From Chromatiales bacterium (GTDB lineage Bacteria > Pseudomonadota > Gammaproteobacteria > JAHELT01), in the NCBI GenBank assembly GCA_024644045.1, contig JAHELT010000007.1:36-64035 (forward strand): a stretch of 64,000 nt of DNA, given 5' to 3'. Shown piece by piece: positions 1 through 64,000 of the stretch. The first letter of the stretch is position 1. Each line of letters opens with the position of its first letter. The notes beneath the pieces were generated by a model. It was not told where the DNA came from, ran no database searches, and worked only from the letters and a program-made list of their open reading frames with translations. The position numbers and the translations under genes are program-made.

Positions 1-150
1 GAGGTAGTAGGCAGTGGCCAGGCCGTGCCCACCGCCCCCGACCACGATCACGTTGTAGTGGCGCTTCGGGGGCGGACTGCGCCACGCCGACTGCCAGTTC
101 TCGTGGTGGGTAAGCGCATTTCGCGCCAGACTGAATATCGAATACTTCAT
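1..150 (-). CDS. soxB: Sarcosine oxidase beta subunit, N-terminal fragment (gene runs off the window start)
   Basis: Reverse-complement translation from ATG at 150..148 gives [50 protein letters not shown]. This matches the conserved N-terminus and GxGxxG FAD motif of heterotetrameric sarcosine oxidase beta. It lies downstream of glyA-sdaA as in the known glyA-sdaA-soxBDAG arrangement. Confidence 0.6.
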
Positions 151-198
151 TCGAAGGTGTGTGCGTCGACGGACGGCTCGAGCGACCCGCTGCGCGGA

Positions 199-1575
199 TC
201 AGCACTCAACCACGTTGACGGCAAGCCCGCCACGGGCCGTTTCCTTGTACTTGGTTTTCATGTCGGCACCGGTTTCACGCATGGTCTTGATCACCTTGTC
301 CAGCGATACGAAGTGGGTGCCGTCACCGCGCAACGCCATCCGCGCTGCGTTGATCGCTTTCACCGCACCCATTGCATTGCGCTCGATGCAGGGCACCTGC
401 ACCAGCCCGCCCACCGGATCGCAGGTCAACCCCAGGTTGTGCTCCATACCGATCTCGGCGGCGTTCTCGACCTGCTCCGGTGAGCCGCCCAGCACCTCGG
501 CCAGCGCCCCGGCGGCCATGGAGCAGGCCACGCCCACCTCCCCCTGACAACCGACCTCGGCGCCCGAGATCGAGGCGTTTTCCTTGTACAGGATACCGAT
601 CGCCGCGGCGGTGAGCAGAAAACTGACAATCCCGTCGGCGCTGGCCTGCGGGCAGAAGCGCTGATAGTAGTGCATCACCGCGGGCACTATGCCCGCGGCG
701 CCGTTGGTCGGCGCGGTGACCACCCGGCCGCCGGCCGCGTTCTCCTCGTTGACCGCCAGGGCATACAGGTCGACCCAGTCCATGGCCGCCATCGGATCGT
801 CGGTCCGGGCATCGTCCGCCTGCAGCTGACGGTACAGCGCGGCAGCACGGCGCTTGATCCGCATGCCGCCCGGCAGTACACCCTCTCGCTCGCAGCCGCG
901 CTCCACGCACGCCTGCATGACATCCCAGATGGCCGTGAGTTCGGCGCGGACCTCGGCCTCGCTCCGCCAGGTGAGCTCGTTCTCCAGCATCAACCGGCCG
1001 ATCGACAGGCCGCTGCTGCGGCACGCCACGAGCAGCTCCGCGCCCGAGTGGAACGGGTGAGGCAACGGCGTTTCGTCGGCAGCGATCTGATCATTACCGA
1101 AGGCATCCTGCGTGACCACGAATCCGCCGCCGATGGAGTAGTACTTTCTGCGGCAGAGTTTTTCGCCGTTGCCATCGAAGGCGGTGATACGCATGCCGTT
1201 CGGGTGCAGGGGCAGGCTGAGTCGGCGGTGAAATATCAGGTCACGGCCCTCGTCGAAAGGCAGCGGGCGCTCGTTGAGCAGCCGGATCTCGCCGCTTTCG
1301 CGGATACGCTGCAAGCGCCCGGGCACGGCGTCTGGATCGACCATTTCGGGCGTCTCGCCCTCGAGCCCGAGCAGCACCGCCTTGTCGCTGCCGTGGCCTT
1401 TGCCGGTGGCACCCAGGGAGCCGTAGAGCTCGGTCTTGACGCGCTGCGCTCCGCTCAGAACACCGTCGTCCAGCAGGCTCTGCACGAACATCCGGGCCGC
1501 GCGCATCGGGCCGACGGTATGCGAGCTCGACGGGCCGATGCCGATCTTGAACAGATCGAAAACGCTGAGGGCCAT
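199..1575 (-). CDS. sdaA: L-serine dehydratase (iron-sulfur, single-chain)
   Basis: 458 aa. N-terminus [24 protein letters not shown] is the L-serine ammonia-lyase signature. Full-length alpha+beta domains. Confidence 0.9.
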
Positions 1576-1766
1576 GGTCAGGTGCCCCGCGGCCCGGCGG
1601 CGAGCCGGGTACTGAAGAACGCGTTATTCGGCACCCTGCCGGGCGGTACATGTATGGACCGCCATAGATCGACAACCTTGAGTTGTTGATTCATGTGGCA
1701 AGTCAGAATCGCATGGTTGACGCAGCGCGTGGAAAAAGCCACGAATGTGCTTTTTTCAAACACCCC

Positions 1767-3029
1767 CTAGCCCGAGTAGACGGGATAGCGGGCGCACAGT
1801 TCGAGCACCTGAGCACGCACCCGCTCGATCGTCTTTCCGTCCTTCACGTTGTCCATCACGTCGCACATCCACTCGGTGATCTGGCGCATTTCCGCTTCCT
1901 TGAAGCCGCGGGTCGTCGCCGCCGGGGTACCGACGCGGATACCGCTGGTCACGAACGGCGACTGCGGGTCGTTCGGTACCGAGTTCTTGTTCACCGTGAT
2001 GTTTGCGCTGCCCAGCGCCGCGTCGGCGTCCTTACCGGTGATCCCTTTTTCAATCAGGCTGACCAGCATCAGGTGATTGTCCGTGCCGCCGGACACGACC
2101 GCATAGCCGCGCGCCTGAAACACCTCGGCCATGGCCCGCGCATTGCTCACCACCTGCGCCTGGTAGTCCTTGAATCCCGGCTCCAGCGCCTCCTTGAACG
2201 CCACCGCCTTGGCCGCAATGACGTGCATCAACGGCCCCCCCTGCGTGCCTGGAAACACCAGCGAATTGAACTTCTTCTCCAGCGCCTCGTTGCGGCGCGC
2301 GAGAATGATGCCGCCGCGCGGGCCGCGCAGGGTCTTGTGCGTGGTGCTGGTCACCACGTCGGCGACCGGCACCGGGTTCGGGTAGTGACCGGTCGCGACC
2401 AGGCCGGCGACGTGTGCCATGTCAACCAGGAAAAAGGCGCCTACGCCGTCGGCGATGTCGCGAAAACGCTGCCAGTCGACGACCCGCGAATAGGCGGAGA
2501 AACCGGCGATTATCATCTTGGGGCGGTGCTCGTCGGCCTTAGCCGCAACTTCGTCGTAGTCGATTTCACCGCTCGCATCGTCCAGACCGTACTGCACGGC
2601 CTTGTAGAGCTTGCCCGAGAAGTTCACTTTGGCGCCGTGCGTCAGGTGACCGCCGTCGGCCAGGCTCATGCCCAGCACCGTGTCGCCCGGCTCCACCAGC
2701 GCCATGTACACGGCCGCGTTGGCCTGGGAGCCGGAATGCGGCTGCACGTTCGCGTAGTCGGCCCCGAACAGCCGCTTGGCCCGCTCTATGGCCAGCTGCT
2801 CGACCACGTCAACGTACTCGCAGCCGCCGTAATAGCGCTTGCCCGGATACCCCTCCGCGTACTTGTTGGTCATCACCCCGCCCTGGGCTTCCATGACCCG
2901 CGGGCTGGTGTAGTTCTCGGACGCGATCAGCTCGATATGCTCTTCCTGGCGCCGTTGCTCCGCCGCGATGGCCTTCGCCACGTCCTCGTCGTAACCCGCT
3001 ATACGCTCGCTCTTGTCAAACATCTGCAC
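1767..3029 (-). CDS. glyA: Serine hydroxymethyltransferase
   Basis: 420 aa. Motifs [28 protein letters not shown] and [12 protein letters not shown] (PLP lysine region) are diagnostic. Confidence 0.95.
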
Positions 3030-3368
3030 TCCTAGTCGATTGTCGCCTGGTCGTTCTCATGGGCCGGGGGTCTGACGTTGGTCAGGGCGGCGGCGCCGGC
3101 AGGCTCACCGGAACCCGTCAGCCTGACGCATAGATTACACATTGAGGATGCGGTGCGCTTTACCCCTTTCGCCAGGGGCTGGCGCATCATCGGCGAGCAG
3201 CGCGACCGCCGGCTTGCTCGCTCACGACACGGAGTTAGCTGCCAGCGACGCTGCGCCTCGGTGGATAGCGCCCCGCGGCGCCCGGGGAACGGAGCGCGCA
3301 TAGACAAACGGCGCGCCGCAAGCGGTGCGCCGTCGCAGGCGGCCGGTGCTGGAACGGAAGGGCGTGCG

Positions 3369-4097
3369 CTACTCGCCGAGCGGCAGGAATCGGGACAGCT
3401 TACCGTCGAGCTGCAGCATGCTGTCCTGTGCCACCAGCTCGTCGCGCAGACGCGCCGCCACGATACGCTGCAGCACGCCGCCCGGGTCGTCCAGACGCGA
3501 CGTGAGCCGCACTTTCACCGCCAGGGTCTGCGTGTGCCACAGGGTTTCTGTCAGATGCTCGAGCTCGCGTACGATCAGCGCTGCGATGCCCGCGGCCAGC
3601 GCCCGCTCAAACCCTTTGCCGCGGTGCACCGGCAGCACGCGAAGACTTTCCAGCGTGTATTGCACGCGTAACAGGGCGTCGCTGCTGCCGCGCTGCGGCA
3701 TCTGGCAGATCCGGCCGAAGCGTGCGATCGCTTTCATCTCCCGCTGCTGGTTCACCTCGATCAGGGCGACGTTGACGGCTTCGACGCACTCGGTCTGATC
3801 GCCGACCCGGCGTTCTGCCACGCCGGTGCGCTGCGGCTGGTCGCAGATGTCCATGATCTGCTCGAGCGCGATGCAACGCAGCGCCATGCGCTGCAGGCGA
3901 TGATGCGCCCACACACCCTCATCGGGCTCGGCGAACGCAGCATCGATATCTTCGTGCCCGAGCGTGTACTCGGGAAACGCCCGCGCGCTGGCAGGTATAT
4001 AGGGCGGGAACAAGGCCCCCAGCTGCAGTTGTGGTCCGCTGGTGGGAAGCGGATTGACCTCGGGCTGCGCACCCACCTGATTCACTTCTGCGGTCAT
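3369..4097 (-). CDS. Hypothetical protein (unrecognised family), upstream of glyA
   Basis: 242-aa ORF with ordinary amino-acid composition. It fills the gap between glyA and the divergent DUF1611 gene. No motif recognised. Confidence 0.4.
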   Translation of the reverse strand: MTAEVNQVGAQPEVNPLPTSGPQLQLGALFPPYIPASARAFPEYTLGHEDIDAAFAEPDEGVWAHHRLQRMALRCIALEQIMDICDQPQRTGVAERRVGDQTECVEAVNVALIEVNQQREMKAIARFGRICQMPQRGSSDALLRVQYTLESLRVLPVHRGKGFERALAAGIAALIVRELEHLTETLWHTQTLAVKVRLTSRLDDPGGVLQRIVAARLRDELVAQDSMLQLDGKLSRFLPLGE

Positions 4098-4281
4098 GCT
4101 CTGTAAGCCCCTTCTCCAAACCTGGGTGTTGATCGTGGCGGTACACGATCACTTCGCGTTGAACGGCATTGTTGTGCGAAGCCCCGGGCTTTGATGTGGT
4201 GCGCTTCACAATCTTGTCAGATCGGCTGAACATGCAGTCAAATAGCCCTTTCCACCGGCGCAGAACAGGTCACTCGAAACG

Positions 4282-5349
4282 ATGCGCACACCGGCTATCG
4301 TGTTGGCGAATGACGGCTATCGCACAGCCAACGGCAAACCCGCACACGGTCTGGTCCGTGGCAGCGACCGGTTTGACATTCAGAGCGTCATCGACCCGGA
4401 CTGCGCGGGCGAGGATGCGGGAACTCTGCTCGACGGAAAGGCCCGCGGCATACCCGTTGTAAAGAACATCGACGAGGCGCTGGCACACGCGCGAACGCCG
4501 CCGCAGGTATGCATCGTCGGCATCGCCACGCACGGCGGACGCTTGACGGAAACGTTGCGCGCGCAACTGCTGGAAGCCGCCGGATGCGGGCTGTCGCTGG
4601 TCAGCGGGCTGCACGATTTCATCGGCGAAGACCCCGAAATCAGCGCTGCGGCGCGCGCCGCCGCGGTGGACATCGTGGACGTGCGCAAACCGCCGCCGCG
4701 GGCCCAGCTCAGCTTCTGGGGGGGCCGTGTCGCGCAGATCCGTGCGATGCGCCTCGCAGTGCTCGGGACGGACTGCGCGGTCGGCAAGCGGACCACGTCC
4801 CGTATGCTGGTCAGTGCGCTGAACGCGGCCGGGATCCGCAGCGAGATGATATACACGGGGCAAACCGGCTGGATGCAGGGCGCGCGCTTCGGCTTCGTGC
4901 TCGACTCGACGCCGAACGACTACGTGAGCGGCGAGCTGGAGCAGGCGCTGCTGCGTTGCGCGCAATCCAGCGACCCGGACGTGATGGTAATCGAAGGCCA
5001 GTCGGCGCTGCGTAATCCGAGCGGTCCCTGCGGCGCCGAGCTGCTGCTGTCCGGCGACGTCTCGGGCGTCGTTCTGCAGCACGCGCCCGGCCGCACCTTT
5101 TTTGACGGCTTCGAGCATCTGGGCCGGCGCATCCCGTCGCTGCGCAGCGAGATCGAGCTGGTGTCGCTTTACGGCGTAGCCACGCTCGCGGTCACCCTCA
5201 ACGGCGACGGCCTGGACAGGCAGGCGCTGGCGGGACACCAGGCGGCTTACGCAGAGGAGTTGGGCATCCCGGTGATCGCCCCGTTGCACGACACCATGGA
5301 CAGTCTGGTCGGCGTCATACGGGCGTTTCTGACCGGTCCGGCCACCTGA
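4282..5349 (+). CDS. DUF1611-family protein (DgcN-like putative D-glutamate N-acetyltransferase)
   Basis: 355 aa. Resembles the DUF1611 family, whose members commonly sit near dipeptide epimerases and peptide transporters (motifs RMLVSALN and VIEGQSAL). Confidence 0.7.
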   Translation: MRTPAIVLANDGYRTANGKPAHGLVRGSDRFDIQSVIDPDCAGEDAGTLLDGKARGIPVVKNIDEALAHARTPPQVCIVGIATHGGRLTETLRAQLLEAAGCGLSLVSGLHDFIGEDPEISAAARAAAVDIVDVRKPPPRAQLSFWGGRVAQIRAMRLAVLGTDCAVGKRTTSRMLVSALNAAGIRSEMIYTGQTGWMQGARFGFVLDSTPNDYVSGELEQALLRCAQSSDPDVMVIEGQSALRNPSGPCGAELLLSGDVSGVVLQHAPGRTFFDGFEHLGRRIPSLRSEIELVSLYGVATLAVTLNGDGLDRQALAGHQAAYAEELGIPVIAPLHDTMDSLVGVIRAFLTGPAT

Positions 5350-5473
5350 CAGCGGTCGCGGCGCGCGAACGCGTCGTGCAAGACTCGCGCAGCGGATTTC
5401 TGACATAATCGGCGGAAATGGTTGCGTAAGCAACTCGAACGGGTCTCAACAGCCGGGAGCGGTTCGAACCACG

Positions 5474-7353
<1,880 letters not shown>

Positions 7354-7357
<4 letters not shown>

Positions 7358-9261
7358 GCGTCGCCCTGAACTGCACCCTGGCAGCGGCGCTCGCCCTGTC
7401 GAGCACGATGGCCGGGGCCGCGGAGATCCCCTATCTGGCCAAGGCCGTGGCCAACGGCGCGCTGCCCCCGCAAAGTGAACGCGTCCCGCAGGAGCCGCGG
7501 CGTCTGGCGTATTCGGAGCACCAGGCGATCGGCAGGCACGGCGGGCAGCTGCGGCTGCTGATGGCAAAGGCGAAGGATACCCGCCAGATGGCGGTGTACG
7601 GCTACGCCCGCCTGGTGGTGTACGACGAGTCGCTCGAGATCGTGCCCGACATCCTCGCCGACGTCAGCGTGGAGCAGGGGCGGCGTTACACGCTGCGGTT
7701 GCGCCCGGGGCACAAATGGTCCGACGGTGCACCGTTCACCGCCGAGGATTTCCGTTACTTCTGGGAAGACGTCGCCAACAATCCGGACCTCTCGCCCTAC
7801 GGACCGCCGCAGGTGCTCCTGGTCGACGGCGAGCCGCCGCTGGTGGAATTTCCTGACCCACATACCGTTCGCTACACCTGGAAGCGACCGAACCCGTATT
7901 TCCTGCCGCACCTGGCGGCAGCGAGACCGCTTTACCTGTACCGACCGGCACATTACCTCAAGCAGTTTCACGCACTGCACACCGACCCCGAGACGCTCGC
8001 GGCGCGGGTTACACAGAGCAAGGCACGTGACTGGGTAAGCCTGCACACCCGCAACGGGCATCTCTACAAGTTCAACAATCCCGAACTGCCGACCCTGCAG
8101 CCCTGGTACAACACGACCAACGCGCCGGCCGAGCGTTTCGTATTCAAACGCAATCCGTTTTTCCACCGCGTCGATCCGGACGGCCAGCAGCTGCCTTACC
8201 TCGACGAGGTGCTGATCCACATCGCTTCCGCGGGATTGATTCCGGCCAAAACGGGCGCCGGTGAATCGGATCTTCAGGCGCGCTACCTGCGCCTCGACAA
8301 CTACACCTTCCTGAAGGCCGGTGTGCAGAAGAGCGGCTACGACGTACGCCTGTGGCGTACTGCCAGAGGTTCGCAGATCGCGCTGTTTCCGAACTTGAAC
8401 ACCCAGGACGAGGTGTGGCGTAAGTTACTGCGCAATGCGCAGTTTCGCCGCGCACTGTCGCTGGCGATCGACCGGCAGGAGATCAACCAGGTCGTTTACC
8501 TGGGTGTTGTGATCGAAAGCAACAATACCGTGCTCGAGCAGAGCCCGCTGTTCCGCAAGGAGTATCAGACCAGGTGGGCCGAGTTCGACCTGAAGCGCGC
8601 CAACCGGATTCTGGACGAGCTCGGCCTGACCGAGCGCAACAGCCGGAACCTGCGTCTGCTGCCGGACGGCAGACCGATGGAGATCCTGGTGCAGACCGCC
8701 GGCGAGAACACCGAAGAAACCGACGTGCTGGAACTGATCCACGACAATTGGCTGAAAGCCGGTGTCAAACTCTACTCCAAGCCCTCGCAACGCGAGGTGT
8801 TTCGCAACCGGGTTTTCTCCGGCGACGCGATCATGTCCGTATGGGCGGGGCTTTCCAACGCCCTGCCGACCGCGGACATGAGCCCCGCAGAACTGGCGCC
8901 GACCTCGCAGGATCAGCTGCAATGGCCCAAGTGGGGCCAGTACTTCGAAACCAAGCAGCGGGCGGGCGAAGCACCCGACCTCGCCCCGGCCAAGCGTCTG
9001 CTCGAGTTGAACAAGGCGTGGGAAACGGCGCCTGACTCGCAGGCCCGCGCCGGCATCTGGCACGAGATGCTCGGCATTCACGCCGACCAGGTCTACTCGA
9101 TCGGCCTGGTCTGCGGCGTGCAACAACCCGTGGTCGTCAACGCCCATTTGCGCAACGTCCCCAAAGCCGGAACCTACAACTGGGATCCCGGCGCCTACTT
9201 TGGCATCTATCAACCCGATACGTTCTGGTTCACGGAAAAGCGCCGCTCGCCGGCCGAATAA
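7354..9261 (+). CDS. yejA: Peptide ABC transporter substrate-binding protein (SBP family 5, YejA-like)
   Basis: Signal peptide MSVALNCTLAAALALSSTMAGAA begins at the in-frame ATG at 7354. The long ORF in the track (6517..) is read-through across the upstream ATPase gene. Family-5 SBP features, ~636 aa. Confidence 0.8.
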
Positions 9262-9278
9262 AACGAACAACGAGCACC

Positions 9279-10274
9279 ATGTTGCGCTACGTTATTCAGC
9301 GTTTGCTGATGATGATCCCCACGCTGCTGGTGATCAGCGCGCTGGTGTTCGTGATTATCCAGCTGCCGCCCGGCGACTACCTGGAAAGTCATATAGCCGA
9401 GCTGCAGAGTCAGGGCGAATCGGTGGATCAGGAAAAGATCGCCTTCCTGCGTCACCACTACGGACTCGACAAGCCGCTCTATCAGCAATACATCTATTGG
9501 CTGGTCGGCATGCTGCAGGGCGATTTCGGGTACTCGTTCGAGTACGACCTGCCGGTGTCCGACGTAGTCGGCGATCGCCTGTTGCTGACCGTGCTGGTAT
9601 CGGTGTTCACCATCATCTTCACCTGGTTGATCGCATTTCCGATCGGCCTGTACTCAGCCACCCACCAGTACAGCTGGGGCGACTACGGCCTCACCCTGCT
9701 CGGCTTCATCGGGCTCGCCACACCGAACTTTCTGCTCGCACTGGTCATGCTCTACCTCGCCAACGTGTGGTTCGGCACCTCGATCGGCGGTCTGATGGAT
9801 GCGCGCTACATCGACCAGCCGTGGAGCTGGGGGAAATTCGTCTCGATTCTCGAGCACCTGTGGATCCCGGTCATCGTCATCGGCACCGCCGGCACCGCCG
9901 GCATGATCCGGCGCCTGCGCGCGAACCTGCTGGATGAGTTGCAGAAACAGTACGTCGTCACCGGCCGGGCGAAGGGATTACCGCCGTTCAAGCTGTTGAC
10001 CAAGTACCCGCTGCGCATGGCGTTGAATTTCTTCATCGCCGACATCGGCAGTCTTCTGCCAAGCGTCATATCGGGCGCCGAGGTGACTGCCGTCGTGCTG
10101 TCGCTGCCAACCACCGGACCGATGCTGCTGGGCGCGCTGCAGAGTCAGGATATGTATCTGGCCGGGTCCTTTCTGATGTTCCTGGCCACCTTGACGGTGA
10201 TCGGGGTACTGCTCTCCGACCTCGCGCTGGCCGTGCTCGATCCACGCATACGCCTCCAGGGTGGCAACCCGTGA
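9279..10274 (+). CDS. yejB: Peptide ABC transporter permease (YejB/DppB-like)
   Basis: 331 aa, N-terminus MLRYVIQRLLMMIPTLLVISALVFVIIQLPPGDY is typical of DppB-family permeases. Multiple TM segments. Confidence 0.85.
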   Translation: MLRYVIQRLLMMIPTLLVISALVFVIIQLPPGDYLESHIAELQSQGESVDQEKIAFLRHHYGLDKPLYQQYIYWLVGMLQGDFGYSFEYDLPVSDVVGDRLLLTVLVSVFTIIFTWLIAFPIGLYSATHQYSWGDYGLTLLGFIGLATPNFLLALVMLYLANVWFGTSIGGLMDARYIDQPWSWGKFVSILEHLWIPVIVIGTAGTAGMIRRLRANLLDELQKQYVVTGRAKGLPPFKLLTKYPLRMALNFFIADIGSLLPSVISGAEVTAVVLSLPTTGPMLLGALQSQDMYLAGSFLMFLATLTVIGVLLSDLALAVLDPRIRLQGGNP

Positions 10275-11443
10275 ACGACGCCCGTAAGCCCGGCCAGGTC
10301 GGCGCGCATTACGTGTCGGACGCCCCGTTCGACCCCGGCTCCATCGAAGTCCTGTCGCCGGAGCAGGAACGCTACTTCCTGGCTTCGCAGTGGCGCCTCA
10401 TGTGGTGGAAGCTGAAACACCACCGGCTGGCGATCGTATGCGCGTTCATTCTGCTGCTCATGTACGCCAGCACTCTGGTCAGCGAGATGCTGGCGCCCTA
10501 CGACCTGCACTCCCGCTTCAGCGGTTTCATATTTACACCGCCGCAGCGCGTGCACCTGTTTCACGAGGGCGAATTTGTCGGTCCGTTCGTCTACGCGATG
10601 AACTCGCGCCTCGACATGGAAAATCTGCAGCGTATCTACACCGAGGATACGGACACTCTGCACAGGCTGCGCTTTTTCTGCCGCGGCGACCCCTACGAGT
10701 TCTGGGGCCTGTTCGATGGCGACCTGCACCTGGTCTGTCCCGCCGAGAATGGCACCCTGTTCCTGCTCGGCACCGACCGACTGGGGCGCGACATGCTGTC
10801 ACGTATCATCTACGGAACCCGCATCTCGCTCACGATCGGCTTGATCGGTATCACCATTAGCTTCGTGCTCGGTATCGTGATCGGCGGTATCGCCGGCTAC
10901 TATGGCGGTATCATCGACCATGTGGTTCAGCGGATCATCGAAATACTTCGCTCCTTCCCGGAGCTGCCCCTGTGGATGGCGCTGTCCGCGGTTCTGCCGG
11001 TCAACTGGAGCCCGGTGCTGATTTTTTTCGGCATCACGGTTATATTGGCGCTGCTGGATTGGACCGGTCTGGCGCGCGCCGTTCGCTCGAAGCTGCTGGC
11101 GCTGCGCGAAGAGGACTACTGCGTCGCCGCACAGCTGATGGGCGCCCGTCCCCGGCGGATCATTGCGCGCCACCTGCTGCCCGGCTTTTTCAGCCACCTC
11201 GTCGCTTCAGCCACACTGTCCATTCCCGGCATGATTCTCGGCGAAACGGCATTGAGCTTTCTGGGCCTCGGCCTGCGTCCTCCCGTAACCAGTTGGGGCG
11301 TTCTTTTGAATGAGGCACAAAACATCAACGTTGTAGCTTTGTATCCCTGGCTGATGCTGCCCGTAGTCCCGGTGATCGTAGTCATTCTGGCCTTCAACTT
11401 TTTCGGCGACGGGCTGCGGGACGCCGCCGACCCCTACAAGTAA
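10271..11443 (+). CDS. yejE: Peptide ABC transporter permease (YejE/DppC-like)
   Basis: 390 aa, BPD_transp_1 permease with a long N-terminal extension as in YejE. Start overlaps the yejB stop. Confidence 0.85.
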   Translation: MNDARKPGQVGAHYVSDAPFDPGSIEVLSPEQERYFLASQWRLMWWKLKHHRLAIVCAFILLLMYASTLVSEMLAPYDLHSRFSGFIFTPPQRVHLFHEGEFVGPFVYAMNSRLDMENLQRIYTEDTDTLHRLRFFCRGDPYEFWGLFDGDLHLVCPAENGTLFLLGTDRLGRDMLSRIIYGTRISLTIGLIGITISFVLGIVIGGIAGYYGGIIDHVVQRIIEILRSFPELPLWMALSAVLPVNWSPVLIFFGITVILALLDWTGLARAVRSKLLALREEDYCVAAQLMGARPRRIIARHLLPGFFSHLVASATLSIPGMILGETALSFLGLGLRPPVTSWGVLLNEAQNINVVALYPWLMLPVVPVIVVILAFNFFGDGLRDAADPYK

Positions 11444-11451
11444 GGCCGCCA

Positions 11452-13959
11452 ATGGCCGAATCAGCGTCGCAGGCAGTCGACAACCGCGTGCTGGTGGTGG
11501 ACGATCAGAGCACGGCACGCGCCATCCTGCGCGAGATCCTGCAGTCGCTGGGGTACGAGGTAGTCGAGGCGGCGGACGCCGGGACGGCGATCGAGCACAT
11601 CCGGGACTCGACATTCTGCCTGGTCACCCTGGACATCATCATGCCACAGTCGTCGGGGCTCGATGTGTTGCGGTTCGCGCGAAGCCGCTACACCTACAGC
11701 GAGCTGCCGATCATCGTCGTCTCGATCAAAGACCAGTCGGCCGACGTGGTCGAGGCGCTGACCCTGGGTGCGAACGACTACGTTACCAAGCCCATCGATC
11801 ACGAGGTGCTGACGGCCCGGATCCACACCCATCTTTCACGCTGGCACAGCGAAAACGCGTTGCGCCTGGCAAGCCAGAAACTGGAATCACGGGTTATCGC
11901 CAGGACTGCGGATCTCGAGCTCTCGAACTGTGCGCTGCGCAGCGAGATCGACGAGCGGTTGAAGGCGGAGGAGGCGCTGCGCAAGTACTATCAGATGAGC
12001 AACTCCGCCTCGGACATGCTGACTTTCGTGGATACCGGGTACCGCTATGTAGCGGTCAACCAGACCTTCTTGCAGACACTGCGCCTTGCGCACGACGAAG
12101 TCATCGGCAAACACATGGCGGAGGTCTTCGGCAGGGCGCTTTTCGAGGCCGAGCTGCAGCCAAAGATCGATCTCAGCCTGCACGGGGCCCGGGTCGCCGC
12201 GCAGCTGGAGATGGAGCTGCCCACCAAAGGCAGGCGTTATGTGGACATGCGCTTCGACCCGCATCGCGACGAGCAGGACAAGGTCACCGGTGTCGTGGTG
12301 AATGCGAGAGATGTCACGGAGAGACAGCAGGCGGATAACGCCTTGCGCGCGCTGGCCAGGAACACTGCTCACAAAGATACAAGATCTTTCGTCGAAACCT
12401 GCCTGCAGTCGCTGGTGGCCACCTACGCCGCCGACTACGCCTATGTTTCGGTGTTCGGCGAAGCACGTGACACCCTGCAAACGCTCGCTGTGTGGAACGG
12501 CGAGAGTTCCTCGCGCAGCTTGAGCTATGTGTTGCAGGGCACGCCCTGCGCCGACGTCATCCGCCAGAGCACGTTGCTCGTCGAGCACAACGTGGCGGAC
12601 GCCTATCCGGCGTTCGCGGACTTTCTCGACTGGAGCCCGGATAGCTATTTTGGTCACGTCCTGCGATCGCAGGAAAACGAAGCGCTTGGCGTGGTCGCGG
12701 TCGTGCACTCGCAGTCGATGAAGCTGAACCCCTCGACCAGATCGGTGCTGGAGACTTTTGCCAGCCGGATTGCCCTGGAGCTCGAGCGCAGCCGCGCGCT
12801 TCAGGACAGCGAGCGCGCGCTCTCGCTGCATCGCGCGACACTGGAAAGCACGGGCAGCGGCATTCTGGTAATTGCCAACGACGGCAAGATAGTAAGCTTC
12901 AATCAGCAGTTCCTGGACATGTGGAGCATCTCGAACGAACGTATCGAGGGTTTCATGGAGGACCATGAAGCCGTGATTGCATTTGTCGCGCATCAACTCC
13001 TCGATCCCCAGGGGTACGTCGAACGGACACATAAGGTATACGCGCGCAGGCATGAGAACAGCCAGGACATTCTGCGCTTCAAGGACGGGCGGATTTTCGA
13101 ACGCAGATCAAAACCCTACCGCCTGGGCGGGGAAATCGTCGGACGTGTGGTCAACTTTCAGGACGTCACCGAACGGGTCCACGCCGAGCGTCAGCTCGAA
13201 GACTACCGCAACAACCTGGAGGACCTGGTCCAATCCAGAACCTCGGAACTCGAGGCCGCTTATAACGAGATCGCCTCGTTCAGCTACTCCGTGTCTCACG
13301 ACCTGCGCGCGCCGCTGCGCTCGATCGACGGTTTCAGCAAACTCATGCTGGAGGACTACGGCCAGCAGCTGGACGACAATGCGCGGGTTTATCTGGAACG
13401 AATCCGCGCCGCGAGCCAGCACATGGGCGAACTCATCGATGACGTGCTGCTTTTGTCACGCCTGTCGCGCCGCGAGCTGGATGTTCAGGAAGTGGATCTC
13501 GTCGGTGTCGCCAGAGAGGTTTTCCACAACCTCACAGAATCCGAGCCGAAGCGCAGCGCTGAGTTTCTGGCGCCCGACTGCTTGTCCGCGACAGGCGATC
13601 CGCACCTTCTGCGCATCCTGCTCGAGAACCTGCTCGGCAACGCGTGGAAATACTCACGCAAGCGCAACGCGGCGCGCATCGAGCTGAACGTGCAAACCGA
13701 CGATTCCGGCCGGCTCATGTACTTCGTTCGCGACAACGGTGTCGGGTTCGACATGCGCTACGTCGAAAAGCTGTTCCAGCCCTTCCAGCGGCTGCATTCG
13801 GTAACCGAGTTCGAGGGTACGGGCATCGGCCTCGCGACGGTGGCTCAGATCGTCCGCCGACACGGCGGCCAGGTCAAGGCAGAAGGCCAGCTCAACGTGG
13901 GCGCGACCGTCTACTTCACGCTTCCCGGCAGACAGCTCGATCACGCCGCTGCGGGCTGA
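11452..13959 (+). CDS. Hybrid sensor histidine kinase: N-terminal receiver, PAS-GAF-PAS, HisKA, HATPase_c
   Basis: REC domain with phospho-acceptor Asp (VLVVDDQ...LVTLDIIMP). H-box SVSHDLRAPLRSIDGF. C-terminal G-boxes (VRDNGVGF, GTGIGLATV). Confidence 0.85.
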   Translation: MAESASQAVDNRVLVVDDQSTARAILREILQSLGYEVVEAADAGTAIEHIRDSTFCLVTLDIIMPQSSGLDVLRFARSRYTYSELPIIVVSIKDQSADVVEALTLGANDYVTKPIDHEVLTARIHTHLSRWHSENALRLASQKLESRVIARTADLELSNCALRSEIDERLKAEEALRKYYQMSNSASDMLTFVDTGYRYVAVNQTFLQTLRLAHDEVIGKHMAEVFGRALFEAELQPKIDLSLHGARVAAQLEMELPTKGRRYVDMRFDPHRDEQDKVTGVVVNARDVTERQQADNALRALARNTAHKDTRSFVETCLQSLVATYAADYAYVSVFGEARDTLQTLAVWNGESSSRSLSYVLQGTPCADVIRQSTLLVEHNVADAYPAFADFLDWSPDSYFGHVLRSQENEALGVVAVVHSQSMKLNPSTRSVLETFASRIALELERSRALQDSERALSLHRATLESTGSGILVIANDGKIVSFNQQFLDMWSISNERIEGFMEDHEAVIAFVAHQLLDPQGYVERTHKVYARRHENSQDILRFKDGRIFERRSKPYRLGGEIVGRVVNFQDVTERVHAERQLEDYRNNLEDLVQSRTSELEAAYNEIASFSYSVSHDLRAPLRSIDGFSKLMLEDYGQQLDDNARVYLERIRAASQHMGELIDDVLLLSRLSRRELDVQEVDLVGVAREVFHNLTESEPKRSAEFLAPDCLSATGDPHLLRILLENLLGNAWKYSRKRNAARIELNVQTDDSGRLMYFVRDNGVGFDMRYVEKLFQPFQRLHSVTEFEGTGIGLATVAQIVRRHGGQVKAEGQLNVGATVYFTLPGRQLDHAAAG

Positions 13960-13966
13960 GACGAGA

Positions 13967-14770
13967 CTACTTTTCCGCGATGATATACCCGATCCAACTG
14001 GCGTAATCTTCCGCCACCTCGGTGGGATAGAACTCATCCAGCGGCTCATCGGTTTGTTCATCGAACGCCTGGATGTGTACCGTGCTCCGCTCGAACCCGA
14101 CCTCGCGCAACAGATCGCGTATCTCCTGCGCGCCCCACAAACGCCAGTGGTAGCTGAACGCTTTACGCATCTTTGAGCCGTCCGGAAACTCGAAGTGTAT
14201 GTAGCACTGCATGTCTGCTGTGATGGGATTGTACTTGGCCTGGTGCCACACGTACGTGAAATTGTCGACTTTACGCCGTTCTTTCTGCGTCCGGTGCGCC
14301 TCGTAGCCGCCGAAAATATCGAGGAAGAACAGGCCGTCATCGACCAGTGAGTGGTGCACGTTACGGAAATACCGGGCGAGCACCTCGCGCTCCCTGAACA
14401 CCCAGTAGCTGAAGTTGAACGCAACGCACACATCCACCGCTTCGGTCTGCACCTGCAGAACGTCTTCGCGCAGAAGTGACACACGCTTTGCGGCTTTACC
14501 GAGCTTTTCCAGGTTGTTACGCCGCCCCCATTCCAGCACGTCGGCATCCAGATCCACGCCTATGGCCCGGTTGTTGCGGCTGCGCTTTGCCCACTCACAG
14601 GCGGAAAGTGCCGTGCCGCAGAAATCCTCGCGCAGCAAGGAAGGTTTTCTCGCGCGGGTGTCGCGGAACACCTGCTCGAGGAAATCCAGCTCGAACTCCA
14701 CGCCCTGCACGGATGCCTGGTAGAGTCGATGCTTGTCGGCGGCAGCCGCTTTTTTCTTCTTCTTACCCAT
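13967..14770 (-). CDS. Class I SAM-dependent methyltransferase with poly-Lys N-terminus
   Basis: 267 aa. MTase-like fold features. N-terminus MGKKKKKAAAAD. Convergent with the kinase gene, 7-bp gap. Confidence 0.65.
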   Translation of the reverse strand: MGKKKKKAAAADKHRLYQASVQGVEFELDFLEQVFRDTRARKPSLLREDFCGTALSACEWAKRSRNNRAIGVDLDADVLEWGRRNNLEKLGKAAKRVSLLREDVLQVQTEAVDVCVAFNFSYWVFREREVLARYFRNVHHSLVDDGLFFLDIFGGYEAHRTQKERRKVDNFTYVWHQAKYNPITADMQCYIHFEFPDGSKMRKAFSYHWRLWGAQEIRDLLREVGFERSTVHIQAFDEQTDEPLDEFYPTEVAEDYASWIGYIIAEK

Positions 14771-14833
14771 TACCGCAATTCCTCAGTTCGGTCGCAAGCG
14801 CACGGCGCAGCCGACGCGCCTGCGGCAACAATT

Positions 14834-15637
14834 TCAGTTTTTGATGCCTATACCGCGATTGAGCAGGTGCAGCGCCAGCACCGTAAGCAACACGACAAAG
14901 GCTACGATTATGGAGAATGCCAGCACGATATCGATGTCGGATACCCCGAGAATACCGAAACGGAAGGCATTTACGATGTACAGAATCGGGTTTGCCAGCG
15001 AAGCGGTCTGCCAGAACTCCGGCAGCAGGCTGATCGAGTAAAAAATTCCGCCGAGATAGGTGAGCGGCGTCAGCACGAACGTGGGCACGATCGAGATATC
15101 GTCGAAACTGTCGGCGAACACGGCATTGATCAGGCCACCGGTTGCAAACAGCGCGGCGGTCAGCAGCATCACGCTTACGGTGATCGCATAACTGTGCACG
15201 GTGAAATCGGTAAAGGCCATCGTCACGGCGGTTACCGCACATCCAACGATGGCGCCGCGGGCCACGCCCCCCGCCACGTAACCGGACAGGATCAGCCAGC
15301 TCGGTATCGGTGAGACCAGCATTTCTTCGATATGGCGTTGAAACTTGGTGCTGTAGAACGACGAGACCACGTTCGAATAGGAGTTCGTTATGACCGCCAG
15401 CATGATCACTCCGGGAACGATATAGTCGATGTAGTCGAACCCGTCCATGCTGCCGATCCGCGGCCCGATGAGATTGCCGAAGATCAGCAGGTAGAGCGAG
15501 GTGGTGATCGCCGGTGGTAAAACCGTCTGTACCCAGATGCGCATGAAGCGCCGCACTTCCTTGATGACGATCGTGGTAAAGGCCACGAAGTAGCGTTCGA
15601 TTGTGAGCTGTGCACGCACGCCGCTGTAGTCAGGCAT
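14834..15637 (-). CDS. ABC-2 type transporter permease (YadH-like)
   Basis: 267 aa, six predicted TM segments, ABC-2 family signature region. Overlaps the upstream ATPase gene by 8 nt. Confidence 0.8.
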   Translation of the reverse strand: MPDYSGVRAQLTIERYFVAFTTIVIKEVRRFMRIWVQTVLPPAITTSLYLLIFGNLIGPRIGSMDGFDYIDYIVPGVIMLAVITNSYSNVVSSFYSTKFQRHIEEMLVSPIPSWLILSGYVAGGVARGAIVGCAVTAVTMAFTDFTVHSYAITVSVMLLTAALFATGGLINAVFADSFDDISIVPTFVLTPLTYLGGIFYSISLLPEFWQTASLANPILYIVNAFRFGILGVSDIDIVLAFSIIVAFVVLLTVLALHLLNRGIGIKN

Positions 15638-16559
15638 CGCCTGCCGCGCGCTGGCTTTCCACGAGCTTGAGGAAGAATTCCTCCAGCCGGTTGGCCTTGT
15701 TGCGCATGCTGACCACGCGAAACCCCTTGCTCGTCAACACGTCGAACAACCGGTTCAGCCCCTGATCGCGCTCCACCTCGACCTCCAGCACATTACCGCG
15801 CAGCGAGTGCACGTGATAGCCAGGAAGCTCCAGACCGTCGTGCGGTGTCGCGTCCAGATTCAGCACGAAAATTTCCGACTGCACGCTGCTGAGGAGCGTG
15901 TCGACGTCGCCCTGCTCCACGATCTCGCCGCCGTTGATGATGGCCACCGTGCGGCACAGACTTTCCGCCTCCTCCAGGTAGTGGGTGGTCAGAATAATCG
16001 TGGTGCCGGCCTGATTGGTCTCGCGCAGGAACTGCCACATCGAGCGGCGTATCTCGATGTCCACACCGGCGGTCGGTTCGTCAAGAATCAGCAACCTGGG
16101 CTCGTGCACCAGCGCCCGCGCTATCATCAGGCGGCGTTTCATGCCGCCCGACAGACTCCTCGCCCCCTCCTTCCGCTTGTCCCACAGCCCCAGTTGCCTG
16201 AGCCGTTTCTCGGCGCTTCGATTCGCCTGCCGGCGGCCGATACCGTAGTAACCCGCCTGGTTGACGACGATCTGCATCACCGGCTCGAACATGTTGAAGT
16301 TGAATTCCTGAGGCACCATGCCGATCAACCGTTTCGCTGCTTCCGTGTCGCTGTCCAGGTCGCAACCGAAAACGCGCACGCTGCCCGCGGTCTTGTTGAC
16401 GAGCGAACAGATGATCCCGATTGCGGTCGATTTACCGGCTCCGTTGGGCCCCAGCAGCGCGAAGAACTCGCCTTCCTTCACGGCGAGGTCGATACCCTTC
16501 AACGCCTCTACCCCGTTCTTGTAGGTTTTCCGGACCCCGTTTATCTCCAGTGCGTTCAT
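15630..16559 (-). CDS. ABC transporter ATP-binding protein (YadG-like, ABC-2 exporter partner)
   Basis: 309 aa. Walker A GPNGAGKST, signature LSGGMKRRL, Walker B LLILDEPT. Confidence 0.85.
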   Translation of the reverse strand: MNALEINGVRKTYKNGVEALKGIDLAVKEGEFFALLGPNGAGKSTAIGIICSLVNKTAGSVRVFGCDLDSDTEAAKRLIGMVPQEFNFNMFEPVMQIVVNQAGYYGIGRRQANRSAEKRLRQLGLWDKRKEGARSLSGGMKRRLMIARALVHEPRLLILDEPTAGVDIEIRRSMWQFLRETNQAGTTIILTTHYLEEAESLCRTVAIINGGEIVEQGDVDTLLSSVQSEIFVLNLDATPHDGLELPGYHVHSLRGNVLEVEVERDQGLNRLFDVLTSKGFRVVSMRNKANRLEEFFLKLVESQRAAGDA

Positions 16560-16726
16560 CGCTCAGCAGTCGATAGTGCGAAAAACGGCGTAGTGTAGCA
16601 AACCGGTTCGGCGTGACCGGAAACGGAAATCCGACGCTGGCAGGCACACCCTCACCCGGCGGGACCTCCCGTTCGAGCGCGGTTTCGGTACCGGAGAATC
16701 GGGGAGCGCGGCGCGTACCGCGCCGT

Positions 16727-17611
16727 TCATCCGCCGAGGAACAGGCGACCGACTTCGGGATTCTCGAGCAGATCGTCGCCGCGCCCGGCGATGGCGGTCT
16801 GTCCCGAGACCAGCACATAGCCCAGATCGGCGAACTCCAGGCCTTTTTTGGCATTCTGCTCGACCATGATGATGGTCTTGCCCTCACCGTGCTGCAGATC
16901 GTCGAGTATCTCGAACACCATGTCGATGAAGCGCGGCTCGAGACCGATGGACGGCTCGTCGACCAGCAGCACGTCCGGATTCATGACCAGCGCCCGTGAA
17001 ATCTCCAGCAGTCGCCGTTCGCCGCCGGACAGGATCCGGGCGAGCTTCTTGCGGCGGGCCGCCAGGCGGTCGTACTTCTCGAACACGCGCTCAGCCGAGG
17101 CGCGCGCGTCGGCGGTCGACTCCATCAGGTAGCCGCCCATCCACAGGTTTTCCTCGACCGTCATGTCGGGAAACACCGACTTGTCCTGCAGTATGTAGGC
17201 GATGCCCGCGTCCTTGAGCTTGTTGTTCGAGGGCAGGCCGGTCACGTCGCGGCGCTTGTCGCCGATGCCGACGCTGATGGTGCCGTCATAAATCTGCGTG
17301 AAGCCGAAGATGGAATGCAGGATGGTAGACTTGCCCGCTCCGTTCGGACCGATCAGGCAAAGCGACTGACCGGCCCCCACCTGCAGGTTGAAATCGTGCA
17401 GGATTTCCATCTTGCCGTAGCCGGCCCGCAGGCCGTCGATCTGCACGAACGGCTCGCCGTCGCACAGTGCGCGGATATCATCCAGCGGCACACCGTCGCC
17501 AAGCTGCTCGGCCTGCGCAATGACGTCCTCCACCGAGATCACGGTGTCGACGGAACCGCCGTGATAACCGGTTGCCGATCGCTTCTGGTTTTCCTTGTCG
17601 GTTTTGCTCAT
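16727..17611 (-). CDS. livF: Branched-chain amino acid ABC transporter ATP-binding protein (LivF-like) with ~55-aa N-terminal extension
   Basis: Walker A GPNGAGKST, signature LSGGERRLL, Walker B LLVDEPS. Start codon overlaps the livG stop (TGATG). The N-terminal extension is unusual for LivF. Confidence 0.8.
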   Translation of the reverse strand: MSKTDKENQKRSATGYHGGSVDTVISVEDVIAQAEQLGDGVPLDDIRALCDGEPFVQIDGLRAGYGKMEILHDFNLQVGAGQSLCLIGPNGAGKSTILHSIFGFTQIYDGTISVGIGDKRRDVTGLPSNNKLKDAGIAYILQDKSVFPDMTVEENLWMGGYLMESTADARASAERVFEKYDRLAARRKKLARILSGGERRLLEISRALVMNPDVLLVDEPSIGLEPRFIDMVFEILDDLQHGEGKTIIMVEQNAKKGLEFADLGYVLVSGQTAIAGRGDDLLENPEVGRLFLGG

Positions 17612-18357
17612 CAGTGTGCGCCGAGGTAAGCGTCGATCACGCGCTGGTCACCCTGGATCTCGTCGGGCGAGCCGTGCGCCAGCAGCTCGCCGTGGGCCAG
17701 GCAGTAGATGCTGTCGGCGAGGTTCATGATCACGCGCATGTTGTGCTCGATCACGAACAGCGTGATGCCGAACTCGGTGTTGGCAAGCTTCAGGCGATCG
17801 ATCAGGCCGTTGATCAGGGTCGGGTTGATGCCGGCCGTGGGCTCGTCCAGCAGCAGCACGCGCGGCTCGTTCATCAGGGCCATGGCGAACTCCAGCAGCT
17901 TCTGCTGACCGAAGGACAGGTCGCCCGACACCAGGTGCCGTTTCTGGTAGAGGCCCACGAACTCCAGCAGGTGCTCGGCCTTCTCGGTCAGATCGGGCGG
18001 ATAAGGCTTGAACATATCGCTGAAGGTCGCGTTGCGGTGGGGCACGGATATCAGCATGTTCTTGACGCAATCCATCTTCGAGTAGATGCGCGTCTGCTGA
18101 AACGTGCGCAGCAACCCCAGCCGGGCAATCTGCTGCACGCGCAGTTTGGAGATTTCCCGGTCCTCGAACCTGATGGAGCCGCCGTCGATCGGATGGTAGC
18201 CGACGATCGAATTGAACAGCGTCGTCTTGCCCGAACCGTTGGGACCGATCAGCCCGGTGATACGCCCTTCCGGCACCTGCATGGAAACGTTCTGGTTCGC
18301 CTGCACGCCTCCGAAGGACTTGCTGACGCTTTTCACATCGAGCAACGCGGCGTTCAT
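17611..18357 (-). CDS. livG: Branched-chain amino acid ABC transporter ATP-binding protein (LivG-like)
   Basis: 248 aa. GPNGSGKTT, LSFGQQKLL, LLLDEPTAG. Confidence 0.85.
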   Translation of the reverse strand: MNAALLDVKSVSKSFGGVQANQNVSMQVPEGRITGLIGPNGSGKTTLFNSIVGYHPIDGGSIRFEDREISKLRVQQIARLGLLRTFQQTRIYSKMDCVKNMLISVPHRNATFSDMFKPYPPDLTEKAEHLLEFVGLYQKRHLVSGDLSFGQQKLLEFAMALMNEPRVLLLDEPTAGINPTLINGLIDRLKLANTEFGITLFVIEHNMRVIMNLADSIYCLAHGELLAHGSPDEIQGDQRVIDAYLGAH

Positions 18358-19427
18358 GGCGTCGACGTCCGGTCGGACGGGCGCTCACTGCCCTTGCGCA
18401 TACTGGCATCTACCTGGATGCCGAAGCGTTCCGGCCACTTGCGCTGCATCCAGCCCATGATGCCCTGCTGGAAGAACACCACGTTGATCACGATCAGCAG
18501 CCCCAGCGCCACCCACTGCCAACCCAGCAGGTAAGTCCACGTGACTTCCTTGATGACGTGAAACAGCGTTGCCCCGATGACCGGGCCCCATATCGTGCCC
18601 TTGCCGCCGAGCAGTGCCATGGCAACCATGAAAATGCCGAAGGTGACCGTCGGAAACGCCACTTCCAACGGCTCGATGAAGCCGGTCATGTTGCCGAACA
18701 ACCCGCCGGAGATGCCGAGAAAGAAAGCCGAGAACGACCAGGTGATGGACTTGTACCGCTTGGTGTGGACGCCCATCGCTTCGGCTTTCTCTTCGTCGTC
18801 GCGAATCGCGTTGATGGCCAGGCCGTAGCGGGTCGAGTACAGCCATCTGACGAACCAGTAGGTGGCGGCCGCAGCGCCCAGCGCGATGAAGTAGAACATC
18901 AGCGAGCGCGCCTCGACCCCGCCGGGGAACACCGGCATAGCGATACCGCTGCCGGCGCCGACCCACTCCCAGGCGCCCATCAGCTCGCCCGCGGAAAGCG
19001 CGATGCCCAGCGTGCCGATAGCGAAGTAAGGCCCGCGCAGCCCGAACAGAAAGCTGCTCATCACGAACGCCAGCAGCACGCAACCGATTGCCGCACAAAT
19101 CAGGCCGAGCACCAGCCCGGTGAAGTACTGCTGGTAGGTAAAGGAGGCGCCGCTGATCGACGAATCGGGCGCGGTGTAAAGCCCGACATCGTAGTACAGC
19201 CCGACCTGCACCACGGCGCAGATGTACATGCCTGCGCCGAAGAAAACGATGTTCCCCAGCGAGTTGTATCCCATCTGCCCGCCCATCATGTCCCAGGTCA
19301 GGGCGAACAGGATCATGATCCACAGAATGGTGAACTGAAACGTGAACGCGCCGAAGATGAACGGCGCCGCCAAACCGAACGCGAGCACGGCGAGGTGTAT
19401 GCGGTGTTCGTTGGGCAGCGCGTTCAT
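18354..19427 (-). CDS. livM: Branched-chain amino acid ABC transporter permease (LivM-like)
   Basis: 357 aa polytopic membrane protein in the liv gene order. Overlapping start/stop with neighbours. Confidence 0.8.
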   Translation of the reverse strand: MNALPNEHRIHLAVLAFGLAAPFIFGAFTFQFTILWIMILFALTWDMMGGQMGYNSLGNIVFFGAGMYICAVVQVGLYYDVGLYTAPDSSISGASFTYQQYFTGLVLGLICAAIGCVLLAFVMSSFLFGLRGPYFAIGTLGIALSAGELMGAWEWVGAGSGIAMPVFPGGVEARSLMFYFIALGAAAATYWFVRWLYSTRYGLAINAIRDDEEKAEAMGVHTKRYKSITWSFSAFFLGISGGLFGNMTGFIEPLEVAFPTVTFGIFMVAMALLGGKGTIWGPVIGATLFHVIKEVTWTYLLGWQWVALGLLIVINVVFFQQGIMGWMQRKWPERFGIQVDASMRKGSERPSDRTSTP

Positions 19428-20326
19428 TGCACCACCTGCCGATGGCGGCTCAGCAGGAGTTGCCGCCAGACGAGCACAACGACCAGCAGGCCGACCACGG
19501 TCGCCTGCTGAAACTCCGCGCCCAGCACGAAGCCGCTGTACTGCTCGGCCAGCCCCAACCCGAACGCCGACACGATCACCCCGGGCAGATTACCGAACCC
19601 GGCGGCGGTCACGATGACAAACGAACGAATCGAGTGGGTGATTCCGTAGAACGGCTGGATCACCCAGATCATGGAGATCAGCACGCCCGCCGCGCCGCAG
19701 ATCGCCGCGTTGAGCGCAAACGTGAACGCGTACACTTTCTCGGTGTCTATACCCATCACGCGCGCCGCGCGCGGATCCTGCGCAGTGGCTCGAATCGCCT
19801 GTCCCATCCGGCTGCGTTTCATGAACACCACCACGATGCCCGCGAGCAGGACACACAGCAGGAACGACACGAGCTTAATCTCGGCGACCGTCACCAGACC
19901 GTCCAGAATGAAGCGGATCTCGAAACCCGAGTCGACGGTCTGAATCTCCGGGCCGAACGCCAGGTTAAGAGACTGCTGAATCACCAGCGCCATGCCGAAG
20001 GTCGCCAGCAGCGACGTGAACATGTCGTGCTGAATGATCCAGCGGATGATCAGGCGGTAGATGCCCCAGCCGAACAGGAACATGACTACGATCGCCGGGA
20101 TCAGGGCGATGATCGGGTGGATGCCCCACCCCGCCATGACGTGGGCGAAATATCCGCCCATGATCACGAACTCGCCCTGGGCCAGGTTCTTCACGTTCAT
20201 CACACCCCACACCAGCGCCAGCCCGTAGGCGGCCAGGGCGAAGATCGCACCGATGAAGATCCCGTCCAGAATCAACTGGACGTTGAACACCGGAGCGGCC
20301 GTCAGTATGGCGATATTATCGAGCAT
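19424..20326 (-). CDS. livH: Branched-chain amino acid ABC transporter permease (LivH-like)
   Basis: 300 aa. N-terminus MLDNIAILTAAPVFNVQLILDGIFIGAIFALAAYGLALVWGV is typical of LivH. Confidence 0.85.
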   Translation of the reverse strand: MLDNIAILTAAPVFNVQLILDGIFIGAIFALAAYGLALVWGVMNVKNLAQGEFVIMGGYFAHVMAGWGIHPIIALIPAIVVMFLFGWGIYRLIIRWIIQHDMFTSLLATFGMALVIQQSLNLAFGPEIQTVDSGFEIRFILDGLVTVAEIKLVSFLLCVLLAGIVVVFMKRSRMGQAIRATAQDPRAARVMGIDTEKVYAFTFALNAAICGAAGVLISMIWVIQPFYGITHSIRSFVIVTAAGFGNLPGVIVSAFGLGLAEQYSGFVLGAEFQQATVVGLLVVVLVWRQLLLSRHRQVVQ

Positions 20327-20344
20327 CTGCGTGCCCTCTCAGGA

Positions 20345-20381
20345 TTGCGGAAAAAGACTCGCCCCGGCGGACCGGGGCGAG
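20345..20381 (-). terminator. Intercistronic stem-loop plus U-tract between the SBP gene and livH (partial terminator/attenuator)
   Basis: Perfect 10-bp inverted repeat CTCGCCCCGG/CCGGGGCGAG with a 4-nt loop at 20358..20381. On the minus-strand transcript it is followed by UCUUUUUCC. Confidence 0.5.
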
Positions 20382-20395
20382 TTATGTACGAAATG

Positions 20396-21637
20396 CTAGT
20401 TGGCTTTTCGCGGGTAGTTGATCTCGTGCGATGCCCACTTCGACGGCGCCACGACGTTGAATTTTCCTTTCTGGATCTGCCGCAGCACCATGGGCTTGGC
20501 GATATTGTTGCCGTGCTCGGAAAACTTGATGTTGCCGTAGAACGTCTTCATATCGGTTGCCGCCAGCGCATCGCGCACTTTATCGGTGTCGAAGGAGTTG
20601 GCGCGTTCGAAGGCGTCTTTCCAGACCATCACGGCCGCCGAGGCCTGCGCCGACTGGTAGGGCACGTTCTTGTAGCCGTCGTAAGTCGCCTTGAAGAGCT
20701 TGTCGTAGTCGGCTGCGGTGCCAAACAGATCGTCGGAGTAGGTCAGGGTCTCGGCCCACTGCGTGGCACACAGGATATCGTTCGCGCCGTCACCGAACTT
20801 GCTGACGATTTTCGCCGCCTCGCAATGCGTAATGGCGATCATCGGCACGTTGATCTTCATCTCGTTGACCTGCCGGGTCACGGTCGCCGCACCCTTTGAA
20901 TGCCCGGATACCACCAGCAGGTCGGGCTTTAGCGCCTTGGCTTTGGTCAGGGTCGCCGACATGTCGGACAGGTCCCGCGGCAGCTTGTCGTCGATGACGA
21001 TCTTCATGCCGTACTTCTTCATGTCCTCGACCACACCCGCGCGCACATCGAGCGAGAACGGGTCGTTTTCGAAAGCCAGCGCCACTTTCACCGAGGACGG
21101 GTCGCGGCCGTTCTTCTTGGCCATCTCGGCGGCCAGATCGATGGCGCTCGCGAGGTACTGCTCGGACGTCGAGAGCACCGCGAACAGGTACTTATACCCC
21201 TTGTTGAACAGCGAGCGCGAGGCGCCTTCGGCTTCCACCATCGGTATCTTGTACTTCTCGGTTACCGGCGCCGCTGCTTTGGTGGTGGCGGAGCTGTAGG
21301 GACCAAGCACGAACTTCACGCCGTCCTGGTTGATCAGGCGCTCGAGCAGCTGCGCCGTACGTGCAGGGGTGGATTCGTCGTCGTAGTAAACAACTTTCAG
21401 CTTGTAGCTCTTGCCACCGACCTTGACGCCGCCGGCTTCATTGATTTGCTTGACCGCAAGGTCATAACCGTTCTTGGCATGCACGCCGTTGGTCGAGTAC
21501 TTCCCCGTGAAAGAGATGGCAGACCCCAGGGTGATGGTGTCGCCGTCGACCCGGGCCTGCGCCGGGGCGGCGCAGGTTATCGCCAGCGCGACCGCACCGG
21601 CCGTCGCGGTCCTGCAATCCAATAACTGTCTTAGCAT
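20396..21637 (-). CDS. ABC transporter substrate-binding protein (LivK/PBP1 family, amino acid/amide type)
   Basis: Start assigned to the ATG preceded by GGAGGAGAT RBS. Signal peptide MLRQLLDCRTATAGAVALAITCAAPAQA. Type-I periplasmic binding fold. Confidence 0.8.
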   Translation of the reverse strand: MLRQLLDCRTATAGAVALAITCAAPAQARVDGDTITLGSAISFTGKYSTNGVHAKNGYDLAVKQINEAGGVKVGGKSYKLKVVYYDDESTPARTAQLLERLINQDGVKFVLGPYSSATTKAAAPVTEKYKIPMVEAEGASRSLFNKGYKYLFAVLSTSEQYLASAIDLAAEMAKKNGRDPSSVKVALAFENDPFSLDVRAGVVEDMKKYGMKIVIDDKLPRDLSDMSATLTKAKALKPDLLVVSGHSKGAATVTRQVNEMKINVPMIAITHCEAAKIVSKFGDGANDILCATQWAETLTYSDDLFGTAADYDKLFKATYDGYKNVPYQSAQASAAVMVWKDAFERANSFDTDKVRDALAATDMKTFYGNIKFSEHGNNIAKPMVLRQIQKGKFNVVAPSKWASHEINYPRKAN

Positions 21638-21757
21638 CGAAATCTCCTCCGGACAGATAAACTTTGTATACGTGGCGCGTAACCGTCGGCCCGTCGAGGC
21701 GTTCGGCTCGAACCCGACTGTGCCCGATCGCGGCACAATGCCGCGAATTTATTCGTT

Positions 21758-24694
21758 TTGCCGGTATATATCAAATTGCGCCGCGCTTGCGCAGAATGGG
21801 CCGGGCTGCCAACCGGCCGCCATCAACCAGAGGAACCTGCTGCCTTGACATCGAGCGCCCTGCGGCGCCAGCTGCAGCTGCTGGCCGCCTCGCTCAGCGG
21901 TGAGCTGCACCTGGATGAAACGCACCGGCGTCTGTATGCCACCGACGCCTCGCACTTCGAGGAACTGCCGCTGGGCGTGGCCCTGCCGCGCGATGCCGGG
22001 GACTGCCAGCGACTGTTGGAGCATTCGCTCGCCGGCGGCATACCCCTCATTGCGCGCGGCGCCGGCACCGGGTTATGCGGACAGACCGTGGGCGCCGGGC
22101 TCGTTGTCGACTGCTCCCGGTACATGTGCAACGTGCTGCACAGCGACCCTGGCGGGCGCACAGCGCGCGTCCAGCCGGGCGTTGTTCCCGCCGACCTGAA
22201 CCGGCTGCTACTGGCTGACGGGCTGCGCTTCGCGCCGGACCCGTCGACGCTGGACCGTTGCACGATAGGCGGCATGCACGGCAACAACGCGTGGGGCTCG
22301 CATGCCCCGCGCGACGGCAGCACCCGCGATCACGTGCTGTCTGCCGAAGGACTGACCGGCGACGGCTGCCGGCTGCAGTTCGGCCCGGTGAGCGACGCCA
22401 ATCTGCACCGCAAGCTCGCGCAGAACGACGCCGAAGGGCGCATTTACCGCGCGGTGCACGGCATCATCGATCGCCACCGCGAGGCGATCCTGGCCCGTTC
22501 TCCGGATTTCCGGGTCATCAACAATACCGGTTATGCGCTGGACGTGCTGGCGCGCGCACGGCCCTGGAACCGCGACGGCGAACCCTTCAACCTCACGCGG
22601 CTGCTGAGCGGGTCCGAGGGCACACTGTCGCTGCTGACCAGCCTGACGGTGAAGCTCAGCCCGGTGCCCCCGGCGCGCGGCCTGGTGTGCCTGCACTTCG
22701 ATGCCCTGCAGGGCGCCGTCGATGCCATCGCGCCGCTGATGGCGCTGCGCCCCGCGGCGCTGGAAATGCTCGACCGGGCGTTGCTCGACCTCACCGGGCA
22801 GCAGCCGGAACAGCGCGCCAACCGGTTCTGGATCAGCGGCGAACCCCAGGCGGTGCTGATGGTCGAGTTCAGCGGTGAGCGCGCCGAGGTCGAGGCGGGC
22901 CTGGTGAGCTGCCAGGCCCTGGTCGACAAACTGCCGGGGTACTACACCAGCGCGGCCATCGCACAGCGCGACATCGACAAAGTGTTCGCGCTGCGCCGCG
23001 CCGCCCTGGGCCTCCTGATGGGGCGCCCGGGACGGCGCAAGACGGCCACCATCATCGAGGACAGCGCCGTGCCCGTTGCGGTGCTCGGCGATTACCTGCA
23101 GGAGGTGCGTGCGCTGATGCGTCGGCTCGACGTCGAGTGCCTCTACTACGGCTCGCTGTCACAGGGCCTGGTGCACCTGCGCCCCTGGCTGGATCTGGAC
23201 GATCCGCAGGACCTGCGCAAGTTCGTCGAGCTGCCGGCGGCGTTGAGCGAGATCGTCGCCCGTTACCGCGGCGCCTTCTCCACCAAGCACGGCGACGGCC
23301 GGCTGCGCGCGCCCTGGCTGGAAACCCTGTACGGAGCCGAGATCGTCGATCTGTTCCGGCAGGTGAAGCGGGCCTTTGACCCGCACAATCTGCTCAACCC
23401 CGGAAAGATTCTCGACCCGCCGCCGCTGACCCGGAACCTGCGCGCCACTCCGGCCGCCGCCGCGACCACCGGCCTGCGCTGGCCGGACGGCTGGAGTCAG
23501 GCGCTGCGGCGCTGTAACGGCGCCGGCGCCTGCCGCAAGAGCAGCGGCAGCATGTGCCCGTCGTACATGGCGACCCGCGACGAGATGCACGCAACGCGGG
23601 GGCGCGCCAACCTGCTGCGGCTCGCGAACGGCGGCGGCGCCCCGGGGACCGCCGTCGCCGATGCACTCGCGCTCTGTCTCTCGTGCAAAGCCTGCCGGCG
23701 CGAGTGCCCCGCAAACGTCGACATGGCACGCATGAAAGCCGAATGGCTGTACCAGCAGCGTGCGGCCGGGCAGTGCGACCTGGCGCAGCGGCTGATCCCT
23801 CGGTTTGCCGCGCTCAGCCGCGCGGCCAGCGCAACGCCGCGGCTCGCGAACGCGCTGCTCGCGACCGGGCTCAGCAAGCGGCTGCTCGGCATGGACCCGC
23901 GACGCAGCCTGCCACAGCTGGCGCAACAGCGCTTCAGCGCCTGGTTAGCGCATCGCGGACGCACGGACGCGGGCGAACCAGTCGTGCTGCTCAACGACCC
24001 GCATACCGAGTACTACGAGCCCGCTGTCGGCCGCGCGGCGGTGCTCGTGCTGGAGCACCTCGGCTACCGCGTCAGGGTGACCCCATGCGCCTCCAGCGGT
24101 CGCATCGAGATCAGCCAGGGCGCTCTCGATGAAGCGCGCCGCGCGCTGACGCACACGCTGGGGGGCATCGCCGGGCTCGATTTGCCCGCTGACGTGCCCG
24201 TCATCGGTCTGGAGCCCTCGGAGCTGCTCACGCTGCGCGACGAGGCGGGCGATCTCGGGGCGCCGGAACAGCACGCGGCCCTGACCGCACTCGCCGGTCG
24301 CGCCGTGCTGCTCGATGAGTTCCTCGCGGCACGCGCCCTCCCCCGCGCGGCGCGGCCGGGCCGCGCGCTGATCCACACGCACTGTCACCAGAAGGCGCTG
24401 GGCGATGCACAGGCCAGCGCCAGCGCGTTGACCGCGCTCGGCTGGTCAGCGGAGACCCTGGACAGCCCGTGCTGCGGGATGGCCGGCTTCTTCGGCTACC
24501 GGCACTACGAAGTCTCGCTTGCGGTCGGGAATCTCGGGGTGCTGCCAGCCGTGCGCGACGCGGGCAAAGACACGCTGATCGTGGCCAACGGCACCAGCTG
24601 CCGGCAACAGGTCCGCCACGCCACCGGGCGCCGGGCCCGCCACATCGCCGAAGCCGTGGCCGGAGCGCTGGGCCTCACGGACGTGACTGCGTGA
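21758..24694 (+). CDS. FAD-binding and Fe-S cluster-binding fused oxidoreductase (YdiJ-like, D-2-hydroxyacid dehydrogenase family)
   Basis: N-terminal FAD_binding_4/FAD-oxidase_C domains. C-terminal Cys-rich CCG-type Fe-S region (CRKSSGSMCPSY, CLSCKACRRECP, SPCCGMAGFFG). The true start may be somewhat downstream of 21758. Confidence 0.8.
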   Translation: MPVYIKLRRACAEWAGLPTGRHQPEEPAALTSSALRRQLQLLAASLSGELHLDETHRRLYATDASHFEELPLGVALPRDAGDCQRLLEHSLAGGIPLIARGAGTGLCGQTVGAGLVVDCSRYMCNVLHSDPGGRTARVQPGVVPADLNRLLLADGLRFAPDPSTLDRCTIGGMHGNNAWGSHAPRDGSTRDHVLSAEGLTGDGCRLQFGPVSDANLHRKLAQNDAEGRIYRAVHGIIDRHREAILARSPDFRVINNTGYALDVLARARPWNRDGEPFNLTRLLSGSEGTLSLLTSLTVKLSPVPPARGLVCLHFDALQGAVDAIAPLMALRPAALEMLDRALLDLTGQQPEQRANRFWISGEPQAVLMVEFSGERAEVEAGLVSCQALVDKLPGYYTSAAIAQRDIDKVFALRRAALGLLMGRPGRRKTATIIEDSAVPVAVLGDYLQEVRALMRRLDVECLYYGSLSQGLVHLRPWLDLDDPQDLRKFVELPAALSEIVARYRGAFSTKHGDGRLRAPWLETLYGAEIVDLFRQVKRAFDPHNLLNPGKILDPPPLTRNLRATPAAAATTGLRWPDGWSQALRRCNGAGACRKSSGSMCPSYMATRDEMHATRGRANLLRLANGGGAPGTAVADALALCLSCKACRRECPANVDMARMKAEWLYQQRAAGQCDLAQRLIPRFAALSRAASATPRLANALLATGLSKRLLGMDPRRSLPQLAQQRFSAWLAHRGRTDAGEPVVLLNDPHTEYYEPAVGRAAVLVLEHLGYRVRVTPCASSGRIEISQGALDEARRALTHTLGGIAGLDLPADVPVIGLEPSELLTLRDEAGDLGAPEQHAALTALAGRAVLLDEFLAARALPRAARPGRALIHTHCHQKALGDAQASASALTALGWSAETLDSPCCGMAGFFGYRHYEVSLAVGNLGVLPAVRDAGKDTLIVANGTSCRQQVRHATGRRARHIAEAVAGALGLTDVTA

Positions 24695-25460
24695 AGTAGC
24701 GCCCCGGGGTGGTCCCCAGCGCGCGGCGAAACATCGCAACGTAGGCACTGGGGTTCTCGTAGCCGAGCTCCAGGGCCACCTGGTTGACCCGCTCGCCGGT
24801 AGCCAGCCGCCGCAGCGACTCGAGCAGGCGCAGCTGCTGGCGCCACTGGCGGAAGGTCATGCCCGTTTCGCGCTGGAACCGACGGCTGAAAGTACGCGCG
24901 CTCATGCCGATGCGCGCCGCCCAGGCATCAACTCCGGTCGGGTCGGCGGGATTCGCCTGCAGCGCCTGCGCCACCCGTTTCAGGCGCCGGTCGTGCAGCA
25001 GCGGTAGATGCAGCGGCGCGGTTCGCAGGTTGCGGATCTGGTCCAGCAGCACGCGCACCAGGCGGCCCTCGGCGCCGTTCAGGTCGTATCCGCCGCCGAA
25101 CGGCACCGCGCTGAGGATCAACTCGCGCAGCAGCGGACTCACCCCCACCACGCAGCACTCGGCCGGCAACCGGGCGGCGGCGCGCGGCTCTATTTTCACG
25201 TTGCGCATGCTGAGCCGCACATCGCCCCCGCGCACCTGGTGGCGCATGCCGCCCGGGACCCATACGGCGCGGTGCGGCGGCACCACCCAGATGCCCGCGT
25301 CGGTGTGCACGGTCATGCCACCCTCGATGGCATAGAGCAGCTGGTGGCGGCGGTGGGTATGCCAGTCGATCACGTGCCCTGCCGGGTGATCGTACGCTTC
25401 CGCCACCAGCGGACGGCGCCGCTCGGCAACTGGCCGATTCTCGTTATCTTTTGTCTTCAT
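24675..25460 (-). CDS. AraC-family transcriptional regulator (cupin sensor plus HTH)
   Basis: 261 aa. N-terminal cupin-like domain and C-terminal AraC HTH (ARIGMSARTFSRRFQRETGMTFRQWRQQLRL). Convergent 20-nt overlap with the oxidase gene. Confidence 0.85.
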   Translation of the reverse strand: MKTKDNENRPVAERRRPLVAEAYDHPAGHVIDWHTHRRHQLLYAIEGGMTVHTDAGIWVVPPHRAVWVPGGMRHQVRGGDVRLSMRNVKIEPRAAARLPAECCVVGVSPLLRELILSAVPFGGGYDLNGAEGRLVRVLLDQIRNLRTAPLHLPLLHDRRLKRVAQALQANPADPTGVDAWAARIGMSARTFSRRFQRETGMTFRQWRQQLRLLESLRRLATGERVNQVALELGYENPSAYVAMFRRALGTTPGRYFTQSRP

Positions 25461-25529
25461 AACGGCTTTATGCCAGCGGTTTGCGCGGCTAAAGTCAAGC
25501 CTGGTCAGGTCTACGGCTCCGATTGTCCC

Positions 25530-26726
25530 ATGCGTGTTCCCGAAAAATGGCGCCGCCCCGAGGTGCTGCTGCTGGTAATGGCCGGCGCGGTGCCGCTGTC
25601 GTTCGCGACCTGGATGGCGCTGCTCAACAACTTCGCCGTGGAGCGCGCTGCGTTCACCGGCTGGGAGATGGGCGTGCTGCAGAGCCTGCGCGAGGTCCCG
25701 GGTTTTCTCGCCTTCGCGGTGGTGTTCGTGATCCTGATCATGCGCGAGCAGACGCTGGCCTTCTGGTCATTGCTGCTTCTCGGTCTGGGCACCGCGCTCA
25801 CCGGGGTGTTTCCCTCGGTGATCGGTCTCTACGTGACGACCGTGGTGATGTCGATCGGTTACCACTACTACGAGACCGTGCAGACCTCACTCGCGCTGCA
25901 GTGGATTCCCCGGCAACGGGCGCCCGAGCTGCTGGGGAAGATCATCGCAGTGGGGTCGTTCACGTCGCTGGCGGCGTACGCCATCATCTTTCTGGGGCTC
26001 AAGCTCGCCGGCCTCGACTATGCCTGGGTGTACGCGGCGGGCGGCGGCGTCACGGTGGTGCTGGCGCTGATCGCCTGGTTCGCGTTCCCGAAATTCCCAC
26101 CGGTGGTCGCGCAACGCAAGCACCTCGTGCTGCGTAAACGCTACTGGCTGTTCTACGGGTTGACCTTCCTGTCCGGCGCGCGCCGCCAGATCTTCATCGT
26201 GTTCGCTGGCTTCCTCATGGTGGAGAAGTTCGGCTACAGCGCCGCGGCGGTCACGCTGCTGTACCTGGTCAACTGCGGCGCAAACATCTGGCTGGCACCC
26301 AAGATCGGCAGACTGATCGCGCGCTGGGGCGAACGCCGCGCGCTGACTTTCGAGTATGCCGGACTGGTGGTTCTGTTCACGGCGTATGCCTTTGTCGAGA
26401 ACGCCACCGTCGCGGCCGCCCTGTACGTCATCGATCACCTGTTCTTCGCCATGGCGATCGCGATCAAGACTTACTTCCAGAAAATCGCCGACCCGGCGGA
26501 CATCGCCTCGACCGCCGGCGTGTCCTTCACCATCAATCACATCGCGGCCGTGATACTGCCCGCGGTGATGGGCGTAGTCTGGCTCGTATCGCCGCCCACC
26601 GTGTTCCTGAGCGGCGCTGCGTTCGCAGCCGCGTCGCTGCTCCTGTCGCGGCTCGTGCCGAGTAATCCCGAACCGGGTAACGAAACCCAGCTCAATCTGC
26701 GCGCGCTGGCGCTCGGCCGTCCTTAG
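25530..26726 (+). CDS. MFS transporter
   Basis: ~398 aa with 10-12 TM segments. The start was chosen at the ATG that leaves a divergent intergenic space with araC. The track ORF 25008.. is a read-through. Confidence 0.7.
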   Translation: MRVPEKWRRPEVLLLVMAGAVPLSFATWMALLNNFAVERAAFTGWEMGVLQSLREVPGFLAFAVVFVILIMREQTLAFWSLLLLGLGTALTGVFPSVIGLYVTTVVMSIGYHYYETVQTSLALQWIPRQRAPELLGKIIAVGSFTSLAAYAIIFLGLKLAGLDYAWVYAAGGGVTVVLALIAWFAFPKFPPVVAQRKHLVLRKRYWLFYGLTFLSGARRQIFIVFAGFLMVEKFGYSAAAVTLLYLVNCGANIWLAPKIGRLIARWGERRALTFEYAGLVVLFTAYAFVENATVAAALYVIDHLFFAMAIAIKTYFQKIADPADIASTAGVSFTINHIAAVILPAVMGVVWLVSPPTVFLSGAAFAAASLLLSRLVPSNPEPGNETQLNLRALALGRP

Positions 26727-26784
26727 TTTTCCCTGTCCCATAAGTACGCTGCTTGTGGGGCAGGACACTGGCCGCCGGTTTCGG

Positions 26785-27924
26785 CTAGGGCCCCCGGCGC
26801 AGGCCCACCCAGGTGACCGCGCCCACGCCGAAGATGATCAGCAGCCCCAGGTTGTAGGCGGTCCAGCCGTGCGCGCGCAGTAAAAACCCGGGCAGGTAGG
26901 CGCCCAGCGCGCCGCCCGTATAGTAGAACGACAGGTACAACCCGTTAACGACGCCTTTGTTGTCCGGGGCGGCGTGGTTCAGGAATGCGGACAGGGTTGC
27001 ATGCACCAGAAAGAACCCCGCGCTCATGGTCAGCGTGGCGGCGAAGACGGCGGCCACGTTGGGCGCGAGCAGCGCGGCGAGACCCAACGCGTAGATTGCG
27101 GCGCCGGCGAGAATACCGCCGAGGTCGCCGCGCAGCCGCGCGCTGAGACGCGTGGACATGACGGCGAGCACGAACCCGATCAGGTAGCCGGAATAGACCA
27201 GCGAGATCACGAACGCCGACATGGACGGATCGAGGTGCTTCAGCCGGAACGGTACGAGCGTCAGCGCGGACGCGAAAGTGGCAAACACCAGCAGCAGCCC
27301 CAGATAAGCATGCAGGTAGCCCGGCCAGCTGAGCACACGGCGGAACGCGCGCCAGCCGAGGTGCTGCGGCTTTGGCCGTGCATCGCTCGGCAGGCGTGTG
27401 GTCAGCCACCAGCAAACGAGCAGCAACCCGGCAAAGCACCCGAACGCCCAGCGCCAGTGCAGATACTGTCCGGCCAGGCCGCCGACCAGCCGTCCGCCGA
27501 AACCGCCCAGGATCGTGGCGGCGATATAGTAGCTGACCGCGTTGCGCACGCGCTCGACCCTGACCATGTTCGCGCAATAGGTCATCAATGCGGTGAATAT
27601 CGCGGGCAGGAGCAACCCCTGCATCAGGCGCAGCAGCACCAGTCCCCAGAATGCCTCGACGACCAGAAACAGGCCCTGGTTGACCGCCAGCAGGCCCATC
27701 GCTACCAGCAGCACGCGCCGCGCCGAGCTCGCCTCGGTGAGGTAGCCGTAGACCAGCGGCGCAATGCCGAGCGGCACCAGGGTGACCGAGATCAGCAGTG
27801 ATACATCGGTCATGGACACACCGAGCTGCGCCGCGATCAGCGGCAGGATCGGCTGCGGTATGTACAGCGTCCCGAATGCACATACGGTGATGAAAAGCAC
27901 CGCGCTCAGCGTGGAGACGGACAC
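26785..27924 (-). CDS. MFS transporter
   Basis: 379 aa with 12 predicted TM helices and an MFS-type loop motif region. Confidence 0.75.
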   Translation of the reverse strand: MSVSTLSAVLFITVCAFGTLYIPQPILPLIAAQLGVSMTDVSLLISVTLVPLGIAPLVYGYLTEASSARRVLLVAMGLLAVNQGLFLVVEAFWGLVLLRLMQGLLLPAIFTALMTYCANMVRVERVRNAVSYYIAATILGGFGGRLVGGLAGQYLHWRWAFGCFAGLLLVCWWLTTRLPSDARPKPQHLGWRAFRRVLSWPGYLHAYLGLLLVFATFASALTLVPFRLKHLDPSMSAFVISLVYSGYLIGFVLAVMSTRLSARLRGDLGGILAGAAIYALGLAALLAPNVAAVFAATLTMSAGFFLVHATLSAFLNHAAPDNKGVVNGLYLSFYYTGGALGAYLPGFLLRAHGWTAYNLGLLIIFGVGAVTWVGLRRGP

Positions 27925-27993
27925 CGGCGTTCAGGCGCGGCGGGACGGGCGCGGGCGGCGGCACCGCAAGAGCGGGACCAACGGGGTGCCCGA

Positions 27994-29586
27994 CTAGTAG
28001 CCCAGCGCGCAGCCGTCCTTTCGCGGATCGGAGGCTCCGTGCAGGGCACCGGAATGCCAGTCGATGAACACCGCCTGCCCGCCGCCCAGCGGACCGGGTG
28101 CGCGCACCACCTTGTGGCCCAGTGACTCCAGCCCTTCGCAGGTTGCGGCCGGCACGCCCTGCTCCACTTTGAGCACCCCGTCGTACAGGGTGAAACGCGC
28201 CGCGTCCAGCGTTTCCTGCAGATCGAATCCGAAGTCGAGCCAGTTGCTCATGAAATAGGTCTGCCCCATTGCCTGGTAGTGGCCGCCCATCACACCGAAG
28301 CTGAGCACGGGGCGCCTGTCGCGGTAGACCATCGCCGGAATAATGGTATGCAGCGGACGCTTGCGGGGTGCCACGCAATTGACGTGGCCCGCTTCGAGCA
28401 CAAAGCCGGCGCCCCGGTTCTGCAACGAGATACCGGTATCGCCCGCGACCAGCCCGCTGCCCCAGGCGTCGAAGGTGCTGTTGATGAACGAGCAGGCGTT
28501 GCGGTCCTCGTCGACCACGCTCAGGTAAACGGTGTCCGCATGGTCCGGAAACGCCGAGCGCAGCGGCTGGGACAGCGCGCGCCGCGGATCGAAGCGCTGC
28601 CATTGGCTGCGCGCGAAGCCGTCGCTCAGCAGCTTTTCGAGCGGCGCCGCGGAAAAGTGCTGATCGGCGACGAACCGGTCGCGCTCGGCAACCGCCATGC
28701 TGAACGCCTCGGCCAGGAGATGCACGTGCTCGACACCGAGGTGGCGGCATTCGGCGAGGTTGCTCTGCGCCAGCATGTTCAACGCCATCAGCACCGTGAT
28801 TCCCTGTCCGTTCGGCGGTATCTCGAAAATCTCGTGGCCGCGGTAAAGGGTCGAAACCGGGTCCATCCACTGCGAGCGGAACTCGGCGAAGTCATCCAGG
28901 CTCAGCAGGCCGTTCAGGCTGTCGCTGAACTGCACGATGCGCTCCGCGATCGGCCCGCGGTAGAACGCATCGCGGCCAGCCGAGGCGATCAGGCGCAGGG
29001 TGCCTGCCAGCTCGGGCTGGCGGTGCACCGATCCGGCGGCCGGCGCCAGGCCCTCGTTCAGGTAGACCCGCGACGCGTCCGGCGTCGCCCGCAGCACATC
29101 GAGCGTGTTGCTCCAGTTGGCGGCGATCACCGGGGTGACGGCGAATCCGCGCTCCGCGCAGTCGATCGCCGGTTGCATCAAGCGTGAAAACTCCGTGTTC
29201 CCGAAGCGCTCGTGCGCCGTGCACCACGCATCTATCGCGCCGGGGACCGTGACGGAGAGGATGCCGCTCTCGGGAACGCTTTGCGTGCAGCCGCGCACGG
29301 CGAACGCCTCCAGCGTGGCCGCCTGCGGCGCCCACCCGCTGCCATTCAACGCATGCAACCGGTCGCCGGCAGCCTCGTGGTAGAACAGGAAGCAGTCGCC
29401 CCCGATGCTCGTCGAGTAAGGTTCGACGACGCTCAGAACGGCGGCGGCGGCAATCGCCGCGTCCAGCGCATTACCGCCGCCGCGCAGCACCTCGAGTGCG
29501 GCGTACGTTGCAACGGGCTGGCTGGTGGCGGCCATCGCGCGCGTGCTCATCACCACCGAACGGCCGGGAAACTGCGTATTTCGCAT
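27994..29586 (-). CDS. ggt: Gamma-glutamyltransferase family protein (no signal peptide, YwrD-like)
   Basis: GGT family architecture with autoprocessing Thr region (HADTVYLSVVD) and GG-motif (FGVMGG). Start set at MRNTQF/MSTRAM. The upstream part of the track ORF would overlap sixA. Confidence 0.8.
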   Translation of the reverse strand: MRNTQFPGRSVVMSTRAMAATSQPVATYAALEVLRGGGNALDAAIAAAAVLSVVEPYSTSIGGDCFLFYHEAAGDRLHALNGSGWAPQAATLEAFAVRGCTQSVPESGILSVTVPGAIDAWCTAHERFGNTEFSRLMQPAIDCAERGFAVTPVIAANWSNTLDVLRATPDASRVYLNEGLAPAAGSVHRQPELAGTLRLIASAGRDAFYRGPIAERIVQFSDSLNGLLSLDDFAEFRSQWMDPVSTLYRGHEIFEIPPNGQGITVLMALNMLAQSNLAECRHLGVEHVHLLAEAFSMAVAERDRFVADQHFSAAPLEKLLSDGFARSQWQRFDPRRALSQPLRSAFPDHADTVYLSVVDEDRNACSFINSTFDAWGSGLVAGDTGISLQNRGAGFVLEAGHVNCVAPRKRPLHTIIPAMVYRDRRPVLSFGVMGGHYQAMGQTYFMSNWLDFGFDLQETLDAARFTLYDGVLKVEQGVPAATCEGLESLGHKVVRAPGPLGGGQAVFIDWHSGALHGASDPRKDGCALGY

Positions 29587-29637
29587 CGGGTTTCTTGTTA
29601 GGCTTGAGGTGACCGCAATGATACAGAGGATGGCGAA

Positions 29638-30093
29638 GTGAATCTTTATCTGGTACGCCACGGCGACGCGCTGAGCGATACACAGGATTCCGCGCGCGCG
29701 CTGAGCCCGAACGGCCGCAGGGAGCTCGAGCAGCTGGCGGGGGCGCTTGCACCACACGTACGCGCCACGACGATCGTGCACAGCGGGAAAACGCGCGCCG
29801 AGCAGAGCGCGGAAATCCTCCGGGCAAAGGCGCTGACGAACGCCAGCGTGGAAGTGCAGGCCGGTCTCAACCCCAACGACGACGTGGCGGGCATGGCGGA
29901 GGCGCTGCAGCACGAGTCGCGCGAGCTGGTGGTCGTGGGCCACCTGCCCTACGTCTCCCGGCTGGCTTCACTGTTGACGTGCGGCGATGCAGAACGAACG
30001 GTATTCGCGTTCGATACGGGCACCTGTCTGGCGCTGGAGCGTCTCGGCACCACGTGGTGTGTGCGCTGGATGCTCGACCCGCGGCTGCTGTAA
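29638..30093 (+). CDS. sixA: Phosphohistidine phosphatase SixA
   Basis: 151 aa. N-terminus MNLYLVRHGDA (RHG catalytic motif). SixA size and C-terminal VVVGHLP. Confidence 0.8.
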   Translation: MNLYLVRHGDALSDTQDSARALSPNGRRELEQLAGALAPHVRATTIVHSGKTRAEQSAEILRAKALTNASVEVQAGLNPNDDVAGMAEALQHESRELVVVGHLPYVSRLASLLTCGDAERTVFAFDTGTCLALERLGTTWCVRWMLDPRLL

Positions 30094-30137
30094 GGAGGTG
30101 GCGGGCCGTCCCCCGCGGGCAAAGCCCTGCGCACGTT

Positions 30138-30641
30138 TCACCGGTCGACCCGGTACACGAAATACGCCCAGCCGCGCGCCGCCAACGGCAGGGGCAACTG
30201 CCGCCAGCGGGGCACCTGCATTTCGCGATCGCTCAACACCAGGGCGCCGGCGTCCAGCAGACCGTCAATCAACGGCGCCAGTGCTGCTGCGAGGTGCGCG
30301 TCACCCGCGGAATCGTCGCTCCCCAGGTCCGCATGCACGAGTGCCACCTGCAGCGCGGCGATGCGCGGGCTGGCGAGCTGCTCGCGCAGGTCGCCGAGCC
30401 ATAGGCAGTCGGCGGGCGGAATGCAGTCCGGCGGTGCGTGCACCGCGCGATCGAAAACGTGAATCTCGCGCGCCGGAAACAGCTTGCGCAGATGATCGTA
30501 GGTGCGGCCCTTGCCCAGCCCGAGCTCGAGCAGCACGCCCGGGCGGCCGGCCAGCTCGCGCTGCGCAAACTCCAGGCACGCTTTCTGGGTGGCGAGCCTG
30601 GCGAGCATGCGCTCCAGCCGGCTCTGGCGCCTGTCGCTCAT
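30138..30641 (-). CDS. Small SAM-methyltransferase-like protein, last gene of the degenerate-ABC/cNMP operon
   Basis: ~168 aa from MSDRRQSRL. Gly-rich loop VLLELGLGKGRTYDHL...IHVFDRA resembles a SAM-binding motif I/II. Start ambiguous (30641 or 30662). Confidence 0.35.
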   Translation of the reverse strand: MSDRRQSRLERMLARLATQKACLEFAQRELAGRPGVLLELGLGKGRTYDHLRKLFPAREIHVFDRAVHAPPDCIPPADCLWLGDLREQLASPRIAALQVALVHADLGSDDSAGDAHLAAALAPLIDGLLDAGALVLSDREMQVPRWRQLPLPLAARGWAYFVYRVDR

Positions 30642-30661
30642 CGGGCCCCCGGCCGGCTGCA

Positions 30662-31129
30662 TCACTCCAGCGCGGCTTTCGCCAGCTTCTCCTTGGCGTC
30701 GCGCAGCTTGGCGGTGCTCTCTTCGAGCCGGTTGGCGAGCGTGCGGATGATCTGCACCGCAATGTCGGGCGACCCCTTGACCAGCTGCATGAACACGTCC
30801 TTGCTCACGTTCAGCGCGTGCACCGTGTCCTTGGCGCGCACGGTCGCGGTGCGCGGAGTGTCGCACAGGATCGACATTTCACCGATCACCTCGTTCTTGC
30901 CGCGCGTCGCCACCAGCACGGGGCCGTTTTCCGAATCGACCAGCACCTCCGCCGTACCCCCGGTTATGATGTAGGCGCTGTCGCCGTGCTCGCCTTCGTG
31001 GCAAAGCTCCTCGCCCGCCTGGAATTCCAGCCAGCGGCTGGTGAAAGCCAGCAACTTCAGCTTTGACGGATCGAGATGCGCAAACAGGCCGATGTTGCGC
31101 AGCAGCTTGGCTTCTTCTTCCAGACTCAT
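30662..31129 (-). CDS. Stand-alone cyclic nucleotide-binding (CAP_ED) domain protein
   Basis: 155 aa. cNMP-binding motifs (FQAGEELCHEGEHGDSAYIITGGTAEV...GEMSIL...RTATVRA). No HTH or other output domain. Confidence 0.8.
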   Translation of the reverse strand: MSLEEEAKLLRNIGLFAHLDPSKLKLLAFTSRWLEFQAGEELCHEGEHGDSAYIITGGTAEVLVDSENGPVLVATRGKNEVIGEMSILCDTPRTATVRAKDTVHALNVSKDVFMQLVKGSPDIAVQIIRTLANRLEESTAKLRDAKEKLAKAALE

Positions 31130-31236
31130 GACTCAAACCTCTGCGGAACGCACACCGCCGTCCCGCACCACCGGGGCTGCCAGGCAGCGGGGCCGCTCAT
31201 CCCACTCAGTATCGCAGCGTTTTCCAACACTTCCCC

Positions 31237-40631: not shown

Positions 40632-42020
40632 GTGCGGCGGCCGCGGATCACGCCTAGCGGTACCGTTCCGGTGGCTGCCGTCGGGATGGTCCGCCGCGCG
40701 CACCGCTGGCTGGCCGGGCACAGGGACACCGAGCGCCTGCCGGCGCGGGTGACCGATGCCATAGAGCGGCAACAGCAGGCCAGCGAAATCCTCATCGGCT
40801 GGATCCAGTTCGGCATCCTGGCAACCTTTGCCGCACTCTACACGCTGTCGCCGAAGACCTTCACCGAGGACGCCGATTTCGCGCCCGTGCCCTGGGCGCT
40901 GGCGATTTACTTCGCATTCACGGTGGTGCGCCTGATGCTTGCACATGCGCGGCGCGTGCCGTACTGGATGCTGGTCGTGTCGGTGATTGCAGACATGGGA
41001 TTGCTGCTGGGTCTTATCTGGACCTTCCATCTGCAATACGAACAGCCTGCATCGTTTTACCTGAAGGCACCCACGCTGCTGTATGTGTTCATTTTCATCG
41101 CCCTGCGCGCCCTGCGTTTCGAGGCGGGTTTCGTCGTGCTGTCCGGCCTGGTCGCGGCCGCCGGCTGGCTGCTGCTCGTCTGGTACGCTACCAGCGTCGA
41201 TCCCCGGGACACGATGATCACACGCGACTATGTCGAATACATGACGTCCAACAGCGTGCTGCTGGGGGCGGAGTTCGACAAGGTGATATCGATTCTGATG
41301 GTCACCGCGATCATCAGCGTGGCGATCGCCAGGGCCCGCGGGCTGCTGGTGCGCTCGGTGGTCGACAGCAGCACCGCCCGCGATCTGTCCAAGTTCGTCC
41401 CGTCCGAGGTCGCCGAGCGGATCGCCGCCGCCGACGTCGCCGTGGCGGTCGGCCAGGGCGAGACCCGCGAAGCGACGATCCTGTTCGCCGACATCGAGGG
41501 CTTCACCACGCTCAGCGAACGGTTGACGCCGGAACAGCTGATCAGCACCCTGAACGAGTACTTCGCGGTGGTGGCCGAACCGCTGCGAACTTACGGTGGC
41601 GCCATCAACCAGTTTCAAGGCGATGCCATTCTCGCCACCTTCAACGTACCCACCGAGAACCCGCAACACGCCTCCAACGCGGTCCGCGCCGCGCTGGAAA
41701 TACAGCGCGCGCTGCGCGGACGCCGGTTCGGGGACGGCATCGAGATGCGCGCGCGCATCGGAATCAACACCGGGACCGTGATCGGGGGTATGGTCGGGAC
41801 CCCGGACCGGCTGGGTTACACCGTGCACGGGGACGACGTGAACCTGGCGGCGCGCCTGGAGACCCTGAACAAGGACTACGGCACGCACATCCTGGTGTCG
41901 GCCAGCACGGTAGCCCTGGCCGGGGACCTGGCGGCCGCGTTTCAGGTGCTCGGCGAAGTCAGGGTTCGCGGCAAACGCGGGGCGACGCTCATCTACACCG
42001 TGGACTGGCCCGGGGACTGA
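40632..42020 (+). CDS. Membrane-anchored class III adenylate/guanylate cyclase
   Basis: N-terminal ~6 TM helices. C-terminal CHD domain with metal-binding FADIEGFT, substrate/transition-state residues and GINTG/GDDVNLAARLE motifs. Confidence 0.8.
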   Translation: MRRPRITPSGTVPVAAVGMVRRAHRWLAGHRDTERLPARVTDAIERQQQASEILIGWIQFGILATFAALYTLSPKTFTEDADFAPVPWALAIYFAFTVVRLMLAHARRVPYWMLVVSVIADMGLLLGLIWTFHLQYEQPASFYLKAPTLLYVFIFIALRALRFEAGFVVLSGLVAAAGWLLLVWYATSVDPRDTMITRDYVEYMTSNSVLLGAEFDKVISILMVTAIISVAIARARGLLVRSVVDSSTARDLSKFVPSEVAERIAAADVAVAVGQGETREATILFADIEGFTTLSERLTPEQLISTLNEYFAVVAEPLRTYGGAINQFQGDAILATFNVPTENPQHASNAVRAALEIQRALRGRRFGDGIEMRARIGINTGTVIGGMVGTPDRLGYTVHGDDVNLAARLETLNKDYGTHILVSASTVALAGDLAAAFQVLGEVRVRGKRGATLIYTVDWPGD

Positions 42021-42050
42021 GCCGGCTGGGCCGCCGTCGCTCTGCGGCGG

Positions 42051-42740
42051 TCAGGGTGTCGCGCTGAAACCCCGCTCGCGCAGCTCGCTCAGGTAGCGGG
42101 TCACATTGTCACGGGCGGCGGCTTCGCTGCGCCGTTTGAAAAACGGGCTGCAGAAGAACGACCCGCGGTTGAGCAGGGATTCCAGAAACCGGATCTGCCC
42201 GCTGAAGAATTCGTCATCGGTCATGTGCTGCATCTCGCGCCGCACGGCTTCGCTGTCGCGTTTGAATCGCTCCCAGGGCAGCGCGAAGCTCGACAGATCT
42301 ATGTCCACTACGATCCGCTCGTCAGCGTCCACCGGCTGCGACGGGTGCACGGTGACCATGATCATGGCGTACACGTGTTCGCAGAGGGCCGCGTCCAGAT
42401 CGCTCCGGGCCACGGACCTGAACCATTCGGCGCTGCGCACCTCGTTGTCGGGTCCGGGCGTTTCGTAGATGGCATCGTGGAACCAGAGTGCGAGTTCCAC
42501 CGCGTCCGGGTCGTGAAGGTCGCCGCGCGCCAGGTCGAACTGCTCGAGGCAGTGGCGGATATGATCCGGCGTGTGGTAACAACGGTGCGGTTCGCGGTAG
42601 CGCTCCAGCAGCCGTTCGAACACCTCCGATCCGTCGCTCCCCGGGGCGCCGCCGGCGCAGCGCTTCCATAGCGCACGGAAACGTTCCCGATCCAGACCCT
42701 GATCCGACTGAGAGCTTGTGGCGTGCGTGGCTAATGCCAT
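42051..42740 (-). CDS. HD-domain-like metal-dependent phosphohydrolase family protein (uncharacterised)
   Basis: 229 aa. Contains H...HD-type motif (YHTPDHIRH...LALWFHDAIY). Confidence 0.45.
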   Translation of the reverse strand: MALATHATSSQSDQGLDRERFRALWKRCAGGAPGSDGSEVFERLLERYREPHRCYHTPDHIRHCLEQFDLARGDLHDPDAVELALWFHDAIYETPGPDNEVRSAEWFRSVARSDLDAALCEHVYAMIMVTVHPSQPVDADERIVVDIDLSSFALPWERFKRDSEAVRREMQHMTDDEFFSGQIRFLESLLNRGSFFCSPFFKRRSEAAARDNVTRYLSELRERGFSATP

Positions 42741-43024
42741 GGTTTACCCCGACTTTCCCTTGCCCTCACGCTCGGCACCCGACGTCAGAAAGAGTCTAAG
42801 GTGGCGCACGTCGTGGCGTCAATGTGGTCGTGTACAGCGAAAACTGCCCCGATTTCAGTGACGTAATCCATAATTCTTGAAAGATTCGAGATTTTCACCG
42901 CTTGTTATCGGCAAATCGCCGCGGATTCTGAATCGCCGGTCGCCGCCCGCGGCCCCCCGGCGCTAGGGCATCCCGGCTCGGGTTGCTAACATTCGGCGCC
43001 CCGGGCCCGCGGAACCTGCAAACG

Positions 43025-44098
43025 ATGCGCATCACGTCGATCGACTGGCGCTGCGAAGACATGGCATTGAGCAAGCCGTACTCGATCGCCTTTCGCACGG
43101 TCAGCGAAGTCAGCAACGTAATCGTGCTGATGCGCACGGACTCGGGCGCACTCGGCCTCGGCGCCGGTTCGCCGGAGCCGCACGTGACGGGCGAGACGCT
43201 GCAGGCCTGCACGGGCGCGCTGGACGAGCATGCGCCCGCACTGATCGGCGCAGCGCCGCTGGAACTGGTTCGCAACTGCCGGATGCTGCAGAGCCCGCTG
43301 GCGCGCTTTCCGGCCGCCCGCGCCGCGCTCGATATGGCCTTGCATGATCTGTTCGGGCAATGCCTCGGCAAACCGCTGGTCGAGATTCTCGGTCGTGCGC
43401 ACGGCGGCCTGCCGACCTCGGTCACGGTAGGCATCAAGGAAGCCGAGGCGGCCATCGCGGAGGCGCAAGCGTACCTGGCTGCCGGGTTTCGCATACTCAA
43501 GGTCAAGCTCGGTGACGACATAGAGGACGATCTCGAGCGCCTGCGCCTGATGCGTGAGCGCCTGGGACGCGGCTATCGGGTGCGCGTGGACCCCAATCAG
43601 GGCTACGACCTGGCGCAGCTGCAGCGCCTGCTTGCGCAGAGCGAGGCCCTGGGGCTGGAGTTTGTCGAGCAGCCGCTGCCGGTTGGGGACGGGCCCGCGC
43701 TCCGCCGGCTGCCCGCCGAACAGCGCGAACGCCTGGCCGCAGATGAGGCGTTGCTGAGCGAAAACGATGCATTGCGATTGACCGAAGCGCCACGCCCTTA
43801 CGGGATCTGGAACATCAAGCTGATGAAATGCGGCGGCGTCCATCCGGCGCGGCGCATCGCCGATCTGGCTGAAACGGCCGGCATCGAGCTGATGTGGGGC
43901 TGCATGGACGAGAGCGTGATCAGCATCAGTGCGGCCCTGCATGCAGCCCTGGCTTCGCCCGCCACACGCTATCTCGATCTGGACGGCAGCCTGGACCTGG
44001 CGCGGGACGTGGCCACGGGCGGGTTCCAGCTGCGTGACGGGATAATGGACACCACGGGACAACCCGGACTGGGTGTGCGACTGACAGCCGGCGACTAG
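43025..44098 (+). CDS. Dipeptide (L-Ala-D/L-Glu type) epimerase, enolase superfamily
   Basis: MR_MLE N- and C-terminal domains. Catalytic Lys-x-Lys (FRILKVKLG), metal ligands in VDPNQGYD...EFVEQP...ADEAL, and second Lys (NIKLMKCGG). Confidence 0.8.
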   Translation: MRITSIDWRCEDMALSKPYSIAFRTVSEVSNVIVLMRTDSGALGLGAGSPEPHVTGETLQACTGALDEHAPALIGAAPLELVRNCRMLQSPLARFPAARAALDMALHDLFGQCLGKPLVEILGRAHGGLPTSVTVGIKEAEAAIAEAQAYLAAGFRILKVKLGDDIEDDLERLRLMRERLGRGYRVRVDPNQGYDLAQLQRLLAQSEALGLEFVEQPLPVGDGPALRRLPAEQRERLAADEALLSENDALRLTEAPRPYGIWNIKLMKCGGVHPARRIADLAETAGIELMWGCMDESVISISAALHAALASPATRYLDLDGSLDLARDVATGGFQLRDGIMDTTGQPGLGVRLTAGD

Positions 44099-44119
44099 CG
44101 CGGCCGCGCTGCGCCGGGG

Positions 44120-44344
44120 CTAGCGCGACGCGCTGGGGCTGGGGCGGGTAAACAGCGCATGCGCGCCCTTGACCAGCAGCGCCGGCCACAGGCACATCCA
44201 GACGATGGAATGAATCACGCTGTGCGGACGCTCCACCAACGCGCGGCTGACGGCCAGCACCAGCACCACACATCCGACCGTCACCCATAGATTGGCCGCG
44301 AGCAGCCACGGCAGGGCGGTCAGCAACTCACTCATAGTCAACAC
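44120..44344 (-). CDS. Small hydrophobic membrane protein (hypothetical)
   Basis: 74 aa with two predicted TM segments. Might be spurious. Confidence 0.3.
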   Translation of the reverse strand: MLTMSELLTALPWLLAANLWVTVGCVVLVLAVSRALVERPHSVIHSIVWMCLWPALLVKGAHALFTRPSPSASR

Positions 44345-44587
44345 CTCTCGCCAACGATGCGTCGTTTTATTGGCGCACAGCGCTTCTGCGAGCGCTTTAC
44401 CGAGGACTGGCGCGCTGACGGCGCGCGGCGGCCGGATGGCCGACGCCCGATTGTAAATAATTTCGACGTAACATCAAGCCACCAGGGACTGCGCGGCACG
44501 GCACGGCCCTTGCCCGCCGGGAGCCATTTGCCCGACGGCGGCGGCGGCGATTATGCTGCGGGGCCGTCGGTCACTCCGGATTCGCCC

Positions 44588-45907
44588 GTGCCCCGCTACG
44601 AATCGCAGCACTGGAATCGCCGCGTCGCCGGTCTCGCCGGGCCGATCATCCTCTCCAACCTGTCAGTCCCGCTGGTCGGCGCCGTCGACACCGCCGTGGT
44701 CGGGCACCTCGAGGACCCCGTGTACCTGGGCGCGGTGGCGTTGGGCGCGGTGATTTTCGGCTTCGTCTTCTGGAGCTTCGGCTTCCTGCGCATGAGCACC
44801 TCGGGACTGACAGCGCAGGCGCTGGGGCGCGACGACACAACCGAGGTGCGCGCAATCCTGTGCCGGGCGCTGCTGATCGCGGCCGCCTGCGGCCTGCTGC
44901 TGATCCTGCTGCAGTGGCCGCTGGGCCGGGGTGCGCTGGCGCTGACCGAGGCGCGCGCCACCCTGCTCGAGGAGACGTTTATCTATTTCCAGATCCGGGT
45001 ATGGGGCGCGCCGGCGACCCTGGCCAACTACGCCGTGCTCGGCTGCCTGATCGGCCTGCAGCGCACCGGCGCGGCGCTGGTTCACCAGCTGACGCTGAAC
45101 GTCACCAACATGGTGCTCGACGTGTGGTTCGTTCACGGCCTGCACATGCACACCGCGGGCGTCGCCGGCGCCTCGGTCATCGCCGAGTTCGTCGCCGCGG
45201 GCGCGGGCCTGATGCTGGTGGCCGGCCAGCTGCCCCACCCGTTTGGGGTGCCCGCAGCGCGCCTGCTGGAGCGCACCCGGTTGCGGGAGCTCCTGATCAT
45301 GAACGTGAACATTGCGCTGCGTACCCTGTGCCTGACGGCGGCTTTTTTCTACTTCACCGCGCTCGGCACGCGGATGGGCGACGAGACCCTGGCCGCCAAC
45401 GCCGTGCTGCTGCATTTCCAGCATTTTCTGGCGTACGGCCTGGACGGGTTCGCACACGCCGCCGAGACGCTTGCCGGCAATGCCTACGGCGGTAAGCGCG
45501 GCCGCGAGTTTCGTGCCGCGGTCAGCGCATCGACCCGCCTGGCGGTGCTCGTCGCCTCGGGCTACACCCTGGCTTATGCCCTGGCGGGGCCCCTGCTCGT
45601 GGATCTGATGACCGATATCGAGGCGGTACGGCGGATCGCCTACGCCCATCTGCCGTGGCTCATCGCCGCACCCCTGCTGTCGGTGTGGAGTTTCCAGCTC
45701 GACGGTATCTTCATCGGCACGACGCGCACGCGCGAAATGCGCAACGCCATGCTGTGGAGCCTCGGCGGGTTCATCGTATGCAGCCTGCCGCTGGTGCACT
45801 ACTTCGGCAATCACGGATTGTGGGGCGCAATGATGCTGTTCATGTGCCTGCGCGCGCTGACCCTGGGCTACCACTACCCCGCGCTGCGACGCGCAGCCGC
45901 CGCGTAG
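44588..45907 (+). CDS. MATE family efflux transporter
   Basis: AGLAGPIILSNLSVPLVGAVDTAVVGHL is the conserved MATE N-terminal motif. 12 TM helices. GTG start chosen at 44588. An ATG further upstream (44357) would add a non-conserved 77-aa leader. Confidence 0.75.
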   Translation: MPRYESQHWNRRVAGLAGPIILSNLSVPLVGAVDTAVVGHLEDPVYLGAVALGAVIFGFVFWSFGFLRMSTSGLTAQALGRDDTTEVRAILCRALLIAAACGLLLILLQWPLGRGALALTEARATLLEETFIYFQIRVWGAPATLANYAVLGCLIGLQRTGAALVHQLTLNVTNMVLDVWFVHGLHMHTAGVAGASVIAEFVAAGAGLMLVAGQLPHPFGVPAARLLERTRLRELLIMNVNIALRTLCLTAAFFYFTALGTRMGDETLAANAVLLHFQHFLAYGLDGFAHAAETLAGNAYGGKRGREFRAAVSASTRLAVLVASGYTLAYALAGPLLVDLMTDIEAVRRIAYAHLPWLIAAPLLSVWSFQLDGIFIGTTRTREMRNAMLWSLGGFIVCSLPLVHYFGNHGLWGAMMLFMCLRALTLGYHYPALRRAAAA

Positions 45908-46178
45908 CGGCGCGCGCGAAAAAGGAGTAGATTTACGGGGCTTTTGTGAACCGCATGGTTGCAACCGTGCGCCATGACCGTGCCACCAGGTTTGACCTCG
46001 TTCACATTTCGGCTGCACGGCCATGCGGTACACTTTGGCGCTCAAACGGATACACGCACCCCAGAACACGTTCAGCGTGCCGGGGCTTTAGTTGAGAGTG
46101 TGATCGCGCTTGGCGAAAGCGCGCTGTTGTGCGGATACACGGACGTTCAAAGGCCGAGGTGTATGAAGAGGTAGTTGT

Positions 46179-47675
46179 ATGGGGAAACTGGCAAGGTTAG
46201 CCGATAAAGCGACTATTGCTTATCTCATCGGCGCGGCGGCTTTGGCTTTTCTCGGTTACGTCTGGATCGTCGCTTTTCCCGTCGCCGCGTTCGTGCTGGC
46301 CATCAAGATTCCGCTCTCCATGTGGCACGCGGAGAAAAGCAGCGACTGGCTGACGGTAGGCGCGCTGACCGCCTGCATGGCGGTGTGCGTCTGGATCACG
46401 ATTGATCTGGTGCGCACCCGCATCCGCACCCCCGGCGGCCAACCGCTGTCGCGCGAGCGCTACCCGGAACTGTGGGCCAAACTCGATCAGCTGGCGGTCG
46501 AATACAACGCCAAGCCGATCGACCAGGTGCGTCTGAACAACCGCTTCGACCTGGAGATCGAGCGCACACCGACCAGCGGTCTGCCCGCGCAGCATACGCA
46601 CTCGCTGCTCATCGGGTTGCCGTTACTGCAGGCGGTGTCCGCCGACCATCTGTCCGTGCTGCTCGCACGCAAGATCAGCATGTTGCCGCGACTGACCAAC
46701 TGGCCGACGGGCTGGCTGTATCATCTGCGCTCGAGCTGGCACCGTTACAGCAAAGACTTCCAGGGCTGGACGCCGGGCAAGCTGGTGATGACAGCCTGGT
46801 TCAGCTGGTACGCACCGTTGTACATACGCTACTCGATGTATGTCGCGCGCCGCTGCGAGCTCAATGCCGATCGAAACGCCCTGCGGACCCACGATGAGTG
46901 GTCGGTCGAGGAAGCGATCACTACCTGCGCAGTGCACAAAGCGTTCGTCGAAAAGAAGCTCTGGCCGGCGCTGCTGCGCATGAGCCAGAAGTACCCCAAC
47001 CCGCCGTTGCTGCCGTTCCGCAACATGCAGACACTGATCGAGAAAGAGCTCGACCGCGATCGGGCGCACCGATTGCTCGACGGGCTGTTGAATGCAAAAA
47101 GTCTGGACGATACCCATATGCCAACGCTGCGTCAGCGCTGGCGATCGCTGTCACACAACCGTCCGCGGGTATCCACACCGATGCGCAGCAGCGCCGCGCA
47201 GCGTTACCTGAAATCGACGCTCAAGCCGCTGCAGGAAATGTACGACAAGCTCTGGCTGCGTTCGCACCTGCCGAAATGGAGAGAGCGCAATGCACGCGCC
47301 CGCAATGACCGCCAGCGTCTGCAGGAGCTGCTCGAGCAGGTGCCGAAGGACCTGCTGTCCAACGACGAAATCTGGGAATGCACCCTGCTGGTGCGCCAGT
47401 ACATGGGCCAGAAAAAATCCATCGAGCTGTACAAGGCGCTGCTGGCCACCGAACCCCAGGATCCGCGCGTGTACTTCAACATCGGCAGCTTCCTGCTCAG
47501 CTGCCGCGATGCTCAGGGCGTGGACGCACTGGAGACGGCGATGAGCATGGACGGACGCTTCACGCCCGATGCGTGCGAGCTGATTTCGGAGTTCATGAGC
47601 TTCACGGGTGAGCGCCGCAAGGCGAAGACGTTTCAACAACGCGCGATTCAGTACTCCGACGAAGCGGTCGCCTGA
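46179..47675 (+). CDS. Hypothetical membrane protein with C-terminal TPR-like region
   Basis: 498 aa. Two N-terminal TM helices, basic/Trp-rich middle, C-terminal TPR-like helices. No HExxH motif. Confidence 0.5.
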   Translation: MGKLARLADKATIAYLIGAAALAFLGYVWIVAFPVAAFVLAIKIPLSMWHAEKSSDWLTVGALTACMAVCVWITIDLVRTRIRTPGGQPLSRERYPELWAKLDQLAVEYNAKPIDQVRLNNRFDLEIERTPTSGLPAQHTHSLLIGLPLLQAVSADHLSVLLARKISMLPRLTNWPTGWLYHLRSSWHRYSKDFQGWTPGKLVMTAWFSWYAPLYIRYSMYVARRCELNADRNALRTHDEWSVEEAITTCAVHKAFVEKKLWPALLRMSQKYPNPPLLPFRNMQTLIEKELDRDRAHRLLDGLLNAKSLDDTHMPTLRQRWRSLSHNRPRVSTPMRSSAAQRYLKSTLKPLQEMYDKLWLRSHLPKWRERNARARNDRQRLQELLEQVPKDLLSNDEIWECTLLVRQYMGQKKSIELYKALLATEPQDPRVYFNIGSFLLSCRDAQGVDALETAMSMDGRFTPDACELISEFMSFTGERRKAKTFQQRAIQYSDEAVA

Positions 47676-47905
47676 CGGCAGCCGGCCAGAGCCGTTGCCG
47701 TCGTTCACCGCGGGGCACGCGGTTCTCCTGGCGGTCCAGCACCCCGCGGCTCTTGCCCGGCGCCGGGCTGCAGGGTGGGAACCACCCCCATGTTTGACGC
47801 GGCAGGCGCGCAGGGGCCCGATCTCCTCCTCATCCTGCATTTCGGGCAGCGCGCCGCCACATGAGGGCGGTCCCACGATCGGCGGCCGGTCGGCGATCGG
47901 CGTGT

Positions 47906-48241
47906 TTACCAGTAGTGGCTGCGGCGGTGGCGGCTAGGATAGCCGTGGTAGTGATAGTAGTAGGCAGGCGGCGCGTAGTACGGGTAGTAGGGATAGGCCG
48001 GACGCGGGCGATGCCCCTGGCGATGCCCCTGGCGATGCCCATGGCGGTGCCTGCGCTGGTGCCGGTGACCGTTCCGGTAGGCGCGCCCATCGCCGCGCCT
48101 ATGCCCGTCGTGGCGCTGCGCCCGGCCCTGACCGTGACCGGTCTCGAAGATCGCGGACGCGTCCGCGTTCAAACCGTGGGCGGCGCCGAAGGCGGGTACC
48201 AGCAGCGCGCCGCATAGCAGTAATCCAACTGAGCTCTTCAT
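47906..48241 (-). CDS. Small secreted His/Arg/Gly/Tyr-rich low-complexity protein
   Basis: Signal peptide MKSSVGLLLCGALLVPAFGAA. Mature part HRRGDGRAYRNGHRHQRRHRHGHRQGHRQGHRPRPAYPYYPYYAPPAYYYHYHGY. Confidence 0.5.
   Translation of the reverse strand: MKSSVGLLLCGALLVPAFGAAHGLNADASAIFETGHGQGRAQRHDGHRRGDGRAYRNGHRHQRRHRHGHRQGHRQGHRPRPAYPYYPYYAPPAYYYHYHGYPSRHRRSHYW
47990..48060. repeat. Tandem 12-nt repeat (GATGCCCCTGGC-like) encoding the (QGHR)n segment
   Basis: ggcgatgcccctggcgatgcccctggcgatgcccatggcggtgcc seen directly in the sequence. Confidence 0.6.
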
Positions 48242-48403
48242 CAATCCACCCTCGTGGCGAAGTTCGGTGCGCACTCTAGCGGCGGGTCGCTGAACTCAAG
48301 CTGAACACACCGGGCGTATCGCGCGAAATTCGCGGCGGATGCCCTTGATGCGTCAACGTATATTCATTTCAATAGCGGACGCACCGACAACCGGAATCGC
48401 AAC

Positions 48404-49387
48404 GTGTCACGCACAGCCCTGGTATTCGTCGCTCTGCTGCTGGCCCTGGTCGCCAGCGGCGCTTACGCGCTGCTCGCCGGCACGATCAGCATCGAACCGT
48501 CGCAGCTCCTCGGCGTGCTCAGCGGGCGCGAGATCGGGCTCCCGAAACGCGTGGTGCTGGAGCTGCGTCTGCCGCGTGCGCTTGCCGCAGTGACCGTCGG
48601 CGGGCTGCTGGCACTCGCCGGCGTGCTGCTGCAGGTGCTGCTGCGTAACCCGCTGGCGGACCCCTACATTCTCGGCATATCGGGCGGCGCGGCCGTCGGA
48701 GCGCTGGGCGCCATGTTGCTCGGCGCTGGAAGCGGCGTGCTCAGCGGCAGCGCGATGGTCGGTGCACTGCTTTCTATGCTGATGGTGTTCGGCATCGCGC
48801 ACGGCCGCGGCAGCTGGTCCTCGACACGCCTGCTGCTGACCGGTGTGGTGATCGCCGCCGGCTGGGCCGCGCTGGTGAGCTTCATACTGGCGCTCGCCCC
48901 GGAAGCCAATCTACGCGGCATGCTGTTCTGGCTGATGGGCGATCTGAGCCACGATGCGCCGTATTTCCTGGGCATCGGCATGCTGGTGTTCGGCCTGCTG
49001 GCCTCGATGCTGGCCGCGCGCAACCTCAACATCCTGGCGCGCGGCGAAATGCAGGCGGTGGCGCTCGGCGTAAACGCGCGGATTCTGCGCGTGATCGTCT
49101 ACGTCCTGGCCTCCTCGCTGTGCGCAATCGCCGTTACCATCGCCGGCACTATCGGTTTTGTCGGGCTGGTGGTGCCGCACATGCTCCGGCTTGCCGGGAT
49201 CACCGATCACCGGGCACTGATCCCCGCCGCCGTGCTGCTCGGCGGCGCGTTGCTGCTGTTCGCCGACACCCTGGCGCGCACCGTCATGGCGCCTCAACAG
49301 CTGCCGGTCGGCGTCCTGACCGCCATGCTCGGCGTGCCGCTGTTCCTGGTGCTGCTGTACCACGGCACCCGCCACCAGCAGGGTTAG
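48404..49387 (+). CDS. btuC: Cobalamin/iron-siderophore ABC transporter permease (FecCD family)
   Basis: 327 aa FecCD-family permease with conserved GGxxxxG regions. Located in the btuB locus. Confidence 0.8.
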   Translation: MSRTALVFVALLLALVASGAYALLAGTISIEPSQLLGVLSGREIGLPKRVVLELRLPRALAAVTVGGLLALAGVLLQVLLRNPLADPYILGISGGAAVGALGAMLLGAGSGVLSGSAMVGALLSMLMVFGIAHGRGSWSSTRLLLTGVVIAAGWAALVSFILALAPEANLRGMLFWLMGDLSHDAPYFLGIGMLVFGLLASMLAARNLNILARGEMQAVALGVNARILRVIVYVLASSLCAIAVTIAGTIGFVGLVVPHMLRLAGITDHRALIPAAVLLGGALLLFADTLARTVMAPQQLPVGVLTAMLGVPLFLVLLYHGTRHQQG

Positions 49388-49417
49388 CCCGAACGAACCC
49401 GTTAAACCATCGGCGTT

Positions 49418-50962
49418 TCAGGGAGCCGTAAAGAATTCGATCTGCTGCGGATTGAGATTGGTCACCACGGAGCCGATGACCACGTCGGTGGCCGTGTCGA
49501 GCACATGCACGGTGGCGTTACTGGCATCGCTGACCCACAGGTTTCCACCGGGTCCGATGGAGATGTCCGCGATATCGATCCCGGTCAATGCCGCCGCGAC
49601 GGGCAGCCCCACCGCCCCGGAGCCGGGGTCGAAGGTGAACAGCGTGGTGTCGCCGAATCCCGCGTAGCCGACCAGGTAACCCTTGTTCGGCGAGGCGATG
49701 GCCAGGGCGCTGGTCTTACCGTGAGCGCTGCCGGCCGCATCGTCGTCGACCACGACCCGCGACGTGTAGGTGTCCAGATCAATGCGCTCGACTCCGCCGC
49801 TCGAGGCAGCGAAGAAATCCCCGACTCCCTGCACGTACAACGCGTTTTCCGCGGCCATCACGACCAGGTCGTTGTTGGGGTTGCGGATCGCCAACGGTAT
49901 TCCTAAGAGCGTCGGATCGCGGCCGGTATCGATTTCCTGATCCGTTTCGATGTCGAACACGGCAATGTAGGCGGTATTGTCGGGCGCGAAAAAAACATCC
50001 CTGTCGAGGCGTTGCAGGGCAATGAACAGGCGTCCGGCGCCGATCACCGCGGCCGCCATTTCGACGATACCGTCCGCATCGGCGTAAGCGCTCAAGTCAA
50101 GCTCACCGAGTTTGAACTGCGCAAAGCGGGACGCGGCCGGATTGACGATCCACGCGGTGTTCTTCTCGTAGCGCGTGAGATACGCCTTGCCCGAACTGGC
50201 TACCACCAAGGTACGCGGATTGGTCTGGGCGGCGCTGTCGCCCGGATCCCTCACCGAGTACTGCCATTCCGGCGATGCGATGTCGTCGTCGCGGTCGAAC
50301 TTCGCCACGTTGGCCCCGTCGAAGCGTTCGATCCGGTAGGCTTTCTGCCCGGCAACGGCGATGTTGAGATCCGAATGTGTCGGCGCCAGGTCGTTCAGGG
50401 CGGACAGCATTCCGCCATCGTTGAGAATCAGGCTGTGTGCACCGCTGGAAAAGTCAGGTGCGACCGTGACCACCGCGGCCGTGTACGGGACGAAGCCCTC
50501 GTCGTTTTCGATCGTACCGCTAGCGCTGTCGAGCGCCACGGATGCGACGTTGGCGGACACGTTGCTCAACGTCAGGGTGAAGAACTCATCGGCTTCGTTG
50601 CCGCCGAACGCGACCTGGCTGTCGTCGTCACCGATCACATCGACGACCAGCGTGGTATGCCGCGCCCCGGCCGGAATCGTGCCCGAACCGGTGACCGCGA
50701 CATAGTCCTCGCCGGCAATTGCCGACCCATCGCTGGTTGCGTAATCGAAGCTGATGTCTTCGGCCACCGGCGTCGGCACGGTGACGTAGAAGCGCATCTG
50801 CGCCATTCCGGTGTCGCCCTCGACCACCGCTGTGTCGTTGATACGCAATCCCGAGACCGGCGTCCCGGTGCCGGCCTGGATCCGACCGGCATTGTCGCAG
50901 CCGGCCACGACAAGCAGCGCGGCGCCGATCAGCGCCAGGCTGCACGAACTGTTTATTTTCAT
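49418..50962 (-). CDS. Lipoprotein with N-terminal Calx-beta domain and C-terminal YVTN-type beta-propeller
   Basis: Lipobox LLVVAGC after MKINSS. Calx-beta motif (DYVAVTGSGTIPAGARHTTLVVDVIGDD). Repeated beta-propeller-like blades ending NLWVSDASNATVHVLD. Immediately downstream of btuB on the same strand. Confidence 0.7.
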   Translation of the reverse strand: MKINSSCSLALIGAALLVVAGCDNAGRIQAGTGTPVSGLRINDTAVVEGDTGMAQMRFYVTVPTPVAEDISFDYATSDGSAIAGEDYVAVTGSGTIPAGARHTTLVVDVIGDDDSQVAFGGNEADEFFTLTLSNVSANVASVALDSASGTIENDEGFVPYTAAVVTVAPDFSSGAHSLILNDGGMLSALNDLAPTHSDLNIAVAGQKAYRIERFDGANVAKFDRDDDIASPEWQYSVRDPGDSAAQTNPRTLVVASSGKAYLTRYEKNTAWIVNPAASRFAQFKLGELDLSAYADADGIVEMAAAVIGAGRLFIALQRLDRDVFFAPDNTAYIAVFDIETDQEIDTGRDPTLLGIPLAIRNPNNDLVVMAAENALYVQGVGDFFAASSGGVERIDLDTYTSRVVVDDDAAGSAHGKTSALAIASPNKGYLVGYAGFGDTTLFTFDPGSGAVGLPVAAALTGIDIADISIGPGGNLWVSDASNATVHVLDTATDVVIGSVVTNLNPQQIEFFTAP

Positions 50963-51001
50963 CCTGCTCTCCGTTGATTCATTCGATGCTCGCACGAACC
51001 T

Positions 51002-53056
51002 TCAAAACCGCAGCCGCGCACTGGCCAGGAGTGCGCGTCCCGGTCGCGGAAACCCATTGAAGTCCTGCAAACGTTCATCGAACAGGTTGTTGACCCGTAC
51101 TTCGGCTTCCCACCGGGGCGTCGTTCGCTGCACGAGCACGCTGCTCAGCGACTGGTCTTCGGCCGGCAGCAGGTTGGCGGAATCGAAAAACATGTCGCGG
51201 CGCAGCTGCGATTCGAACGCGTAACGCCAGGGCGGACGGGCGTAAGCGATGCTCGCGCGATAGGTCTGCGCAAAACGGCCCGGCAGCTCGTTGCCGTCGA
51301 ACGCCGTCACTGCGCTTTCAATCTCGGTGTCCATCAGGGTGGCTGTGAAATCCGTTTGCAAACCGTCGAAGGTCTGCAGCGAAACGCCCAGCGAAATGCC
51401 TTCGATGGTCGCGCTTGACACGTTCTCCGAGCGCCCGACGCCCTGCGCGTCGAACACCCGCGCGATCAGATCGTGCGCGCGGTTGTAGAAGATCTCGCCG
51501 GTGAGTCGCGCCTGGTGATACCAGGTGCGGGGCGCGAACAAGGTGTACTGCAGGCCCAGGTCGACGTTGGTCCCGGTCTCCGGCACCAGCAGCTCGTTAC
51601 CGAGAAAAAAGCCGCGATCGCCGAACAGCTCGAAAAACGCCGGAATGCGGGCGTAGCGCCCGACGTTCGCCTTGATGTGCGATTGCGCGTTCAGCACGTA
51701 CTTGAGACCGGCCTGTGGACTGAAGAATCGATAGCTCTCGCGGGTCACGGTCGGGGGAATGCCGGCGCTGGCATCGGTCGCGACAAGGTCGTCCTGGACC
51801 CACTGATTGCGCAGCACACCGCTCAGTATCAGGCGGTTGGCGAGCACGTAACGATTGAGCTCGATGCCTGCATTGAACGCGTCCCGCCGGCTTTCACTGT
51901 TCGCCAGCACGCCCAGCAGATCCTCGAATTCGTAAGTTTCGCGGTAACCTTCGAGCACCCCGCGCACGCTGGAGTCCCCGGTCGCGTGATTGACAAAACC
52001 GTCGACGCCTGCACGGCGGGTAGTGCCGCGCGTATGCTGTACCTGCAACCCGATCTGCCCGGTGCGATCGTCGAAGACCTCCTGCTTGTCGGACGCGAAG
52101 ACATTCACGCTGGCGCTGGTGCGTGCCCCACCCAGACGCAGGAAATCCAGCCGGTTGTACAGGCGCAGGGTCTCGGTCTCGAGACGCGCGCGGGTGTCGG
52201 CATCGTTGCTCAGATCCGGCAGACCCTGATCCTTGTCGAAGCGCTGTAGCGCAAGCGTCGATGCCGTGTCCGCGCTTAGCTCGTGGCGCCACTTGCCAAA
52301 CAGCGTGTGCTGACGGAAATCGGCGTTGTTGCGCGGCTCGTCGAAATCGTCCTCGCCGTTGAAGGCGGTACCGTTATCATTGCGGATTTCGAAATCGTTG
52401 TCGCTGGCGAGCGCGCTCGCGTTCAGCACCACGCTGTCACGCTCGTATGCCTGTTGCCAGCCGGCCGCCAGCGCGCGGGTGGCGAAAGAACCGGCGGCCG
52501 CTTTGAGGTTGCCGGCCGTCTCGCGCGTCGCCTTCGCGGTGACCAGATTGACGGCACCGCCCAGCGATGCGCCGCCGAGCTCAAGGGGGGTTGCGCCGCG
52601 AAAGATCTCGATCCGCTCCAGCTGCTCGAGGTCGATGGCGCTGAGATCCACGCCGCCGCCCGCCGCGTCATTGAGGGGCACGCCGTCGAGATAGATCAGG
52701 ACCTGCTCGCTGGAGGCACCGCGCAGGCTGACCGTGGAGAAGCTGCCGAGGCCGCCGCTGCTCTGAACCTGCACGCCCATTGCCTGTTGCAAGACCTGTG
52801 GCAGGTCCGTGACCCCGACGGCAAAGGCTTCACGCGGCAGGACCTCGTACTGCACGGGCGTGCTGTAAAGACTGACCTCGCCCGGGGCGGCCAGCTCGTA
52901 CACCCCGGCGGCCTCGCTGATGGTGATCCGCAGCGGCACGTCCGCAGCGACCGTGGTGTTCGCCAGCAACCAGGCGCCGAGCGCCATTACGCAACGGCAC
53001 ATCGCGCGACCCGCCGATTGGCGCGCAATACGTGCTGCATGCCGTTGAGTCCGCAT
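51002..53056 (-). CDS. btuB: TonB-dependent outer-membrane receptor, cobalamin type
   Basis: Signal peptide and plug domain. C-terminal ...ARLRF terminal Phe. Preceded by a cobalamin riboswitch and flanked by btuCDF homologues. Confidence 0.85.
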   Translation of the reverse strand: MRTQRHAARIARQSAGRAMCRCVMALGAWLLANTTVAADVPLRITISEAAGVYELAAPGEVSLYSTPVQYEVLPREAFAVGVTDLPQVLQQAMGVQVQSSGGLGSFSTVSLRGASSEQVLIYLDGVPLNDAAGGGVDLSAIDLEQLERIEIFRGATPLELGGASLGGAVNLVTAKATRETAGNLKAAAGSFATRALAAGWQQAYERDSVVLNASALASDNDFEIRNDNGTAFNGEDDFDEPRNNADFRQHTLFGKWRHELSADTASTLALQRFDKDQGLPDLSNDADTRARLETETLRLYNRLDFLRLGGARTSASVNVFASDKQEVFDDRTGQIGLQVQHTRGTTRRAGVDGFVNHATGDSSVRGVLEGYRETYEFEDLLGVLANSESRRDAFNAGIELNRYVLANRLILSGVLRNQWVQDDLVATDASAGIPPTVTRESYRFFSPQAGLKYVLNAQSHIKANVGRYARIPAFFELFGDRGFFLGNELLVPETGTNVDLGLQYTLFAPRTWYHQARLTGEIFYNRAHDLIARVFDAQGVGRSENVSSATIEGISLGVSLQTFDGLQTDFTATLMDTEIESAVTAFDGNELPGRFAQTYRASIAYARPPWRYAFESQLRRDMFFDSANLLPAEDQSLSSVLVQRTTPRWEAEVRVNNLFDERLQDFNGFPRPGRALLASARLRF

Positions 53057-53074
53057 CCGCCGCCCTTCGCAACG

Positions 53075-53335
53075 TTAACGACTGGCAAGCAGGTCGGTCT
53101 CCGGGCTCATGGCGGGCATCACCCGCGCGGATTGCCTTCCCGCAGAGTGAGCGCCTGTCCGGCATCGCGCCAGCGGCGATCGCAGTGCAGTGGCGGTGAA
53201 TCCACGCTGCACAGGCCTTTGCCTGTGCGCCATTTACCGTTGCGAGGGCAGCGTCAGAATTGCACTGACTTCCCGGGACACGCGCTGCGCGCGAGTCCAG
53301 CACCTGATTGCAACCGGTTCACCATATAGCAGTGC
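53075..53335 (-). promoter_or_regulatory. Cobalamin (AdoCbl) riboswitch in the btuB 5' leader
   Basis: Minus-strand sequence contains GGTGAACCGG...GGGAAG... elements and a B12-box AGCCCGGAGACCGACCTGC (reverse complement of 53089..53107) just upstream of the btuB start. Confidence 0.55.
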
Positions 53336-53394
53336 TCCCTCGGGAGGCAAGCGATACCGCGGCTCGGCAAACGCAACGGCGGAATTTCCCTACA

Positions 53395-54165
53395 ATGCGC
53401 GGCATGCTGGAAGTGCGCGACCTGGACGTGGAGATTGCCGGCAAGTCGGTGTGCCGGTCGCTGTGTCTTGCGATGAACGGTGGCCAGCGCTGGTCGGTGC
53501 TCGGGGCCAACGGCGTGGGGAAAACCACGCTGCTGCACACGCTCGCCGGGCTGCGCCCGGCTAGCGCCGGGCACGTGCTGCTCGACGGTCAACCGCTTGC
53601 CGCGACACGGCCGCGGGCCCGCGCGCGGCGCGTCGGTGTGCTGTTCCAGGACCACGACGACCCGTTTCCGGCCACCGTCCTGGAGACCGCCCTGATCGGC
53701 CGCCACCCGCACGTCGCACCGCTCGCCTGGGAATCGCGCGCCGACGTGGCGCTCGCGGAACAGGCTCTGCAGGCGGTTCAGCTCGACGGGTTCGCGCGGC
53801 GCAGCGTCACGACGCTCTCCGGCGGCGAGCGCCAGCGCCTCGCCATAGCATCGCTGCTCACGCAGGATCCGCAGGTCTGGCTGCTGGACGAGCCGATCAA
53901 TCACCTCGATCTGCATCACCAGATTGCGCTTCTCAAGCTGCTGCAGACGCGCACCTCAGACAGCGGCGCCACCGCCCTGATGACCCTGCACGATGTGAAC
54001 ATGGCGGCGCGCTTCTGCAACCACATGCTGCTGCTGTTCGGCCACGGGGAAACGCTGCACGGGCGCACCGACGAGGTTCTCTCGGTCGGCAACCTGGAAC
54101 GCCTGTACGGCCATCCGATCGAGTGCCTGTCGGTCAACGGCCGGCGCGTGTTCTTACCGGCTTGA
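53395..54165 (+). CDS. btuD: Cobalamin/iron-chelate ABC transporter ATP-binding protein (FecE/BtuD-like)
   Basis: Start at MRGMLEVRDLDV. Walker A GANGVGKTT, signature LSGGERQRL, Walker B LLDEP. Confidence 0.8.
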   Translation: MRGMLEVRDLDVEIAGKSVCRSLCLAMNGGQRWSVLGANGVGKTTLLHTLAGLRPASAGHVLLDGQPLAATRPRARARRVGVLFQDHDDPFPATVLETALIGRHPHVAPLAWESRADVALAEQALQAVQLDGFARRSVTTLSGGERQRLAIASLLTQDPQVWLLDEPINHLDLHHQIALLKLLQTRTSDSGATALMTLHDVNMAARFCNHMLLLFGHGETLHGRTDEVLSVGNLERLYGHPIECLSVNGRRVFLPA

Positions 54166-54520
54166 GCCATCGTTGAGGCCGTGCACTGCTGCGGCGGGTT
54201 CCGCTAGCCCGCATGTTGCATGAAGGATAACTCCGGGCATCCCTGCGCCTTGCGCCCTGCGGGTCAGCTAATGGCTGTGCAAATTGTTCCAGACAATTCA
54301 GTCGCCTTCTCAGGGAAAATCTGGCTGAGTAGATTTGACGATCGCGTGCAGAGAAATAGTCGGACTCTTGCTCAAGGGCGATCGTCCAATATACGACGCC
54401 AGATTCTTCCTGAAAGTGAACCCAAGCTGTAGTTCGGCAATAACGCACAAGTACCTGCGTAACGGTTTGATTTGATTGTGAAACGCAGGGGACTCGCGAC
54501 CGCTTTCGTGCAAATGCGGG

Positions 54521-55402
54521 CTAGGGTTTCACTCTCGACAGTGCGAGCTGTTCACACAACCGTTGCATGCCTTCGAGAATGCGCGGCGTGTGACGCTGGA
54601 TGAGCTCCGGGGGCACGAAGTAGAGATTGCCCCGACGTACCGCCTCGAGCTCCGGCCAGCGGCGCCAGTGGTCCAGCCACTGCGGCCTCTGCTCGCGCAT
54701 ACCGCTGGCGATGATCACCTGCGGGTTGGCGCGCAGCACGGCCTCGGTATCCAGGCGCGGCGCGAGATTGGGCAGATCGGCGAACACGTTGCGCCCGCCG
54801 CAGCGGCGCAGCACATCGCTGATCAGGTGCTTCCCGTTCACCGTGATCAGCGGCCGGTTCCACACCTGGTAGAACACCGAGACCACACGCGTACCGGCGG
54901 CCTGCGCCTGCAGCGACTGCAGCCGTGCATCGAAGTCGCTCGCCGCCTTGTTTGCCTGCGCGTCGGTGCCGGCGACCCTGCCGAGCAGCCGCAGTGTCCT
55001 CGACACATCCTCCAGCGTACGCGGTTCGCTGCGCAGCACGGTCAGGCCGAGCCGCTGCAGCGTATCGACCTCGCCGCGCGGATTGCCGCTGATCCAGGCC
55101 ACGATCAGGTCGGGTTTGAGGGCGAGTATCTTCTCGGTGTCAAATTTCTTGTAATTACCGATCCGCGGCAGGGCCGCCGCCGCCGCCGGGTAGTCGCTGT
55201 AGTCGACGCCGGCCACGACCCTGTCGCCGGCACCGGCCGCGAACAGCAACTCGGTGATAAAAGGCGCCAGGCTGATGATCCGCGCAGCCGGTCGGGCCAG
55301 CACGATACGCCGCTGCGCGTCGTCGACGACATCGACCCCGGCGCCGGCGGGCAGCGCGGCCGACGCCGCCCAGAGCACTATGATGGCAACGGCGGCCCGC
55401 AT
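54521..55402 (-). CDS. btuF: Periplasmic cobalamin-binding protein (class-III SBP, BtuF-like)
   Basis: 293 aa with signal peptide. Family-8 periplasmic binding protein (PBP8) features (IISLAPFITELLFAAGAGDRVVAV). Stop abuts the cobS start. Confidence 0.75.
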   Translation of the reverse strand: MRAAVAIIVLWAASAALPAGAGVDVVDDAQRRIVLARPAARIISLAPFITELLFAAGAGDRVVAGVDYSDYPAAAAALPRIGNYKKFDTEKILALKPDLIVAWISGNPRGEVDTLQRLGLTVLRSEPRTLEDVSRTLRLLGRVAGTDAQANKAASDFDARLQSLQAQAAGTRVVSVFYQVWNRPLITVNGKHLISDVLRRCGGRNVFADLPNLAPRLDTEAVLRANPQVIIASGMREQRPQWLDHWRRWPELEAVRRGNLYFVPPELIQRHTPRILEGMQRLCEQLALSRVKP

Positions 55403-56140
55403 TCAAACGCGCAGCGCAACCGCCATCAGCGCGCCCGTCTCCAGCACCTCGATGGTGGCGCCGGTGGTGTCGCCGGTCGCACCGCCGAGGCGCCGGCACA
55501 TCAGATGGCGGCAGGCGAGAAACAGCACGGCCATCGCCCCGGCACTCACCAGCCCGTCCACGCCGGACAGCAAAGTGACGGCCAGCACGCACGGCGTGAC
55601 CACTTTCCAGGCCAGCGCGCCGGTGCTGGCGCGCGCCAGCGCTTCGCCGAGCCCGCCCGGGCGCACATACTCCGTCGTCCCGTACAGCAGCGGGACCGCG
55701 CACCGCGCGAGGGCGCACACCCCCAGCAGAATCCACGTGCGTTCGTGCTCGACGAGCGCGACAAGCGCGGCGAACTTGCCGATCAGGATCAGCGCGACCG
55801 CGCAGGCGCCCGCCGCCCCGATTCGCGGATCGCGCATGATCTCGAGGCTGCGCGTGCGATCCCCGTAGCCACCCAGCCAGGCGTCGGCGCTGTCCGCCAG
55901 CCCGTCCAGGTGCAGGGCCCCGGTGATCGCGACCCACGCCAGGAGCACCAGCGCCGCCAGCGTGCCGTGAGCGGCGGTGGGCCAGCTTGCCAGCGCATGC
56001 AGCGAGGCCCCGATCAACACACCGACCACCGGATACCAGTAGAGCGACCGCGCCGGGTCGGCGTCCGTGATCCGCCCGGCATGCACCGGCAGTCGCGTCA
56101 GCAGCTGCAGCGCCGCGCGCAGGGAAGCCGGCAGCGTCAT
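55403..56140 (-). CDS. cobS: Adenosylcobinamide-GDP ribazoletransferase (cobalamin synthase)
   Basis: ~245 aa from MTLPASLRAALQLLTRLP. Conserved HLDGLADSAD motif. ATGA overlap with cobC. Confidence 0.85.
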   Translation of the reverse strand: MTLPASLRAALQLLTRLPVHAGRITDADPARSLYWYPVVGVLIGASLHALASWPTAAHGTLAALVLLAWVAITGALHLDGLADSADAWLGGYGDRTRSLEIMRDPRIGAAGACAVALILIGKFAALVALVEHERTWILLGVCALARCAVPLLYGTTEYVRPGGLGEALARASTGALAWKVVTPCVLAVTLLSGVDGLVSAGAMAVLFLACRHLMCRRLGGATGDTTGATIEVLETGALMAVALRV

Positions 56141-56736
56141 GCGTGGCTGCGCAGCACCACGCGGCGTGCCTCCGCACCTTCGGTGTAAACAGCGAGCTGC
56201 GACAGGCACGCGTACCCGACTTCCAGGCTGAACAGGTTCTGCGCGGGAATCTGCAGCACGCTGCTCAGAATCACACGGATCGTGCCGCCGTGGGCGACGA
56301 TCAGCCAGCGCCCTTCGGCGCACTCGACGACGCGCTGCCAGGCGGTCATCACCCGCGCCTGAAAATCGTCGAAAGCCTCGCCCCCCGGCGGCGGGTTGGC
56401 GATCGGGTCCTCGAAGAAGCTGCGCACCCGTTCCGGGGCCCGGGTCCACAGCACGTCCGGCGGCTGACCTTCCCACTCGCCGAAATCGATTTCCGCGAAC
56501 CGGCGGTCGACCGACACCGGCGTGTCGCGCTGCTGCGCGATGTGCTCGGCAAAGGCAGCGCATCGCCGCAACGGCGAGGTGACGATATGCGACCAGGCTG
56601 CGCAAGGCTCCACTGCACGCTGCATCTGCTCCCAGCCGAGCTCGCTCAACGGATCGTCCACCCGGCCGCGCACACGGGTTCCGCCGACCGGTTCACCGTG
56701 ACGCAGCAGCTCGATGACGGCGCGGGTGTCACGCAT
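56137..56736 (-). CDS. cobC: Alpha-ribazole-5'-phosphate phosphatase (histidine phosphatase family)
   Basis: LLRHGEPVGG (RHG motif), later IVAHGGTIRV. Start uncertain (56736 or 56751). Confidence 0.75.
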   Translation of the reverse strand: MRDTRAVIELLRHGEPVGGTRVRGRVDDPLSELGWEQMQRAVEPCAAWSHIVTSPLRRCAAFAEHIAQQRDTPVSVDRRFAEIDFGEWEGQPPDVLWTRAPERVRSFFEDPIANPPPGGEAFDDFQARVMTAWQRVVECAEGRWLIVAHGGTIRVILSSVLQIPAQNLFSLEVGYACLSQLAVYTEGAEARRVVLRSHA

Positions 56737-57805
56737 CACCGCGATCCGCAACGCCCGCTTCGGCGAAGGTGGCCATACCGTTGTGCAACTCGCATGCGCT
56801 GCGCAGCAGGTTCATCGCCAGCGCCGCACCGCTGCCCTCGCCCAGGCGCAGGTCGAGATCCAGCAGCGGCCGCGCACCCAGCGCCTCCAGCAGCAGACGG
56901 TGCCCGGGCTCCGCCGAGCGATGCGCGAACACCAGCCAGTCGCGCGTGGCGGGCTGAATCCGGCAAGCCGCCAGCGCCGCGGCGCCGGCAATGAAACCGT
57001 CGACCAGCGCAGTCACGCCGGCCTGCGCGCAAGCAACGTAGGCACCGGCCATGGCGGCGAGTTCAAACCCGCCGAGTGTCTGCAGCACCTCGAGCGGCCG
57101 CGCCGGATCGGGGGCGTGCAGGCGCAGCGCTTCGCGGATCACGTCGACCTTGCGAGCCACACCGGCGACGTCCAGCCCGGTACCCGGACCGGCGGTTTCC
57201 TGCGCGTCCCGCTCGAGCAGTGCGGCGGCGACCGCGGCGGCGGCGGTGGTGTTGCCTATGCCCATGTCGCCGGCGATGAAAACGTCCGCGCGGTAGTCGA
57301 TTGCGCGCGCAACGGCATCGCGGCCGGCCCACATCGCCGCGGTGAGCTGCGCCGGCAGCATGGCAGCGGCGCACCGCAGGTTCTCCGTGGCAGCACCGGC
57401 ACGGGCGACGATCACCCCCGCTACGCTCTCGCGGCTGCACAAGGTTCCCACGTCAACCACCTCCAGGCGTGCACCCAGCTCGCACGCCAGCACGGAAATC
57501 GCCGCACCCCCGTTCGCAATGTTGCTCAGCATTTGCTGCGTGACCGCCTGCGGGTAGGCGGCAACACCTTCGGCCACGACACCGTGATCGGCGGCGAACA
57601 CGCTGATGAACACGCGTTGCGCCCGCGGCTTGTCGGTACCCTGCATGGCCGCCAGATCGATCGCGATCTGTTCCAGCAGGCCCAGCGAGCCCGGCGGCTT
57701 CGTCAGGGTGCTCTGGCGTTGCGCGGCCCGTTGAGCCATCACCAGGTTGCGCTCTCGTGGCGGCGTCTGCAGCCAGGCGTCAGCGCCCGTTTGCATCTTC
57801 ACCAC
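56729..57805 (-). CDS. cobT: Nicotinate-nucleotide--dimethylbenzimidazole phosphoribosyltransferase
   Basis: LTKPPGSLGLLE and GDMGIGNTT motifs. Start may be 57796. Confidence 0.85.
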   Translation of the reverse strand: MVKMQTGADAWLQTPPRERNLVMAQRAAQRQSTLTKPPGSLGLLEQIAIDLAAMQGTDKPRAQRVFISVFAADHGVVAEGVAAYPQAVTQQMLSNIANGGAAISVLACELGARLEVVDVGTLCSRESVAGVIVARAGAATENLRCAAAMLPAQLTAAMWAGRDAVARAIDYRADVFIAGDMGIGNTTAAAAVAAALLERDAQETAGPGTGLDVAGVARKVDVIREALRLHAPDPARPLEVLQTLGGFELAAMAGAYVACAQAGVTALVDGFIAGAAALAACRIQPATRDWLVFAHRSAEPGHRLLLEALGARPLLDLDLRLGEGSGAALAMNLLRSACELHNGMATFAEAGVADRGDA

Positions 57806-58319
57806 CGCGCAGGTATTGCGGAAGACCCGCCATCATGAACACCACCCGCTCGCAGATCGCGCCGAGTCGCTGATGCAACGCGCCCGCGGTATCGCAGAAC
57901 CGGCGCGACAGAGGCGTCGCCGGTACCACGCCCAGTCCCACCTCGTTGCTGATCAACACGACGTCGCCGCGCAGCGCCGGCAGCAGCTCGCACAGGTGCT
58001 CGACCTCGGCACTGACATCGGCCTGCTCGCCCTGCAGCAGCTGATTCGTCAGCCACAACGTGAGACAGTCGACGATGACGAACCGGCCCGGCTGCGCGAG
58101 CGATTCCAGGGCATGCGACAGCGCCAGCGGTTCTTCGACTGTTCGCCAGGTCGGGGGTCGTTGCGCGCGATGACGGGCGATGCGCGAGCGCATTTCCGCG
58201 TCGTCGCCCGGTGTCGCCGTGGCCAGGTACACCACGGGCAGGCCGCTGCGTTCGGCCAGCGACTGGGCGAACCGGCTCTTGCCCGAGCGCACGCCGCCGA
58301 GAATCAACGTCGAGCTCAA
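57780..58319 (-). CDS. cobU: Bifunctional adenosylcobinamide kinase / adenosylcobinamide-phosphate guanylyltransferase
   Basis: MSSTLILGGVRSGKSRFAQ P-loop, 179 aa. Confidence 0.85.
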   Translation of the reverse strand: MSSTLILGGVRSGKSRFAQSLAERSGLPVVYLATATPGDDAEMRSRIARHRAQRPPTWRTVEEPLALSHALESLAQPGRFVIVDCLTLWLTNQLLQGEQADVSAEVEHLCELLPALRGDVVLISNEVGLGVVPATPLSRRFCDTAGALHQRLGAICERVVFMMAGLPQYLRGGEDANGR

Positions 58320-58948
58320 TCGCGCCGCCCCTGCGACCCGGCCAGGTGCTGCTCCAGCGCTTGTTTTTCCTCGGGCGTATTGACGTTGCGGAAGGCGTCC
58401 GTTGCGTCGGAAAAATCCGCCTCCGCGCAGGCATGACGCGCATACCAGCGGTCGATCTTGCGCTCGCCGCTGGCCAGAAACGCCCGCAGATCATCGCGCA
58501 GGGTCACATCCAGCAACGCGAACACCGGCTGCAGCCGCTCACCGTCGTGCGCTACCGCCAGACGCGCACCGGCCGCCGTCATCGCGGCGTGCAAACGCGC
58601 CACCAGATCGCCCGGCACCAGCGGCGAGTCGCAGGGGACGGTGACGAGCAGCGGCGTCAGCGCCGCCTGCATCCCGCTGAGCATACCGGCGAGTGGACCG
58701 AGGAAGCCGCCCTCGCTGTCGCCGATCACGCGACAGCCGAGCTGCGCGTAGCGGTCGCGGTTGCGGTTGGCGTTGATCAGCACCTCACTCACCTGCGTAC
58801 GCAGCGCGCGCAGCACGTGCTCCGCCATAGACACACCGTTGAGCTCAATCAGACCCTTGTCATGGCCGCCCATGCGACGCGCACGCCCGCCTGCCAGTAT
58901 CAGGCCGGTAACCGTATCGTGGGGGGCGGTGTGCTGCGAGTTCGACAA
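58316..58948 (-). CDS. mobA: Molybdenum cofactor guanylyltransferase MobA
   Basis: TGLILAGGRARRMGGHDKGLIELNG and FSDATDAFRNVNTPEE closely follow E. coli MobA. TTG start with GGAG RBS gives ~210 aa. An alternative ATG at 59017 is in frame. Confidence 0.7.
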   Translation of the reverse strand: MSNSQHTAPHDTVTGLILAGGRARRMGGHDKGLIELNGVSMAEHVLRALRTQVSEVLINANRNRDRYAQLGCRVIGDSEGGFLGPLAGMLSGMQAALTPLLVTVPCDSPLVPGDLVARLHAAMTAAGARLAVAHDGERLQPVFALLDVTLRDDLRAFLASGERKIDRWYARHACAEADFSDATDAFRNVNTPEEKQALEQHLAGSQGRRD

Positions 58949-59166
58949 GGAGTCTCCGCTGGGGGGTCGCCGCCGGGGCAACGGGCCGCGATTGTATACC
59001 CTAGTGTCCTGTCCCATAAACAAACGCGGGTATTTTCGGGACGGAACAACGGCCCCGGCGCAATCTAAAACGCGCGTCAGCGCAACATTTCGTTTTATAC
59101 TGGTCTTCCAGCACGAAAAAACACGGCGGTCGCACGCCCGATAATTCCGAGAGGAGCCCGAAAGCA

Positions 59167-60219
59167 ATGAAAAAACGCGATTTTCTCAAGACAGCAGGCG
59201 CGGGAGCGGCGGCGGTGGCTGCCACGGCGGTAAACGCACCGTATGTGAAGGCGCAGACGAAAACGCCGATCAAATGGCGCCTGCAGACGTACGCCGGCGG
59301 CCCACTGGCGGAACACGTCATCAAGCCCTCGATCGACAGTTTCAACAAGATCGCCAACGGCGAGATGGTGATCGAGCTGTACACCGCCGATCAGCTGGTG
59401 CCGACCGGCGAGCTGTTCCGGGCGATGCAGAAAGGCACGATCGACGCCGTGCAGAGTGACGACGACTCGATTGCGGCACCGGTCGATATCTCGGTGTTCG
59501 GCGGCTACTTCCCGTTCGCCACGCGCTACAGTCTCGACGTGCCGGTGCTGTTCAATCAGTACGGCCTGCGGGAAATCTGGGAAGAAGCGTACGGCGAGGT
59601 CGAAGGTGTGACCTGGCTCAGCGCCGGTGCCTGGGACCCGTGTCATTTCAATACCGTGGAGCCGATTCGCAGCCTCGCCGACCTGAAGGGCAAACGCGTA
59701 TTTACGTTTCCGACCGCCGGCAAATTCCTGTCACGCTTCGGCGTCGTGCCGGTAACCCTGCCCTGGGAAGACATCGAGGTCGCGGTTCAGACCGGCGAGC
59801 TGGACGGCATCGCCTGGTCTGGTATCACCGAGGACTACACGGTTGGCTGGGCGGACGTCACCAACTATTTTCTGACCAACAACATTTCCGGCGCCTGGTG
59901 CGGGTCGTACTTTGCGAACAGCAACTCGTGGAATTCGCTGCCGGCGCATCTGCAGGAACTGTTCCGCGTCTGCATGGACAGCTCGCACTACTATCGCCAG
60001 CACTGGTACTGGGGCGGTGAAGCGCATCTGCGTACCAAGGGCACTAAACTGAAACTCACGTCCATTCCTGACAACGAGTGGGAAAAAGTGGAAGAAGAAG
60101 CGAAGAAGTTCTGGGACGAGATTGCCAAGACCAGCCCGCGAGCGGCCAAGGTGATCGCTATCTTCAAAGAGTATGCGGCGGTGATGGCGAAAGCCGGGCG
60201 TCCTTACCGATACGCCTGA
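59167..60219 (+). CDS. dctP: TRAP transporter substrate-binding protein (DctP family) with Tat signal
   Basis: GAGGAG RBS. MKKRDFLKTAGAGAAAVAATAV twin-arginine signal. DctP-fold length of 350 aa. Confidence 0.85.
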   Translation: MKKRDFLKTAGAGAAAVAATAVNAPYVKAQTKTPIKWRLQTYAGGPLAEHVIKPSIDSFNKIANGEMVIELYTADQLVPTGELFRAMQKGTIDAVQSDDDSIAAPVDISVFGGYFPFATRYSLDVPVLFNQYGLREIWEEAYGEVEGVTWLSAGAWDPCHFNTVEPIRSLADLKGKRVFTFPTAGKFLSRFGVVPVTLPWEDIEVAVQTGELDGIAWSGITEDYTVGWADVTNYFLTNNISGAWCGSYFANSNSWNSLPAHLQELFRVCMDSSHYYRQHWYWGGEAHLRTKGTKLKLTSIPDNEWEKVEEEAKKFWDEIAKTSPRAAKVIAIFKEYAAVMAKAGRPYRYA

Positions 60220-60338
60220 GCCCGCGGCGATTCCACAGCTTGTTGAATGCTTTTCCCGACGCTTACGCGCCGGGGAAAGCTGGTCTCCGGACGGTGCGCC
60301 CGTAGCGCGGACACCAGCGCCGTAAACGAGAGGATTTC

Positions 60339-60851
60339 TTGCCGAAAGCAATAAAAACCTACGTGCACTATGTGGACGCCATAAACCGGCGACTGGGGCG
60401 GCTGGTCATGTGGATGATCTTCGTCATGATGGGCGTGCTGGTCTACTCGTCCGTTTCCAGAACCTTTTTCGACGTGCCGCTGATCTGGGTGGTCGAGGTC
60501 GCGCAGATGACCATGGCCGCTTACTACCTGCTCGGCGGTGGTTACTCCATGCAGCTTGATTCGCATGTGCGCATGGATCTTCTGTACGGCTCATGGTCCC
60601 CGAAAACCAGGGCCCTCGTCGACGCCATCACCTCGCTTGGTCTGATCTTCTATGTCACCATTCTGCTGTACGGCGGTATTTCGAGCACGCAGTACGCGAT
60701 CGAGTACAACCAGAAAAACTATTCCGTGTGGGCACCACCGATGGCGCCGATAAAAGTCGTGATGACAGTCGGTATTGCCCTGATGCTGCTGCAGGTCATC
60801 TCGACGTTCTTCAAGGACTGGGCGGCCGCCAGAGGGGAGCATCTCGCGTGA
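60339..60851 (+). CDS. dctQ: TRAP transporter small permease (DctQ)
   Basis: 170 aa with four TM helices. Typical DctQ N-terminus (INRRLGRLVMWMIFVMMGVLVYSSVSR). Confidence 0.85.
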   Translation: MPKAIKTYVHYVDAINRRLGRLVMWMIFVMMGVLVYSSVSRTFFDVPLIWVVEVAQMTMAAYYLLGGGYSMQLDSHVRMDLLYGSWSPKTRALVDAITSLGLIFYVTILLYGGISSTQYAIEYNQKNYSVWAPPMAPIKVVMTVGIALMLLQVISTFFKDWAAARGEHLA

Positions 60852-62170
60852 GTTTCGAAGCCATCGCGCTGCTGATGTTCTCCTCGATGATGCTGGCGCT
60901 GCTGACCGGGCAGCGGGTGTTCGGCGCCATCGGCTTCGTGGCCACCTTGTTCGCCCTGCTGCTGTGGGGCGAGGGCGGCATCGAGATGCCGTTCAGCGCC
61001 GCTTTCAAGCTGTTCACCTGGTACCCGCTGCTGACGCTGCCGCTGTTCATCTACATGGGCTACATGCTGTCGGAGTCGGGCATCGCCAGCGATCTGTACC
61101 GCGCCTTCCACGTGTGGTTCGGCCCCCTGAAGGGCGGCCTCGCGGTGGGCACGATCGGTTTGATGGTGGTCATCTCCGCCATGAACGGGTTGAGCGTCGC
61201 CGGCATGGCCATCGGCGCGAGCATCGCACTGCCGGAAATGCTGCGCCGCGGCTACGACAAGATCATGATCACCGGCGTGGTGCAGGCGGGCAGTTCGCTC
61301 GGCATCCTGGTACCGCCCAGCGTGGTGCTGGTGCTGTACGGCATGATCGCGCGTCAGCCGGTCGGCCAGCTGTGGCTGGCGGGGGTGTTCCCGGGCCTGC
61401 TGCTGGCGGGACTGTTCATGCTCTACATCGTCATCCGCTGCCGCCTGCAACCGCACCTGGGGCCACCGCTGCCGGCCGAGGAGCGGCAGATCCCGCTGCG
61501 CGAGAAACTGAGGCTGCTGCAAGCCGGCATCCTGCCGCTGCTGATCTTCTTCTTCATGACCGGGCTGTTCCTGATGGGTATCACCAGCCTGGTCGAGAGC
61601 TCGGCCGTGGGCGCCGCCGCTGCCACGCTGGCGGCGTTGGTGAAGCGCCGGCTCACCGGCCAGGTGCTGGAAGACACGTTGCGTAAATCGCTGGGCGTCA
61701 GCTGCATGTTCATGTGGGTGATTCTCGCGGCACTGTGTTTCGGCGCCGTGTTCGACGGCCTCGGCGCCGTCAAGGCGATAGAGTCGCTGTTCATCGAACG
61801 CTGGGGGCTCAGCCCGTGGGGTGTGCTGATCATGATGCAGTTGTCCTACCTGGTGATGGGCACGTTTCTGGACGATACCGCAATGCTGGTGATCGTCGCC
61901 CCGCTGTACGTGCCGCTGGTGATCGAGCTGGGGTTCGACCCGATCTGGTACGGTGTGCTCTACACGATAACGTGCCAGATCGCCTACATGACCCCGCCGT
62001 TCGGCTACAACCTGTTTCTGATGCGCGCCATGGCGCCCAAAGAAATAACCCTGCTCGATATCTACCGCTCGATCATACCCTTCGTAATGGTGATGCTGAC
62101 CGGTCTGGCGCTGGTCATGGCCTTTCCGCAGATTGCGCTGTGGCTGCCCGAAACGTTCTACGGGCAATGA
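60848..62170 (+). CDS. dctM: TRAP transporter large permease (DctM)
   Basis: GTG start overlapping the dctQ stop (GTGA). ~440 aa polytopic. The track ORF from 60593 is a read-through. Confidence 0.85.
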   Translation: MSFEAIALLMFSSMMLALLTGQRVFGAIGFVATLFALLLWGEGGIEMPFSAAFKLFTWYPLLTLPLFIYMGYMLSESGIASDLYRAFHVWFGPLKGGLAVGTIGLMVVISAMNGLSVAGMAIGASIALPEMLRRGYDKIMITGVVQAGSSLGILVPPSVVLVLYGMIARQPVGQLWLAGVFPGLLLAGLFMLYIVIRCRLQPHLGPPLPAEERQIPLREKLRLLQAGILPLLIFFFMTGLFLMGITSLVESSAVGAAAATLAALVKRRLTGQVLEDTLRKSLGVSCMFMWVILAALCFGAVFDGLGAVKAIESLFIERWGLSPWGVLIMMQLSYLVMGTFLDDTAMLVIVAPLYVPLVIELGFDPIWYGVLYTITCQIAYMTPPFGYNLFLMRAMAPKEITLLDIYRSIIPFVMVMLTGLALVMAFPQIALWLPETFYGQ

Positions 62171-62204
62171 GCTCGAGCGGCTGCAGCAATTGAAGGAGGT
62201 GGCT

Positions 62205-63596
62205 ATGGCCGCGTCGCTCAAAACCGTGTCGCCGGTTGACAACAGTGTCTACGTAGAGCGCGAGTTCGCCGACACCGACGCCGTGGAGCGGGCGCTCGCG
62301 CTCGCCGTCGAAGCTCAGCGGGCGTGGCGGCGAACGCCGGTCGGCGAACGGGCCGCGATCTGCACACGCGCCGTGGACGCCTTCGTCGCCCGCAAGCAAC
62401 AGATCGGCGAGGAGATCGCCTGGCAGATGGGGCGGCCGCTTGCCCAGACGCCGGGGGAAGTAAACGGTTTCGAGGAACGTGCACGTTACATGATCGGGGC
62501 CGCCGAGAGCGCGCTGGCCGACGTCCAGCCCGAGGCGAAGCCCGGCTTCACACGCTTCATTCGCCGCGTACCGCTGGGCGTGGTGTTCACGGTCGCACCC
62601 TGGAACTACCCGTACCTCACGGCAGTGAACTCCATCGTGCCCGCGATCATGGCCGGCAACGCGGTGATCGTGAAACATTCCGCGCAGACGCCGCTGTGCG
62701 CCGAACGCATGTACGAAGCATTCCGGGAAGCCGGGTTGCCGGACGGCGTGTTCGCCTATCTGCATCTCACGCACGCGGTCACGGAACGCGTGATCGGCGA
62801 TCGGCGCATCGATTTCGTGGCCTTCACGGGTTCGGTCGCGGGAGGACACATGGTGCAACGGGCTGCGGCCAGCCGTTTCGTCGGCAGCGGACTGGAACTC
62901 GGCGGCAAGGATCCGGCGTACGTGCGGGCCGACGCCGATCTCGAGCATGCGGTGGCGACGGTGGTGGACGGCGCGTTCTTCAACGCCGGCCAGTCATGCT
63001 GCGGCATCGAGCGCGCCTACGTGGCCGCGGCGATCTTCGATGACTTCGTGGACGCAGCCGTCGCCGAGGTGAACCGTTACGTGCTCGGCGATCCGTTGCA
63101 GTCCGCGACCACGCTCGGACCGATGGTGCGCCTCAGCGCCGCCGAGGCGGTCAGGGCGCAGACCGCCGAGGCGGTCGCCGCGGGCGCGCGCGCATTGATC
63201 GACCCGGGCCGATTCCCCGCTGCCGCGGAAGGCACACCGTACCTCGCGCCGCAGCTGCTGATCGACGTCGACCACAGCATGCGGGTGATGAGCCAGGAAA
63301 CCTTCGGGCCGCTGCTCGGGATGATGCCCGTGCGCAATGACCGGGAGGCCATCGAGCTGATGAACGACAGCGATTACGGCCTGACCGCCGCCGTGTTCAC
63401 ACAGGACACGGCGGCCGCGCTCGACATCGGCGAACAGATAAACACCGGCACCTGGTTCATGAATCGCTGCGACTACCTGGATCCCGCGCTCGCCTGGACC
63501 GGGGTGAAGGATTCGGGCCGCGGCTGCACGCTGTCGCGCATCGGCTATGAGCACCTGACACGACCGAAGTCGTATCACTTGAAAACCGCCCTGTGA
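62205..63596 (+). CDS. NAD(P)-dependent aldehyde dehydrogenase
   Basis: GAAGGAGG RBS before the ATG at 62205. Catalytic Glu region ELGGKDP and Cys region FFNAGQSCCGIER. Confidence 0.85.
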   Translation: MAASLKTVSPVDNSVYVEREFADTDAVERALALAVEAQRAWRRTPVGERAAICTRAVDAFVARKQQIGEEIAWQMGRPLAQTPGEVNGFEERARYMIGAAESALADVQPEAKPGFTRFIRRVPLGVVFTVAPWNYPYLTAVNSIVPAIMAGNAVIVKHSAQTPLCAERMYEAFREAGLPDGVFAYLHLTHAVTERVIGDRRIDFVAFTGSVAGGHMVQRAAASRFVGSGLELGGKDPAYVRADADLEHAVATVVDGAFFNAGQSCCGIERAYVAAAIFDDFVDAAVAEVNRYVLGDPLQSATTLGPMVRLSAAEAVRAQTAEAVAAGARALIDPGRFPAAAEGTPYLAPQLLIDVDHSMRVMSQETFGPLLGMMPVRNDREAIELMNDSDYGLTAAVFTQDTAAALDIGEQINTGTWFMNRCDYLDPALAWTGVKDSGRGCTLSRIGYEHLTRPKSYHLKTAL

Positions 63597-63603
63597 GACT
63601 CCC

Positions 63604-64000
63604 ATGACGCAACTTTCAGGCAACTGGAACTATCCTACCGCGATGCGTTTCGGCGCCGGGCGCATCGTCGAGCTCCCGGGCATCTGCGAGGAGCTCGGCA
63701 TGCGCCGGCCGCTGCTGGTCACTGACCCGGGGCTGGTGGCACTCGACCTGGTACAGAAGGCGATCGGAAACTGCCAGTCGTGCGGCCTGCAGGTGGGCGT
63801 GTTCAGCGACATCAAGGCCAATCCGGTGGGGCGCAACGTCGAAGCCGGCTTGCGCCACCTGCGCGATGGCGCGCACGACGGGGTGATCGTATTCGGCGGC
63901 GGCAGCGCCATGGACGCCGGAAAGACGATCGCCTTCATGGCCGCGCAGCGCCGCCCGGTCTGGGACTTCGAAGACGCGGGCGACAACTGGCGAGCGGCGC
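63604..64000 (+). CDS. Iron-containing alcohol dehydrogenase, N-terminal part (truncated by window end)
   Basis: MTQLSGNWNYPTAMRFGAGRIVELPGICEELGMRRPLLVTDPGL...VIVFGGGSAMDAGK is the Fe-ADH N-terminal signature. Confidence 0.7.
   Translation, partial: MTQLSGNWNYPTAMRFGAGRIVELPGICEELGMRRPLLVTDPGLVALDLVQKAIGNCQSCGLQVGVFSDIKANPVGRNVEAGLRHLRDGAHDGVIVFGGGSAMDAGKTIAFMAAQRRPVWDFEDAGDNWRAA

Follow-up and report, generated by a model that had tools for sequence, protein, structure and literature searches.

The question raised by this locus is whether a lipoprotein gene placed next to a TonB-dependent outer-membrane transporter (TBDT) and under a cobalamin riboswitch, in a gammaproteobacterium, codes for a corrinoid-binding protein comparable to BtuG. 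BtuG has been described as restricted to Bacteroidetes (PMC6143338), and in a 2026 review only BtuH and BtuJ are given as occurring in other phyla too (PMC13616437). The affinity of BtuG for B12 is femtomolar, and this protein decides the gut competition for the vitamin. B12 auxotrophy and cross-feeding also help shape the structure of marine and sediment communities.

The window analysed is a stretch of 64,000 nucleotides from a Chromatiales bacterium (contig JAHELT010000007.1). With a probability of about 0.6, its protein of interest is a membrane-tethered seven-bladed propeller, remotely homologous to BtuG, and a likely corrinoid-handling partner of the adjacent BtuB-type TBDT. It belongs to a divergent and unannotated family.

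Gene and locus

The open reading frame at 49418..50962 (minus strand, stop codon 49418-49420) is real and codes for a product of 514 aa. The ATG is preceded by a GGAG ribosome-binding site, the N-terminus reads MKINSSCSLALIGAALLVVAG followed by CDNAG, and close homologues (73-92% identical) are known from other metagenomes. It must be added that a GTG at 50995 is a second possible start.

The gene is the second of a unit headed by a cobalamin riboswitch aptamer (53075..53322, minus strand; Rfam RF00174, 69.2 bits vs. a gathering value of 31.5, match to the full-length model). The first gene codes for a TBDT of 684 aa (51002..53056, minus strand; Pfam Plug and TonB_dep_Rec_b-barrel), which is of BtuB type by context: its score with NCBIfam TonB-B12 is 130 bits, i.e., far under the cut-off, and E. 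coli BtuB, at E 5e-13, ranks with its best relatives of known structure, chiefly through the plug domain. The TBDT stop codon and the lipoprotein ATG are 39 nt apart on the same strand, so that the co-orientation and near-contiguity with a riboswitch-led receptor gene, put forward in the preliminary description, are correct. As for the placement between btuB and btuC, the TBDT gene is indeed upstream, and the BtuC-like FecCD permease gene (48404..49387; Pfam FecCD E 1.7e-79; NCBIfam BtuC 220 bits, below the cut-off of 334) is on the plus strand and convergent, with 30 nt between the two stops. The conserved unit is riboswitch-TBDT-propeller, and the adjacency of btuC is incidental.

On the other side of the riboswitch, and divergent from it, is a gene for a BtuD-like ABC ATPase (53308..54165, plus strand; Pfam ABC_tran) with NCBIfam matches to corrinoid, heme and F420 ATPases, all under cut-off. 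Its listed TTG start overlaps the aptamer, hence the real start is probably further downstream. It is followed by genes for a BtuF-like periplasmic binding protein (54521..55402, minus strand; Pfam Peripla_BP_2; NCBIfam BtuF 180 bits vs. a cut-off of 234) and for nucleotide-loop assembly and salvage (55403..57805, minus strand), i.e., cobS (Pfam CobS, E 1.7e-48), cobC (His_Phos_1, E 1.3e-44) and cobT (DBI_PRT, E 6.8e-122).

Domain architecture

Three parts can be distinguished in the protein. (i) The signal peptide (aa 1-22; 50897..50962, minus strand) ends, on reading of the sequence, with V-A-G-C; a lipobox was already proposed in the preliminary description. This motif conforms to the pattern [LVI][ASTVI][GAS]C of signal peptidase II substrates, the lipidated Cys being residue 22 and residues +2 to +4 being D-N-A. 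(ii) The Calx-beta domain, also proposed there, is matched by PF03160 at aa 44-142 (50537..50833, minus strand) with 33 bits (gathering cut-off 27); the region is modelled by AlphaFold2 as a beta-sandwich with pLDDT 55-80 and is probably a spacer or stalk. (iii) The region from aa ~157 to 514 (aa 157-514 correspond to 49421..50494, minus strand) is predicted by AlphaFold2 as a propeller with pLDDT mostly > 90. The number of blades, counted from the strand list of the model, is seven.

The propeller is the conserved core of the family, and ~270 homologues align to this part only. Calx-beta is restricted to the clade of the window protein (5 of the 45 aligned members); in its stead the other members have PKD, FN3-like or DUF5719-like domains, or none. 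A known B12-binding module (e.g., DUF4465 or BtuH) was not found among the extra domains of the longer members, which are PKD, DUF5719-like or unassigned regions.

The propeller was first described as of YVTN type. The propeller itself is predicted, whereas the YVTN match is sub-threshold by sequence, as are all the repeat matches of this region: TIGR02276, the YVTN repeat, is found at E 0.0015 (18.5 bits vs. a cut-off of 27.85, single repeat) and NHL at E 0.024. YNCE (PF21783) is absent from the 25 most frequently matched of the 37 Pfam families found in the 45 members. The protein thus shares the broad YVTN/YncE fold class and is outside that family.

Comparison with BtuG

BtuG1, BtuG2 and BtuG3 of Bacteroides thetaiotaomicron (Pfam DUF5074; PDB 3DSM, 8BMY, 8BAI, 8OKV and 8BMX) are among the nearest known systems. 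Two independent AlphaFold models were compared, i.e., that of the window protein (pLDDT 81, propeller > 90) and that of a ~46% identical relative (pLDDT 91). For both of them the 13 best PDB matches found by Foldseek are BtuG1, BtuG2, BtuG3 and 3DSM. The window model gives E values from 2e-12 to 4e-11 and target-normalised TM scores of 0.73-0.78. The relative gives TM 0.74-0.80 and rmsd 3.1-3.5 Å, the rmsd to BtuG for the two models together being 3.1-4.5 Å. Propellers other than BtuG (YVTN S-layer, XusB, YncE, AztD) have TM scores of 0.5-0.70 only.

The profile of the family aligns with that of 13 BtuGs (hhalign) with a probability of 97.9% and E 5.6e-13. The 311 aligned columns are collinear and extend through all seven blades; aa 157-513 of the window protein are paired with aa 44-366 of BtuG2. 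The real score is 102.6, vs. at most 42 for the reversed, column-shuffled and block-shuffled controls; circular-permutation controls are uninformative since the local alignment recovers the collinear part. The control from another family is one sequence, E. coli YncE, and not a matched propeller profile (seven-bladed propellers all look alike); it aligned to 58 columns of the family, i.e., a single blade. When single sequences are aligned, YncE gives a short local alignment and BtuG a full-length collinear one, yet the scores are similar (30-46).

Direct searches count against the BtuG-like reading. DUF5074 (PF16819) has no match in the window protein at E ≤ 0.1 and is matched weakly by 4 of the 45 members (best E 0.0012), vs. 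12 of the 13 reference BtuGs (E down to 9e-23). The family profile run against PDB sequences reaches BtuG at E 0.015-0.14 only, which is sub-significant and corresponds to one blade motif. From the profile alignment, a common ancestry with BtuG, in the form of a remote homology, is nevertheless detectable.

Gene context across the family

The neighbourhoods were taken from 80 species-level genomes, i.e., Gammaproteobacteria including Thiotrichaceae, many Desulfobacterota and one Bdellovibrionales. Desulfonema magnum 4be13, D. limicola and D. ishimotonii are carriers that can be cultivated. An orthologous TBDT gene adjoins the propeller gene in 70 of the 72 assessable loci, and in 61 loci it is upstream and on the same strand. 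These TBDT are 32-40% identical to that of the window, up to 72% in locus L001. A cobalamin riboswitch, searched with nhmmer and a riboswitch alignment (validated vs. Rfam on 16 loci), heads the unit in 61 of the 63 loci with enough upstream sequence; one is of AdoCbl-II type. In the 7 loci where the two genes converge, a separate riboswitch precedes the propeller gene by ~300 nt. Besides the TBDT gene, the recurrent neighbours are btuF (27 loci), btuC (19), btuD (25) and cobalamin genes, e.g., cobO, cobQ and cobN.

According to the preliminary description, a corrinoid-binding role would be contradicted by orthologues residing mainly beside heme or siderophore receptors; the above distribution is not of that kind. 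The same description regarded a gene of this kind beside btuB as out of the ordinary, which is not the case: the family comprises 494 clusters (50% identity, E ≤ 1e-30).

The likeness to BtuG, suspected from the sequence alone, is therefore supported by the fold (Foldseek), the ancestry (hhalign) and the context (TBDT and riboswitch). Capture at the surface is what we infer beyond these three points, since the ligand contacts of BtuG are not conserved (see below) and DUF5074 is absent or weak.

Anchoring and location

The examination of the +2 position, recommended in the preliminary description as an indication of lipoprotein sorting, gave an ambiguous answer. The lipidated Cys of the window protein is followed by Asp (C-D-N), and in its clade by Asp or Glu (C-D-N, C-E-T), while most of the other gammaproteobacterial members have C-S-Q-D/E. 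Upon 265 family representatives, at least 114 have an N-terminal lipobox and at least 60 a C-terminal «GGCFI» tail. The two features are nearly mutually exclusive (one overlap), which suggests that the proteins of the family are usually membrane-tethered. About one third of the representatives have neither of them according to a crude pattern scan, which misses some true lipoboxes; those listed have ordinary cleavable signal peptides. Many members from Desulfobacterota either have a plain cleavable signal peptide and no anchor, or end in a hydrophobic helix with basic residues after it.

These observations bear on a first alternative, in which the protein binds corrinoids in the periplasm, either free or with an anchor. 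The anchor would be in the inner membrane (as an Asp+2 lipoprotein or through a transmembrane helix at the C-terminus) or in the inner leaflet of the outer one. The protein would receive B12 where this leaves BtuB on the periplasmic side and pass it to BtuF, or would buffer B12; its location would be that of YncE and not that of a surface lid. This alternative is rather unlikely, and a periplasmic location keeps some weight because of Asp at +2 and of the unanchored members. In E. coli, Asp or Glu right after the lipidated Cys, as in the window clade, is a Lol-avoidance signal leading to retention in the inner membrane; this rule was established for Enterobacterales and is not known to apply to this uncultured lineage. 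If uncleaved, the C-terminal helix of the Desulfobacterota members would hold them at the inner membrane, on its periplasmic side. On the other hand, variable spacers (Calx-beta, PKD, FN3-like) and tripartite C-terminal sorting tails are typical of export beyond the outer membrane.

The neighbourhoods also speak on both sides. No surface-export gene (e.g., Slam) or other accessory gene recurs in the 80 neighbourhoods beyond TBDT, btuFCD and cobalamin genes, a point in favour of the periplasm; nevertheless, it is to the TBDT gene (70/72 loci), not to btuFCD (19-27 loci), that the propeller gene is tied, and the nearest structural relatives, the BtuGs, cover BtuB on its extracellular side (PMC10404256). 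In E. coli, the periplasmic YVTN propeller YncE is likewise encoded next to a TBDT gene, pqqU, which provides a precedent, and YncE has a recorded match to DUF5074; the deletion of yncE is, however, without phenotype for PQQ uptake (bioRxiv 10.1101/2022.06.07.495086). The cell surface, as for BtuG, is slightly favoured.

Putative ligand-contact residues

The polar and aromatic residues of BtuG2 in contact with B12 (E55, Q93, N107, W149, W194, Q219, Y239, W272, Y316 and Y335) are not conserved in the family. At the positions matching these contacts and G56, the family has Ala, variable residues or, often, Asn, Arg or Asp. Mapped on the family, the contacts show neither a kept chemistry nor a significant enrichment in conserved positions, it being understood that single-residue equivalences are uncertain because the alignment is remote. 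The sole contact position kept aromatic is the equivalent of Phe58, which is Tyr, Phe or Trp in 45 of the 45 aligned members and belongs to the loop that the family conserves best. In BtuG2, Phe58 touches the DMB base (bioRxiv 10.1101/2024.02.16.580637). When the predicted strands are used to define the faces, conserved positions are 20 upon 93 on the putative binding face vs. 8 upon 70 on the opposite face (p = 0.10, i.e., a trend only).

In a second alternative, the protein binds no corrinoid and serves another need arising at low B12, e.g., as a cobalt metallochaperone in the manner of AztD, or as an enzyme (SGL/Drp35-like hydrolase) acting on the cargo of the TBDT. The aromatic contacts of BtuG2 are replaced by the conserved N248, R264, D320 and D470, which are more like sites for metals or polar ligands, and B12 riboswitches govern cobalt uptake genes too. 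The AztD zinc-chaperone propellers are among the structural matches (TM 0.5-0.57), and there are weak sequence matches to SGL and Drp35 lactonase-type propellers. However, AztD and the lactonases are clearly poorer structural matches than the BtuGs, no model of a catalytic family is above threshold, and the partner import system is of BtuFCD type (Peripla_BP_2, FecCD), whose cargo is chelates, e.g., corrinoids, and not free metal ions. This alternative is improbable. As for the idea of a generic propeller, at the surface or in the periplasm, with an unrelated function and beside btuB by chance in this genome, it could be argued from the want of any curated family match for the propeller and from source records reading «hypothetical protein», but it was dropped on the context statistics as hardly credible, given the pairing with TBDT and B12 riboswitch across two phyla (~70 loci) and the riboswitch of its own kept by the gene where it is parted from the TBDT leader.

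Proposed mechanism and significance

For the BtuG-like partner of the TBDT, the following scheme can be proposed. At low levels of adenosylcobalamin, the riboswitch leader would permit the joint expression of the TBDT and propeller genes. The protein would be exported and lipidated on Cys22, and its propeller held by a flexible linker and the Calx-beta spacer. The corrinoid would be bound by the face of the propeller bearing the conserved loop A-[A/P]-D-[Y/F]-S-S-G, the presumed counterpart of the B12-contact loop N-E-G-x-F of BtuG, and would be handed to the TBDT, or taken from it, in a direct contact of the two proteins. Import would then be completed by BtuF and BtuCD, and incomplete corrinoids could be finished by the neighbouring CobT, CobS and CobC.

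If this holds, (i) the family, with at least about 500 sequence clusters, would receive a name and a testable function; (ii) its members would be the first candidate TBDT-associated capture proteins of BtuG type in Gammaproteobacteria and Desulfobacterota; (iii) corrinoid scavenging assisted by a lipoprotein would extend to marine and sediment communities; (iv) a second and chemically different mode of corrinoid recognition would exist on the same scaffold.

A broader reading is possible, though it can be offered only tentatively: B12 capture of BtuG type would not be a property of Bacteroidota only, and the present proteins would form an ancient and highly divergent sister family in sediment Gammaproteobacteria and sulfate-reducing Desulfobacterota, with other ligand contacts and with interchangeable anchors, i.e., a lipidated N-terminus in one phylum and a sorting tail of CFI type at the C-terminus in the other. 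The lids of Bacteroidota transporters have been reported as almost confined to that phylum (bioRxiv 10.1101/2023.03.17.533168); on the sister-family reading, surface transporter lids would be widespread outside it.

Comparison with known systems

BtuG and the window protein are seven-bladed propellers of similar size that begin with a lipoprotein signal and a short tether, and the gene of each is adjacent to btuB and under a B12 riboswitch. Some BtuGs (BDI3418) have an additional N-terminal beta-sandwich, as the window protein has. The differences are that (i) the identity is only 12-15%; (ii) the hosts are Gammaproteobacteria and Desulfobacterota, and the Bacteroidota lipoprotein export signal, which is not applicable outside that phylum, is absent; (iii) the window protein carries a Calx-beta spacer and its lipidated Cys is followed by Asp, and many relatives have, instead of the lipobox, a C-terminal CFI-type tail or no anchor.

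The same logic, i.e., a lipoprotein encoded next to a TBDT and capturing the ligand of the transporter, is found for XusB (DUF4374), HmuY, SusD and the neisserial TbpB and HpuA, which belong to other families, have other ligands and have no link with B12. XusB is also a propeller and matches the window model with TM 0.60-0.65. TbpB and HpuA depend on Slam; the loci of the present family have no conserved Slam-like gene.

YncE of E. coli shares with the window protein the YVTN-type seven-bladed superfamily, an occurrence in Proteobacteria and a gene beside that of a TBDT for an organic cofactor (PQQ, PqqU). However, it is a weaker structural match (TM 0.61-0.64, rmsd > 5 Å) with a profile alignment limited to a single blade, and it is soluble, not a lipoprotein, and divergently transcribed. 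It may be mentioned that some BtuGs have been labelled «YncE family protein» by the PDB depositors.

The propeller gene and its protein

The propeller ORF (49418..50962, minus strand) codes for 514 aa, with the N-terminus MKINSSCSLALIGAALLVVAG followed by CDNAG. As read from the sequence, the signal peptide closes with a V-A-G-C lipobox and the lipidation site is Cys22. A Calx-beta domain covers aa 44-142 (Pfam, 33 bits vs. a cut-off of 27). ORF, lipobox and Calx-beta domain are thus as given in the preliminary description of this DNA. The YVTN-type propeller announced there holds for the predicted fold and not for the YVTN match: the AlphaFold2 model, calculated from a 45-sequence alignment, has a propeller at aa ~157-514 (pLDDT mostly >90) with seven blades counted from the strand list, while outside the Calx-beta domain the repeat matches are sub-threshold only (NHL, E 0.024; YVTN, E 0.0015).

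Comparison with BtuG

The preliminary description proposed a surface B12 capture protein like BtuG, the propeller lipoprotein that is the partner of BtuB in Bacteroides, and the structural comparison agrees with the likeness to BtuG. With Foldseek, the first 13 PDB places for the window model are Bacteroides BtuG chains (BtuG2/BT1954, BtuG3/BT2095, BtuG1 and 3DSM), with E 2e-12 to 4e-11, target-normalised TM 0.73-0.78, rmsd 3.7-4.5 Å and 12-14% identity. The first 13 places are again BtuG (TM 0.74-0.80, rmsd 3.1-3.5 Å) for the model (pLDDT 91) of P0008, a minimal gammaproteobacterial member of 383 aa that shares ~46% identity with the window propeller. For further propellers (archaeal YVTN S-layer protein, XusB, YncE, AztD, 6-phosphogluconolactonases) TM is 0.5-0.70 and rmsd is larger.

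The sequence reference was a set of 13 diverse BtuGs (Table S2 of Wexler et al. 2018, PMC6143338), 12 of which match Pfam DUF5074 (PF16819). Aligned to this set with hhalign, the window family reaches a probability of 97.9%, E 5.6e-13 and a score of 102.6 over 311 collinear columns, i.e., window aa 157-513 paired with BtuG2 aa 44-366, every blade being covered. Reversed or column-shuffled BtuG alignments score at most 18 and 12-column block shuffles at most 42; E. coli YncE aligns with the window family over 58 columns only. In the Pfam search the window protein has no DUF5074 match, and only 4 of 45 family members match it weakly. The family profile finds BtuGs among PDB sequences at E 0.015-0.14 only, confined to one blade motif.

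These comparisons lead to the conclusions that: (i) within the YVTN/YncE-type propellers, the window family is remotely homologous to BtuG or forms its sister family; (ii) it falls outside the BtuG family in its current definition, because the DUF5074 and family-profile tests fail; (iii) the specificity of the link to BtuG is carried mainly by the two Foldseek rankings, since the profile comparison stands without a matched control from another propeller family. The scaffold, the gene context, the probable role and a distant common ancestry are shared with BtuG, whereas the ligand-contact residues, the phyla and the anchoring solutions differ.

Wexler et al. (2018) found BtuG homologues exclusively in Bacteroidetes (BlastP at 1e-10, gut genomes; PMC6143338), and Price and Arkin consider transporter lids almost confined to Bacteroidota (bioRxiv 10.1101/2023.03.17.533168). 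A review of September 2026 treats BtuH and BtuJ, not BtuG, beyond Bacteroidota (PMC13616437). A literature search, of incomplete coverage, on DUF5074 or on propeller, riboswitch and TonB gave no description of a proteobacterial or deltaproteobacterial counterpart. A proteobacterial BtuG-like propeller would be unexpected for a specialist of B12 transport.

Relatives

The protein search gave four close full-length homologues (73-92% identity), all in gammaproteobacterial metagenome bins, and ~270 more proteins matching the propeller part only (41-53% identity), for which no Pfam assignment is on record. Upon 1.84 billion cluster representatives, the profile search gave 494 clusters at E <= 1e-30 and 1253 at E <= 1e-10. 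The source databases label these proteins hypothetical, and no NCBIfam model describes the propeller. P0180, a homologue of 752 aa, has a window-type propeller at aa 41-405, then a region (aa 449-600) weakly matching Pfam Lactonase and DUF5074; its sequence may represent a tandem of two related propeller types.

Genomic context

The propeller gene follows that of a TonB-dependent transporter (TBDT) of 684 aa (51002..53056, minus strand; Pfam Plug and barrel domains), which has E. coli BtuB among its best solved relatives. The TBDT stop codon lies 39 nt before the propeller gene start. A cobalamin riboswitch (RF00174, 69 bits) occupies 53075..53322 on the minus strand, its 3' end 19 nt before the listed TBDT start codon. 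The near-contiguity with a riboswitch-controlled TBDT noted earlier is thus right; the co-orientation with btuC is not, the btuC-like permease (48404..49387) being on the plus strand and convergent with the propeller gene. The locus is a corrinoid uptake and salvage island, because the surrounding genes are btuD-like (plus strand), btuF-like (minus strand), cobS, cobC and cobT.

It must be noted that btuC, btuD and btuF are scattered over both strands around the riboswitch-TBDT-propeller unit (window 48404-55402). This layout is retained in the syntenic locus L001 (3756-11481), where window 48464-54131 is matched at 74.6% DNA identity. Because the TTG start listed for btuD (53308) overlaps the oppositely oriented aptamer, translation probably begins further downstream. 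Just upstream of btuC is an ORF (47906-48274, minus strand) whose N-terminus resembles a signal peptide and whose tail is rich in His, Arg and Tyr (HGHRQGHRQGHRPRPAYPYYPYY...); L001 has no conserved counterpart, so that the ORF may be an artefact or confined to this lineage.

The context was sampled in 80 loci, one genome per species: Gammaproteobacteria bins (including Thiotrichaceae and Cocleimonas), many Desulfobacterota (e.g., Desulfonema magnum 4be13, Desulfosarcina, Desulfatiglandales) and one Bdellovibrionales bin. Adjacency is assessable in 72 loci, and in 70 of them the propeller gene adjoins a TBDT orthologue (tblastn with window proteins; 32-40% identity, 72% in L001). In 61 loci the TBDT gene immediately precedes the propeller gene in the same orientation; in 7 it comes shortly after it and is convergent, and in 2 it comes after it but is co-oriented. 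With Rfam, RF00174 was found upstream of the unit in 13/16 loci, the upstream sequence being too short in two of the remaining three. These hits served to build an nhmmer profile, which agreed with Rfam on the tested loci and was run on all 80. A B12 riboswitch heads the transcription unit in 61 of the 63 loci with enough upstream room, including three with a longer btuFCD-TBDT-propeller operon and one with an AdoCbl-II riboswitch (RF01689). The two exceptions, by both nhmmer and Rfam, are L051 (TBDT 3360-5300, propeller 5547-6617) and L077 (propeller 478-1566). The orthologues are therefore found with B12 control and a TBDT, and not mainly beside heme or siderophore receptors, which would have spoken against the B12 proposal.

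A separate riboswitch ~300 nt upstream of the propeller gene is present in each of the seven convergent loci and in L025, L040 and L057. The propeller gene is therefore under B12 control in its own right, and not merely by inheritance from the TBDT. When all neighbourhood ORFs are clustered, the only widely recurring neighbours are the TBDT, btuF, btuC and btuD; cobO, cobQ and cobN recur in subsets.

In the Bdellovibrionales locus (L070), the AdoCbl-II riboswitch (936-1022, 46.6 bits), not the classical RF00174, precedes the propeller gene and the TBDT is downstream of it. Several Desulfobacterota loci (L024, 1204-11555; L025; L009; L058) have three or four cobalamin riboswitches within 21 kb, and L025 (9180-9666) has two divergent back-to-back aptamers ~120 nt apart. 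A Bat-like set (MoxR AAA, DUF58, VWA, DUF4381, VWA-TPR) is encoded upstream of the riboswitch, on the other strand, in at most ~10 gammaproteobacterial loci per gene (e.g., L030 4808-5851, L052 3667-7333, L042 693-1235, L010 1425-3545), with no obvious link to B12.

Proposed role, anchoring and ligand site

The preferred reading, with a probability of roughly 0.6, is that the propeller protein is a corrinoid-handling partner of the TBDT; this figure counts the favoured cell-surface version, the reading itself leaving the topology open. Low adenosylcobalamin would open the riboswitch and the two proteins would be produced together. The lipidated propeller, carried on a linker and the Calx-beta spacer, would bind corrinoid at the face with the conserved first-blade loop and exchange it with the BtuB-type transporter. 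BtuF and BtuCD would then import it, and CobT, CobS and CobC could complete incomplete corrinoids. Of this picture, the analysis shows the fold, the homology, the pairing with the TBDT and the regulation, and the corrinoid binding, the contact with the TBDT and the topology are inferred from them.

The homology to BtuG and the linkage to an outer-membrane TBDT rather than to btuFCD argue for the cell surface, as do the spacer domains and sorting-type tails, typical of exported proteins. The gammaproteobacterial members shown are mostly short lipoproteins, with ~20 residues from Cys to the first strand and often a C-S-Q-D/E start; the window clade has C-D-N or C-E-T, then a ~25-residue linker before the Calx-beta domain. 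In Desulfobacterota members the signal peptide is of the ordinary cleavable kind and the propeller begins the mature protein. Many of them (P0005, P0009, P0012, P0018, P0092 and others; e.g., loci L004 and L006) end with an acidic or Gly-rich linker and a 'GGCFI' motif, often followed by a hydrophobic helix and a basic tail. P0092 scores 108 bits with NCBIfam NF041770 (CFI_box_CTERM), and no paper on a GGCFI/CFI sorting-type signal was found. Other Desulfobacterota C-termini are an FN3-like domain, an unassigned ~135-aa domain or a DUF5719-like domain. Among 265 representatives, at least 114 have a lipobox, at least 60 a CFI tail and one has both; this near-exclusivity suggests that the two are alternative tethers.

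A periplasmic corrinoid-handling propeller is the less likely version, though a serious one. It would fit the Asp/Glu at position +2 in the window clade, an inner-membrane signal in E. coli (a rule that may not hold in this lineage), the members without anchor, and the neighbourhoods, in which clustering gave no conserved Slam-like or other dedicated export factor. It would also have a precedent in E. coli, where the gene of periplasmic YncE is next to that of the PQQ transporter PqqU.

An enzyme, or a propeller with a ligand other than corrinoids, is improbable; the main internal argument for another ligand is the different contact chemistry. In BtuG2, B12 is contacted by E55, G56 and F58 of the first loop, and by Q93, N107, S131, an Arg, W149, W194, S195, Q219, Y239, W272, Y316 and Y335 (bioRxiv 10.1101/2024.02.16.580637; PMC10404256). 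In the register given by hhalign, F58 alone has an equivalent of unchanged character (Y, F or W in 45/45 sequences), and the loop around it, A-[A/P]-D-[Y/F]-S-S-G-A-H-S, is the best conserved one of the family. At several of the other contact positions the window family has a conserved Asn, Arg or Asp instead (N248, R264, D320, D470). The loops of the putative binding face tend to be richer in conserved positions (20/93) than the opposite face (8/70), a trend with p = 0.10. If the window protein binds corrinoid, it would thus use a chemistry different from that of BtuG. Beside the TBDT pairing and the gene's own B12 control, an unrelated passenger gene is hardly credible.

In E. coli K-12 (L081, NC_000913 1518000-1527000, at 2964-6369), yncE is divergently adjacent to pqqU, which codes for the TonB-dependent PQQ transporter. 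YncE is a periplasmic seven-bladed YVTN propeller and carries a recorded DUF5074 match. BtuB-BtuG may be one case of a more general association between cofactor transporters and YVTN-type propellers.
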